The notes beneath the pieces are model-generated. The model saw nothing but the letters and a program-made list of their open reading frames with translations. It made no database searches and was not told the origin of the DNA. Of a stretch of DNA of 52,522 bases, positions 1 to 52,522 are shown piece by piece. Source of the stretch: a virus. Lineage: Duplodnaviria > Caudoviricetes. The translations under genes and the position numbers were made by a program. Positions within the stretch are counted from its first letter, which is position 1. Every line of letters starts with the position of its first letter. Location of the stretch: positions 1-52,522 of IMG/VR virus record IMGVR_UViG_3300032216_000546; one strand, written 5' to 3'.

Positions 1-66
1 TTGGCACGATTCTTGCTTGTCTAGCATGTTGGCACGATTCTTGCATGCTAGCAAGATCCATGCCAA
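1..66. promoter_or_regulatory. Cluster of three sigma-54 (-24/-12)-like sites
   Basis: TTGGCACGATTCTTGCT (1-17,+), TTGGCACGATTCTTGCA (29-45,+) and TTGGCATGGATCTTGCT (50-66,-). All have GG-N10-GC spacing; the first two match YTGGCACGRNNNTTGCW. Confidence 0.6.
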
Positions 67-262
67 TGTGGGGGCCTTTTTGTTTTGACTATACCCCTTT
101 TAGGGTCCCATCGCTCCAGGCCCGGGCGGGGGCCCCACAAAGAGCAAGTTTTTGCAAAATATTTACATAAATTTACAAAGCAAGCAAAATGTCAGAAAAA
201 CATACAATTTTTTTATTTTTGTAAAAAATTAACAATTATGTATACAAAAGTACTACTTTTAC

Positions 263-423
263 TAATAACCCTACTGGCATTGTGTGTAGGATGTGTAGGG
301 TAGGCAGGGTCTATTTGTGTTGTACTCTTCTTTTTTTTTTTTTTTTTTTTTTTAAAAAATAATAAAGTGACAAAGACCCTGCCTACCCAACACATCCTAC
401 ACACACTGGCAGTAGGGTTATTA
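263..423. repeat. 50-bp imperfect inverted repeat flanking an AT-rich spacer with T23; candidate origin or packaging control element
   Basis: Arms 263-312 and 374-423 match at 47/50. The spacer contains T23 (331-353) followed by A6. Confidence 0.9.
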
Positions 424-471
424 TTTGATTGGGGCGCGCATCATCTGGAAAATGGGTGGTTAGGGTCAGAC

Positions 472-1350
472 ATGGGAATTGACGCCAAGACGCCCATCCC
501 TACGGTTTCTGGATGGAAGCCGGCGCGGGCTATCACCGCAGGGGACGAGGTATTTTCTTTTGATGGAACACCGACTAAAGTCCTGTCCACCCAACTCTAC
601 ACTCCGGCGGAGTGTTTCAAGATTTGGTTTGAGGACGGAGTGACGTTGGTGGTTGACGCGCGAACTGGTATTCCCATCATACCGAACATGAAGATCAGGA
701 CCCTGGGCGAGTGGACTCGCACAAGGCGCCGAACCAGTGAATACACCATAGAGCCGTTGGGTCCCCGCCTCCTACTGGAGAAATCCAAGGACAGGCACTT
801 GGTACCTAACTGCCACCCGCTCAAGATGCCAAGGCGCAACTTGCCGGTGGACCCTTTTGTATTTGGACAATGGTACAACGACCGAGGCGCAAAACGCCGG
901 CGTGAAAGGGTTGACATTACAAGGGAGCTTATCGAACGCTACCCGATGATACCCACGGATATTCCAGAAGAGTATTTGTTTGCGTCCTTTGAACAGCGGT
1001 TGGCTTTGCTAAGAGGGATTCTTTCACAGCGAAAGCACTGCTTTGATCCTAAGCACGGCGACTTTAAGTTTGCGACACGAAGCGTCAAGGTGCTACGGCA
1101 GGTTCAAAACTTGGTTGAGTCCCTTGGGTTGCGGTCAAGGATTATGCAAGGTGGCCGTGGTTTTTGGCACACACTTAGGTTCAGGTCTCTGCTTAGGTTG
1201 GTTGAGAACCAAACACCACATAGGGCAATAGCAAGGCATGACTGTCGGGTCATCACCAAAGTGGAAAGTATTCCACCGAGGGAATGTGTTTACATTAAAT
1301 CAGAAGACACGCTAGTCGTCAGCGAAGGTTTTCTAACAATTTGCCTATGA
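472..1350 (+). CDS. Stand-alone degenerate intein-like (Hint plus LAGLIDADG relic) protein
   Basis: Block A-like TPIPTVSGWK..ITAGDEVFSFDGTPTKV; endonuclease-like DPFVFGQWYND, IPEEYLFASFEQRLALLRGIL and LVESLG; block F-like end. ATG at 472 is preferred over GTG 367, which lies in the inverted-repeat region. ATGA overlap with terL. Confidence 0.75.
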   Translation: MGIDAKTPIPTVSGWKPARAITAGDEVFSFDGTPTKVLSTQLYTPAECFKIWFEDGVTLVVDARTGIPIIPNMKIRTLGEWTRTRRRTSEYTIEPLGPRLLLEKSKDRHLVPNCHPLKMPRRNLPVDPFVFGQWYNDRGAKRRRERVDITRELIERYPMIPTDIPEEYLFASFEQRLALLRGILSQRKHCFDPKHGDFKFATRSVKVLRQVQNLVESLGLRSRIMQGGRGFWHTLRFRSLLRLVENQTPHRAIARHDCRVITKVESIPPRECVYIKSEDTLVVSEGFLTICL

Positions 1351-2786
1351 ACCAAGAACAACAACGCTTACTGAAAGAGTTTGCAGAGAAGAACAAGGGC
1401 TGGCCTAAACCAGAACTGGACCTGGCCCTTTGGCGCGTCAGGTGGGAGCTCACCGCCCTCCCCCACCAGAAAGAACCCGAGGACGGGGACTACGATACAT
1501 TCCTGCTCCTAGCAGGGCGGGGGTCTGGCAAGACACACACGGCATCCAACTGGCTTGGACTGCGTGCAGCGCTCTACGACAAGACCAGGTGGTTGGTCAC
1601 GGCCCCAACGTCCAATGACATCCGAGCGACCTGCTTTGAAGGCGATTCCGGACTGCTCAATATTATCCCCTCTTCACTGGTCAAGGACTACAACAAGTCG
1701 CTCTTCGAGCTGACCCTCAAGAACGGCTCCATGATCCGCGGCATACCAAGCTCAGAGCCTGAGCGTTTCAGGGGTACGCAGTGGCATGGATGCTGGATGG
1801 ACGAGCTGTGTGCGTTTGAGTACATTGACGACGCGTATGACCAAATACAGTTTACACTGCGTTTGCAAGACGCGAGACTGGGTCGGGTGCAGTCCATCAT
1901 CACAACCACGCCAAAACCATTGGAGCTGATCATTGACCTCAACGAGGGTAAGGTCGGTGGCGACGTGTACGTGGCGCGTGCGTCCAGTTACGACAACAGG
2001 CAGAACTTATCGCCGTCGTTCTTTAAACAGCTTGAGACCTATGAGGGGTCCGATTTGGGCCGTCAGGAAATTCATGGCGAAATCCTGGATCCAGAAAACG
2101 CGGGTATCGTTAAGCGCCGCTGGTTCAAGAGCTGGCCAGCAAACAAACCAACACCCAACCTGGAATACGTGATTGCGTCCTACGACCCAGCCACCAGCGA
2201 GAAGACACACAATGACCCAACTGCGTGTGTGGTGCTGGGTGTGTTCGAGCAGGAAGACTTTGCTACGGCGTGCATTATGCTGGACGCATGGGACGAGCAT
2301 CTGTCGTACCCAGAACTTAGGCGCAAGGTGCAAGGGGATTACAAGGAGGTTGTGTACGGCGCGGACAACACGTTTGCCAAAGGCAAAAAGGCTGACCTGA
2401 TCCTCATGGAAGATAAGTCGGCTGGTATTTCGTTGATACAGGAATTGCAAGCAGCCCACCTGCCAGTCAGGTCATACAACCCAGGGCGAGCAGACAAGGT
2501 GCAACGTATGAACATTGTGGCGCCGTTGATTGCAAAGGGCAGGGTGTTCATACCCGAGGACCCAAACAACGAGGGCGAGGTCGCCCCCTGGGCCAAAAAG
2601 TTTATTAGGCAAGTGTGTTCGTTTCCGGAGGCCAAGGGACACGACGACTACGTGGACGCGCTGTCTCAGGCATTACGTGTGTTGCGCGACGCCGGCTGGC
2701 TCACGCTGGACCCATTGCCAGATAGGGATTATGACTACGCGGATGATATTGCAAGGAACAAAGCGTACAACCCGTATTCAGCCTGA
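1347..2786 (+). CDS. terL: Terminase large subunit
   Basis: Walker A AGRGSGKT, Walker B WMDE, coupling motif ITTTP, nuclease YDPA and HDDYVDA. Confidence 0.95.
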   Translation: MNQEQQRLLKEFAEKNKGWPKPELDLALWRVRWELTALPHQKEPEDGDYDTFLLLAGRGSGKTHTASNWLGLRAALYDKTRWLVTAPTSNDIRATCFEGDSGLLNIIPSSLVKDYNKSLFELTLKNGSMIRGIPSSEPERFRGTQWHGCWMDELCAFEYIDDAYDQIQFTLRLQDARLGRVQSIITTTPKPLELIIDLNEGKVGGDVYVARASSYDNRQNLSPSFFKQLETYEGSDLGRQEIHGEILDPENAGIVKRRWFKSWPANKPTPNLEYVIASYDPATSEKTHNDPTACVVLGVFEQEDFATACIMLDAWDEHLSYPELRRKVQGDYKEVVYGADNTFAKGKKADLILMEDKSAGISLIQELQAAHLPVRSYNPGRADKVQRMNIVAPLIAKGRVFIPEDPNNEGEVAPWAKKFIRQVCSFPEAKGHDDYVDALSQALRVLRDAGWLTLDPLPDRDYDYADDIARNKAYNPYSA

Positions 2787-2808
2787 CCGGGCGTAAACGG
2801 GTGCAAAT

Positions 2809-2829
2809 ATGGGTATCTGGTTATAGGAG
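2809..2829 (+). promoter_or_regulatory. Phage motif ATGGGTA-N8-TAGGA, copy 1 (putative late promoter)
   Basis: ATGGGTA TCTGGTTA TAGGAG in the gap after terL. Confidence 0.6.
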
Positions 2830-2838
2830 ACCCGTATT

Positions 2839-3036
2839 GTGGAAACATCCTCACACGTAAAAGAAATTAGACAATGCAGTTGCATACAGTGTAGGGCAAC
2901 AAGGGAACACAGCAAATCGTTTTCCAAATGGGGAACGGTAAGGACAAAGTACCGGAATATGCTTTCCGAAATCGTTAAGGGCAAAGACCCTGAAAACTAT
3001 AACAAACATTTAGTCACCAGAGATTACGATGCCTAA
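2839..3036 (+). CDS. Small hypothetical protein with CxCxxC
   Basis: GTG start 9 nt after TAGGAG; fills the gap and overlaps the next ATG. Confidence 0.6.
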   Translation: METSSHVKEIRQCSCIQCRATREHSKSFSKWGTVRTKYRNMLSEIVKGKDPENYNKHLVTRDYDA

Positions 3037-4705
3037 TTTTATAAAAACACCAACACAAATGATGTACGAACAAGCACATATTCCCCACTATGCTGGCGGC
3101 AGTAAGGTAGATGTCTTGGGTCAGTTTAGTAACCGTGTTGCTGACGCAATTAGAAAATACAGAAACGTGACTGGTAAATCGCCCAGTCCAGAAGAGATCA
3201 AACAGCTAGAAGACTACGTTCAGAACTTATCAAAGCCAACACCCAAGGCGCCTGAAACAATGGCAAGGGCCAACGTAGAAACACCGTTTGCGGGGCATTT
3301 TGTGGACCCCAATGGAAGACCTTATCGTACAATGATTGATCCAGTGACGAAACAGTTGACAACCCCTGAGAGAGCCAAGGGTTTTAACTTACGTCAGCAC
3401 ATGCCTGAAGGCTCAACAGCAGAAGAGCAGATGCTCAACAACCAGATGCCAAGTCAGTTTGGTTCAACTGCAGCAAACATGAGGGCGCGTAAGGGCCAGT
3501 ACGAGAAACCACACATGAATGCGTTTCCGGAAGACGACTTCATGTCCATGGCCAACACAGGCAGACCGTCTTCACGTACGTGGTTAAAGTCATACACACC
3601 ATCAACTGAAGAGTTGGCGGCAAGACAGCATGGAGCTGAAGACATTGGTGCCGCACTACCAGACGAAGAGTTGGGTGGCTTGAGTGGCATGAGAACTACA
3701 CAGGGTGACATCCCACAGATGACAAGTGCCAGTGAGCCTTTGGCCACAAGAGCCATGTCGTTGGAAGCACCAATCAGTGACAGAATATCTGACGAAATTA
3801 TGTATGGCGGTAAGCACGGTGCCTTGGTTGACAAGGTTGTGCGCGACTTCCGAGCACGTGGTGTTGAGCCTGACCATGAAGACATTGTCAACGCAGTCAC
3901 TGCAGAGATCAACCCTCTCCGTCATAACTACACTGGTATCAACCCCATCGGCATGCGACCTGAAGCAACAGGTGGTGGAAGACCTTCGCAGGAGATGTTA
4001 GATTGGAGAGACTTGGCCAGGACGTCTGGTCTGCCTGAGACAGTTGTAACAAAGCATCCAGCGGACTGGAAGTCAACCCACCAGCGTGATTATTTGCTGG
4101 ACACAGAACCAGAGGCGCGTGCCGGTTTTGCAAGGGACTGGACAATGGAAGAGTTGGGCGACCAGCGTAAACGTGCAGTACTTAAAAAAGCCGAGGGAGG
4201 GATGATGATGAGAGATCCCCGTGACCTTCGCGCAGAAATGATGGTGAACGGTTACGCCGACGGGGGAAAGATTTCCGATAGGGATTTGTACGACATGTTT
4301 AATGAGGGCACGTCGTATGAAGACCCAATTGCCAACACAAGACTGAGTATGGAAAGACAGCACTTGGACCCAAAAGGTGACAGCATGTCTGCATACCATC
4401 CATCACCCCGCGAACGTATTGCGGACTTGGGTCAGAGCCTGTTAGAGAAAGTTGGTATTCGTAGACCGATAGCAAGACGCGCATCACAGTCAGTTGTTGG
4501 CGGACCATCAAGCGCGTTGCCTGGTGGGTTTGGCATGTTAGATGCCGCGTCAATGGTCTCCCCTGGCGCAGCCATGGCAATAGCGCCAATGTATGCTGCA
4601 GAGACAGGACACAATTTAGGCCAACGCAACTATATGGACGCAGCATTAAATTCATTGGGTGTTATGCCCGCTGCCCGAGTAATAAAACGAGGCTTTAATC
4701 AATAA
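3029..4705 (+). CDS. Hypothetical protein with xxxGG motifs; probable internal virion protein
   Basis: 558 aa between terL and portal; HYAGG, KAEGG and YADGG motifs; TAATG coupling to portal. Confidence 0.75.
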   Translation: MPNFIKTPTQMMYEQAHIPHYAGGSKVDVLGQFSNRVADAIRKYRNVTGKSPSPEEIKQLEDYVQNLSKPTPKAPETMARANVETPFAGHFVDPNGRPYRTMIDPVTKQLTTPERAKGFNLRQHMPEGSTAEEQMLNNQMPSQFGSTAANMRARKGQYEKPHMNAFPEDDFMSMANTGRPSSRTWLKSYTPSTEELAARQHGAEDIGAALPDEELGGLSGMRTTQGDIPQMTSASEPLATRAMSLEAPISDRISDEIMYGGKHGALVDKVVRDFRARGVEPDHEDIVNAVTAEINPLRHNYTGINPIGMRPEATGGGRPSQEMLDWRDLARTSGLPETVVTKHPADWKSTHQRDYLLDTEPEARAGFARDWTMEELGDQRKRAVLKKAEGGMMMRDPRDLRAEMMVNGYADGGKISDRDLYDMFNEGTSYEDPIANTRLSMERQHLDPKGDSMSAYHPSPRERIADLGQSLLEKVGIRRPIARRASQSVVGGPSSALPGGFGMLDAASMVSPGAAMAIAPMYAAETGHNLGQRNYMDAALNSLGVMPAARVIKRGFNQ

Positions 4706-7479
4706 TGGCAAATATTCCAACACTTCCAATACAAGCCGGCGGCAACCTGTCGGCTTTGGCTTTTACTGAAAATGAAGACACGGGTAAGCCCGACACCGAT
4801 GAAGAAGTAAATCAATTAGCCGATGCGCTTGGATTTGATACAGAAGAAATCGAAGACGACATTATCGAATTGGAAGACGGGTCTGTTGTTGTTAACTATC
4901 AGAAGACACAAAAGCCCTCAGAGAACCCAGATTTCTATGCCAACCTTGCTGAAGAGTTTGATGAAAGTGTTTTAGACGACTTGGTCTATGAATACTTAGA
5001 CTTGATTGAGGTTGACAGAGAATCACGCAAAAAACGTGACGAGCAGTACGAAGAGGGAATTCGACGTACCGGCATGGGCAACGACGCCCCTGGTGGCGCC
5101 ACGTTCTTTGGTGCATCCAAGGTGGTGCACCCTATCATGGCAGAAGCCTGCGTTGACTTTGCGGCCAACGCGTCTAAAGAATTATTGCCATCAGACGGAC
5201 TAGTCAAGACTGATATCAAAGGCAAGCCGGACATGAAGAAGCTGGACGCAGCGTTGCGTAAAGCTAACTTCTTGAACTGGCAGTTGACTGAACAGATCAT
5301 GGAGTACCGAGATGAGATGGAGCAGTTGTTTACACAACTCCCACTTGGCGGTTCTCAGTACATGAAATGGAGACAAGACAAAGACTTGGGTCGTCCTGTT
5401 TGTGAGTGGATTCCAATTGACAACATTTTGTTGCCTTTCTCGTCGACTAACTTCTATTCTGCACAACGCATAACAGAACAGCAAGACATCACACAAGACA
5501 TGTTTGAGCAACGTGTTGACTCTGGTGAATACCGCGACGTTGAGATATTTAAGGCAGAGCTTGATCCTGACCACGTAACAAAGGCGGAAAAAGCAAACCA
5601 GAAGATTGAAGGTAAGACAGAGCCAACCAAGAACGTTGACGGTCTCAGACGTGTGTATGAGATCACATGTTACTTGCGTATGGAAGATGATCCAATTTCT
5701 GCAGGCAAACGCGCACCTTACATTTTGACCATTGATGAACTCAGTGGCAAGGTGTTGTCTATGTACCGTAACTGGGAATCAGGCGACACAAGAATGCGTA
5801 AGCTCGATTGGATTGTCGAGTACAAGTTTATACCGTGGCGCGGTGCCTATGGTATTGGCATGCCACACTTGATCGGTGGCCTTGCTGCTGCATTGACTGG
5901 ATCATTGCGCGCTTTGATGGATGCGGCGCACATCAACAACAGCCAGACATTGTTGAAACTCAAAGGTGGCAGGATCGGTGGTCAGTCAGACCGCATCGAG
6001 CCAACTCAGGTCGTTGAGATCGAGGGTTCCCCTGGAATTGACGACGTGCGTAAGTTGGCCATGCCAATGCCGTTCAATCCTCCATCAAGTGTGCTGTACA
6101 ACTTGTTGGGCTGGTTAACAGACGCCGCTAAGGGTGTTGTTAAAACCAGCGAGTCCAGCGTTGCGGATGCAAATAGCAACATGCCAGTGGGCACTACACA
6201 GGCGTTGATCGAGCAAGGCTCTAAGGTATTCTCCAGCATTCACGCAAGACTGCACAGGTCCCAGGCTAAGAGCTTGCAAATTTTGTCTCGCTTGAACTAC
6301 TGGTACTTGGAAGACATGGAAAATTTGTCTGGCCAAGAGATTGCTGTAGAAGATTTTGCTGACAACAGCGATGTCAGCCCAATTTCTGACCCAAACATCT
6401 TCAGCGAAACACAAAGACTGACACAAGCACAGGGTGTTTTACAGTTGGCTGAAAAATCACCACAAATGTACGACTTGCGTGAAGCCAATTTGCGTATTTT
6501 GAAGTTGATGAAGGTGCCAGACGTCGATAAGATACTGCCAAATCCGCAAGGAACCACCGAAAGCAACCCAGCACTGGAAAATGTGCAGATGACCATGGGT
6601 AAACCAGCGGCTGCTTTCCCTGACCAAGAGCACTTAGAGCACATCAAGGTGCATTTGGCGTACACAATGGACCCAGCGTATGGTGGTAGTCCAGTTATTG
6701 CGCCTGCATTGATGCCGTTGATGCTCGATCACATCAAACAACACTTGACCTTGCACTATTTGCAGTCAATGCGCAACTATGTTTCTCACGCCGCTGGTGG
6801 CGAGGACGTGTTTAAGCTCCATGAAGAGCGTAAGTTGGACAAAGAGGCACAAGCAGCGTTGTCTGCGGCCGCTCAACTGGTCAACAAAGACTCTGCGGCG
6901 TCATTTGCACCCATCATGCCAATTGTTAACAACATGGTACAGCAGGTACAAAAAACACAGCAAGCCAAAATGCAACAAATGGCCGCAAGCGACCCAACTG
7001 CACAGGCACTGGTTCAAACTCAGATGGCAGAGACCAAGCGCAAGACCGACGAGGCCGTTGCCAAACTGCAATTAGAGCGCGAGAAGATGCAAATGGAGAT
7101 GCAAGACAAAATCAGGGACATGCAAGCAGCGGTTCAAGAGCTACAAGCTAAGTTGGGACTGGAACAACAGCTAAAGAGCCAGGACAACGCCGTTAAAGTG
7201 GCCATGGCGGACATTAACAACTCTTCACGAGAAAGAATTGCTGAGATATCAGCAAAACAGCAACTGACCGCAACGGAAATGCAGCAACAGCATGCGCAAA
7301 ACCAAACCGCGTTAGAGGCAGAGACACAAGCGTATGCGGACTTACGCGCACACGGCATTCAACAAGCGCAAGCTGAACAACAGCAAGCACACGAGGCAAC
7401 CATGCAAGCACAACAACAACTTGCGCAACAACAACAGCAACCAATAGGAGCACAAAATGGCAACATCAATGAACAATGA
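4705..7479 (+). CDS. Portal protein (P22-like, long Gln-rich coiled-coil C-terminus)
   Basis: Position after terL; GASKVVHPIMAEACVDF, FLNWQLTE and YKFIPWRGAYGIG motifs; helical Q/A-rich tail. Confidence 0.85.
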   Translation: MANIPTLPIQAGGNLSALAFTENEDTGKPDTDEEVNQLADALGFDTEEIEDDIIELEDGSVVVNYQKTQKPSENPDFYANLAEEFDESVLDDLVYEYLDLIEVDRESRKKRDEQYEEGIRRTGMGNDAPGGATFFGASKVVHPIMAEACVDFAANASKELLPSDGLVKTDIKGKPDMKKLDAALRKANFLNWQLTEQIMEYRDEMEQLFTQLPLGGSQYMKWRQDKDLGRPVCEWIPIDNILLPFSSTNFYSAQRITEQQDITQDMFEQRVDSGEYRDVEIFKAELDPDHVTKAEKANQKIEGKTEPTKNVDGLRRVYEITCYLRMEDDPISAGKRAPYILTIDELSGKVLSMYRNWESGDTRMRKLDWIVEYKFIPWRGAYGIGMPHLIGGLAAALTGSLRALMDAAHINNSQTLLKLKGGRIGGQSDRIEPTQVVEIEGSPGIDDVRKLAMPMPFNPPSSVLYNLLGWLTDAAKGVVKTSESSVADANSNMPVGTTQALIEQGSKVFSSIHARLHRSQAKSLQILSRLNYWYLEDMENLSGQEIAVEDFADNSDVSPISDPNIFSETQRLTQAQGVLQLAEKSPQMYDLREANLRILKLMKVPDVDKILPNPQGTTESNPALENVQMTMGKPAAAFPDQEHLEHIKVHLAYTMDPAYGGSPVIAPALMPLMLDHIKQHLTLHYLQSMRNYVSHAAGGEDVFKLHEERKLDKEAQAALSAAAQLVNKDSAASFAPIMPIVNNMVQQVQKTQQAKMQQMAASDPTAQALVQTQMAETKRKTDEAVAKLQLEREKMQMEMQDKIRDMQAAVQELQAKLGLEQQLKSQDNAVKVAMADINNSSRERIAEISAKQQLTATEMQQQHAQNQTALEAETQAYADLRAHGIQQAQAEQQQAHEATMQAQQQLAQQQQQPIGAQNGNINEQ

Positions 7480-7642
7480 CATGGGTTTTCGTAAAAACTA
7501 CAAGATCACAGGCAAACCTGGATACGCAGGCGGACCTGGCTCACCAGTAGAGAGCGGACCCTCTGGATCAAAGCGTGCAGACAACGCAAAGATTGCATTG
7601 GCACAAGTTCCGCCAGTAAATAGCCGCGGCTTGAAAAAGTAA
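7457..7642 (+). CDS. Small basic hypothetical protein
   Basis: AGGAG RBS upstream; 61 aa. Confidence 0.6.
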   Translation: MATSMNNDMGFRKNYKITGKPGYAGGPGSPVESGPSGSKRADNAKIALAQVPPVNSRGLKK

Positions 7643-7695
7643 GGGCGGAAAAACAACACATTATGTGTTGTTAGAGTTACAAAGGAGGATTTTTG

Positions 7696-7896
7696 ATGAA
7701 AGATCCGATTTACGAAACAATCTTCAGAATTAAGCAGGCTAAACAAGATTTAGCTGAGGCCTGTTTAAATGGAGTCGACACTTGGGAACGATACACCCAA
7801 ATTGTCGGACGTGGCCAGGGTCTGCAAGAGACCTTGGATATTATAGATCAAATCCTGTTAGAGGATGAGGAACGTTTAAATGAGTACAGAAAGTAA
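7696..7896 (+). CDS. Small hypothetical head-module protein
   Basis: Strong AAGGAGG RBS; directly precedes the GroES-like gene. Confidence 0.7.
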   Translation: MKDPIYETIFRIKQAKQDLAEACLNGVDTWERYTQIVGRGQGLQETLDIIDQILLEDEERLNEYRK

Positions 7897-8311
7897 ATAT
7901 GAGGTTGATGGTCGGAGTGAGTCTGACTGTTTCCCGGATGTCGATCCAGGAGTACAACCACAAGGCAACAGAATCGTTGTCCAGTTACGGAAAGCCAAAG
8001 ATTTAAGTAAGGGTGGAATCATCCTGATCAACGACACTAAGGCAACCGAAAAATGGAACGAGGTAATCGCAAAGGTAGTTAAAATTGGCCCCCTGGCATA
8101 TAGGGACACCAACACACTACAACCATGGCCTGAAGGTGCGTGGGCAGAACCAGGTGACCTGGTGCGTGTTATCAAGTACGGTGGGGATCGCTGGGCGATA
8201 CCTAACGGTAACGGTGAGGTTGTGTTTATCATTTTGCAAGACAGAGAAGTCATTTGCAAAATTGATAGTTTTGAAACAGCAAGGACAATGTTCCCTGCGT
8301 TCGTAGAATAA
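7880..8311 (+). CDS. groES: GroES-like co-chaperonin (Cpn10)
   Basis: QPQGNRIVVQ, SKGGIIL, AKVVKIGPLAY, GDLVRVIKYGG and ILQDREVI match the Cpn10 pattern. Confidence 0.85.
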   Translation: MSTESKYEVDGRSESDCFPDVDPGVQPQGNRIVVQLRKAKDLSKGGIILINDTKATEKWNEVIAKVVKIGPLAYRDTNTLQPWPEGAWAEPGDLVRVIKYGGDRWAIPNGNGEVVFIILQDREVICKIDSFETARTMFPAFVE

Positions 8312-8320
8312 GGATTTCGT

Positions 8321-9322
8321 ATGAAAGCCATGCAAAAAGTAGAACAGCAAGCAGACATTCCAATCAAAGAACGCAATGACGGCACAGTGTTGGCCGCGTT
8401 AAGTGAGAAGGATGATCCATTCTTGGACCATGAAGATGACACTTCAAGCAATTCGCCAGAGCATAATGATGGCGGTAATGAAGATGACCAGCATGATGAC
8501 CAAGATGAAGGAAACAGCGGCGAAACTGATGAAGAGCGTGAAGCGATAAGAGAAGCTCGTCGTGAGGAGCGTAAGCTCAAGAAAGAACTTACTAAGCAAC
8601 GTGAAGTAAGCGCAAAACATAAGATCAGTGCGTTGGAGCGCCGTAACGAAGACTTGGCTAGAAGGCTGGCACAGGTTGAGAACGCGGCAGTAGGCTTCCA
8701 ATTTGCTCAGGTCGACAGGCTCATCGAGGATGAGGCAACTCGCGTAGAGTACGCGAAAATGAAAATGACGCAGGCTGCACAAGCTGGCGACATGGCTAGT
8801 CAGGTTGAGTACATGGACCAATACCATGATGCTAAAAACAAACTGGCTCAGGCACAGATGTTTAAGAAACAGCAACTCGAAGACGCAAAGCGTCCTAAGA
8901 GCAATGTTCCTAGTGCAAGCAGTGAGGCAGTGCAAGCAAACGCAACCTCCTGGTTGAAGAGTAATAGCTGGTATGACCCAAGTGGTCAGGACACGGATAG
9001 TCGCATTGCCAAGGTAATTGACAATGCATTAGCAAGCGAAGGATGGGATCCATCAGACCCAGAGTACTGGGACGAATTGGACAATCGATTGAAAGAGCGT
9101 TTACCTCATAGGTATACGGGCAAAACGGGTGGTAATAGAAACCGCCGAAGCGGCACTTCAAGTGGTCGCTCTGACGTAAGTGGTAGCTCAACAGCTAAGA
9201 ACACATTTACATTGAGCAGAGACCGCGTGCAAGCGCTTAAGGACGCAGGTATGTGGGATGACCCCGACAAGCGTGCTAAAGCAATACGCCGCTATGCAGA
9301 TTTTGACCGTAACAATAAATAA
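8321..9322 (+). CDS. Putative scaffolding protein
   Basis: Acidic N-terminus and long coiled coil; upstream of the capsid genes. Confidence 0.65.
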   Translation: MKAMQKVEQQADIPIKERNDGTVLAALSEKDDPFLDHEDDTSSNSPEHNDGGNEDDQHDDQDEGNSGETDEEREAIREARREERKLKKELTKQREVSAKHKISALERRNEDLARRLAQVENAAVGFQFAQVDRLIEDEATRVEYAKMKMTQAAQAGDMASQVEYMDQYHDAKNKLAQAQMFKKQQLEDAKRPKSNVPSASSEAVQANATSWLKSNSWYDPSGQDTDSRIAKVIDNALASEGWDPSDPEYWDELDNRLKERLPHRYTGKTGGNRNRRSGTSSGRSDVSGSSTAKNTFTLSRDRVQALKDAGMWDDPDKRAKAIRRYADFDRNNK

Positions 9323-9332
9323 GAGGTGAGAC

Positions 9333-9887
9333 ATGGCTACCAACAATCGAATTTCTAGAGACATAGATGATCGTCTTCAAGGACGAGTAGAAGAAATCAA
9401 ATCGAGACAGGAAAACCTGTCTCCTGATGAAGCAGTGAAGCGTGAAAGGCTGGAGGCTTTTCGGGACAAATGGTCCAACACAGCACTGCCGGACGTTCCT
9501 GGGGGCACAATCCCTGGAATGCACCTCTGCTGGTTGTCAACAACCAACCAGTACGATTCAATCGACAAACGAATGGCGTTGGGCTATGAACCAGTGAAAG
9601 TCAGCGAATTAGGCAAAGGCTTTGAGACACTTGGTAAGATGAGCTCCGGCAAGTTTGAAGGTTGTGTATCTTGTAATGAGATGGTTCTCTTTAAATTACC
9701 AGAGGATATCTTCCAAGAAGTAGCAAAAATGTTGCACTTGGACGAGCCATTGGAATATCAACGCAATGTCACTGCAAATGTACGTTCAGCCGCTGAAGCC
9801 GGAAAAGGTGGCCGTTCTATATTGGAAGGTGGAATGCTGGAGATGGAAAGAGACGCAAATCGAGCCTCGTCAAACCCGAGGTTTTAG
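9333..9887 (+). CDS. Conserved hypothetical head-module protein
   Basis: GAGGTG RBS; 184 aa; between scaffold and capsid genes. Confidence 0.7.
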   Translation: MATNNRISRDIDDRLQGRVEEIKSRQENLSPDEAVKRERLEAFRDKWSNTALPDVPGGTIPGMHLCWLSTTNQYDSIDKRMALGYEPVKVSELGKGFETLGKMSSGKFEGCVSCNEMVLFKLPEDIFQEVAKMLHLDEPLEYQRNVTANVRSAAEAGKGGRSILEGGMLEMERDANRASSNPRF

Positions 9888-9911
9888 CAACCAAAATAAG
9901 GAACCAAAATA

Positions 9912-10505
9912 ATGAGCGCAACTTATGCTCCCTTTGGCCTGAAGCCCGTTTATCATCCAAGCGGCATTATTCGTTCGTTGAACTACACTGGTGCTTATGA
10001 CACTGGCGTAGTATTCTACAGCGGTACTGCAGTTTCTTTGAATAACTCTGGCACAGCGTCAACTCTCAGTGTGGCTTCTAATACTCCTACATCAAACCAA
10101 CGCCTTGCTGGCGCGTTTGCTGGTGTTGAGTACACAGATGCATCTGGCCGTCGCACAGTCAGCAAATGGTTCGGCTCCGCTTTAGGAACCGCAACTGATG
10201 TTGTAATGTGGATATTTATGGACCCCGAAATCGTGTATGAGATTCAAGCCAATGGCTCACTCGCTAACACGCAAGTCGGACAAGAGTTCAATTTGACAGC
10301 AAATAGTTCTGGCCAAATCATCGGTAACGGTGGATTGGGTACCTCTACAGCAGGCTTGGATCCAACCAACGTCGCTGCCGGTGTACAAGGCCAGCTCCAA
10401 GTCACCGGATTGGGTCGTGCAATTGACAACGCTTGGGGCGACGCCGCCACAGTCGTACAAGTCAAGATTGCTAACGACAGATTCGTCGCCGCTAACGTAG
10501 AATAA
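9912..10505 (+). CDS. Putative capsid decoration/cement protein
   Basis: APFGLKPV start; G/T/A-rich beta protein immediately before the major capsid gene. Confidence 0.6.
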   Translation: MSATYAPFGLKPVYHPSGIIRSLNYTGAYDTGVVFYSGTAVSLNNSGTASTLSVASNTPTSNQRLAGAFAGVEYTDASGRRTVSKWFGSALGTATDVVMWIFMDPEIVYEIQANGSLANTQVGQEFNLTANSSGQIIGNGGLGTSTAGLDPTNVAAGVQGQLQVTGLGRAIDNAWGDAATVVQVKIANDRFVAANVE

Positions 10506-10524
10506 TAAAGAAAGGAAGTAGCAC

Positions 10525-11442
10525 ATGGCAACACCAATGCGCAGTACGGACTTTAGAGCGGTAGTCGAACCTATCCTCAACGAAGTCTTTGATGGAGTTT
10601 ACGAGCAACGTGATGACGAGTGGAAAGGTTTTGTAAACCAGATCACCGGCATTCCCCGTAACTACCATGAAGAAGTGATGTTATTCGGTATGAATACCGC
10701 TCCTGAGATGCCTGACGGTACACCCGTTAGTTATGACCAGGGTGGTACATTGTATATCACCAGATTCATTTACAAAATCTATGGCTTGGCTTACGCTTTG
10801 ACAAAGGTTTTAATGGAAGATGGCGATCACATTCGTATCGGTTCAACATTCTCCAAGCACTTAGCTCAATCAATGATTGAGACTAAAGAGACATTGTGCG
10901 CTAACTTATTGAATTTTGCGTTCACATCCGGCTATGTCGGTGGTGATGGCGTAACTTTGGTAAATTCAGCACACCCTATCTCTCAAGGCCGTTCATACAG
11001 CAATACTTTGTCTACTGCTGCAGCAATGTCCCAAACTTCTGTAGAGCAAATGCTTATTCAGATTCGTTCCGCAGTTGACAACAACGGCAAACGTATCCGT
11101 TTGAAAGCAGAGCAGTTGGTTGTTCCCCCAGCTTTGGAATTCCAAGCTGAGGTCATTTTGAAGTCTGTTCTCCGTTCCGGCGGTGCAGATAACGATTTGA
11201 ACCCAATCAAATCAACAGGCATGTTGCCAGAAGGCGCACACGTTGTAACTCGTTTGACATCAAGCAAAGCATGGTTTATCCAAACCAATGTTGAGAATGG
11301 TCTCATGCTCGTTATGCGTCGTCCCTTAGAGCGTTCTACCGAAGGTGACTTCGAGACCGACTCTATGCGCTACAAGGCCACTGAGCGTTATGCTACAGGC
11401 TGGCACGATGCTCGTGACATCTACGGTACTATCGGACTTTGA
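10525..11442 (+). CDS. Major capsid protein
   Basis: LVVPPALEF, GDFETDSMRYKATERY; strong codon bias; followed by a terminator. Confidence 0.9.
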   Translation: MATPMRSTDFRAVVEPILNEVFDGVYEQRDDEWKGFVNQITGIPRNYHEEVMLFGMNTAPEMPDGTPVSYDQGGTLYITRFIYKIYGLAYALTKVLMEDGDHIRIGSTFSKHLAQSMIETKETLCANLLNFAFTSGYVGGDGVTLVNSAHPISQGRSYSNTLSTAAAMSQTSVEQMLIQIRSAVDNNGKRIRLKAEQLVVPPALEFQAEVILKSVLRSGGADNDLNPIKSTGMLPEGAHVVTRLTSSKAWFIQTNVENGLMLVMRRPLERSTEGDFETDSMRYKATERYATGWHDARDIYGTIGL

Positions 11443-11457
11443 TCTGAGACGTTCACT

Positions 11458-11484
11458 AAAAGCCCTCTTCGGAGGGCTTTTTTT
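11458..11484 (+). terminator. Rho-independent terminator
   Basis: AAAAGCCCTC-TTCG-GAGGGCTTTTTTT, with a cUUCGg tetraloop. Confidence 0.9.
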
Positions 11485-11509
11485 GACCTAAATAATTGAG
11501 GGACATTAA

Positions 11510-11779
11510 ATGAAATTTGATAAAGCAATACCACGTAAAACAACTGGTAAAGACAAAACATACAACCCGACCAAAGAAGGCGCGGGCATGACTGCCAAGG
11601 GACGTGCGGAATATAATGCCAAAAATGGCAGTAACTTAAAACCCCCAGCACCTAATCCTAAAACAAAAAAGGACGCAGGCAGAAAAGCATCTTTTTGTGC
11701 CCGCATGGAAGGTGTAGTTAAACACGCAAGCGGCCCAGCAGAGCGGGCTAAAGCATCACTCAAGAATTGGAACTGCTAA
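11510..11779 (+). CDS. Small basic protein (DUF6321-like)
   Basis: GMTAKGRAEYN..GSNLKPP..RKASFCARM..SLKNWNC; Lys-rich. Confidence 0.7.
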   Translation: MKFDKAIPRKTTGKDKTYNPTKEGAGMTAKGRAEYNAKNGSNLKPPAPNPKTKKDAGRKASFCARMEGVVKHASGPAERAKASLKNWNC

Positions 11780-11940
11780 TGAAACCTGGACTTTATGCCA
11801 ATATCCACAAAAAGCAAGAACGTATCGCCCGTGAAAAGGCGGTAGGCAAGCCCGTTGAGAAGATGAGGAAACCTGGAACAAAGGGCGCACCCACAGCGCA
11901 GGCGTTTAGGGATTCTGCCAAAACGGCAAAGAACAAATAG
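11779..11940 (+). CDS. 53-aa basic protein (not in ORF track)
   Basis: MKPGLYANIHKKQERIAREKAVGKPVEKMRKPGTKGAPTAQAFRDSAKTAKNK; TAATG coupling. Confidence 0.75.
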   Translation: MKPGLYANIHKKQERIAREKAVGKPVEKMRKPGTKGAPTAQAFRDSAKTAKNK

Positions 11941-11967
11941 TCATTTGGGGCATTTTGCCCCTTAGAA

Positions 11968-11988
11968 ATGGGTATTTATTAATAGGAG
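11968..11988 (+). promoter_or_regulatory. Motif copy 2 (putative late promoter)
   Basis: ATGGGTA TTTATTAA TAGGAG, preceded by a GGGGC-ATTTT-GCCCC hairpin. Confidence 0.6.
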
Positions 11989-11994
11989 CCTCTC

Positions 11995-12065
11995 AGCAGT
12001 ACCGACTACCAAATGGCTCGTGGTAGACGAGATGGAGACTGTACTGCTAATCTTCCCATCTGGAG
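11995..12065 (+). ncRNA. Candidate structured 5' leader RNA
   Basis: Stems 11995-12002/12041-12048 and 12006-12011/12021-12026; possible pseudoknot 12030-12035/12056-12061. Confidence 0.45.
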
Positions 12066-12072
12066 AATAATT

Positions 12073-12606
12073 ATGTCAACAACTTTTAATACACCTCTTC
12101 GCATTTTTAAGCGCAATAATCCTACTAACGACGGAACAATTGCGCCAGATAACACAGGTGCCGCACAGTCAACACAGCAGAGTTACATTACCCCAATCAC
12201 AGCAACTCAAATCGCTGGCGCATTACCTACATTTGATGTAGGCACAACCACAGCAACTCCTTTTGTGTTGCCCGCTGGTGCCATCGTTAGCACAGTGCGT
12301 TTTTACGAAACAACAGCTCCATCTGCCATTACTGGTGGTGTTATTACAGTGAATATTGGCGGCGTTGACGTTGGCACTATTACACCAACAACAACTGGCG
12401 GTATTATTGTTATGTCCCCCACAGCCACCGCAGCAGTTGCAGCGGCCATGGCAAACGTTGGAACAAGCGACGCAACAGTGACTTTCACAGCCACTGCTAT
12501 TACTGCAATCACAGGCACGTTGGCTGGCACTTTCTCTGTAGAGTACACACCCCGTAACTATGATGGTTCTATCGTTGCTGTAGGTTCTGGTTACACAAAC
12601 TACTAA
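12073..12606 (+). CDS. Thr/Ala-rich virion structural protein
   Basis: GGAG RBS before ATG 12073; beta-rich composition. Confidence 0.7.
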   Translation: MSTTFNTPLRIFKRNNPTNDGTIAPDNTGAAQSTQQSYITPITATQIAGALPTFDVGTTTATPFVLPAGAIVSTVRFYETTAPSAITGGVITVNIGGVDVGTITPTTTGGIIVMSPTATAAVAAAMANVGTSDATVTFTATAITAITGTLAGTFSVEYTPRNYDGSIVAVGSGYTNY

Positions 12607-12616
12607 GGACTAGATC

Positions 12617-12895
12617 ATGCGTCAAATAACAGTTGGAGCGGACGTTCTCGTCCCTGTCGACCAATACCTGACGCCGATCAACGTTTCTTACGTTGCCACC
12701 GGCGGCGGTACTGTGCAGATATCGTACACAGATCCTTTTCCATTAAATGCACAAGGATATCCCGTACCTGGCGCACCGACAATGGTTTGGGTTACAGCAC
12801 CCACCAGTCCGATTGTGAATCAGCCCTTTAGGGCTATTCAAGTCACTGGTGGAACTAGCTCAACGCTAACAGTCATCCAAGCCGGAGTGCGCTAA
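12617..12895 (+). CDS. Hypothetical virion protein
   Basis: AAGGA RBS; TAATG coupling. Confidence 0.7.
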   Translation: MRQITVGADVLVPVDQYLTPINVSYVATGGGTVQISYTDPFPLNAQGYPVPGAPTMVWVTAPTSPIVNQPFRAIQVTGGTSSTLTVIQAGVR

Positions 12896-13290
12896 TGGGC
12901 AACGCCTTTTACGGCGGAGTCTATTGCGATACGCGCGGACAGGCAATCCTGTCCGTTGCAATTTGTGACAGGTGTTCTCGCAAGCTACCGTATACGATGC
13001 TTCGCGAGGACCCTAATTTTCCCGGCCTTAAAGTTTGTCCTGACGACTTGGATCAATTTGATCCTTGGCGTCTTGCTGCCATTCAAACAGAGAACATTAC
13101 ATTGAGACATCCTAGACCAGATGTTTCTGTTGCCATAGCTGGTAAGGGTAAAGACATTCCTAATGCGCCCAATGTTGCCAATTTAAACCAAGGTCCTAAC
13201 ATGATTGGAACAGGGTTTGGCGACTCGTTAACTCCAGCGGAATACGGCAATGAGTCAGCAACACCAACACCAGGCAATTTAGAGAGTTAA
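12895..13290 (+). CDS. Hypothetical protein with CxxC..C motif
   Basis: AICDRC..GLKVC..DQFDP..LRHPRPD. Confidence 0.7.
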
Positions 13291-13292
13291 AA

Positions 13293-14621
13293 ATGGCAGA
13301 TATAAGCATACTCCAATTACCACCAACAACGTACGTAAACGTCAATGATGTTTCTGTGATTGTCCAAGGGGGTGTCACTAAAAAAGTAGCCGCAGGTGTT
13401 TTACTTGGAGGCACACAAGGTCCTACTGGACCACAAGGTAGCACAGGGGCGCAAGGAGTTAGAGGACCCACAGGCGTACAAGGGCCACAAGGTAATGCCG
13501 GGCCACAAGGCACCCAAGGTTTTGCAGGCCCCACGGGGCCACAAGGTAACCAAGGTATTCAAGGACCAACCGGCCCACAAGGCCCATACGGGCCTACTGG
13601 CGCACCATCAAACGTAACAGGGCCTACAGGGCCCACGGGGGCCCAAGGCGTTCAAGGTGCCACGGGCCCTACAGGTACCCAAGGCGCACAAGGTATTCAA
13701 GGTGTTCAGGGTGTTCAAGGTATCACAGGCCCCACGGGGGCTCAAGGCATACAAGGCATATCGGGCCCCACAGGACCTCAATCAAATGTTGTAGGACCAA
13801 CCGGCGCAACCGGCCCTACCGGCGCTGTATCAACCACCCCTGGACCTACAGGACCTCAAGGAGTCACAGGCCCTACTGGTAGTACAGGTGCAGGAGGACC
13901 TACAGGACCTCAAGGAGTCACAGGCCCCACTGGCAGTACAGGTGCAGGAGGACCTACAGGACCTCAAGGCATACAGGGCACTACAGGACCCACTGGAGCA
14001 ACAGGCCCTACAACTTATCCTGCCGCGGGAATTGCTGTATCAACTGGTTCGGCATGGACAACGTCCTATGGCACTTCTGGGGCAAACTCTGTTGTTGTTC
14101 GAGACGCCAATCAAAACATTAGTGCTAATTCAATTAGTGAAAGTTTTTCAAACGTAGCGGCTGCGGGCACTACAACAGTTCTTACTGCTGCTTCTGCTCC
14201 AAACTATGTGGTTACGGGTTCTGGTGGTCAGACGTATCAATTGCCTGACGCCACAACTTTGCCTAATGGTGTTAACTACACGTTTAATAATAACCAGAGT
14301 TCTGGAACAATTGTTGTTAAAAACAATTCTTCAACCACGGTTGCCACAATTCAATCCGGCGGTTTTGTAGAAGTTATTTTGTTGTCTAACGCAACTTCTG
14401 CCGGCTCTTGGGATTTACACACTTTTGCACCAGCAAATGTTTCTTGGTCAACCAATACATTGGATTATGCAGGCTCAATTACTTCCGCAACATGGAACGG
14501 TGCTACTGTTGCAATTAACCGTGGAGGCACGGGCCTTTCAACAATTGGGGCTGCCGGCACGGTGTTAAATTCAAACGGCACAGTTGCTTCTTGGGGTAGT
14601 GTATCAGGAGGCACGTTCTAA
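13293..14621 (+). CDS. Collagen-like fibre protein
   Basis: About 200 aa of Gly-X-Y repeats (GPTGPQG) followed by a beta-rich C-terminal domain. Confidence 0.85.
13842..13969 (+). repeat. 54-bp tandem duplication within the collagen region
   Basis: Two near-identical 54-bp units plus a partial third ([18 protein letters not shown]). Confidence 0.85.
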
Positions 14622-15679
14622 TGAAGATAGCAGTTTATGCAATCAGTAAAAACGAAGAACAGTTTGTAAAACGGTTTTGTGACTCGGCAAAAAGCGCCGA
14701 CTTGATATTGATTGCGGACACTGGGTCAACCGACAAAACAGTCGAGTTGGCAAAAGAACAAGGCGCTGTGGTGCATGATATTTGCATTTCCCCATGGCGT
14801 TTTGATAAAGCAAGAGACGCCGCACTGGCGTTAATCCCAAGGGACATAGACGTCTGTGTCAGCCTTGATCTTGACGAAGTACTTCAGCCAGGTTGGCGTG
14901 AAGAAATTGAGCGCGTGTGGACCGAAGGGACCACACGTTTACGTTATAAATTTGACTGGGGGCAAGGAATTGCCTTTTATTATGAAAAAATTCATTCTCG
15001 ACACGGCTACTACTGGCATCATCCTTGTCACGAGTATCCGGTACCTGATCCAAGACTACAAGAAGTCTATGCCCAGACCGACAAATTACTGGTAATCCAT
15101 GAGCCGGACAACACCAAGTCAAGAAGCCAATACTTAGACTTACTTAAAGTCGCAGTCACGGAGGACAAAGAGTGTCCTCGCAATGCGTTCTACTACGCTC
15201 GTGAACTAACATTCAACTACAAGTGGCAAGAAGGCATTGAGGCCTTAAACAAGTACCTTTCGCTCCCTGGCGCCACATGGCCTAACGAGCGGTGTTACGC
15301 CATGCGCATCATGAGCAAATGCTATGAAGAGCTGGGAGACATCCATGCGGCCCTTAAATGGGCCCGTCTGGCGGTCGCTGAGGCCCCTGGAACACGCGAG
15401 CCTTGGGTCAACCTAGCTTTAATCACTTACAGGCGTTCTATGTGGCCTGAGAGCTATTCTTCGGCGTTGACTGCTTTGGACATCAAGGACAAAGAGGCGG
15501 TGTACACCATGGACCCCGCCGTGTGGACAGAACAGCCCTACGACCTGGCCAGCATAGCGGCTTGGAATTTAGGATTGAAGAATCATGCAATTGAGTTTTG
15601 TAAGAAAGCCCTGGAGTTTAATCCCTCCGATTCAAGACTTATTACCAACCTTAGCCAAATGACAGAGGAAGTTGTATAA
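14621..15679 (+). CDS. GT2-family glycosyltransferase with TPR-like C-terminus
   Basis: IAVYAISKNEE, DTGSTDKT and LDLDE (DxD) motifs; helical repeats at the C-terminus. Confidence 0.88.
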   Translation: MKIAVYAISKNEEQFVKRFCDSAKSADLILIADTGSTDKTVELAKEQGAVVHDICISPWRFDKARDAALALIPRDIDVCVSLDLDEVLQPGWREEIERVWTEGTTRLRYKFDWGQGIAFYYEKIHSRHGYYWHHPCHEYPVPDPRLQEVYAQTDKLLVIHEPDNTKSRSQYLDLLKVAVTEDKECPRNAFYYARELTFNYKWQEGIEALNKYLSLPGATWPNERCYAMRIMSKCYEELGDIHAALKWARLAVAEAPGTREPWVNLALITYRRSMWPESYSSALTALDIKDKEAVYTMDPAVWTEQPYDLASIAAWNLGLKNHAIEFCKKALEFNPSDSRLITNLSQMTEEVV

Positions 15680-15919
15680 ATGACACCACAAGATATGTTT
15701 GATGCCGCTATAGCGTTTTGCGCTGTGTTAGGTGGCTGGGTTTTAAAAACCATATGGGACAGCATTACTGCTTTAAAGCACGACATGAAAGAAATTACTA
15801 GGGAAATCAACCAGGATTTTGTGCGTCGTGAGGATTTTAAAGACTCCATCAAAGAGATTAAAGATATGCTAGGTAAGATTTTTGACAAGTTGGATGGTAA
15901 GTTAGACAAGGGCGATTAA
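15680..15919 (+). CDS. Small membrane protein with coiled coil
   Basis: One hydrophobic segment (AAIAFCAVLGGWVL) then FVRREDFKDSIKEIK. Confidence 0.7.
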   Translation: MTPQDMFDAAIAFCAVLGGWVLKTIWDSITALKHDMKEITREINQDFVRREDFKDSIKEIKDMLGKIFDKLDGKLDKGD

Positions 15920-15929
15920 GCTCTTTTTC

Positions 15930-15950
15930 ATGGGTAATTACAATTAGGAG
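15930..15950 (+). promoter_or_regulatory. Motif copy 3
   Basis: ATGGGTA ATTACAAT TAGGAG. Confidence 0.6.
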
Positions 15951-15958
15951 AACATAAA

Positions 15959-16321
15959 ATGGCCGCATATAAATCACGTTTCGATCACGCTAAAAAAGAC
16001 GCCGAAGTTGAGGCAATGGACATGGCTCAAGACAAAAAAGTTGTCAAGAAAGCTATTGCCATGCACGACGAGCAAGAGCACAAAGGCGAAAAAACCGACC
16101 TCAGCAAGTTGCGCAAAGGCGGCAGAGCTAAAAAAGAAAAAGGCACTGTTCGCGAAATGTGCGGCGGCGGCATGGGTAAGTACAAAGAAGGCGGACGCAT
16201 GTCTGACTTGACCCCCGGCACAGCTAAAGGCAAGAATAAAGAAGACGCTATTAAAAAGACGCCTGATATCAGCAAAGATATCAGTAAGTTCAAAAAAGGC
16301 GGAATGAAAAAGGTTTGCTAA
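15959..16321 (+). CDS. Lys-rich protein with four xxxGG motifs
   Basis: LRKGG, MCGGG, YKEGG and FKKGG. Confidence 0.75.
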   Translation: MAAYKSRFDHAKKDAEVEAMDMAQDKKVVKKAIAMHDEQEHKGEKTDLSKLRKGGRAKKEKGTVREMCGGGMGKYKEGGRMSDLTPGTAKGKNKEDAIKKTPDISKDISKFKKGGMKKVC

Positions 16322-16322
16322 A

Positions 16323-16484
16323 ATGCCTATTCAATCTAAGTCTCAAGAGCGCTTAATGCAGGGCGTGGCACACTCTCCGGAGTTTGCCAAGAAGGTCGGC
16401 ATTAAGCAGTCTGTTGGTAAGGAGTTTGTCAAAGCCGGTCCGGCCAAGAAGAAGCTCCCAGAACGTAAGAAGAATGGCAAGTAA
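16323..16484 (+). CDS. 53-aa basic protein (not in ORF track)
   Basis: MPIQSKSQERLMQGVAHSPEFAKKVGIKQSVGKEFVKAGPAKKKLPERKKNGK. Confidence 0.75.
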   Translation: MPIQSKSQERLMQGVAHSPEFAKKVGIKQSVGKEFVKAGPAKKKLPERKKNGK

Positions 16485-17517
16485 CTACAACAACACGTCA
16501 AACACAACTGGTCAGACTGTAATAACGGTCGACCAGTTGATTTCGTTTGCGTACAAGGAAGCTGGCAAGATATCTGAGGAGTTGACTCCTGAGTATATCA
16601 ATGCTGCTCGCCAGGCGTTGTTTTACATTTTGATCAACCTGTCTAACAGGGGCGTCAATCTTTGGTTGCTTGAGTACTTGGTGTTTGGCAGTGAGCCACA
16701 AACAAGGCAGTACAGACTGCCCGTAGGCACGGTGGATGTTCGTGAGGCCAACTATAGGTCAATGACCAGGCCCAGCGCCACGTCAGACACAACTGGCGGC
16801 GCGTTCAACACAACGACGTCTACGCTAGAGTATTCAATTGCCGCGGGGGGTTCAGCCACTGCGTATTACTCACAAGCGTTTAGGTTTTTAAGCGCAGGCT
16901 TTTTGTCAAGCACACAGAACGTGTCGTTGACAGTGGAGTACAGCTACGATGGTGTCACATGGTCCAATATTGGTGTTGTTACAAACGGCATCGTAAACGA
17001 TTGGGGATACATACAAATTGACGGTTCGCCACAGGCGAACTTTTGGCGTTTTAGAAACACATCAGCGTCTATTATTAAGGTGCGTGCCTTGTCACTGGCG
17101 TCAGTGCAACAAGACATACCGATTGCGCGTTTAAATAGGGACGATTACTTCAGTCTACCAAACAAGGACTTCCTTGGAACTAGATCGCTTCAATATTGGT
17201 TTGATCGTCAAGTAACACCAGTTGTGGATGTGTGGCCTGTTCCACAGGACGCGTTCCAAGCGTTTCAGTTTGTTATTGAGATGCAACCACAAGACGTGGG
17301 AAAATTGACCAATGAGATAGCTGTTCCTGACCGTTGGATTCCAGCAATTCAAGCCCAGCTATCTCATCGTCTTTCAAAAGTATTGCCTGGCATTGACCCT
17401 GGTCGAATTACAATGTTAAAGCAAGACGCCGCTGAAATGACACTAACAGCAGAAGAAGAAGACAGGGATAAGTCACCGATTTACTTCCGTCCAAATGTTA
17501 GTTACTACACCAGATAA
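16474..17517 (+). CDS. Putative head-tail connector/neck protein
   Basis: Start reassigned to ATG 16474; NRGVNLW and RLNRDDYFSLPNK..QYWFDRQ; structural context. Confidence 0.6.
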   Translation: MASNYNNTSNTTGQTVITVDQLISFAYKEAGKISEELTPEYINAARQALFYILINLSNRGVNLWLLEYLVFGSEPQTRQYRLPVGTVDVREANYRSMTRPSATSDTTGGAFNTTTSTLEYSIAAGGSATAYYSQAFRFLSAGFLSSTQNVSLTVEYSYDGVTWSNIGVVTNGIVNDWGYIQIDGSPQANFWRFRNTSASIIKVRALSLASVQQDIPIARLNRDDYFSLPNKDFLGTRSLQYWFDRQVTPVVDVWPVPQDAFQAFQFVIEMQPQDVGKLTNEIAVPDRWIPAIQAQLSHRLSKVLPGIDPGRITMLKQDAAEMTLTAEEEDRDKSPIYFRPNVSYYTR

Positions 17518-17526
17518 GGAATAACT

Positions 17527-18150
17527 ATGGCAGCAACAGGCTTCACGCCCATATCACTATACACGTCAACAACTGCTACAAACGTGCCTTTGTCAGCCAA
17601 TTTGGTAAATGGTGAGTTGGCCATTAATATTACCGATGGAAAGTTATTCTACAAAGACAACAGTTCTGTAGTTCAAACTTTAGCCACTAAGTCAGCAACA
17701 TCAGGCGACTTTAGTAACTTCACTGGTGCTGTGACACTGGCAAAAGGAACTACAGGGCAACAGCCTACAGGCGTAGCAGGCATGTTGAGGTTCAACACCA
17801 CGACCACACAGTTTGAAGGTTACAACGGTTCAGCGTGGAGTTCTGTTGGTGGTGCAACAATTAACAACATCACCACTAATGCAACTTACTACCCACTGTT
17901 TGCAAGTACGACATCAGGTACAGCATTAACAATTTATACATCAAGTCCAAACTATGTATTCAATCCAAGTACAAGCGACTTGACGAGTAGTCAATTGATT
18001 GCAGGAAATTGTCTGCATATCAACAATCAGACCATGAACACAAGTTACACAATACCTGCAACGCAGAGTGCAATGTCAGCAGGGCCAATCACTCTTGCGA
18101 GTGGTGTATCGGTCACATTGGCATCTGGTGCTCGGTGGGTTGTTCTTTGA
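17527..18150 (+). CDS. Tail fibre/baseplate-type protein
   Basis: GELAINITDGKLFYK, GMLRFNTTTTQFEGYNGSAW and NAMSAGPIT-like C-terminus. Confidence 0.7.
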   Translation: MAATGFTPISLYTSTTATNVPLSANLVNGELAINITDGKLFYKDNSSVVQTLATKSATSGDFSNFTGAVTLAKGTTGQQPTGVAGMLRFNTTTTQFEGYNGSAWSSVGGATINNITTNATYYPLFASTTSGTALTIYTSSPNYVFNPSTSDLTSSQLIAGNCLHINNQTMNTSYTIPATQSAMSAGPITLASGVSVTLASGARWVVL

Positions 18151-18162
18151 TAAGGAAATAAA

Positions 18163-19512
18163 ATGGCATCAATCGTTTTAACTGCGGCAACGGCAGGGGG
18201 CACAACCTCTATCACTCCAACAGATCAATCTGGAGTGGTAAATCTTACTTTGCCTTCAACAGGTGGCACTCTACAAACATCAGGAGCAGGGTTCACAACG
18301 AATGGCGTAGCATACGCTACAAGTACAAGTGCTTTGGCTACTGGGGGTTCATTTACATTTAACGGTAGCGCCACAAGTCCAGTAGTTACAGTTACTAGCA
18401 CAAGCACAACTGCATCTAGTCAAGACTTCACAACTAACAGTGCGGCACAAAGGGCAACGATAGGCGTAGAACGAAGTGCTGGTGCTGGATTATTTGTAGG
18501 TTCAAGTGCATATGCCGCTGTATTTGGTTCAGCAGGTGCGAGTAGTACGCAATTTGCTTCCAATAATAATGTAAGAATGACGATTGACTCGTCAGGACTT
18601 GTAGGTATAGGTACAAGTAGTCCTGCTTATGGGCTAGATGTACAAGGTAGTTCAAACACCAGTATAAGAGTATATAGTCCTAATTATTCTTCATTGAGAG
18701 TGCAGAACAGTTACACAGGGACTAGTAATTCTGATGGTTTGTTAATTGAAATGGGTTATACGGATGCACTTATTTACAATTACGAATCAGCAAATTTAAA
18801 ATTTGGTACTAACAATACAGAAGCAATGCGTATAGACGCTAGTCAACATTTATTACTAGGCAATACAGCACCTACGGTTGCGGTGGCTGAATATAAAATG
18901 TATCTCCAAGGCCCAGCAAATGCGGCAAATAGCAATAGTACAGCTTTAGCAGATCAAAAATGCGGCTTGTATTTGTATGACAATAATGCAGGTAATTCAA
19001 ATACTGAAGGAGCGCAAAGTGCTTTAGTAATTGCAGTGAGTCAAGGTGGTGCATCAACACCCGGAAATTTAATTACTGGCTATACAACTTACTCAACTCC
19101 ATTACGTACATTTCAAGTTACAGCTTATGGTGCTGTTTATAACAATAACGGTACTTATGGAACACTTTCAGACCAAAAAGCAAAACAAGATATTGTCGAT
19201 GCTAGTTCACAGTGGCAAGACATTAAAAATGTAAGGGTTAGAAAATACAGGCTCAAAAGTGAAGTAGAAAGAAATGAAAATGCGCCATCACTTATTGGCG
19301 TAGTTGCACAAGAACTTGAATTAACATCGCCAAATTTGGTTGATTCACCTGAAGGATGTGAAACTGATGAAAATGTATTTAAAACAGTAAAGACTTCTGT
19401 TCTCCAAATGAAAGCCTTGAAAGCACTTCAAGAAGCAATGGCAAGAATCGAAACTCTTGAAACAACAATTACATCACTAACAGAGCGTATAACTGCTCTT
19501 GAAGGGAAATAA
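18163..19512 (+). CDS. Tail fibre with C-terminal intramolecular chaperone (peptidase S74-like)
   Basis: VGIGTSSP repeats; SDQKAKQDI cleavage-site pattern; GVVAQEL; terminal coiled coil. Confidence 0.85.
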   Translation: MASIVLTAATAGGTTSITPTDQSGVVNLTLPSTGGTLQTSGAGFTTNGVAYATSTSALATGGSFTFNGSATSPVVTVTSTSTTASSQDFTTNSAAQRATIGVERSAGAGLFVGSSAYAAVFGSAGASSTQFASNNNVRMTIDSSGLVGIGTSSPAYGLDVQGSSNTSIRVYSPNYSSLRVQNSYTGTSNSDGLLIEMGYTDALIYNYESANLKFGTNNTEAMRIDASQHLLLGNTAPTVAVAEYKMYLQGPANAANSNSTALADQKCGLYLYDNNAGNSNTEGAQSALVIAVSQGGASTPGNLITGYTTYSTPLRTFQVTAYGAVYNNNGTYGTLSDQKAKQDIVDASSQWQDIKNVRVRKYRLKSEVERNENAPSLIGVVAQELELTSPNLVDSPEGCETDENVFKTVKTSVLQMKALKALQEAMARIETLETTITSLTERITALEGK

Positions 19513-19514
19513 AC

Positions 19515-20750
19515 ATGGCTAGTATTATCAATGCAGGAACTTCGGGTGGGCTAATTTCCACAGGTGACACAAGTGGTCAGTTGCAATTACAGACAGCAGG
19601 GACAACTGCTCTCACGGTGACTTCTGCTCAACTGGTTGGGGTTGGTACTACGAGTCCTTTGGGGACTCTTGGGGTTGTGGGTTCAGCTACAACAACTATT
19701 GTTATACCTTGTTCTTCTAATGGAACTACTGGATCGCCTGTTGAAACACAAATTATTGGTTCCACATATACAAACGGTTCCTATGGTGCAGGAATCTATG
19801 CTCTAAACGCTTTTAATAGCAGTTCTGCAAATTGGCTTACATTTAAAACTACAGACACTGGCAATGGATCTCCAGTAGAGCGTATGCGTATTACAAGCGC
19901 AGGTAATGTAGGTATAGGTACAACTAGTCCTAATGCCGCATTAACTATTCAAGGAGCACAAACTAATCTTGATACAAACATATATGCAACGGCAGTTGTT
20001 AGAAGTAGTACGGCATATAACGCAAGTCCTAAATCAGGATTAGCATTTGGCGTTCAATACAATACAAGCGGTGATTATGTCTATGGGAGTAGCATTCAAT
20101 GTTATAAAGTTACAGCCACTAACAATGATTTTGGGACAGGGCTAAGATTTACTACTCAAACAAATGGTGCTGGTCCATCAATTAACATGACATTAGATGA
20201 TGGTGGAAACCTATTGGTGGGGACTACAAGTTTATTGTCGCAAACAGCTAGACTAACTGTTGTTTCAGGTGGTAATGCCATAGTTATGCAAGTTCCAAAT
20301 GGAAACACAGCATTTCAAACAACAAATACAAGTGGTACAGGTTCTTACTATGCCGCTATTTGGGGTAACAACGGAAACACGTTTTCTACTTGTGGTTACA
20401 TACAAGTAAGCGGAACATCAACATCTTACAACACAGGTTCTGATTACCGCCTAAAAGAAGATGTTCAACCAATGACAGGTGCATTGGCAAAAGTAGCATT
20501 ATTAAAACCTGTAACCTACAAATGGAAAGCAGATGGTTCTGATGGCGAAGGTTTTATCGCCCATGAGTTAGCAGAAGTATGTCCTCATGCAGTATCAGGT
20601 GAAAAAGATGCGCTAAAAGAAGATGGTTCAATCATGCCTCAAGGTATCGACACATCATTTTTGGTGGCAACATTGACTGCGGCAATCCAAGAACTCTCTA
20701 CCCAACTAACAGAACTCAAGGCAGAAGTTGCCACATTAAGAGGAGCATAA
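19515..20750 (+). CDS. Second tail fibre with intramolecular chaperone
   Basis: GNVGIGTTSP; SDYRLKEDV, LKPVTYKWK and GFIAHEL. Confidence 0.88.
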   Translation: MASIINAGTSGGLISTGDTSGQLQLQTAGTTALTVTSAQLVGVGTTSPLGTLGVVGSATTTIVIPCSSNGTTGSPVETQIIGSTYTNGSYGAGIYALNAFNSSSANWLTFKTTDTGNGSPVERMRITSAGNVGIGTTSPNAALTIQGAQTNLDTNIYATAVVRSSTAYNASPKSGLAFGVQYNTSGDYVYGSSIQCYKVTATNNDFGTGLRFTTQTNGAGPSINMTLDDGGNLLVGTTSLLSQTARLTVVSGGNAIVMQVPNGNTAFQTTNTSGTGSYYAAIWGNNGNTFSTCGYIQVSGTSTSYNTGSDYRLKEDVQPMTGALAKVALLKPVTYKWKADGSDGEGFIAHELAEVCPHAVSGEKDALKEDGSIMPQGIDTSFLVATLTAAIQELSTQLTELKAEVATLRGA

Positions 20751-20751
20751 G

Positions 20752-21897
20752 ATGACCACAGTTATTTCGGGTTCAAGTCCAAGCATCACCTTCTCAGATG
20801 CGACTACGCAGACAACTGCGTTTCAAAATTCAGCCACAGTAAGCATCAATGCACAGAATACCTTTGGATTTAAGAATCGTATTATCAATGGTGGGATGGT
20901 TATTGACCAAAGAAATGGAGGGTCTACAGTAAGTGCGGTTGCTAACAATGTCTATTTGTTAGACAGAATGAAATTTACTGGATCAGCATCAGTAAGTGGC
21001 AAATTTAATTTTGCTCAAAATTTAAATAGCGTTACACCACCCACAGGATTTTCATATTATTCAGGATTTCAAACTGCAACTTCTTATACAGTAAGTGGAA
21101 GTGATGCGGCAGTTTACGAACAATTAATTGAAGGTTATAACATTGCAGACATGGCATTTGGAACAGCATCTGCAAAAGCGTTTACTATATCTTTTTGGGT
21201 TTATTCAAGTCTTACTGGAACTTTTGGTGGATGTTTGAAGAATAGTGGATATGCATATTCTTATCCTTTTACTTATTCAATTCCAACTGCAAACACATGG
21301 ACGTACATAACGATAAATGTGACCGCACCAACTGGTAGTTCTTGGAATTCAACTAATGCCGTTGGTTTAAGAGTAATGTTTGGATTGGGTGTAGGGGCAA
21401 CATCATCAGGTACTGCAAATGGAACTTGGCAATCAGCAGATTATTATTCTGCAACAGGTGCAGTTAGCGTTCTTGGTACTGCATCAGCCACTTGGTATGT
21501 CACAGGAGTACAACTAGAAGTAGGTACACAAGCCACAAGTTTTGATTTCAGAGATTATGGGCGTGAGTTGATTTTGTGTCAGAGGTATTATTGGAAATCT
21601 ATTGCTACTAATGGTGGACAGACTCGAATTTCAATGGGATTAGCTTTTAGCACTGGTAGTACAAGTCAACACGCAGTTATGTATCCAGTTGAAATGAGAG
21701 CAACTCCAACTATCAATTCTTTAAGTGGAAATTACCTATATAACCCTGTTATTGGTGGGGCAACTATTACATCATTATCTTTGGATGGAGCATCGAGTTC
21801 AGGAACTGGTCTTGCTACAGCAGGTTCTACTAGCTTAATAGCACAAAATTCATGGTCATTGTTTAATGCAACTATTCAGTTTTCATCGGAGTTATAA
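20752..21897 (+). CDS. Tail fibre/carbohydrate-binding receptor protein
   Basis: FKNRIINGGMVIDQR and VQLEVGTQATSF..ELILCQRYY. Confidence 0.75.
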   Translation: MTTVISGSSPSITFSDATTQTTAFQNSATVSINAQNTFGFKNRIINGGMVIDQRNGGSTVSAVANNVYLLDRMKFTGSASVSGKFNFAQNLNSVTPPTGFSYYSGFQTATSYTVSGSDAAVYEQLIEGYNIADMAFGTASAKAFTISFWVYSSLTGTFGGCLKNSGYAYSYPFTYSIPTANTWTYITINVTAPTGSSWNSTNAVGLRVMFGLGVGATSSGTANGTWQSADYYSATGAVSVLGTASATWYVTGVQLEVGTQATSFDFRDYGRELILCQRYYWKSIATNGGQTRISMGLAFSTGSTSQHAVMYPVEMRATPTINSLSGNYLYNPVIGGATITSLSLDGASSSGTGLATAGSTSLIAQNSWSLFNATIQFSSEL

Positions 21898-22104
21898 ATG
21901 TATAAGTTATATTATTATTCTAATGGTTCTATTGCAAATGCAGTTTTTCGCACAACTGATAATGTTTGCATACCACTTGACCCTGACAACACAGACTACC
22001 AACAATTCAAAAAAGACTTGGCTGAAGGAGCATCTTTAAAAGACGCAGAAGGCAACGACATGACTGCTGAACAAATCACTGCGTTCTTGGGAACACTTGC
22101 ATAA
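21898..22104 (+). CDS. Putative tail fibre assembly chaperone
   Basis: IPLDPDNTDYQQF motif immediately after the fibre gene. Confidence 0.6.
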   Translation: MYKLYYYSNGSIANAVFRTTDNVCIPLDPDNTDYQQFKKDLAEGASLKDAEGNDMTAEQITAFLGTLA

Positions 22105-22244
22105 TGGACAAAATCACACTACCTATCAATCTTCTTAACGCCATCATGGGCTACTTAGGTAAGCAACCCTATGACCAAGTGTTCCAATTAATTGCTGAAG
22201 TGCAGAAAGAGGCACAGGCACAGACTCCTCCCCCGCAGGAATAA
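22104..22244 (+). CDS. 46-aa hypothetical protein (not in ORF track)
   Basis: MDKITLPINLLNAIMGYLGKQPYDQVFQLIAEVQKEAQAQTPPPQE; TAATG coupling on both sides. Confidence 0.75.
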   Translation: MDKITLPINLLNAIMGYLGKQPYDQVFQLIAEVQKEAQAQTPPPQE

Positions 22245-22800
22245 TGGATCCAATTACCATCTTTGCGGCTTGTAAGGCGGCGCATGCGGGCATCAAAGAA
22301 TGCGTGGAGCTTTATAACCAGTTTAAAGAAGATGGTAAAGACCTATCAGGGATAGTCACCGACATCAGTCAACATTTGGGTAAGTTCTTCACGCACAACG
22401 AAGAGTTCAAAGTTGCTGAGAAGGAATCCCAAAAGGTTCCTTTACCCAAAAATATATCCATCAACGAAGAGGCAATGAACAGAGTTCTTCGTCAAGAGCA
22501 GATGCAACAGATGGAAACTGAATTGCGTGAAATGATTATCTATCAGGTAGGGATGCCGGGACTCTGGTCTAAGTTTGCTGACATGCGTGAAGTCGTTAGG
22601 AAAGAACGTGAGAAAGTTGAGCGTGAACAAAAAAAGCCGTGGCAGAAGCTGCGTACAAACGCAGACTTCTTATTCAAAAGTACCAAGTACGAGCAACACT
22701 GTGCGCTGCAATTTTGATTGTATTTCTTGAGTTTGTCGGGCTGATGTACTACGTACACAACGAGTATCAAAAGTCAAAACATCACATAGAAAGCAAATAA
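22244..22800 (+). CDS. Lysis-adjacent protein with predicted -1 frameshift (157-aa form ends at 22717; 185-aa TM-anchored form ends at 22800)
   Basis: In-frame A_AAA_AAG at 22630-22636 and hairpin at 22644-22670. The -1 frame encodes a TM helix and stops at TAA overlapping the next ATG. Confidence 0.7.
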
Positions 22801-23021
22801 TGGATTTTTTAAAAAACATAGTAACCGGCAAGGACAACGAGACACACGACATTGGTCGCTGGTCTTGGGTCCTTTCTTTTTTGGCGGTAGTCATCATTGG
22901 TATATGGCAAGTCGTTAACGGTAACGCCGTGTCGTTGCGCGAGCTTGCTGAATCCCTGGGTCTTGTGTCAGGGGCACACAGCGCCTCGCTTTGGGCCAAG
23001 AAAGACACTGAGCCACAATGA
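22800..23021 (+). CDS. Putative holin
   Basis: 73 aa with one or two hydrophobic segments; directly upstream of spanins and endolysin. Confidence 0.55.
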   Translation: MDFLKNIVTGKDNETHDIGRWSWVLSFLAVVIIGIWQVVNGNAVSLRELAESLGLVSGAHSASLWAKKDTEPQ

Positions 23022-23458
23022 GACTGGTTCCGCTTTTATTACTTATCTGGGGTTTATCTTCTTGGTACATGTTCCATAAAGGGTACGTACAAGCTGAACT
23101 GGAACAAGCGGCAGTTACGGCCCAAGCAAACATAGAGGCCAGGGACGTTGAACAGAAACACGCAAAACAAGTCACTGATTTGGCTTATGAACTCAAGAAA
23201 GCAAACGACGATGTTAAAACAACTAAGCTGCGCGCTGACGTGCGCTCTGGCGCTTTGCGCTTGTCAGTCCCTGCCTCCTGTACCGTACTCAGCGCCGAAG
23301 GCGCCGGAGCTGCCTCCGGAGATAGGACAGAAGCGAGAGCCGAACTTGACCCAAAGACTGCTGACGATCTTATCGCCATCACAAAAGACGGCGATGACGC
23401 AATCAGGCAACTGAACGCCTGTATTGATGCATACGCAATTGTGAAAGACACTAAATGA
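23018..23458 (+). CDS. Rz: Rz-like inner-membrane spanin
   Basis: N-terminal TM, LRADVRSGALRLSV, RAELDP and GDDAIRQLNACIDAY. Confidence 0.88.
   Translation: MRLVPLLLLIWGLSSWYMFHKGYVQAELEQAAVTAQANIEARDVEQKHAKQVTDLAYELKKANDDVKTTKLRADVRSGALRLSVPASCTVLSAEGAGAASGDRTEARAELDPKTADDLIAITKDGDDAIRQLNACIDAYAIVKDTK
23211..23414 (+). CDS. Rz1: Rz1-like outer-membrane lipoprotein spanin, nested in Rz
   Basis: +1 frame; MLKQLSCALTCALALCAC lipobox-like signal followed by a Pro-rich segment. Confidence 0.7.
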   Translation: MLKQLSCALTCALALCACQSLPPVPYSAPKAPELPPEIGQKREPNLTQRLLTILSPSQKTAMTQSGN

Positions 23459-23907
23459 CATTCACTTACTCTAAAGACGGACTACACAACACTGAGCACT
23501 TTGAGGGACTTAGTCTCAAGGCGTATCCAGACCCTGGCACGGGCGGCGCCCCCTGGACCATTGGATACGGCCACACAGGCCCTGAAGTGCATCCAGGCAT
23601 GGTGATCACCCAGGACCAGGCAGAGGCCTACCTGATGGCCGATGTGCAAAAGGCGGCGGACTTTGTAAACAAGAATGTAAAGTCAAACATTACACAGTCT
23701 CAGTTTGATGCACTGGTTGATTTTGCGTTCAATTGCGGGTGTGGCAACCTGGCCAACTCAACACTACTTAAAAAGATCAACGCAGGCGACATGCACGGTG
23801 CGGCTGAAGAATTCCCCAAATGGAACAAAGCCGCCGGCCATGTGATGGCGGGTCTGGTAAAACGCCGTGAAGCCGAGGTTGAAATGTTCTTAAAAGGAAT
23901 GTCATGA
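23455..23907 (+). CDS. Endolysin, GH24 (T4-like lysozyme)
   Basis: FEGLSLKAYPD..WTIGYG (catalytic E, D and T residues), QFDALVDFAFN and GLVKRREAE. Confidence 0.93.
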   Translation: MTFTYSKDGLHNTEHFEGLSLKAYPDPGTGGAPWTIGYGHTGPEVHPGMVITQDQAEAYLMADVQKAADFVNKNVKSNITQSQFDALVDFAFNCGCGNLANSTLLKKINAGDMHGAAEEFPKWNKAAGHVMAGLVKRREAEVEMFLKGMS

Positions 23908-24524
23908 TAAGCGCACAAACAATGACGTATGACAGTCTGGTAACGGACGTCATAAGGTACTCAGAACGTGTTGACCCCGGGTTTGTTACACAAATACCGC
24001 GTTTGATCATGTTGACAGAACAAGGCATTGCCTCCCAGATCAAAACACTGATGCAGTTGATTGTTGTTGACACAACCCTAACTGCCGGCTCTTCTGTTAT
24101 TCAAAAACCTGTGCGTTGGAGAAAAACAGTCAGCATGAAAATCAACGGCGCGCCAATTGTGAACCGTTCAATGGATTACATAACAATGTACCAAAACGAG
24201 TCCACTCAGGGACAGCCGCTGTATTATGGCGACTATGACTATGACCACTGGGCTTTGGCTCCAGTGCCGGCTAGTAACTACCCTGTTGAGATTATTTACT
24301 ACAGCAGAATACAGCCCTTGGACCTTGAAAACCAAGAGAATCTTTTAACCAGAGAGGCACCACAGGCGCTTCTTTACGGTACACTATTACAGGCACAAGG
24401 ATTCTTGAAAAGCCTGGATAAAATTCCTGTGTGGCAAAAGTACTACGATGACGCAATTGCTGCACTCAAAGGCGAAGATCAACGCCGTATGGTTGATCGA
24501 AACACTGTTAGACAGGAACCCTAA
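23904..24524 (+). CDS. Tail adaptor/tubular protein A-like
   Basis: LAPVP..YPVEIIYY, APQALLYGTL; podoviral tail context. Confidence 0.6.
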   Translation: MISAQTMTYDSLVTDVIRYSERVDPGFVTQIPRLIMLTEQGIASQIKTLMQLIVVDTTLTAGSSVIQKPVRWRKTVSMKINGAPIVNRSMDYITMYQNESTQGQPLYYGDYDYDHWALAPVPASNYPVEIIYYSRIQPLDLENQENLLTREAPQALLYGTLLQAQGFLKSLDKIPVWQKYYDDAIAALKGEDQRRMVDRNTVRQEP

Positions 24525-25796
24525 ATGACAACATACACCTCGCCTTTTACCGGCAACGTAATTCAACCAACGGATGTAAGTTACGCGTATGTTGCGTTAA
24601 CTGGCAGTTTGCAACTGTATTGGCCACAGTACGTTAATGCGTCTCAGCAAGTAGCGTCCAGAATCATGGATGTTACAGCAACAAGCGGTTCTTATTTTAT
24701 TCTACCTGACGCAACACAGGCGTCTGTCGGACAAGACATACTGATTAGGAACGTGGGCACAGTACCTTTTACTGTGCAACGTTTTTCTGGAACAGGCTCG
24801 TTTACTGTTGCTGTTGGCCAAGCGGTGTACACATACATCACCAACAACTCAACACAGGCAGGCACCTGGGGTGTTATTGCATACGGCGCCAGCACGTCTT
24901 ATGCCGACGCGGCCACGTTGGCAGGCAACAGCACCACAGCGGTGTTGGGTAAGTTAGAGACTGCGTTGATCACTAACCAGTTTGTTACCGTGCCAGTTAT
25001 TGACGAAACGTATCGCGGCAACTGCATGGTATGGACTGGCGGTGCAGCCACTTGGGTACTGCCTGCCGTGGCCACACTGTCTGCCGGTTGGTTTATTTTG
25101 GTACGTAACAACGGGACAGGCGCGTTGACAATCAACACATCTTCCGTTTCATCAACCATTGACGGACAAGTAAACATCACATTGCCTTTGGGAGACTCGT
25201 GTTTTATTTGCGTCAACAGAGACGTGGCCGTTCAAGACTTTTTTACCGTTGGTCGCTCCAGACCAAACAGCTTGACATTTTCCTCGTCAACATACGATGT
25301 TGACACAGTGTCTGGTTCAACATTAAGTTTAATTAGTAACACGCCTATTATTCAACGTTTTATTGCGTTGAGTGGAACACGAACAACCTCTTTGTTGGTT
25401 CAGTTACCTGCTGTTACACAGGTGTATTATTTGTTGAACGACACTAATCATGCTGGATATACCGTTCAATTTCAAGTACAAGGAAGTTCACAAACACCAT
25501 TGAGTGTATTAAACAACACGCAGGCTATTGTTCTTAGCGACGGCAACAACTTGTATCCACTTATTCAAAGTTCGATAGGCTCGTTAAATGTTTCCCGTGG
25601 ATCTGCTGCAGCTCCATCGTATACATTTTCTGCCGATCCTGTAACAGGTCTTTATTCCCCCAATAATACGCAATTAGGGTTTACTGTTGGCGGCACTAAT
25701 ATTGCCACCATGGACGGCACCGGCGGGGTGGGTAATTTTATAACTACGTTTATTGGTAGGGTGCAGGCGGATCTAATCACAGGGGGTGCGTTTTAA
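24525..25796 (+). CDS. Tail/baseplate structural protein
   Basis: Thr/Ser-rich beta repeats; GSAAAPSYTFSADPVTGLYSP. Confidence 0.65.
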   Translation: MTTYTSPFTGNVIQPTDVSYAYVALTGSLQLYWPQYVNASQQVASRIMDVTATSGSYFILPDATQASVGQDILIRNVGTVPFTVQRFSGTGSFTVAVGQAVYTYITNNSTQAGTWGVIAYGASTSYADAATLAGNSTTAVLGKLETALITNQFVTVPVIDETYRGNCMVWTGGAATWVLPAVATLSAGWFILVRNNGTGALTINTSSVSSTIDGQVNITLPLGDSCFICVNRDVAVQDFFTVGRSRPNSLTFSSSTYDVDTVSGSTLSLISNTPIIQRFIALSGTRTTSLLVQLPAVTQVYYLLNDTNHAGYTVQFQVQGSSQTPLSVLNNTQAIVLSDGNNLYPLIQSSIGSLNVSRGSAAAPSYTFSADPVTGLYSPNNTQLGFTVGGTNIATMDGTGGVGNFITTFIGRVQADLITGGAF

Positions 25797-27931
25797 TGTC
25801 CACAGCACCAGCTAACGACCCTAATAAAATATTTACGCTTTTTGTCAAGCCTGGCATTAAGCGTGATGGTACAAAGTACGAGGGCGATCAATTTGGCGAC
25901 GGTCGTTGGATTCGTTTTCAACGGGGCAAGGCCCAGAAGATGAACGGGTACAGGCAGATGTTTGCCTCCCCCACTGGAATACCTCGCGGCATTATTACCA
26001 ACCCACAAAATGGCGTTAACTACATTTTTGTGGGCAACTCAACGGGTATTGAGGTTTATAACACAGGCACCAACCAAGGTGTTGGTGTAGGTCCTTTCCA
26101 GGTTGAATTTAATAACACGTATGCCGTAACTGCGGTCAACAGTGGGCCATCAACTCTTGACGTTGTGGGTAACCAGACTGCTGTATTTACCAACGGCTCA
26201 ACATTCTGGGCGTACAACACATCTAACGTAAGAACCAACTATACAGTTAGTGCCATATCAACATACAACTCCGGAACGAATAGAACAACAGTTACGTTGT
26301 CTTCTTTGACTGGTTTGCCTACAGCGCCGTTTCAAGTATACAAACCACTTGGAATTACAGCCAACGCAAATTACTTGTGGCAGTTTGATATTGCGTTTGA
26401 TTCTAGCGGCGGTGGTAACTCTAAATTGCTTGCACACCCAGGTCAAAACTTAAACAACATCGACTCTGGTGTTGAAAGCACGCTGTACTCTGGTAACTTT
26501 TTACCAGACCCCACAACTGGAAAATACATACTTGTTCAAGTGGTTGATTGCACTGGAGCACAACCTACATACAAACCAATTAGTGTAAGTGGTGGCGTAG
26601 TTGCTTTACAACCGTTTGTCATGGTGTACGGCAATTATGGCCAAATAGCTAACAATAATGTTGTGTTTAATTCCAGCACAAACAACGTACAAACGTTTAC
26701 CGACTGGAATGGAACATTGGCTAACAGTGTTAACGCAGCGGCCGGAAAAATTGTTAAGGGAATGCCTATACGTGGAGGCACGTCGTCTCCTTCTGCGTTA
26801 TTATGGGCCACAGACTCTCTTGTTAGGGCTTCATTTACAGCAACAACGCCGTACTACTGGCGCTATGACATTGTTGCAAATCAAATTTCTATCATGTCAT
26901 CCAACGCAGTTGTTGATATGGATGGCGTCTATTTTTGGATGGGCACTGATCGGTTCTATATTTATAACGGCACTGTTAAAGTTTTACCAAACGATAAAAA
27001 CGTAAACTATCTTTTTGATAACTTGAATTTTAATCAACGTCAAAAAGTGTGGGCAACCAAAGTGCCGCGTTATAACGAAGTGTGGTGGTTCTACCCAAGA
27101 GGTTCGGCAACAGAGTGCACCGATGCTATTGTGTACAACGTTAAAGATGACATCTGGTATGACGCTGGTGAAGCCGACGGGGCACGTCGTTCTTGTGGCT
27201 ACATGACCGAGGTGTTCCCTTACCCCATTTGGTGTTCGTGGGAATTCACAGGCAGAATTGGCCAGACGTATACAGTGTTGTACGGTCCAAGTCACGGTTC
27301 AGCGCCAGTCACAAACACGTATCAAATTGTTTGTGCAGGCGACTTATCAACCAACCCCCCTGGCACATACATGGTGTTTAACAGCCCTGTTACTCCTGAT
27401 TTTAGTAACATTGTTCAACTTACCAACGCAACATTTACTGCAACCACAACCGGTGGCTATACTGTTATGACGTTTGCAACAACCATCCCCGCTGGTGTGA
27501 CAGTAGGCAGCACTGTATCGCAGGCAACTGGAGGATACTCTATTTGGGAACATGAGTTTGGTAAAAACAAAGTGACAGACATTCAGGAGTATGCAATTGA
27601 GTCTTATGCGGAATCTTGTGATATTAGCTGGATCGGCGGTACTCCTGCTGATGATACTACCATTACAGCTAATCGTCGCATGCATATTACGCGTATTGAA
27701 CCTGATTTTAAGCAAGTCGGGGATATGACCTTGGACATTATTGGAAGACCCTTTGCGCAAGCAGATGTGGAGTTCCAGGGGCCCTATACGTTTACAGACA
27801 ATGACGGTAAGATTGACCTTCGCGCGGAACACAGGCTTGTTAATTTAAGGTTTGGTAGCAACGTGATTGACGGCGACTTTGCTTTTGGCCGTATCATGAT
27901 CACGGCAGAACTTGGTGACGAGCGCCCATGA
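25796..27931 (+). CDS. Tail tubular protein B / P22 gp10-like stabilisation protein
   Basis: PGIKRDGT, RFQRG..KMNG, FWMGTDRFYIYNG and YNEVWWFYP; beta-propeller-like size. Confidence 0.7.
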   Translation: MSTAPANDPNKIFTLFVKPGIKRDGTKYEGDQFGDGRWIRFQRGKAQKMNGYRQMFASPTGIPRGIITNPQNGVNYIFVGNSTGIEVYNTGTNQGVGVGPFQVEFNNTYAVTAVNSGPSTLDVVGNQTAVFTNGSTFWAYNTSNVRTNYTVSAISTYNSGTNRTTVTLSSLTGLPTAPFQVYKPLGITANANYLWQFDIAFDSSGGGNSKLLAHPGQNLNNIDSGVESTLYSGNFLPDPTTGKYILVQVVDCTGAQPTYKPISVSGGVVALQPFVMVYGNYGQIANNNVVFNSSTNNVQTFTDWNGTLANSVNAAAGKIVKGMPIRGGTSSPSALLWATDSLVRASFTATTPYYWRYDIVANQISIMSSNAVVDMDGVYFWMGTDRFYIYNGTVKVLPNDKNVNYLFDNLNFNQRQKVWATKVPRYNEVWWFYPRGSATECTDAIVYNVKDDIWYDAGEADGARRSCGYMTEVFPYPIWCSWEFTGRIGQTYTVLYGPSHGSAPVTNTYQIVCAGDLSTNPPGTYMVFNSPVTPDFSNIVQLTNATFTATTTGGYTVMTFATTIPAGVTVGSTVSQATGGYSIWEHEFGKNKVTDIQEYAIESYAESCDISWIGGTPADDTTITANRRMHITRIEPDFKQVGDMTLDIIGRPFAQADVEFQGPYTFTDNDGKIDLRAEHRLVNLRFGSNVIDGDFAFGRIMITAELGDERP

Positions 27932-28161
27932 TCATTGAATTCTTACCTGACTACACGTCGTGGGACGATTGGAACGGCAACTTAGTTCATTATTTTTCAG
28001 AGCAACAGTTTCCTGTTGTGCCAGAAACACAATGGAGAGAAGTTGCTTCTTCTATTGCGTCTAATCCTGAATTTGATCGATACGTTATTCCCGACAACAC
28101 CGCTTTTCCTAGTTGGCAAGACTGGGCAAGGGCGCTGATTGTTTCTGTTAACGGGGCATAA
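27928..28161 (+). CDS. Small Trp-rich tail-module protein
   Basis: ATGA coupling; WQDWA motif. Confidence 0.7.
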   Translation: MIIEFLPDYTSWDDWNGNLVHYFSEQQFPVVPETQWREVASSIASNPEFDRYVIPDNTAFPSWQDWARALIVSVNGA

Positions 28162-28173
28162 GATTACCCAGAA

Positions 28174-28194
28174 ATGGGTAATTCTCTATAGGAT
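28174..28194 (+). promoter_or_regulatory. Motif copy 4
   Basis: ATGGGTA ATTCTCTA TAGGAT; overlaps the hairpin ATTACCCA-GAAA-TGGGTAAT (28163-28182). Confidence 0.6.
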
Positions 28195-28209
28195 AACTAA
28201 ACCAAAATC

Positions 28210-31200
28210 ATGGCCGACATAACGCAAGCAGACGTATCGAATTGGTTCACAGCCAACCCATATGCGCAACCGCAAGACGTAGCCGCGGCCGTGCAGTCTG
28301 TTGGTGGGTTGTCGGCCAATCCTGGTCTTGCCAAAATGATTGCGCAACAATACGGTACCGGTGTCGATACCGTCAGTAATGCGTATAACAGCTACTATCC
28401 TACAAGTGGTGGAGGGCTACCTGCTGCGCCACCAACACCTGCCGCACCCCCAACGCCGCCTACACCTGCTACACCCCAAAACAACCCATTTGCTTCTGTT
28501 TCAAACGCGGTAGACTTAACTGGGTTTAGGACCGCATCTCAAGTTTTAAGCGCGCTTCAATCCGGCGCTATAACATCGGCTCAGGCCCAGACTGCTTTAG
28601 GTTCAGTTGCTGGCACACCCATGGGGTCTGCTAGTATTGGTGCTTTACCTTCTTACGTGGCGCCTGTAACAGCACCATCAACTGCGTTTGGTGGATTGAA
28701 CCAACCAAACACAATAACTCAACCCACTGGAACTGATGGTTTTGCTCAGTGGTATTCTAACAATCCCAACGCAACAAATACTCAAATTGGTTCGGTTTTA
28801 AACACTTTTGGTGTTACTCCAACTCAAGCTAGTGCTGTTACTGGTGTGTCCAATAAAACAGCACAAGAAAATTATTTAACGCTTGATCAAATTGACAGTC
28901 AAACAGGCGGGGTATTGTCTCCGCTTATTTACGCAGTTAATTCTGGTTCAACGTATACCGACAATGGAAATGGCACTATCAACATTGATAAAGCCGTGGA
29001 CAATGAAGGCAATGTATTAGGTGCCGCAGCGGTTCCTGGGTACGATAATCTTTACGCGTACTCAACAGGTAATGGTGTTCGTGGCGGTATGCAAACGTTT
29101 TATTTCCAGGTTGATCCAATAACAGGTACAACTGTGCCTGTTAAAGACCCTACTAAAAACCTTGATTGGACTCCAGGCACTACACGTGGGGGGTGGGCTA
29201 GACAAGTTAGTACTGATTTAGGTCCAATTCCAGTACTTGCTGCCGCAATATTTGCTCCAGAATTTATACCTCTTACAACTGCCACAAACACGTATATACA
29301 AACAGGGTCTATTAAAGACGCGGCAAAGGCATATGTTTTAGCAAACGCCGCCACTGCAGCAGCACCTTTTGTTGGTGGCGCAGTAAGCGGCGCTATTGGT
29401 GGCGCCGCTGGAACAATAGCTGGAGGCGCTGCCGGCGCATTGACCGCTGGCGAGATAATGTCTCAGGGCAAAGCCAATGCAGCTAAACTGATAGCCTCTG
29501 GTGCAATTGGTTCTGCAATACCTCTCATCGCTGATGAGGTTCCTGGTTATGCTAATTTAACTGCGGCACAACAAAGAATTGTAAACTCTGCTATTGCAGG
29601 AGCTGTTACGGGACAACCTCCAACACAAATAGTAATAAACGCCGCAATTGCAACAGCAAATGCGACTATTAAAGATATTAAAGATACACAAGCTGAACAA
29701 GATGCAATAGACAAAGCTGCAACTTCAAAATATACAGGGTCTATATCTGGTTTTAATGCATTACAAAACTCTGCTATTAATAATGCAATTAATCAGCAAA
29801 CTACATTTGATGCGTCTAAAGCTGTTGACGTTACTTCTGCTCAAAAAATGGCTGAAGATGCAGGCTACCACCAATTTACTTTTGACGGAAAAACTTACAC
29901 ATCAAACCCTGTAAGCCCAACAGAAAATGTAGTTAATGCCGCGATAACAAAAGATATCCTTAACAGTCAGGTGTTTGATGCGGGAGGCAGCAAAACCCTT
30001 GATGCTGCATCAAAAACAGCCGATACTGCGGGCTATCATCAGTTTACATGGAACGGAGACACCTATACAATAAGCCTGCCCAGCCCAACAGAAAAAGATG
30101 TTTTATCTGCTGCAGCTCCTACAGTTACAAAAGTAACTCCAAAAGTAGCTACGCCAGTAACAAAAACTAACGAATGGGACACCAATACCGGCCAAATTGG
30201 TTTGGGCAGTTATGACCCTCGTGCAGTAAGGTATGCAGGGTATAACACCGCTCAAGCTGTTCAAAACACTGCTGATCAACTTAATAAAACGCTTGTTAAC
30301 AATTTAGGCAACACTGTAGATCCACTTACTGGTCAAGCAATCTATAGTACCAACACAGGAGATACATTAAAAGCATCGGATCAAACCAATCCTTTAAATG
30401 TTATGAAAGCAGGATTTAGCCAAGCGGCTTCTGATATTGCAGGATTGGGCGTAAGGGGTGCTCAGTTTTTAGGCAGTACTTTAGGTTTTGATACAAGCTC
30501 ACTCAATAACGTGCAAAACCTTTTAGCAAATTCTGCTACCACAGACATGAATAAACTTGTTGGGCAAGAAAAGAATGTAGCAGGTGCTATTTCTTCTACC
30601 ATTGAGTCTGTTGGCTCTGCAATGGTTGGTGGCCCCTTGGCCGCAGTGCCTGCCATGGGTGCAATTGTTGCCAACAATTCATGGGTAGAAGGAGCTAATG
30701 CAGGGTTAAACAATACCCAGAATGCTATACGTACTACGTTGATGTCTTCAGCAGAGATGTTGGGTGAGGCACTAGGGGTGCCAGGTATGAGCAAAGTCCT
30801 CAAAAGCCTACCTGCTACTGCCTCAACTGCAGACATGATTAATGCTGTTAAAACTTTTGTTGGCGCACAAGTAAACGAACAATTTGCAGAACAAGCAACA
30901 ACAGCCATGCAAATGGGTGTTGATAAAATTAATGGAATTGGTTTACACCAAGACGCAACATTTGCGGATTACTTAAAAGCAGTTAAAGATACTGCTATGC
31001 AAACCATGTTAACTGTAGGTGGTGCGCGTGCCGCTGTTAGTGGAGCCAATGCAATTGGACAAGGTGGTTCTAACTACGTGGCCACAAACGATCAAACCAA
31101 TACACCTGTTACAGCACCAACAATATCGAATGTAGGGTCTACCGCGGCGTTTACAGGTCCTGCCGCTGCAAATGAACCGATGAATATATCTAGCGGTAAT

Positions 31201-32466
31201 GTTACATCAATTAATAGCACACCAAGCAGTTCTATATCTAATATTTCAGCCATTGGTTCATCGACTGGAACTTATAACCAGGCACCTACTTCAGGTGCTT
31301 TGGCATTAGCCCCATCGTTTAATCCTGATATAGCTACAGAGATCCATGTTGATCCTCAGTCTCAAATAAAAACTGAAGTTCAAACTGACCCAAATCAAAA
31401 AACAAAAACAGAAGTTGTTACAGACCCAAACACACAAACTCAAACTCAAACTGTTGTAAATTTTCAAACAAATGTTACTCAACAAACTAAAACAAATTTG
31501 CAAACAAATGAGCAAACTAAAACAATTACTGACCCAAGCAAAAACACAAAAACAGAAATTGTTACTAACCCGAAGACAAATACAACAACCACTACAGTTA
31601 CTGATTTAACTACTGGTAAAGTAATAGCGGCGCCAACAACAGTAGTTAACACTGCGCCTGTTGTGGCACCAGTTGTCAATCCTGCTATTGCTCCTGCTGT
31701 TAACCCAGTGGTCAATCCTGTAACTAACCCAGCAGTTAACCCACCTGTAGTAAAGCCGCCTGTTGTTATTCCTCCCGTTGTTACTCCACCTGCTGTTACT
31801 CCGCCTGCTGTTACTCCGCCCGTTGTTACCCCTCCTGCTGTTACCCCGCCCGTTGTTACTCCACCTGCTGTTACACCAAAGGTGCCAGTTAAATTACCAA
31901 CAACGCCGGCGGGTAAAGCGTACACGCCACCAACGGATTTGCCTTTTATTCCTGGTGCTGATTTTTCATATAAAAAAGTAGGTTTAGATATGCCAATGCT
32001 TAATCCTTTACTTTTTTCACTGGCGGGATTAGCTCCGATGGCACGCAAAGCAAAGCCTGAAAAAAGTTTAGCTGATGTTATCTTATCTCCCAAACAAGAA
32101 GAAAAACAACTTGAAACCCCTGATGAAGTGGCTTCATTTGCACAAGGCGGATACACAGATCAGCACCCCATGGGCGAGGTCGAGTTTCGTTCTGAGGGCG
32201 GACTAGACAACAGATATATACAAGGGCGTGGTGATGGTACGTCCGATGAGATTCCTGCCATGGTAGCAAACAACGAGTTTGTATTGCCCGCAGATATTGT
32301 GTCTTCTCTTGGCAATGGTTCTAGTGAGGCAGGCGCTTCAGTACTTGACCAATTTGTCAAAGAGATTAGAAAACATAAACACTCAAACTCTCCAAGCGAA
32401 TTACCGCCAGAAAGCCCAGGCCCCTTAGCATACTTGTCTAAGGCCTTAACGAAAGGAAAAAGATAA
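28210..32466 (+). CDS. Large internal virion/ejection protein
   Basis: 1418 aa; Ala/Gly hydrophobic stretches and internal repeats; C-terminal FAQGG and GRGDGTSDEIPAMVANNEFVLPAD module. Confidence 0.7.
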   Translation: MADITQADVSNWFTANPYAQPQDVAAAVQSVGGLSANPGLAKMIAQQYGTGVDTVSNAYNSYYPTSGGGLPAAPPTPAAPPTPPTPATPQNNPFASVSNAVDLTGFRTASQVLSALQSGAITSAQAQTALGSVAGTPMGSASIGALPSYVAPVTAPSTAFGGLNQPNTITQPTGTDGFAQWYSNNPNATNTQIGSVLNTFGVTPTQASAVTGVSNKTAQENYLTLDQIDSQTGGVLSPLIYAVNSGSTYTDNGNGTINIDKAVDNEGNVLGAAAVPGYDNLYAYSTGNGVRGGMQTFYFQVDPITGTTVPVKDPTKNLDWTPGTTRGGWARQVSTDLGPIPVLAAAIFAPEFIPLTTATNTYIQTGSIKDAAKAYVLANAATAAAPFVGGAVSGAIGGAAGTIAGGAAGALTAGEIMSQGKANAAKLIASGAIGSAIPLIADEVPGYANLTAAQQRIVNSAIAGAVTGQPPTQIVINAAIATANATIKDIKDTQAEQDAIDKAATSKYTGSISGFNALQNSAINNAINQQTTFDASKAVDVTSAQKMAEDAGYHQFTFDGKTYTSNPVSPTENVVNAAITKDILNSQVFDAGGSKTLDAASKTADTAGYHQFTWNGDTYTISLPSPTEKDVLSAAAPTVTKVTPKVATPVTKTNEWDTNTGQIGLGSYDPRAVRYAGYNTAQAVQNTADQLNKTLVNNLGNTVDPLTGQAIYSTNTGDTLKASDQTNPLNVMKAGFSQAASDIAGLGVRGAQFLGSTLGFDTSSLNNVQNLLANSATTDMNKLVGQEKNVAGAISSTIESVGSAMVGGPLAAVPAMGAIVANNSWVEGANAGLNNTQNAIRTTLMSSAEMLGEALGVPGMSKVLKSLPATASTADMINAVKTFVGAQVNEQFAEQATTAMQMGVDKINGIGLHQDATFADYLKAVKDTAMQTMLTVGGARAAVSGANAIGQGGSNYVATNDQTNTPVTAPTISNVGSTAAFTGPAAANEPMNISSGNVTSINSTPSSSISNISAIGSSTGTYNQAPTSGALALAPSFNPDIATEIHVDPQSQIKTEVQTDPNQKTKTEVVTDPNTQTQTQTVVNFQTNVTQQTKTNLQTNEQTKTITDPSKNTKTEIVTNPKTNTTTTTVTDLTTGKVIAAPTTVVNTAPVVAPVVNPAIAPAVNPVVNPVTNPAVNPPVVKPPVVIPPVVTPPAVTPPAVTPPVVTPPAVTPPVVTPPAVTPKVPVKLPTTPAGKAYTPPTDLPFIPGADFSYKKVGLDMPMLNPLLFSLAGLAPMARKAKPEKSLADVILSPKQEEKQLETPDEVASFAQGGYTDQHPMGEVEFRSEGGLDNRYIQGRGDGTSDEIPAMVANNEFVLPADIVSSLGNGSSEAGASVLDQFVKEIRKHKHSNSPSELPPESPGPLAYLSKALTKGKR
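31741..31878 (+). repeat. 15-bp degenerate tandem repeat (PP[AV]VT)
   Basis: About nine copies of CCNCCNG(C/T)TGTTACN. Confidence 0.85.
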
Positions 32467-33284
32467 TGTCAGTTTACGACACGCAACAATCAACGTCTAC
32501 CACACTACCTACTTGGTTTACAGACGCACAAAAAAATATTGGCACCGACGCTGCAAAAGCATACGGCGCTACAACAGCTCCCTCGCAAACAGTTGGTGCC
32601 GATTTAGCTAAGTCTTTGTCTGGGCCAACAAACCCGTTTACCACGTCCATGGGCACACTGCAACAGATTGCGTCTGGCGCGGCTAATCCATTTTTGGCTA
32701 ACGGTCAACCGGACACAAGCACAACACTTGGTGGACTATTCAACGCACAAAATCAACAACTAAATCAATTTCTTCCTGCTATAACAGAACAAGAGGGTGC
32801 AGTAGGTATTGGTTCTGGTAACTTTGGTTCTTTACGTGGTCAAACAGCAGTTAATACTGCACGTGCAGGCGCGTTGGCTAATTTAAACACAACACAAAAT
32901 AAAGCGGCATTGGACGCATTGACACAAGCCGTACAAGCAGGCCAGGGTGTTGGTAACGTTGGTGCACAGTATGGCACAACAGGAATCAATACAGCTAATT
33001 GGCAACAACTAGGCGCGTTACCTCAATTGGCTAAATATAGTGATATCGTTAATCAAATGGGACCAACAACTAATAGGAATGTTACGCAAATTACTTCACC
33101 AAGTGCTTATCAAATGGGCGTCAATACATTAGGCGCGTTGGGTAGTAATGCGGTGCAAGGTGCGCTTTCTAATTTGCCTAGTTGGTTAACAAATATGTTA
33201 ACTCCTAATCCGCCAACTATTGACCCAAATACGGTTGATCAAAGTACTGTTCCTAATATCAACCAAATGAACATAGGGGGATAA
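32466..33284 (+). CDS. Ejection/pilot protein (P22 gp7-like position)
   Basis: TTLPTWFTD start, GNFGSLRGQ; Q/N/A/G-rich. Confidence 0.6.
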   Translation: MSVYDTQQSTSTTLPTWFTDAQKNIGTDAAKAYGATTAPSQTVGADLAKSLSGPTNPFTTSMGTLQQIASGAANPFLANGQPDTSTTLGGLFNAQNQQLNQFLPAITEQEGAVGIGSGNFGSLRGQTAVNTARAGALANLNTTQNKAALDALTQAVQAGQGVGNVGAQYGTTGINTANWQQLGALPQLAKYSDIVNQMGPTTNRNVTQITSPSAYQMGVNTLGALGSNAVQGALSNLPSWLTNMLTPNPPTIDPNTVDQSTVPNINQMNIGG

Positions 33285-33286
33285 AT

Positions 33287-35056
33287 ATGACAGACGAAAC
33301 AACAGGCGGGTTGCCAGCAGTAGAACCAAACATTAAAGCCACACAACCAAGCACTAAAGGTGCGACCGTTGGTGGCTTAAAGGGTGTGTCTTTAAACCCT
33401 GATCAAAGTACAGACATTCGCGCTAAGTTACAGCAAATGATTGCTGAACGCGAGGGTTATGCAAATACATACGCAGGTAAAATTGATGAGTTGCAAGGCT
33501 ATGCTGGCCCTGATTATCGTCAAAAGTATTTAGCCAACGAGCGTCAACGCCAACAAGACATTTTGAACATGCATGTTAGCATGGGCGAGTTGGCAACTGA
33601 AGACGCTCGTATAGCACAAGCCAAGGCGTTAAAAACAGCACAAGACCAGCAATTCTTTGCTATGTTAAATCAAGGCCAACCTCAGCAACCTCCTGCCGCT
33701 GGTGGATTACCAGGCATGCAACCAGGCGCCGCACCTGCACAAGCCCCCATGGGCGGAGCATTGCCTGGTGCTGCCCCAGCACCAGGACCAACTGCACAAG
33801 CTCCTATGGCTGGAGCATTGCCTGGTGCTGCCCCAACACCTGTACCGATGGGGGCAACAGAACCCAGAGCAGAGTTGATGGCACTATACAACCAAGACCC
33901 TAAAGCAGCAATCACAAAAATGATTGAAATGCGTAAGATAGATGATGTATCAAAACGTTTGCTTGCTGCAGGAGTAAAACCTGGATCCCAGGAATGGAAC
34001 AGCGCCTTAATGTTAAATGTTGCGGGCACTGGCGCAGTCACGCCGTTTGATACGCGTACAGCAGCAGGCACAACACAAACAACACCAATGGCCGCAATGT
34101 CTGGTGTGTTGGGTGGAGGTGCTCAAGCACCTGCTCCTGCGCCAGTACAAGCACCTGCTCCTGCTCCTACTCCTACTCCTGCATACGTGGATCGTCGTCA
34201 AGGATTAAAGCCTGAGACTACCCCCACAGCGGCTCCTCCAATACAGTCTCCTTTTAACCCTGGAACAAAAGAAGACTTGGAGTTCCGTGCTGCCGTAGCA
34301 AAAGAAATGGCCAGTGTACCAATAGCTGGCGAAAAAGAAGAAATTACCAAAATGGCTGGGGTTTATGTTAAACAGCAAGAAGCATTAGACACTGCGGCTT
34401 CTGCGGCGCCTCAAAACAAACTGGTTGCTGACCGTATCACAAAGAACGCAATGCAATTTCCTGATGTGATTGGTAAGCTAGGAAGACCTACAATGGCGTC
34501 TGCTTTAGGCAGAGTGCTTGCAGAGGGCATTCAAACACCATTTGGCTCAGTAAACATTCCTTCTGTTAACGCAGTAGCGACACAGCTTGATCCAGAAGCC
34601 GCAAAGATCAGGGACCCTAAAAAGAGAGAGGCCAGAATGACCGCGGCCAATGAGTTGGCCAGAGACTTTGCTTACCTCCAGTTAAACGGATCTAAGGTAT
34701 TGAACGGCCAAGGTTCAGTGTCTGACAACGAACGTGGTTTGATCAGACAAGTTGTTGGCGACTTTACCATCCTGACACCTAAGAATGTCATGTACATTGC
34801 CAAGACACTTGAGCTTGAAGCGATTAATGCTAAAGAGCAAAAAGCGTTGTGGGATTCTGAAAGAAAACGTGGAGTGTCTTGGAAAGACTTTAAGTCAAGT
34901 CCTGAGTACAAAGCACAAGAAGAAAAACAATACAGACGTACTGCGCATGCGCTAGGCATTAAATCTGAGCCGCCCTCTGCAAGCACACCTACCGCCGCCG
35001 CACCCACTGGCGGAGGAAGTGCTCTAGACCAAATCAACGCATTGAGAGGTAAATAA
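33287..35056 (+). CDS. Ejection protein
   Basis: Helical with Pro/Ala linkers; GQGSVSDNER motif; genomic context. Confidence 0.6.
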   Translation: MTDETTGGLPAVEPNIKATQPSTKGATVGGLKGVSLNPDQSTDIRAKLQQMIAEREGYANTYAGKIDELQGYAGPDYRQKYLANERQRQQDILNMHVSMGELATEDARIAQAKALKTAQDQQFFAMLNQGQPQQPPAAGGLPGMQPGAAPAQAPMGGALPGAAPAPGPTAQAPMAGALPGAAPTPVPMGATEPRAELMALYNQDPKAAITKMIEMRKIDDVSKRLLAAGVKPGSQEWNSALMLNVAGTGAVTPFDTRTAAGTTQTTPMAAMSGVLGGGAQAPAPAPVQAPAPAPTPTPAYVDRRQGLKPETTPTAAPPIQSPFNPGTKEDLEFRAAVAKEMASVPIAGEKEEITKMAGVYVKQQEALDTAASAAPQNKLVADRITKNAMQFPDVIGKLGRPTMASALGRVLAEGIQTPFGSVNIPSVNAVATQLDPEAAKIRDPKKREARMTAANELARDFAYLQLNGSKVLNGQGSVSDNERGLIRQVVGDFTILTPKNVMYIAKTLELEAINAKEQKALWDSERKRGVSWKDFKSSPEYKAQEEKQYRRTAHALGIKSEPPSASTPTAAAPTGGGSALDQINALRGK

Positions 35057-37341
35057 TGGCCTTAGACTTTTTAAACACATTGACTCCAGAACAACAAGCT
35101 GTTGCGCTTAAAGTTGCCACGGCGGCTAAAAAGTACGGCGTGCCTGTTGATCTTGCCTTGGCTGCTGCCATGCAAGAAAGTGGATTTAATCAAAAAGCTG
35201 TGTCACCAACAGGCCCTGTTGGTGTGATGCAGATGGGCAAAAAAGCCGCGCAAGACATGAAAGTTGATCGTCACAACGAAGATCAAAACATTGACGGCGG
35301 CATGCGTTATTTAAAACAACAGTTAGATAAGCACGATAACAAATTTGATACTGCGTTAATTGCTTACCACGACGGCCCTGGAAGTGATTACTTTAAAGGC
35401 GGTAAAGCAAGCCCAGAGGCACTTAACCATATTGAAAAAATTAAAAGTCTTGGTGGTTTTGCCACACCAGTTGCATCAACTGAGACCGTTCCTTCATCTG
35501 AAAACTTTGGTGTCGAACCTGTTGCAAACATTGAATACAATGATAGTGGCGATGAAGAAGACGGCGGGCGCACACGTAGCCTAGAAGACGTGGTTGCCGC
35601 TGGTACTGGTGCCGCCGCTGGTGCAGGCATTGACATGATGGGTAAAAAGTACGACACCGCCAAGCAGCAGTTGATTGACGAGCAACAAGTATTGGCTCAA
35701 CAACGTTTGGCTTTGGCACAAAAGAACGCACCTCCTGCTTATGGTTCTGGCACACAGCATTGGGCCGAAACAGAATACAACGAAGACGTCAATCGTTTTA
35801 TTAAGAACCCAACTGATAAGCCCCACGCGGTTGCAATGGCTAAACAAGTCATTCCGCAAATTCAAAAGGGTGTTGCAATGGCGCCCAACGCCGCGCCATA
35901 TCCTGGGTCAATGATTTTGAACCCAAGTCCATTGCCTCCAAAGATACCAGCGGCACCTTCCGTTGGTACAACCATGCCTCCATTGCCTCCCACCTACCGT
36001 CCAAGTTTTGGAGAGATTACAAAACGCGCAATAAAAACAACCTCTGCCCCTGGAAGAATAGCTGGTGGTGCTATCGCTGGAGGCCAAGGATACGATGCGT
36101 ATGAACGCGCACAAGAGGGCGATATACCTGGAGCAATTGCCAGCGGCTTAAGCGCTGCTGGAGGTGTTGGCATGGCCACGGCACCTAAGAAGTACGCGCC
36201 TTTGTTTGCTGTTCCCGCAATTGGTGGAGGCGCTTTGCAATATTTAGTTGATAAATTTGGACCTAAAAAGAAAGAAAGCGTACTTGAAGAACAGCCAGTA
36301 GAAAAGTTTGATAAAGGTGGTCTAGCAAAAAAGGCATTCGGGGTCGTCGCCGCCCCACTAAGTGAATTAGGCGTCCTAGCTCCACGTGCACTCAGGCAAC
36401 CAACTGCTGAAGAGATTGCGGCGTTCCAAGCACGGCCCACACAGCAAATGAAGTTCAGTGAGGCCATAGCACCGCACCAAGGCAAGTACCTTGGCCTTCA
36501 CATGTCGGACCGTTTTGGCACCCATGGAAACCGTATGGGCGGAACAGGGTTTACTAACTTTCAAAACATCAGCCCTGTGCACGCAGTTAATGACGTGGTG
36601 TGGATGAATGACAGCGAGAATGCGGCCAATAAGATTGCGCAACAAACGCATTTTAACGGTCAACCAATGATCCATTCAAACTACATTGGCGCCCCCGCAC
36701 AGCACAAGTCCAACAAGACAGTGCATGCAGATATCTTAGATAACTTTTATAAACGTTTGAATGCGGGTGAAATACCTGAAGAGACTCTCAATAAAATTAA
36801 CGCAGGCATTCAAGTAAAATCCCGCGGCACTGGAACAGTTAAAAATTTAAATTTTAGTGAACCATTTGATATCCGAGACAGATTTGCCGCACAAGAGATT
36901 GGTGGCAACACCATGGATTCTCGTGGCGCGCTATCAGAGATGTTAGGCACTGGCACAGGCGTTGGTGGGACCAAACATATTGCGGTGCCCAACTATTATG
37001 ATATCTTGGCGTCTCACGCTGACCCGTTGACACAGGGCGCACCAACAAGCTCAGTTGGCACACGTCTGTTTAGTATCAACAACGAACCGACGCAAATGAC
37101 TGACATGTTCCACCCTGACTACCGGTACACGGTACATGGAAAAGACGAGGGCGTTCAGTTCCCTGCTGTGCCACAAAATATTGCAGCACAAAAGTTTGTT
37201 GAGGACTATCAAACCAGGTTTCCAGGAAAAGACCCGCATGGTAACGCATGGTTTTCTTACCCTGGAAATCCTCAGTTAATAGATAAAAATTACATTGCAC
37301 GAGCCAGAGACTTGGGCTACGCGCAAGGTGGTTTGGTTTAG
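35056..37341 (+). CDS. Virion protein with N-terminal lytic transglycosylase (SLT) and unknown C-terminal domain
   Basis: QESGFNQKAVS, GVMQM, NIDGGMRYLK and ALIAYHDGPG; FDKGG and YAQGG bracket the C-terminal domain. Confidence 0.85.
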   Translation: MALDFLNTLTPEQQAVALKVATAAKKYGVPVDLALAAAMQESGFNQKAVSPTGPVGVMQMGKKAAQDMKVDRHNEDQNIDGGMRYLKQQLDKHDNKFDTALIAYHDGPGSDYFKGGKASPEALNHIEKIKSLGGFATPVASTETVPSSENFGVEPVANIEYNDSGDEEDGGRTRSLEDVVAAGTGAAAGAGIDMMGKKYDTAKQQLIDEQQVLAQQRLALAQKNAPPAYGSGTQHWAETEYNEDVNRFIKNPTDKPHAVAMAKQVIPQIQKGVAMAPNAAPYPGSMILNPSPLPPKIPAAPSVGTTMPPLPPTYRPSFGEITKRAIKTTSAPGRIAGGAIAGGQGYDAYERAQEGDIPGAIASGLSAAGGVGMATAPKKYAPLFAVPAIGGGALQYLVDKFGPKKKESVLEEQPVEKFDKGGLAKKAFGVVAAPLSELGVLAPRALRQPTAEEIAAFQARPTQQMKFSEAIAPHQGKYLGLHMSDRFGTHGNRMGGTGFTNFQNISPVHAVNDVVWMNDSENAANKIAQQTHFNGQPMIHSNYIGAPAQHKSNKTVHADILDNFYKRLNAGEIPEETLNKINAGIQVKSRGTGTVKNLNFSEPFDIRDRFAAQEIGGNTMDSRGALSEMLGTGTGVGGTKHIAVPNYYDILASHADPLTQGAPTSSVGTRLFSINNEPTQMTDMFHPDYRYTVHGKDEGVQFPAVPQNIAAQKFVEDYQTRFPGKDPHGNAWFSYPGNPQLIDKNYIARARDLGYAQGGLV

Positions 37342-37370
37342 GGCAAAAAAGGGGACCTAGAAGCCTCGCC

Positions 37371-39317
37371 CTATTTTCTGTACCTGTTATCGATCCAAGA
37401 CTCCGCCGCAAGGGGGAAGTCTTTGGCCCATGTTGGCGGTGTGGTGAGCGCCAACATCATACGCTCTTCTACACATTTAGCATCTTCTTCCTTAGCTAAT
37501 GCCAGGACCTCATCATGGACCAAGTTGATCACATCTACGCCTTCTTCCTCCAACGCAACAGCCGCACCGGCAAGAAAATCCCTTGCAGTTCCTTGTACAC
37601 TGGACTGGAATATACTGGAGCCGATGAGCTTGTTGCGTCCCCATTTTCTAGTGAAAGTGTTCTGGCTGACAACGTACAATGTGTCAGCAAGTTTTCCCCA
37701 TGGGGTGTACTCCTGGACGACATCGGGACGTTGCCAACAGATCAGTCTGCCGCTAGGTAACTGCATCCACAATACCTTCTTAGAGTACTTGATCGTCACC
37801 TTACCGGCCTTGAACGGTTGGTTGGGGTTACGTACCGCATCCATGGCCGCTTGGCTCATCAAGAACCAACAGTTCTTCACCTTGGCATAAGACAGCCTAT
37901 ACGCGTTCACAGCGTCCTCGGCCTGTTTCTCCGACAAGACTACTCCCATACCCTCCGCATAAGCAACAAGGCCCTTTGCGCCCTGTCCAAACATGCATCC
38001 AAGCACGGCGGACTTGCTGACCTGCCTCATGTCCTTGGTGACCTCTTCGTAAGGCACATGGTACAGACTGGTAGACGCAAACGTCTTGTACTCGTCCAAG
38101 CCTTTTCTGAACAGCTCGACCTTGTCGTTTTGGCCCGCGATCCAAGACGCAACTCGGTTCTCAATCGAGCTCAAGTCGGCGTCTACGAACGTGGACCCCT
38201 CTGGCGCTTTGATGGCGTTTCTGACAATCGACGAGCATGCGTCCATGACCTTATCACCAAACTGCCCTCTAACAAAGTCAATGTTACCTGCCACAAGCGC
38301 TGTTAGAACGGCGTTCTCAATGTCTTTTTCTTTCATCCACAGTGCCGGCCGGGCAATGTTCTGCAGGTTGATGCCCCGACTGGCCCATCTGCCAGTGGAT
38401 GCCCCGTGGTACACAAGACCGTTCCTAATACGTCCACCAACCTGAACCTCGGACATCTTGTTGAACTTGGTCACCGACGTCTTAGACCCCTCCATACGCA
38501 ACTTGAGTACAGCATTAACGTCTGGGTCTGCGTGCGTCTTCTTGGCCTCGGCCTCAATGGTCTCCGCCTGCATGTCAGGTAGCTGTAAGCCACGAGTCGC
38601 GAACCACTCCAGTAGTTGGGCCCGTTTGGTAACTTCAATACCGCCAGTTAGTTTTACAATCTGTTCGTTGATGTGCTTGGTTTCAGACTCCACCACGTCA
38701 ATCACGTTGTCCAATTCGTTTGGGTCCACTGGGACGCCACGTTGGTTGATCTTTTGGGTGACAACCCAGACCTTCTGCTCTTCAGCAGATAGGGGGCGCA
38801 AGTTTTGCGCAATAGATATTTCAGTCTGCACGTCGCGTTTACAATACGCGAACATCTCGTTAATTAACTCAGTGTCCACATTGAACGTGCCGTCTTTTTT
38901 AGGCTTGCACAGCAACTGGATCAGGCGCTTGCCTCTCTTGTCTTTCTGAAACTCAGACTCTGTGACCTCGCCGGCGGTGTCCAGGTCCTGGGGCAGGTTG
39001 TTGGCCGCTGATATGGCCATGGTATCTACCAACTGCTCCCACTGGATACGGGGCCATCCAAGCCTCGTGCCAATGCGGTTCCATATCTGGTACTCAAACG
39101 CCGCGTTCCACGCGGAGATTAGGCCTTTATTCTCCGCATGGTCGAGTACCCACTTAGGAACGTCCTGTGGTGCCCATACTTCAACTGTTTCGGGGGTGAA
39201 TCCTGCGGCGATACAGATAATCTCTGTGCTATGGTGTGCAGAATACACATCCAATCCGCGGTCTTTAAGGTCGATGCGACTTCTGGTTTCAAAGTCGATT
39301 GACAAAATTTGTGACAT
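37371..39317 (-). CDS. DNA polymerase family A with 3'-5' exonuclease
   Basis: IDFETRS (ExoI), NAAFE, TGRWAS, DLSSIENRV (motif A), RQVSKSAVLG (motif B) and VHDE (motif C). Confidence 0.95.
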   Translation of the reverse strand: MSQILSIDFETRSRIDLKDRGLDVYSAHHSTEIICIAAGFTPETVEVWAPQDVPKWVLDHAENKGLISAWNAAFEYQIWNRIGTRLGWPRIQWEQLVDTMAISAANNLPQDLDTAGEVTESEFQKDKRGKRLIQLLCKPKKDGTFNVDTELINEMFAYCKRDVQTEISIAQNLRPLSAEEQKVWVVTQKINQRGVPVDPNELDNVIDVVESETKHINEQIVKLTGGIEVTKRAQLLEWFATRGLQLPDMQAETIEAEAKKTHADPDVNAVLKLRMEGSKTSVTKFNKMSEVQVGGRIRNGLVYHGASTGRWASRGINLQNIARPALWMKEKDIENAVLTALVAGNIDFVRGQFGDKVMDACSSIVRNAIKAPEGSTFVDADLSSIENRVASWIAGQNDKVELFRKGLDEYKTFASTSLYHVPYEEVTKDMRQVSKSAVLGCMFGQGAKGLVAYAEGMGVVLSEKQAEDAVNAYRLSYAKVKNCWFLMSQAAMDAVRNPNQPFKAGKVTIKYSKKVLWMQLPSGRLICWQRPDVVQEYTPWGKLADTLYVVSQNTFTRKWGRNKLIGSSIFQSSVQGTARDFLAGAAVALEEEGVDVINLVHDEVLALAKEEDAKCVEERMMLALTTPPTWAKDFPLAAESWIDNRYRK

Positions 39318-39353
39318 AAAATGCTCCTATGGCAAGCAGACGTATCTGCGGTT

Positions 39354-39384
39354 AAAAAAGGTGGGGGAGGGTTAACTCCCCCAC
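39354..39384 (-). terminator. Rho-independent terminator
   Basis: 9-bp GC stem GTGGGGGAG/CTCCCCCAC followed by T6 on the - strand. Confidence 0.75.
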
Positions 39385-39413
39385 TAAAGCTCTCCCCGAG
39401 AGCACACCAGAAA

Positions 39414-39689
39414 TTAATCAAACCACATTATATACAATAAACAACACACTGCGTGAGCTAAGTGAGACTTCCCTGTTTCGGAGTCTTTCTTCTCTCCCAT
39501 CTTCCACGCCATTATGTGGCGGGTTGCGGCGTCCCAGTATCTGTCTTGTGCGTCTGGAACTTTCATCCAGTTGTCCGGCGCATACTTGGTTGCGCCGTAC
39601 TCTAATACCTGTACAACCTCTTGGACAGAGGTCAGGGGCAATAGCGACCAACGAAGTTTTTCGTTGTCGAATTTAACCCCTTCCATCAT
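39414..39689 (-). CDS. dATP/dGTP diphosphohydrolase-like (DUF5664) protein
   Basis: GVKFDNEKLRWSLLP, GATKYAPDNW, RH..AW and DSETGKSHLAHA. Confidence 0.85.
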   Translation of the reverse strand: MMEGVKFDNEKLRWSLLPLTSVQEVVQVLEYGATKYAPDNWMKVPDAQDRYWDAATRHIMAWKMGEKKDSETGKSHLAHAVCCLLYIMWFD

Positions 39690-39805
39690 GCGCCCCAAGC
39701 GAACTTGGTGAGATGAAACAGCAAGCCTGTAATAACAGAACCCGCCCATGCTGCCACCACCATGGCGACAGCGTATCCAATAACCATCACTATTTTTTCT
39801 GTCAT
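39686..39805 (-). CDS. 39-aa membrane peptide
   Basis: AAGGAG RBS; MTEKIVMVIGYAVAMVVAAWAGSVITGLLF. Confidence 0.55.
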   Translation of the reverse strand: MTEKIVMVIGYAVAMVVAAWAGSVITGLLFHLTKFAWGA

Positions 39806-39824
39806 ACTGTTCTCCTTTTTAAAA

Positions 39825-41690
39825 TTATATCTCACATGCTCCGGCAACACAAGCAAGCATCTGAGCGCCTTCGACATTGTCTGTCACTTCTTTAAACTCT
39901 TCCCACTTGATTTGGGGCAGTTCCGCCTTCAACTTCTCGTACTCTTCCTCTGTACATTCCTCGTAAGGGGCCTGTCTGTACGTGCCACCGTCGTGTGGTA
40001 GAAAAGAGACACCAGACATCTCGTCAAAGAACTTCCATACAAACGCGCCGACCTCTGGCCACTCGTCTTCGGTCACCGAGATGGTCACTGAGGGCTTGTG
40101 CTCACACCAACTACGTTGGTACGTCAACCACAGCTTCAAGTGCTCGATGGCGTTAATGTCGTCTCTGGTCAATCCTTCAGGCGCCTTTTGTGGGAAACTA
40201 AACACCATGGTAGATGTTGGTTTCATGACACAGGGCTCGTTTGGTATGCCTTGTGCTACCAAGAATTGTGTCAATGGGTCCTTCATGTCGCCACGCACCC
40301 TGCGAATGTAGTACGGCGCATGTCTTGGGTGAATGCCACTGGCCGTGTCAGTCAACTGGCTCACTGTGCCACTAGGCTTAACCGCCGTAATAGCTGTTGA
40401 CCTTGGAATGCCAAGCAGGTCCGCAAACTCAGCGTTGGCCTCCTCAGCAACCTCGCGCAACGCCTCCAACCATGGTATCGCCTTCACTGGATCGCTCGTG
40501 ATCTTGTGGTCGTAGATACCGGTCAAAGAAACGCCCAATAAACGCTCTTCCTCAGTGTTTCTCTGCCAGACCTTACGCAGGTATGGGAAGTACGTGAACG
40601 TCGCCTGTATGGTACCAAGGATGGCCGCAATACGCACCTTCTGCTTGAGAGACTCCAAGGTGTCGTCTGGGCGGATCATTACCTCGGTCAGGTTACAAAA
40701 CTGGTAAGGGCGCAAAATAATCTCTGAGCATGGGTTTGTACCAAACTCGTAGTCCGCGTCGCGCTTACCGTACTTAGCTACCGCCGCTTTGGCCGCTTCA
40801 CGATTAAAGATACCGCGCTCACCTGAGTGACTGTTGTACAAGGACGTCCACTCTTCCAAGAACGTGCCCACCGTTGGTTTAACGTCGTACACCGCGCTGT
40901 TGTTGGCCAACGCACGATGCCCGCTTGTTTCCCACCAATTACCAGACTTGGCGTGGCGGATGCGGTCGTCATTCAAGTCACTCAAAGAGATCATGGCAGA
41001 ACGACGTACACCACCAACTACAACAACCTCGCCAATCTTGCACATCAAGTCATGGCATTCAAGGGTGTTGAGTTTACGACCCTGTGCGGCTTTGAATGTT
41101 TTGACTGTGAAGTGAAACAATTCTTCCAGGGGGCCTGGGCCGGATGCACGGCCACCAAAGGTCTTGAGCACCGTGCCTGCAGGGCGCACCTTGCTGACGT
41201 CCCATGTTGGTATCTCGCCGGCGTACAGGTTAGCAATAAGAACGCGCAGTGCCTTGGCCCAACCTTCTTTGCTGTCGTGCACGTTGATGTTGTGTTTGGA
41301 TTGAAACAAACGGTCTGGTACGTCAGGCAGTTTGTTGACGTACTTGGCCTCTACGGAAAATCCTACTCCAGTGCCACACAAAAGAATAAACATGGCCTCG
41401 TCAAACGACTTGACGTCGTCCACAGGCAAGTAAGAACAATTGTAGATACATGTGTTGTCACGGTCTGCGGCTTTGCCAGAGGTCATCATGGCGCGCATGG
41501 ATGGCATAATGTGCATGCCTTGGATGGCGTTAAAAATGTCTTGTTTAAGTGCGATTGGTAGTTTATCTGATTTGGCAAATATGTAGTCTACGTACCTGCT
41601 CACTGTGTCGGACCAGTCTTCTCTGCGGCCCATCTCTGGTAAAAATTTGGCGTATCTTGATTTATGGATATACGATTGGTATTGGTTCAT
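39825..41690 (-). CDS. nrdJ: Class II (B12-dependent) ribonucleotide reductase
   Basis: IYNCS, GGVRRSA, TNPCSEI, KPSGTVS and C-terminal CVAGACEI; no beta subunit nearby. Start reassigned to MNQYQ. Confidence 0.92.
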   Translation of the reverse strand: MNQYQSYIHKSRYAKFLPEMGRREDWSDTVSRYVDYIFAKSDKLPIALKQDIFNAIQGMHIMPSMRAMMTSGKAADRDNTCIYNCSYLPVDDVKSFDEAMFILLCGTGVGFSVEAKYVNKLPDVPDRLFQSKHNINVHDSKEGWAKALRVLIANLYAGEIPTWDVSKVRPAGTVLKTFGGRASGPGPLEELFHFTVKTFKAAQGRKLNTLECHDLMCKIGEVVVVGGVRRSAMISLSDLNDDRIRHAKSGNWWETSGHRALANNSAVYDVKPTVGTFLEEWTSLYNSHSGERGIFNREAAKAAVAKYGKRDADYEFGTNPCSEIILRPYQFCNLTEVMIRPDDTLESLKQKVRIAAILGTIQATFTYFPYLRKVWQRNTEEERLLGVSLTGIYDHKITSDPVKAIPWLEALREVAEEANAEFADLLGIPRSTAITAVKPSGTVSQLTDTASGIHPRHAPYYIRRVRGDMKDPLTQFLVAQGIPNEPCVMKPTSTMVFSFPQKAPEGLTRDDINAIEHLKLWLTYQRSWCEHKPSVTISVTEDEWPEVGAFVWKFFDEMSGVSFLPHDGGTYRQAPYEECTEEEYEKLKAELPQIKWEEFKEVTDNVEGAQMLACVAGACEI

Positions 41691-41713
41691 TGTTTTTATT
41701 AAATTTTGGGGAC

Positions 41714-41739
41714 AAAAAAGCCCCGAGGTTAGTCGGGGC
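41714..41739 (-). terminator. Rho-independent terminator
   Basis: GCCCCGA/TCGGGGC stem followed by T6 on the - strand. Confidence 0.8.
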
Positions 41740-41760
41740 ACCGTCGAGCGACTTTTTAGG

Positions 41761-41910
41761 TTACTCTTCGTCTTCTTCAGCTTCTGCTTCTGCTTCCATG
41801 TCAGCAATATACTGAATGTATTCTTGCATCAACTCTACTAAAGCGTAGTCGTCTGTGTTCAAAGTCAAATCGAAACCATAAGTGTCGACGCTAAAAGTGT
41901 ACTTGTACAT
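41761..41910 (-). CDS. 49-aa highly acidic protein (not in ORF track)
   Basis: MYKYTFSVDTYGFDLTLNTDDYALVELMQEYIQYIADMEAEAEAEEDEE; GAGGA RBS. Confidence 0.75.
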   Translation of the reverse strand: MYKYTFSVDTYGFDLTLNTDDYALVELMQEYIQYIADMEAEAEAEEDEE

Positions 41911-41927
41911 GCTAAATTTCCTCATGA

Positions 41928-42443
41928 TTAAATTGCAAAATCTGACGCTGCTGAGGATCCACCGCCTAAACGCTCACCGTCTTCCAACTTTTGCAAGTTG
42001 CCCAACCCGCAAGCAATGCCTTTTGAGCCCTGTGCGTTGTATGGGTAAAACGTTAAAGAGGCGCGCCCAAAGCAACCGCTGTAAAACTCTTCTGGATCAA
42101 TAATCGCGTTTAATTCTGCATCCACAACCCCAGGTTTCTGAACGGAGTTCGCGTTGATGAAAAATGCATTTTGATACGCATCGTCATCTTTCTCCGCATC
42201 ACCATCACGTAGACCACCTTTTAAACCCTTTGGCACTGCTCCGCCAAAGAAAGGTCCACTGGCTGCTTTTGTTTTCTCAAACGCCGCATTAAGTTTGGCA
42301 ATCGTTTCCTTGTCATTTTTGTCGATGATAATCGACACACTGTACTTGGGTGTTTTTCCCTCTTCACTTGCCACGGGTTTGAATACGTTAGCGTAGGAAA
42401 AACGAACTTTACCGGTCACCACTTTTTCATTGATCTTGGCCAT
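41928..42443 (-). CDS. ssDNA-binding protein (DUF2815 / T7 gp2.5-like)
   Basis: VRFSYANVFKP, LRDGD, FYSGCFGRAS, GIACGLGNLQK and acidic-aromatic end. Confidence 0.88.
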   Translation of the reverse strand: MAKINEKVVTGKVRFSYANVFKPVASEEGKTPKYSVSIIIDKNDKETIAKLNAAFEKTKAASGPFFGGAVPKGLKGGLRDGDAEKDDDAYQNAFFINANSVQKPGVVDAELNAIIDPEEFYSGCFGRASLTFYPYNAQGSKGIACGLGNLQKLEDGERLGGGSSAASDFAI

Positions 42444-42465
42444 CTTGGCCTCCTTATTTACTTTG

Positions 42466-42502
42466 TCGACGCCTCTTAATGTAGGTGGGCATCAAAAACC
42501 TA
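42466..42502 (-). promoter_or_regulatory. Predicted H-type pseudoknot in SSB mRNA leader
   Basis: UAGGU/ACCUA and UUGAUGCC/GGCGUCGA form interleaved stems. Confidence 0.55.
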
Positions 42503-43624
42503 TCAAGCGAATTCATTAACCGCCACAACAGGAACCAACTTTGGCTCCCCCTCTGGCTTGATAATCAACTCTCCTAACACTTCACCGAGTTGGCCTTTGC
42601 CGACCAACTTTTCTAATTGTGCCACACTTTTTAAACTCTGTGGCTCAAAAATATCTTTGTGTCCTTTAAGCAACAACAACATGGTTGCCTTATCGGTATC
42701 AACAATCTTTCTTTTTGTGTCTGTCTTGCCAACTTGGTAGCCTTCAGGTATTTCACCACTGTTGGTTGCCCTTGTCAACAAAAATTCTTCGACGTCTTTG
42801 ATCCACTTTTTTGTGTCACTAGATCGTTGTAAAACTGTCACAAGCTCGGCCTCTGTCAACAGCGGAGGCGCCTTAAAATCCATTGTAGCAGACAAGTCTG
42901 CAAAGTCATTGCGCGCCCTGCACTGTGACTTGGCACGACAAAACTGGCAATGGTCCCCTGGAACAAACTCACCCTGCCCCGTCCAGGCTTTTTTAGCTTT
43001 AGGTTTTACCACAAAGTCCGCCCAGTCCACCAGTTTCTCCAGTGTGGTTGCCTCTGTGGTAATACTCTCTAGCCTTGGTTGATGTATTGTGTACTCTACT
43101 GTATCAACGTTTGGGTACAGCTCTTTGTACTTGTACCACGCACCTAGTGCGTATAAGCGCAACTGCGGGTTGTCATCCGCGCTCACTGGCACGCCCTTAC
43201 CAAACTTTAAATCAATCACGCGCACCTTGTCGTGGCTCATGATCACCACGTCGGCGGTTCCAAACCCCTCCGGCACCCACTCGCTAAAGTCAACGCGCTG
43301 TTCAAAGTAAGGAGTGTCCCCTTCACCAATCTGGGACCGCACATAGACAACGTAGTTGTCCACGTAGGCCTCAAACTCTTCGTTGTAGTAGGGGGTTTCT
43401 TTAACCTCGTTTACAAGTGCAAGGTATTCCTTGCCAGTAATTTGGTTGTAGTGTCTCTTTAGTTTGGCGTCTGCTAAGTTGTGTGCTGTTGTGCCTTCCT
43501 CACTAAAGTTGAATGCGCCCTTTTTACGGGGCTGTTCTGGCAGGGTCGATTCCAGTCTGGCGCTTGGTAAACAAGTCATCCATCGTTTGGACCCCGATGC
43601 GGATAAAAGTGCGTGTGCGGCCAT
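42503..43624 (-). CDS. DUF2800 Cas4/RecB-like PD-(D/E)xK nuclease
   Basis: HALLSAS, FGTADV, IDLKFGKG, NPQLRLYALG and HCQFC..QC. Confidence 0.88.
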   Translation of the reverse strand: MAAHALLSASGSKRWMTCLPSARLESTLPEQPRKKGAFNFSEEGTTAHNLADAKLKRHYNQITGKEYLALVNEVKETPYYNEEFEAYVDNYVVYVRSQIGEGDTPYFEQRVDFSEWVPEGFGTADVVIMSHDKVRVIDLKFGKGVPVSADDNPQLRLYALGAWYKYKELYPNVDTVEYTIHQPRLESITTEATTLEKLVDWADFVVKPKAKKAWTGQGEFVPGDHCQFCRAKSQCRARNDFADLSATMDFKAPPLLTEAELVTVLQRSSDTKKWIKDVEEFLLTRATNSGEIPEGYQVGKTDTKRKIVDTDKATMLLLLKGHKDIFEPQSLKSVAQLEKLVGKGQLGEVLGELIIKPEGEPKLVPVVAVNEFA

Positions 43625-43659
43625 TTGTGTCTTTCTACAAAGATAGTGTCGCGAGTTGT

Positions 43660-43688
43660 CGGTAAGTTACACTTAGTGTAACTTACCG
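43660..43688. repeat. Perfect 29-bp palindrome (operator-like)
   Basis: CGGTAAGTTACACT-T-AGTGTAACTTACCG. Confidence 0.85.
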
Positions 43689-43721
43689 GATACATTATGC
43701 TACGTTTTTGTAAACAATACG

Positions 43722-44108
43722 TTACATTTTCTTTTTCAACGACTGGATCAAGTCGTTCACAGCGCTTCCAAAGTCTACAGTTACATCCGCTTTTAAATCA
43801 ATCTTTTGTGACTTATCCTCACGATAAGTTTCAGGGAATTGACCCCTGAGTGCAATTTCTGCCACCCTAGAGTTAAATGCCTTGTTCTCGACGTTCTCTA
43901 ATAGCTGACGTTCCCAATACGCTTGGCTCTCGGTGATCGCCCTGTCAAGGGCGTCTGCAAATTCAGGGTGATTTTTCTTAAATGTTTGGGCGGCTCCAGA
44001 CGAAATCTTGAGTGCCGAAAACATCATTTTCTGACTTGCGCCGATCTTCCCAAGCTCTATCAGCCTGTCGCACATGTCGTTTGTAAATGTGTACTTTGGT
44101 GTTGCCAT
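43722..44108 (-). CDS. terS: Putative terminase small subunit
   Basis: KY..MC..LIELG..GAS HTH-like start, HPEFADAL..A...SQAYWE and FNSR, then a beta-strand tail; P22/Sf6 TerS-like layout. Confidence 0.65.
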   Translation of the reverse strand: MATPKYTFTNDMCDRLIELGKIGASQKMMFSALKISSGAAQTFKKNHPEFADALDRAITESQAYWERQLLENVENKAFNSRVAEIALRGQFPETYREDKSQKIDLKADVTVDFGSAVNDLIQSLKKKM

Positions 44109-44137
44109 GTTATTCCTTATGTGAGAACTAATCAGTT

Positions 44138-44158
44138 CTCCTATAGAGAATTACCCAT
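44138..44158 (-). promoter_or_regulatory. Motif copy 5, upstream of the terS-like gene
   Basis: ATGGGTA ATTCTCTA TAGGAG on the - strand; 20/21 identical to copy 4. Confidence 0.65.
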
Positions 44159-44342
44159 TTTGGCTGTGCTTTTCGACCTTCTGTGGCTGGGTATTGCTGT
44201 CCCTGACCTGCGCCCTTTTCTTGGCCTCTTTGATCGTGTCGTTGATGATCAGGCGAGTAACCGCGCCGGCCATCTCAGCAATTCGCTGTTCCTTTGGTTG
44301 ATACCCCATGGATGCCATCAAGTTTTGTGCTTCGTTTCCCAT
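44151..44342 (-). CDS. Hypothetical protein
   Basis: AGGAG RBS; 63 aa. Confidence 0.65.
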   Translation of the reverse strand: MGNEAQNLMASMGYQPKEQRIAEMAGAVTRLIINDTIKEAKKRAQVRDSNTQPQKVEKHSQNG

Positions 44343-44508
44343 TTATTTCTCCTAGTTCGTTTAAAATTAACTTCAACTCTTCCGTCCCCTCAAACTCCCA
44401 AACCGTCATAAGTTCCTTGTTGGAATCTAACGTTGGTTCCTTAACAAAAAGCTGAACGTCTATGTCCACCCAGTTGTCTTTTGGTCTGTACTCAATAATG
44501 AAACTCAT
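44275..44508 (-). CDS. Hypothetical protein
   Basis: ATGA coupling with the upstream gene. Confidence 0.55.
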   Translation of the reverse strand: MSFIIEYRPKDNWVDIDVQLFVKEPTLDSNKELMTVWEFEGTEELKLILNELGEINGKRSTKLDGIHGVSTKGTANC

Positions 44509-44798
44509 ATCTTTAGTTCCTTGCGTATTTTACTTACCGCCGACCCGTACCAATACCGCCAGTACTTCTCAGTTACCGCCAGGTCGTGGTAGTTGTATCC
44601 CGCCAAGTGCGCTTCAATGATCTCACGTTGTTTGTCGTTCAACTTTTCACCAACGATGTTGTACACGTCTTGTATCGTGTCTGGCCCCCATGGCGCCCAA
44701 CCCAAAATGGCTGACGGTTCCGCTGTCGTATCGTCATGCTCAATCGGATCAGGCTCTTCGTCAGAAAGCCGGCGAATCGTTGCGTTTACTTTAATCAT
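44505..44798 (-). CDS. Small sigma-70 region 4-like HTH protein (putative regulator)
   Basis: LNDKQREIIEAHLAGYNYHDL..AVSKIRKEL resembles the region 4 helices. Confidence 0.5.
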   Translation of the reverse strand: MIKVNATIRRLSDEEPDPIEHDDTTAEPSAILGWAPWGPDTIQDVYNIVGEKLNDKQREIIEAHLAGYNYHDLAVTEKYWRYWYGSAVSKIRKELKI

Positions 44799-46132
44799 TT
44801 TAGTTTTAGCGCATTCATGAGTGCGTCTTGAATTGTGATCTTTCCTTTTAACACACTTAACACCTGATTGTCAATGCTTTTATCCATTGCTAGGTGATGA
44901 ATGATCACGGGCTTGGTTTGCCCCTGCCTAAACACCCGTGCGTTGGCCTGCAAATAGTCTTCGCTTGACCATGGCAGGTCAAACCATACAATTTGCGCCG
45001 TGTTGCCAACGTTGCATTGCAAGTTAAGACCAATGCCCACGCTTTTGGGGTGGCACAACAGCACAGGAACGCGCCCAGCGCACCAATTCTCTATGGTGGT
45101 AGTGTCGTCAGCGTTTAGCACGACGGCGTCTGGAAACCGTGTTTTAAGACGTTTTAAACTGTGCTTAAAGTTGTAGAACACAAGTGTTGGCGTTTCGGCC
45201 AACACGTCTTCCAAGAAGTCAACCTTGGCGTCGTGGATAAACGTGGTGCCTTCGTCCTCGTTGTAAATCTCTCCAGAGGTCAACTGCAGCAACTTTCCGG
45301 TCAAAACACCTGCAGAGGACGCGGTGAGCACTTCGTCGTCGACGCTGGCCACCATGTCCCTCTTCATTTGGTTGTACGTTTTGATTGCGTTTGGCTCCCA
45401 CTGGATTGTGTGTACAACGTCCGTACGTTCAGGCATTTTCAAATAGTCTTCTGCCTTTAGACTGACACAGATGTCCGCTATCTGTGTGTCAATCTTTTCC
45501 TTTGCTTGGGGTTTTAACTTCCAGCTCCACACCATCTTGGTTCGACGGTCCATCTGGTCTGGATCGAAGTAGTTTGTCTTGAATGTAGTCATCGATTTCC
45601 CTAACCGCTGACCTTGGTCCAAAATTCCTATTTGGCACCACAAATCTAGATACGACTTTGGTGTTGGTGTGCCTGTCAGTATATACCGATGATCGAAGTC
45701 CGACAATTTCCCCTTCAAGGTTTTCCACCTTTTTGAGGATGGATTCTTGAAACGGCTTGACTCGTCGATAATCAGGTTCTTCCACTTCGGCAGACAGCTC
45801 TGCTCGAATAGCCACGAGACATTCTCGCAATTGATCAAGTACACGTTGCAATTCATCTTGAGTGCACTCAATCGTTCCTTTTGTGCACCAAGGATTACTG
45901 CAAACGTGAGGTGTTTTAGATGTTCCCATGATTTTGCCTCCTGTTCCCAAACGTTTTTAATTACTGCCTTCGGACCAATTACAAGTGTTGGTCCTTCATT
46001 CTTGCTTACTATGGTGAGCGCCGTCACAGTCTTGCCCAGACCCATGTCCATTAGCAGTCCCATGTGTGGCCTTGTAAGGCTCATCTCTATTAACTTCTTT
46101 TGATAGTCGTGTAACTGGTCTAAATGCAACAT
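44795..46132 (-). CDS. SNF2-family helicase
   Basis: MGLGKT, IIDESS, LTGTP, GLNLQ and QANARVFRQGQ. Confidence 0.93.
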   Translation of the reverse strand: MLHLDQLHDYQKKLIEMSLTRPHMGLLMDMGLGKTVTALTIVSKNEGPTLVIGPKAVIKNVWEQEAKSWEHLKHLTFAVILGAQKERLSALKMNCNVYLINCENVSWLFEQSCLPKWKNLIIDESSRFKNPSSKRWKTLKGKLSDFDHRYILTGTPTPKSYLDLWCQIGILDQGQRLGKSMTTFKTNYFDPDQMDRRTKMVWSWKLKPQAKEKIDTQIADICVSLKAEDYLKMPERTDVVHTIQWEPNAIKTYNQMKRDMVASVDDEVLTASSAGVLTGKLLQLTSGEIYNEDEGTTFIHDAKVDFLEDVLAETPTLVFYNFKHSLKRLKTRFPDAVVLNADDTTTIENWCAGRVPVLLCHPKSVGIGLNLQCNVGNTAQIVWFDLPWSSEDYLQANARVFRQGQTKPVIIHHLAMDKSIDNQVLSVLKGKITIQDALMNALKLK

Positions 46133-46620
46133 CAGTAGCCTCCGCGCTCTCGCGCTCCATCGTCTGTAATAATCCGAGGACGCGAGGGAGCTTGGATGTA
46201 TGTAAATGCACTGTCGAGAAAGGAGGGGGGTCGAACAGCTCCATATAAATCTATTTCCTTTTCTTTAATTTTTAACCAATCAGCAACCAAGTACAGCTCT
46301 TCTGAATTGGCGTTCGATTTGATCATGTTTGCTTTAACACTCATCCATGCAACGTTGCCTCGTATGTACCCTTTACTGGGCACCACACGGTCTAGGCTTG
46401 GTGACATTGGACGAATCATTTTACTGTCTTCTTTCTTGTTGATGCCCCACATTAAAGACTCCTTGAAGATGGGACACTTGTCTGGTGCTATAGCTTGAAG
46501 ATAGTCTAGTGTCAAATCAAACGGCAGGCTCTTCCTTTGAGCTCGTCGTTTGGCGTGGTACATTATTTTACTAATGTTGGCTCGTTTTTGTGACAGCGCG
46601 TCTTTTTCTTCAGGGCTCAT
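46132..46620 (-). CDS. HNH-like (His-Me finger) endonuclease, probable homing endonuclease
   Basis: CPIF, SPSLDRVVPSKGYIRGNV and ANMIKSNA. Confidence 0.7.
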   Translation of the reverse strand: MSPEEKDALSQKRANISKIMYHAKRRAQRKSLPFDLTLDYLQAIAPDKCPIFKESLMWGINKKEDSKMIRPMSPSLDRVVPSKGYIRGNVAWMSVKANMIKSNANSEELYLVADWLKIKEKEIDLYGAVRPPSFLDSAFTYIQAPSRPRIITDDGARERGGY

Positions 46621-46889
46621 AGCTCACTTACGAAGTTGTCGATTTGTTCTTCGTTGGACAATACCCTTGTGTCCACCCCTAAACTTTGCAACCTTGCTAT
46701 CATGAGTATCTGTCTTGCGCTTAACTTCCCCTTCGGGTCTTTCAGCTCCACTGGGTATATCCTCCGCTGATATATCACCAGACGGTCCGGCACCCCCGTG
46801 GTTCCTGGGCTCACCCACTTCAGACACAATCCCCCCTTTTCCTTCACCTTTTTTACCAGTCTTTGCTCTAGCTTCTTTTCGTTTTGCAT
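46617..46889 (-). CDS. VRR-NUC nuclease (Holliday junction resolvase-like)
   Basis: EKKLE, GVPDRL and VELKDPKGKLSARQ; start reassigned to MQNEKK. Confidence 0.88.
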   Translation of the reverse strand: MQNEKKLEQRLVKKVKEKGGLCLKWVSPGTTGVPDRLVIYQRRIYPVELKDPKGKLSARQILMIARLQSLGVDTRVLSNEEQIDNFVSEL

Positions 46890-47286
46890 CTTTTTCCCTT
46901 TGTAAAGAACAAGCCAAATACACCTGCTCGACCATGTGTTGTAGCAGGTAAGCCCGTGTCTCTTCACCGAACTCTTCTTTTTGCTCGCCAATGTGTTCAA
47001 GTATGCGTTCAATAACGTGCGACATTTCATGAGCAACAATACCCGCTAAGTATTGGGGCTCTTCGTGCGTAAGTGTATCAAGGTTAAAGATGACCACCAC
47101 GACCGACTCTTTGGTGTTGCTGAACGAATGCGTCTCCGCAACACCGTAGTCCAGTGGCTTTGGGTCTTCCACTATCGGGATGCCGTGGTCTTTCAGCACC
47201 TCGTAAAACGCCTTGCGTGTAAAGCATAGTTTTACGGGCACTGGAAAGAAACCACAATCTACGTCAAAGTAGTTATATTTTTTCAA
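46624..47286 (-). CDS. HEXXH zincin-like protein with C-terminal tail overlapping VRR-NUC
   Basis: IVAHEMSHV and downstream EETRAY. Confidence 0.65.
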   Translation of the reverse strand: MKKYNYFDVDCGFFPVPVKLCFTRKAFYEVLKDHGIPIVEDPKPLDYGVAETHSFSNTKESVVVVIFNLDTLTHEEPQYLAGIVAHEMSHVIERILEHIGEQKEEFGEETRAYLLQHMVEQVYLACSLQREKDAKRKEARAKTGKKGEGKGGIVSEVGEPRNHGGAGPSGDISAEDIPSGAERPEGEVKRKTDTHDSKVAKFRGGHKGIVQRRTNRQLRK

Positions 47287-49589
47287 GAGAAGATTTCCTC
47301 GCGTTCAAAGTTATTAATGCCTGCAATGTACTTGGTCGCCTTCTCGTTGAGTGTAACCCCGCGGTACACGTTGTTAACGCTCCCGTCGGCTCGCACCCTG
47401 TCTGCTGTGACCCTATGGTCTTGCGTTGCGGCCAGAAACCTGCGCTTGAACGCAAGGTCACTCCCAGGAGGCATGTTCTTGGCAGAACACCACCTCTTCC
47501 AACACGAGAACACGTCGTCTTTATTGGCCACGCCTTCGAGGTCATAAGTCAACGCGTCGTTCACAAACGACCCAATCGGGTTGCCCAACTCCTCCATCAA
47601 CTCAAGTAACTCGCGCCCACTGGCGGGTTGCAGGAACCGCTGACCTGTTCTTGTCATGCGTCTTTGCTGACCCTCAATTGACCAGTTAAAAATCGCGGGC
47701 AACTCCTTGGCCAACTTGTCTGCCAAGTTAACGTCCTCTTTGCCGTAGAAACTGTTAGTCATCTTTAAGACTATCATCCTGCCGGTCAACGCGTTTGAGT
47801 TTTCTGTCAACTGCAACGCCTCGTTCGAGTACACGACGATCCTCGTTGGAAGATACCCAGACCACGCCTCTTTGTTCTTTCTGTTGACGGTGATCGTGTC
47901 CCCTCCAACTATCCTCAACAACTGACTGACCACGGCGCCTCGATTTCTCTCTGGCGCTCTGGCGTCTGTGAAACTCGCCAACAGTTTTCCGATCCATGGC
48001 TGTAGTCCAAACGTGTCGCATAACTCCTCCAGTTGTGGTGCCACTGTGTTGTGCTGTCCAAGTAAACTGACCAACACCTTGTTGATCGTTCCCTTGCCAG
48101 ACCGTCGTGGCCCAATGATGTTAAAGAACTTCTGTTGGCTTGAGTCACCGCTCATGATGTACCCAAACATCTCTTGCAGGCAGTCGATGCTCTCTTGGTC
48201 GTCGGGCCAAATGTCCTGTAAGAACGACAGCCACGTTGGGCACTGCGCCGTTGGGTCGTACGCAAACGGCAAACAATTCAACGTAAAAAACCCGAGACTG
48301 TGCGGTAGCAACAGCTTCTGCTCTGTGTGGAACAAACCGTTCTCAAGCGAGACCAACTTAGACGGGTCGGGCTTGTCCCTGCCGTACCCATCCAACCACA
48401 CCGGTGGCCTTGTGTGCGCCACGTTGGGCAGGTGTGTGACGGCCTCCACGGCGTCCAAGATACCCGACACTGTGGCGGGGCCTGGGTTGAACGCGATCAT
48501 TTGCATCTTCTTGTCGTACTTCTTGCACTTGTCCAAGAAGTTGTACAACTGACTGCGCACCGTCGCCTCCTCGATGTCCTCGTAGTGCGTGCCCTTGAAC
48601 CTGAACATGTCCCCGCCGTACGTGGTCAGCGTGTGCCCTTCCTCGCAGGTGAACGTGCTGTTCAAGAACTCACGTGCGTGTGACAGCGGACCGCCTGTTA
48701 GCACCTTCTCGCCCTTGGCCACCAACTCGACCTCTTTGGCCTTGTTGACCTTGAACACGACAGAACGTAAGGTAGTGCCACTCGTGCCTCTGAACGTGTC
48801 CCACTTGCGCTCGCACTCGCCTGACACGTACGAGTCGCACGTGCCGTCTGCGTCGGACCATCTGTCCCACAGCTCAAGCGCCTCGTAGTCCCCACCGAAC
48901 TGGTGGTGTAGCGACATGCCAACCTGCAACCAGTCTGTGTACCCACAATTCGGGTCTAACTGGGTCAGCAACTGGGTCTCGACCCGTGCCAAGTCCCAAC
49001 CGTCCATGGGTGGGTTGTAGTCGGCAAACGAGTCACCAGTCCGGTACACTTTACGCTCCGGCACCAAGAACTCAAGGTCTTGTTCCTGCTCGGGTATGGT
49101 GCCACCCAACACGTGGCCGGTGACCGTAAAGTACCGCCCCTTTGGATAAATCTCCAACCCCTTGTCATGGTCAACGTGCGCCGAGTTTAACTGGGCGCGG
49201 GTAAATATTTTGATCCCCGTCCCCGACGGGCTGATCTCTGCGTACCCCTCCACCTTGGCCATGATGGTTTTGGCGTGGTCGTCTAGTACCCCATCCACCA
49301 CACAATCATCGAGGTCAATCCCCATAATGCTATCTGTGCCGTCAAACACAAAACCAACACCTTCAAAATTCCCAGACTGATACGCCTCTTGTACTGCAAG
49401 GTAGTCACTCCATGTGTTAGGGTTTGTAGAACTTGCTGAAGAACCGTTTAACTGAATTGGCAATTTTGCCCAACGTTTGTTCTGCTCTTCGCCAACCTCC
49501 ACAAAACGCCACAACACCCACCGAGGTATCTTTTTCAACGACATCGGTATGTTCTCGAACTGCACTTTTAACGCTGTAGGTTTGTCCAT
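47283..49589 (-). CDS. Primase-helicase (AEP primpol, PriCT-2, D5-like SF3 helicase)
   Basis: GIDLDDC, EISPSGTG, RYFTVTG, WLQVGMSLH..WDRWS and Walker A GPRRSGKGT. Confidence 0.92.
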   Translation of the reverse strand: MDKPTALKVQFENIPMSLKKIPRWVLWRFVEVGEEQNKRWAKLPIQLNGSSASSTNPNTWSDYLAVQEAYQSGNFEGVGFVFDGTDSIMGIDLDDCVVDGVLDDHAKTIMAKVEGYAEISPSGTGIKIFTRAQLNSAHVDHDKGLEIYPKGRYFTVTGHVLGGTIPEQEQDLEFLVPERKVYRTGDSFADYNPPMDGWDLARVETQLLTQLDPNCGYTDWLQVGMSLHHQFGGDYEALELWDRWSDADGTCDSYVSGECERKWDTFRGTSGTTLRSVVFKVNKAKEVELVAKGEKVLTGGPLSHAREFLNSTFTCEEGHTLTTYGGDMFRFKGTHYEDIEEATVRSQLYNFLDKCKKYDKKMQMIAFNPGPATVSGILDAVEAVTHLPNVAHTRPPVWLDGYGRDKPDPSKLVSLENGLFHTEQKLLLPHSLGFFTLNCLPFAYDPTAQCPTWLSFLQDIWPDDQESIDCLQEMFGYIMSGDSSQQKFFNIIGPRRSGKGTINKVLVSLLGQHNTVAPQLEELCDTFGLQPWIGKLLASFTDARAPERNRGAVVSQLLRIVGGDTITVNRKNKEAWSGYLPTRIVVYSNEALQLTENSNALTGRMIVLKMTNSFYGKEDVNLADKLAKELPAIFNWSIEGQQRRMTRTGQRFLQPASGRELLELMEELGNPIGSFVNDALTYDLEGVANKDDVFSCWKRWCSAKNMPPGSDLAFKRRFLAATQDHRVTADRVRADGSVNNVYRGVTLNEKATKYIAGINNFEREEIFS

Positions 49590-49773
49590 TTTTTATAATC
49601 CTGATGTTAATTATTGGTCCAAATTGGGTCTGCGTTTCGTCTCGCAACCCCACCATTTGCTCTATCAAGTGATCTGCGTCACAGTAAAAAGCAGACGCTG
49701 TGTCGGGCACATTGCCCCGTTCCACGTCTATCAATGCCCCATTATACAGTCTAATCGTTGCAATGAACCTCAT
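49417..49773 (-). CDS. Hypothetical protein; 3' part overlaps the primase start
   Basis: ATGA coupling at its start; fills the gap 49590-49773. Confidence 0.5.
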   Translation of the reverse strand: MRFIATIRLYNGALIDVERGNVPDTASAFYCDADHLIEQMVGLRDETQTQFGPIINIRIIKNGQTYSVKSAVREHTDVVEKDTSVGVVAFCGGWRRAEQTLGKIANSVKRFFSKFYKP

Positions 49774-50147
49774 TTTCCTGTGAGGAGTTTAGCAAACTCG
49801 TCCCTTTTCTTCTGGTTGGTCTCTAACAAGTCGCGTATGTGGTTCATGTCTGCCTGCATTTCTGTTATTGCTAAATCCATTTCTTGGACCGCTGCCCAAC
49901 CGTATTGTGTTACGGCCTGCTCTTCTGTCAGGTTTTTGCGCATGATTTCGTCAATTATAGCAAACCTTGTGTCCGGCTCCTGCCTGATGGTTTCAAAATA
50001 AAACAAACCAGTTACCTCTAACATCCACAACACCGCGTATGGAAACAACACCAAAAATATAAGACTGGCAACCGGCTCCGACGTGAACGAGCACAATGTG
50101 CCAATTAACGCGCCGACGATGTAGGGTATAAATATAAATAACTTCAT
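49770..50147 (-). CDS. Membrane protein (two TM segments plus coiled coil)
   Basis: Two hydrophobic N-terminal segments. Confidence 0.7.
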   Translation of the reverse strand: MKLFIFIPYIVGALIGTLCSFTSEPVASLIFLVLFPYAVLWMLEVTGLFYFETIRQEPDTRFAIIDEIMRKNLTEEQAVTQYGWAAVQEMDLAITEMQADMNHIRDLLETNQKKRDEFAKLLTGK

Positions 50148-50389
50148 TCTGAATCCTCGTCATAGTAGTCGTCTTTCCACACCAACACCGGCGTGTCCTC
50201 GCCAATGTACGCGCCCTCTATGTTGAACTCAATAAACTCTCGGGCCTCTTCATGCGACATGCCGTCTCGTTTCATTAGAATCGTTCGCATGTCCTCGGCG
50301 TCGTACACCAACACCGCGACCGTTGTTTGGTCTCTCCAAATGTAGGCCGGTCCAATTATGGCCTCGTCAAACCCGTACCATTTTTTCAT
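50144..50389 (-). CDS. Acidic phage hypothetical protein
   Basis: GFDEAIIG..DGMSHEEAREFIEFNIEGAYIGEDTP. Confidence 0.75.
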   Translation of the reverse strand: MKKWYGFDEAIIGPAYIWRDQTTVAVLVYDAEDMRTILMKRDGMSHEEAREFIEFNIEGAYIGEDTPVLVWKDDYYDEDSE

Positions 50390-50712
50390 GTTGTTTCCTC
50401 TTCTTCAAAGTCACCAAGGGACAGTCGGGCCCTGTTTTCATTAATGTACTTGGGTTGGATGTCTTTCCACGCCCTGGCCGTCTCTTGGTACCTTATGTAC
50501 TCGTCGTTGGGTATCCACAGTGGCGTCAGCCTGCCATTTTCCTTGATTGAACCGGCCGTCTCTGTGGGCGCCGTGCCAGTCAACTCGAACGTGCCATACG
50601 CCTTGCGCATGCGCAACCAAGTCTCCCTCACCGGCTCGGTCCACTGCTCTGCGTGCTCGCTTGGTAGCCACTTCATTTTTTGTTTCCAGTCTTTTTGTTC
50701 TTTGTCTGTCAT
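50386..50712 (-). CDS. Hypothetical protein
   Basis: Tiles with its neighbours; ATGA coupling. Confidence 0.65.
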   Translation of the reverse strand: MTDKEQKDWKQKMKWLPSEHAEQWTEPVRETWLRMRKAYGTFELTGTAPTETAGSIKENGRLTPLWIPNDEYIRYQETARAWKDIQPKYINENRARLSLGDFEEEETT

Positions 50713-50856
50713 TCATTTCACCATGAAGTAAAGCCCCACGTTGGCTGTTGAGTAACTAAAGTACATCAGCGCCATGGGGTAGTTTTCGTTCCAAGCCTGC
50801 TCGGCACCCACATACGCATATATGAGGCCTGTCAGCACAATTAACGACGTGCTCAT
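50713..50856 (-). CDS. Small membrane protein
   Basis: GAGG RBS; MSTSLIVLTGLIYAYV..YSTANVGLY. Confidence 0.7.
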   Translation of the reverse strand: MSTSLIVLTGLIYAYVGAEQAWNENYPMALMYFSYSTANVGLYFMVK

Positions 50857-51002
50857 TTGGTTTCCTCGTCGGCCAACTCGTAGCAGGCCATCCAACCGGC
50901 CTCAAACGCGTTAAACTCCAAGTAGAACTCGTTTGGCCTGTGTGAATGGTTGTACTTTTCCCAAGCCTCTAAAATCAACTCTGTTATGGTAGGTTGTTCC
51001 AT
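50853..51002 (-). CDS. 49-aa hypothetical protein (not in ORF track)
   Basis: MEQPTITELILEAWEKY..AFEAGWMACYELADEETK; ATGA coupling. Confidence 0.6.
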   Translation of the reverse strand: MEQPTITELILEAWEKYNHSHRPNEFYLEFNAFEAGWMACYELADEETK

Positions 51003-51163
51003 CCAAATATCCCCAGTGACGTCAGTATGCATAATAGTCCAATCCCTTCTAAGAAAATAATTAACTGCTCTGTGAATAGGTCAATAAAAGGCCATCTTTT
51101 AAACGCCTCGTACTGAAGTAGCCCACCTAAAACCACCATGGCCAAGCCAATCGTGAACATCAT
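50984..51163 (-). CDS. Small two-TM membrane protein
   Basis: MMFTIGLAMVVLGGLL..IIFLEGIGLLCILTSLGIFGW. Confidence 0.6.
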   Translation of the reverse strand: MMFTIGLAMVVLGGLLQYEAFKRWPFIDLFTEQLIIFLEGIGLLCILTSLGIFGWNNLP

Positions 51164-51381
51164 TCTATGCCACCCATTCGTATGGTGTCGATGATCGTGT
51201 GCCACTCGGCGTCCGACCCAAGCTCGTCCACGTCGTACGCAACTGACATGCGCACAAACGCCTCGATCTTGTCCGCGAACTTGAAGATGTCGAGTCCACT
51301 CGCCTCGGTCGGACCACCCCACGTGTGCACCAACATGGCGCCGGCCTGTGTGGCCAATAGTTTAACTTCTTCGTCATGCAT
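51160..51381 (-). CDS. Hypothetical protein
   Basis: GGAG RBS; tiles with its neighbours. Confidence 0.65.
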   Translation of the reverse strand: MHDEEVKLLATQAGAMLVHTWGGPTEASGLDIFKFADKIEAFVRMSVAYDVDELGSDAEWHTIIDTIRMGGIE

Positions 51382-51694
51382 TTACTCTATCTCCTTTGGC
51401 ACACGGCCATGGTTTGTTAAGTGCGAACTGCACCAAGTCCCCCGCGGGCTCGTCACCCAACTGAGGCACACGTTTAAGAAAATTCTTTACCAGTAGCACG
51501 GCCTGCTCCAGTGACGCGCCCTTGGTCGGGCACACCAGTGGGCTCGCGTCGACCACACCGGCCACGTACGTGAGTCCCGCTGTCTGCTCTGCCGGCGTGC
51601 CGGTCAACATCGCGTACAGGTCTTTTGCCTTCATTTGTTGCGCGTTGGCTGTAAGGCTCGTGTAAGCAATTATAAGCGCCAGTATCGTTTTCAT
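51374..51694 (-). CDS. Secreted Rap1a-like (T6SS amidase immunity family) protein
   Basis: Signal peptide ending ANA; YVAGVVD..VCP..Q..LVKNFL..P..PA..LV..AL..WPC. Confidence 0.7.
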   Translation of the reverse strand: MKTILALIIAYTSLTANAQQMKAKDLYAMLTGTPAEQTAGLTYVAGVVDASPLVCPTKGASLEQAVLLVKNFLKRVPQLGDEPAGDLVQFALNKPWPCAKGDRVNA

Positions 51695-51906
51695 TGTGTA
51701 AACCTTTCACATAGTAAAGACAGCTCCTCCTCGGCACGTTGTTGATTGAATGCCTCTTTGATTGCGTTCTCTAACGTTTCGGTCGGGTAGTTTTTTGGTA
51801 TTGTTAAATTGATGATCCACGAGTCTGGTGTCTCGTAAAAGAACTTAGCTAGCTCGCTGTACATTTTGAACCTTTCGTTTGCGCCAACCAGTGGCGGGTT
51901 CCCCAT
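51691..51906 (-). CDS. Hypothetical protein
   Basis: Tiles with neighbours. Confidence 0.55.
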   Translation of the reverse strand: MGNPPLVGANERFKMYSELAKFFYETPDSWIINLTIPKNYPTETLENAIKEAFNQQRAEEELSLLCERFTQ

Positions 51907-52042
51907 TGTCTTCGCTAATTAGGTGGTTGTCAAACAGATATTTTGCCTCCTGTTCTGATATCCATTGTGGCGTGTTTTTGTCATTGCGCCATTTTGATTC
52001 CCTCTCGATGCGCTCAAACTCGTCGTCTTCTTCTGTTCTCAT
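51845..52042 (-). CDS. Hypothetical protein
   Basis: AGGAG RBS; MRTEEDDEFERIERE start. Confidence 0.6.
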   Translation of the reverse strand: MRTEEDDEFERIERESKWRNDKNTPQWISEQEAKYLFDNHLISEDNGEPATGWRKRKVQNVQRAS

Positions 52043-52404
52043 GTGTTTTTCTCCTTTAGTTTGGTTTGTATGCGCTGAAACGCCACAAGATAGTTACCTC
52101 GTTCTGCAATCTGGCAGGCTTCAAAAAAGTCCTCATCCGTCAGCCCTACCCATTCACGTTCAGACATATATTTGTCAGCACAAACCACACAATACAAAGC
52201 ATATCCTCCACCAATACCGCATTTAGCACACGACCCCTGTTCTTTTACTGGTTGTGTCAACGCTTCTTTAATGGCGGTAATGGCTTGGTTGATAAAGTGT
52301 TCGGGACGGCCTCTTACTTGCTCATGAGAATACGAGTCAAGACAAGTCGCCACGCTTCGTTCCAACGCTTTCAATGCAAGGCGTAATGCTTCGTCTTTAG
52401 TCAT
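52039..52404 (-). CDS. Modular early protein with CxxC-CxxC insert
   Basis: MTKDEALRLALKAL..AITAIKEAL..CAKC..CVVC..WVGLTDED..KLKEKNT. Confidence 0.75.
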   Translation of the reverse strand: MTKDEALRLALKALERSVATCLDSYSHEQVRGRPEHFINQAITAIKEALTQPVKEQGSCAKCGIGGGYALYCVVCADKYMSEREWVGLTDEDFFEACQIAERGNYLVAFQRIQTKLKEKNT

Positions 52405-52522
52405 TTTTGTCTTCCATGTCTTTGAGCATATGGTTCAAAGCAAACATTTTCTTTGTTGTTTCCATCTGTAATTTATGTATCTGTTCCATTGCTTCGCTTA
52501 ACGCTTTGTTTGCGCCATACAA
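52397..52522 (-). CDS. Partial ORF, truncated at the window end
   Basis: Open frame LYGANKALSEAMEQ..MEDKND* runs off the window edge. Confidence 0.55.
   Translation of the reverse strand: MYGANKALSEAMEQIHKLQMETTKKMFALNHMLKDMEDKND

Follow-up and report, generated by a model that had tools for sequence, protein, structure and literature searches.

Does the short gene at the head of a phage lysis cassette encode one protein in one reading frame, or one protein in two frames together with a shorter by-product? This question is raised by positions 22,244 to 22,800 of IMG/VR record IMGVR_UViG_3300032216_000546, a stretch of 52,522 nucleotides that was analysed as a whole and is referred to here as the window. 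A sequence-only reading had proposed a programmed -1 frameshift at an A_AAA_AAG heptamer, with a hairpin downstream, that yields a soluble and a membrane-anchored form of the protein encoded just before a holin gene. The analysis described below suggests that the gene 22244–22800 is very probably recoded, its canonical product requiring a change into the -1 frame. Three lines of evidence speak for the proposed frameshift: the conservation of the site, the switch of the coding frame in relatives, and the existence of relatives in which the gene is not split. The broken-frame layout is retained in many related phages and therefore looks deliberate rather than an error.

Genome Setting and the Lysis Cassette

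Judging by its gene content, the window is an apparently complete genome of a tailed phage. It carries genes for terminase, portal, head and tail-fibre proteins, DNA polymerase, primase-helicase, and ribonucleotide reductase, and it also encodes an internal virion protein that contains a transglycosylase domain. All the features discussed here lie on the + strand. The recoded gene (22244–22800) is preceded by tail-fibre genes and followed by genes for a small membrane protein, a spanin, and an endolysin, so it opens the lysis cassette. The Rz-like inner-membrane spanin (23018–23458) matches PF03245 with an E-value of 5.1e-9, and phrog_2466 and phrog_1327 ("Rz-like spanin") with an E-value of 1e-17. 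The endolysin, a phage lysozyme (23455–23907), matches PF00959 (E 4.6e-49) and phrog_7, which is annotated as endolysin (E 2.7e-62).

The small membrane protein of 73 aa (22800–23021) had been taken for the holin. This name is favoured by the nearest ESM Atlas clusters, which are automatically named "Holin family protein" (score 0.96), and by the place of the gene before the spanin and the endolysin; however, the Pfam and PHROG searches gave no match for the protein. The designation of 22800–23021 as a candidate holin may thus serve as a lead only.

A pair of ORFs elsewhere in the window, 367–1350 and 1341–2786, was considered as a second frameshift and rejected, the latter ORF having an ATG of its own at 1347 that overlaps the stop of the former.

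The Slippery Heptamer

The ORF 22244–22717, which encodes 157 aa, has the codons CAA AAA AAG at 22628–22636. This places the heptamer A_AAA_AAG (22630–22636) in the X_XXY_YYZ phase, as reading of the window sequence confirms; its adenines fall within a run of seven A at 22629–22635. The heptamer alone is not beyond chance in this A-rich genome and proves nothing by itself: the window contains AAAAAAG 26 times where 18.2 occurrences would be expected, a count of 26 also being reached by 7 of 100 shuffles. It is the conservation of the heptamer in combination with a change of the coding frame that lies beyond chance.

All 80 related loci on viral contigs, these being the best 80 of 164 confirmed relatives, carry CAAAAAAAG unchanged and in phase, as does the window, so that the expectation of a heptamer kept in homologues in the same phase was borne out. 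The motif used for the search is carried by 77 of the 80; L052, L058, and L061 are without that motif, and the site is still present in them. In a wider census, an in-phase heptamer is found in 98 of 186 loci, 88 of them with seven A followed by G (A7G) and 10 with six (A6G). The G at the end of the run is found in every one of 49 unique sequences, though in the 0 frame an AAA codon would encode the same residue. The A6G subfamily reads GCA AAA AAG, i.e., it has six A only and retains the exact heptamer. It is the exact heptamer that has been kept and not the length of the run.

Upstream of the heptamer lies an invariant block, GAGCGTGA (alignment A2), which holds a TGA in the -1 frame (22624–22626). 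No convincing Shine-Dalgarno-like (GGAGG-like) 5′ stimulator was seen upstream of the heptamer on reading by eye.

The Coding Frame Changes at the Heptamer

The part of the gene shared by both products comprises 131 codons (22244–22636) and, according to the ORF list, the alignments, and the match to phrog_32327, encodes a soluble helical N-domain ending in Q129 K130 K131. In the -1 frame, 54 open codons follow from 22636 (22636–22800 with the stop). They encode a basic stretch, a hydrophobic transmembrane (TM) helix, and a short charged end, and the TAA at 22798–22800 shares its last base with the ATG of the next ORF at 22800. The unshifted product continues in the 0 frame for 26 codons up to the TGA at 22715–22717 (tail 22637–22717). 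Translation agrees with what had been read from the letters, both for the basic and membrane-spanning -1 tail with its stop over the next ATG and for the sizes of the two products, which come to 157 aa without the shift and, with it, to 131 + 54 = 185 aa.

A search of a clustered protein collection found 243 homologues from many assemblies. The best 120, which were listed, are 157–173 aa long, and none of these 120 is the fused 185-aa form. In an alignment of 25 homologues (A1), nearly all columns are conserved up to Q129 K130 K131, and then the tails vary in both length and sequence; alignments A1 and A3 contain 60–70 invariant columns up to K131. The 0-frame tails of the relatives are 26–41 aa long and show no conserved column after K131. 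The -1 ORFs of the loci, 50–55 aa long, align almost without gaps (A4, 39 distinct tails) and end on the start of the next gene or a few bases from it. In all clade relatives examined the -1 frame with the TM helix is open and conserved, as the frameshift proposal would have it.

A search of longer proteins with the -1 tail as query gave one match, P0122, among seven candidates. As a fused form P0122 was rejected, since it looks like a chimera: it has 122 aa, comes from a contig of 510 nt, and consists of a holin-like N-terminus plus the tail.

The change of frame can be followed at the level of codons. In 56 unique sequences the entropies of the three codon positions are 0.50/0.30/1.22 upstream of the site (0 frame) and 0.78/0.58/1.34 downstream of it (-1 frame), so the most variable position tracks the 0 frame before the site and the -1 frame after it. 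At a nucleotide identity of 64%, the 26 codons that follow the site have mean pairwise identities of 62% when read in the -1 frame, 36% when read in the 0 frame, and 30% when read in the +1 frame. For the 26 codons ahead of the site, the 0-frame identity is 87%. The coding frame thus switches exactly at the heptamer. Both halves of the gene are under purifying selection, each in its own frame, and the 0-frame tail after K131 is unselected. The soluble 157-aa isoform that had been proposed is therefore encoded, but its tail is without conservation, and a C-terminus of its own is not conserved. The role of the soluble form, if any, would be that of a truncated N-domain and not of a protein with a second designed C-terminus.

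The Downstream Hairpin

Folding of 22625–22700 returned the hairpin that had been noted by eye at 22644–22670, 7 nt after the heptamer (spacer 22637–22643). It is a stem-loop of 11 bp with one bulged A, formed by AGAAGCTGCGT and ACGCAG-A-CTTCT around the four-nucleotide loop ACAA, and is the likely stimulator of the shift. The minimum free energy (MFE) of 22625–22700 is -17.6 kcal/mol, compared to a mean of -10.25 for shuffled sequences (z = -2.84; 4 of 200 shuffles fold equally well). Against recodings that leave the -1-frame protein unchanged, the window hairpin has a z of -2.21, and 1.7% of the recodings fold equally well. An Rfam scan of 22500–22850 revealed no frameshift element, its three matches having E-values of at least 3.6 and lying far below the gathering scores.

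In the relatives, RNAalifold, applied to a fixed-column alignment of 49 sites, found no consensus pair or shared structure, because both the codons that supply the stem and its register vary from lineage to lineage. Each site was then folded separately. The 45 nt after the site have a mean MFE of -11.8 kcal/mol in 42 unique relatives vs. -6.4 kcal/mol for stretches elsewhere in that gene, and in 17 of the 42 unique sequences at most 5 of 113 control stretches fold as well. The natural sequence is more stable than its synonymous -1 recodings in 43 of 43 cases with a mean z of -1.49, and in 16 of these 43 at most 5% of the recodings fold equally well; the 43 sequences are kin, so the counts are not independent. 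The margin by which the natural sequences surpass their recodings in stability is modest. One pair of the stem was seen by eye, within the window's clade, to be G-C in the window, G-U in most members, and A-U in the L005 type, the A-U form arising from a non-synonymous Ala-to-Thr change. Since the stems stand in different registers, classical support from covariation is limited to that one pair. Of the expectation that homologues share the hairpin, then, the stable fold held, whereas covariation came down to a single pair seen by eye, with no RNAalifold consensus.

The hairpin does not occur with every type of run. At A7 sites the mean downstream MFE is -11.3 vs. -6.1 for controls, with a median rank fraction of 0.03, whereas at A9 sites it is -4.0 vs. 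-5.7 with a median rank fraction of 0.79. Five of the six unique rows of the A6G subfamily (L083, L084, L087, L089, and L090) fold at -14 to -17, and the remaining one, L081, folds at -4.7 only; the true A6G members are rows L081–L090, the fold class labelled "A-run 6" being contaminated by the upstream AAAAAAG of A7 loci. The contrast between A7 and A9 suggests that the hairpin accompanies sites of the heptamer type and is absent where the run suffices for another mechanism.

Unsplit Relatives and the Protein Family

The N-domain matches phrog_32327, a family of unknown function, with an E-value of 1.5e-9, residues 1–130 falling on positions 2–120 of the 152-position profile. A profile of the 131-residue N-domain (A3) was compared with 1.84 billion cluster representatives, which yielded 147 proteins at E ≤ 0.001. 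A simple hydropathy criterion classed 92 of these as single-frame proteins of 140–260 aa in which the same domain is followed by a C-terminal TM helix. The remaining 55 comprise fragments and borderline cases as well as complete proteins that lack a TM helix and break at a K-K pair. In the window, the C-terminal TM helix is contiguous with the domain only through the -1 frame.

The in-frame protein P0128 was studied as a reference. Its residues 143–188, which directly follow its N-domain, are matched by the profile of the -1 tails (A4) in hhalign with 98.3% and an E-value of 1.6e-14. The -1 tail of the window alone matches another in-frame relative, P0124, at E 0.001. Five in-frame relatives (P0124, P0126, P0127, P0168, and P0179) match phrog_32327 as well. 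The AlphaFold2 model of P0128, made with an alignment of 92 sequences, has a mean pLDDT of 92 and consists of helices 4–34, 39–72, and 81–109 plus a single helix 115–190, which spans both the position of the frameshift junction and the membrane segment. The in-frame relatives, the homology of the tails, and the model together show that the shifted 185-aa protein has the normal architecture of the family. The 0-frame product is the domain of the family minus its anchor.

Other searches with the family gave little. Pfam returned nothing above the cut-off for the window protein or for ten in-frame relatives, PHROG scans of the in-frame relatives returned only phrog_32327, and the ESM Atlas search with P0128 returned unnamed viral clusters only. 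Nothing in the PDB was found by Foldseek at E ≤ 0.001 for the P0128 model, the best matches being three-helix bundles of the syntaxin type (E 0.16–0.6). VIA wide gave Z of 10–11.5 to spectrin, plakin, syntaxin Habc, and designed bundles; such Z values are below the level that is meaningful for helical bundles, and hence no function is inferred from the fold. A complex prediction for two copies of the N-domain, run without controls, scored 0.00 and speaks neither for nor against self-association.

In blastn the region had no match among GenBank phages. Three weak matches only were found among these phages, all to a "hypothetical protein". One is JMMIOEOB_00113 of Limnohabitans phage DC31, a member of the same protein family (tblastn, 31% identity, E 2e-5); its annotation gives one ORF of 483 nt, three genes upstream of the endolysin gene.

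Census and Phylogeny

The wider census comprises 186 scored loci including the window, some contigs being counted twice (e.g., L080/L184 and L103/L179); it takes in loci related to four more split representatives and to one in-frame representative. A7G, read as CAA or GAA AAA AAG, is found in 88 loci (61 unique sequences), and A6G, read as GCA AAA AAG, in 10. Nine A followed by G occur as CAA AAA AAA AGG in 79 loci and at the end of a codon in two more, and one locus has A10G, which brings the A9–A10 total to 82 of 186. Two loci (L091 and L093) are in-frame with a TM helix and have no A-run, three are partial, and one is cut by the end of the contig. Every split case in the census has its TM tail in the -1 frame.

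A quick maximum-likelihood tree was built for 67 N-domains, leaving out rows that do not cover profile positions 15–115 or are longer than 300 aa. Split and unsplit members are interleaved in one supported clade (SH-aLRT 97) of 26 rows, 15 with a 0-frame TM helix and 11 without it, the no-TM rows P0135, P0184, and P0194 of the tree being borderline hydropathy calls that may be in-frame. Well-supported branches force at least five changes of state. The persistence of the split state beside in-frame members in many lineages hints that it may not be merely tolerated.

Proposed Mechanism and Alternative Explanations

The arrangement in the window, i.e., A_AAA_AAG, a 7-nt spacer, and a stem-loop, is a classical bacterial -1 signal. 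According to the model that we favour, translation would begin at ATG 22244 and proceed through the 131 codons of the soluble helical domain. With tRNA-Lys on the AAA AAG of the heptamer, the ribosome would meet the hairpin 7 nt downstream, and a fraction of ribosomes would slip back one base and continue for 54 codons in the -1 frame. In the resulting 185-aa product, the long last helix would extend into a C-terminal TM anchor, making it a tail-anchored inner-membrane protein. Ribosomes that do not slip would produce the soluble 157-aa protein with the same domain and 26 unselected residues. We infer that the slip is made by the ribosome rather than by RNA polymerase, that the hairpin stimulates the shift, and that the 185-aa and 157-aa products are made in some ratio to each other.

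RNA polymerase could instead slip on the A-run and add one A in some transcripts, and the 185-aa protein would be translated from these; we consider this improbable for the gene in question. An extra A in the mRNA would yield exactly the same protein, and the sister subfamily with A9 or A10 at the same codon position has no downstream hairpin. Bacterial RNA polymerases slip productively at runs of about nine A, as in Thermus dnaX. The run of the window, however, is A7, under the threshold of about nine A/T for transcriptional slippage, and the six-A subfamily keeps the exact ribosomal heptamer. Polymerase slippage is also at odds with the invariant G at the end of the run, given that AAA would lengthen the run, although this argument is tempered by the fact that the same G is the first base of an invariant Ala codon of the -1 frame. 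Downstream hairpins, located 7–11 nt from the site, are found with short runs only (A7 and A6G), and this is the ribosomal arrangement; the slippage-stimulating hairpins described for RNA polymerase sit upstream of the run. Polymerase slippage thus appears unlikely for the A6–A7 sites and plausible for the A9–A10 subfamily, whose lack of a hairpin indicates that the family can do without the ribosomal signal.

The case for a ribosomal frameshift in the window also has to be weighed against the reading of the region as two genes, a complete 157-aa ORF and a 53-aa membrane protein started at GTG 22639. This GTG is in frame as the second -1 codon, and in roughly half of the relatives an ATG, GTG, or TTG falls among the first four codons of the -1 frame, yet a separate gene is very hard to reconcile with the rest of the data. 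No such codon is present within the first 30 codons of the -1 frame in 9 of 54 unique sequences, and 12 further sequences have none before codon 19, which falls inside or beyond the conserved basic stretch; in many lineages the -1 part thus lacks a start codon of its own. Ahead of GTG 22639, the first -1 residue is invariant, and the residues around the GTG are conserved too. In all 54 unique clade sequences a TGA of the -1 frame stands 12 nt upstream of the first -1 codon, leaving the A-run as the only entry point to this frame. The absence of selection on the 0-frame tail and the existence of one polypeptide in 92 of the 147 distant relatives, with a contiguous tail homologous to the -1 tail, point in the same direction. 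That the gene is an artefact, a true A8 having been miscalled, or a dead gene left by a recent inactivating deletion, is scarcely credible. Homopolymer runs are notorious for errors in sequencing and replication, and one database fragment, P0144, returns to the frame of the tail nine codons past the site. Against this, the same run length occurs in the 88 A7G loci from many samples, purifying selection acts on both halves in their own frames, and no fused form was seen among the best 120 of the 243 homologues or in the search of longer proteins with the tail as query. Five contigs from three public runs, divergent strains among them, cross the A-run with no indel and show no A8, which means that a homopolymer miscall is not the explanation; being assemblies, these contigs would hide minority A8 variants. 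Two contigs from RNA libraries end at 22587–22590, short of the heptamer. Ribosomal frameshifting at the heptamer accordingly remains our preferred reading of the A7 and A6G sites.

Possible Function

In all loci examined, lysis genes follow the recoded gene, their kinds varying. In some loci a membrane protein of about 165 aa comes next (phrog_1544; phrog_3427, "holin", in L081), followed by an M15 peptidase. In others an Rz-like spanin stands directly after the gene, and further loci have other small membrane proteins and a lysozyme there. The constant place beside interchangeable lysis partners argues for a lysis-related role. The TM tail, and a place with holin-like, spanin, and endolysin genes immediately downstream both in the window and in the loci, are in keeping with it, and a role in lysis or its timing appears likely but unproven. 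Neither the N-domain nor the tail has a Pfam match or a PHROG match of the lysis category, and no holin or antiholin family was recognized in them.

A more specific model, which we regard as tentative and rather doubtful, is that of a lysis clock, in which the anchored 185-aa and soluble 157-aa forms would oppose each other and the efficiency of frameshifting would set the time of lysis. It is similarly speculative that the pair might act like a holin and its antiholin, or with the anchored form as a regulator and the soluble one as its decoy, the two sharing a three-helix cytoplasmic domain. If the model were true, the repeated switching between in-frame genes, A_AAA_AAG with a hairpin, and A9 would represent phages tuning the ratio of the products.

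Significance and Comparison with Known Systems

Conserved phage frameshifts are known mainly from the tail assembly chaperones and a few capsid genes. A full-text literature search, supplements excluded, returned only tail chaperone, capsid, dnaX, and MS2 coat/lysis cases and no description of the present family. Mechanisms of this type are known; neither the gene family nor the gain of a sole anchor by recoding appears to have been described in the literature searched. The gene would add a new and abundant recoded family, present in freshwater viral metagenomes and with at least one relative in a cultured Limnohabitans phage. Here recoding would decide on the presence of the only membrane anchor of a protein encoded at the head of a lysis cassette. 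Gene callers split or truncate the gene, as the 120 listed homologues of 157–173 aa with unselected ends illustrate, so the true product is missing from databases. The coexistence of in-frame genes, A_AAA_AAG with a hairpin, and A9 without a hairpin offers a natural comparison for studying the rules of recoding. The gene is also a concrete candidate for a new lysis regulator, which can be tested by ordinary phage genetics.

Among the known systems, E. coli dnaX has a 3′ stem-loop a few bases downstream of its frameshift site and a Shine-Dalgarno-like 5′ element about 10 nt upstream. The available part of one study (PMC5009743) gives A_AAA_AAG as the dnaX frameshift site and as far more likely to shift than A_AAA_AAA in E. 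coli, from whose tRNA-Lys that of the phage's host may differ. The window gene resembles dnaX in having A_AAA_AAG read by tRNA-Lys and two products with a common N-terminus. It differs in the direction of the outcome: in dnaX the shifted product is short and the 0 frame gives the full one, whereas in the window gene it is the shift that would give the full protein. Unlike dnaX, the window gene has no evident Shine-Dalgarno-like 5′ stimulator, and the proteins are unrelated.

In the IS3 family, OrfAB is made at A_AAA_AAG or a similar site followed by a 3′ structure, and the full-length transposase arises only as a trans-frame fusion, the product of the upstream frame being a shorter regulator. 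The gene described here, in contrast, belongs to a lysis cassette and has no long ORF B, the shift adding a membrane anchor of 54 residues.

For the tail assembly chaperones (lambda G/GT, P2 E/E+E′), the part of PMC3091744 that was available reports a -1 shift in many phages, with a shared N-terminus, and hairpins that are rare at the frameshift sites. A conserved -1 shift and two proteins from one start are common to both systems, but the window gene differs in the gene concerned, its genome position, and its product. No gene pair resembling the tail chaperone G/GT was found in the window phage.

Dual starts in the lambda holin gene S yield S105 and S107, two forms distinguished by two residues at the N-terminus, and lysis is timed by the proportion of one to the other. 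The likeness, on which the earlier idea of a lysis-timing or holin-regulating pair draws, lies in a single gene of the lysis cassette that gives two products with shared sequence. The difference is that the two forms encoded in the window would be distinguished by the only TM helix of the protein and would arise by recoding.

Sequence Variation at and Around the Slippery Site

Within the family of the recoded gene, the related viral loci L096–L175 constitute a large sister subfamily in which A9 (CAA AAA AAA AGG) replaces A7G, as seen for example in L096:1501–1983. The codon position of this run corresponds to window positions 22628–22636, and in one member of the subfamily the run reaches A10. 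The TM tail and the periplasmic end of these proteins are reachable only via a −1 shift, and the downstream hairpin is absent at the A9–A10 sites. To judge from the sequences, transcriptional slippage is a candidate mechanism for the A9–A10 subfamily, where it would serve the same gene family as the A7G members.

The eight bases located just 5′ of the site, GAGCGTGA (window positions 22619–22626, columns 22–29 of the nucleotide alignment around the site), reveal no variation across the 49 unique sequences aligned, even at synonymous positions. The neighbouring Glu and Arg codons do vary in the same alignment. A −1 frame TGA falls within the invariant stretch.

P0144, a 95-aa fragment, stays in the 0 frame for nine residues beyond the K-K site and is in the tail frame from there on, which implies that another indel, or an error, lies 3′ of the site. 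In P0122 (122 aa, on a contig of 510 nt), a holin-like N-terminus is fused to the TM tail; this protein is probably a chimera produced during assembly.

Other Genes and Motifs of the Window

The ORF lying directly 5′ of the large terminase gene (304–1350, + strand) displays only a partial match to terminase families, covering positions 79–218 of 1330 in phrog_15. Its start is preceded by a long T-run that encodes eight Phe in the stop-to-stop frame. That this ORF is part of a frameshifted terminase was ruled out, since the large terminase has its own start (ATG 1347). A motif count showed that the densest AAAAAAG cluster of the window, with four copies in 310 nt (15992, 16034, 16130, and 16292), lies entirely in a 120-aa ORF (15959–16321, + strand). 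The gene at 14621–15679 (+ strand), located among tail-fibre genes, matches phrog_13126, annotated as 'beta-1,4-glycosyltransferase', over its full length (E 7e-100).

Lysis Gene Order and the Spanin Gene

In five relatives (L001, L003, L007, L077, and L090), the ORF directly following the tail of the recoded gene is an Rz-like spanin. Where the spanin adjoins the recoded gene, the small holin-like gene sits later, immediately 5′ of the M15 endolysin. Across the relatives, the lysis genes are thus shuffled in their order, with the recoded gene constantly in first place.

In the window, the ORF list contains a +1-frame ORF (23148–23414, + strand) embedded within the spanin gene (23018–23458). 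Its predicted product has a Met in its interior, and after that Met come a lipobox-like L-C-A-C and a segment rich in proline. In these features the ORF has the typical appearance of an outer-membrane spanin (Rz1) gene embedded in another gene.
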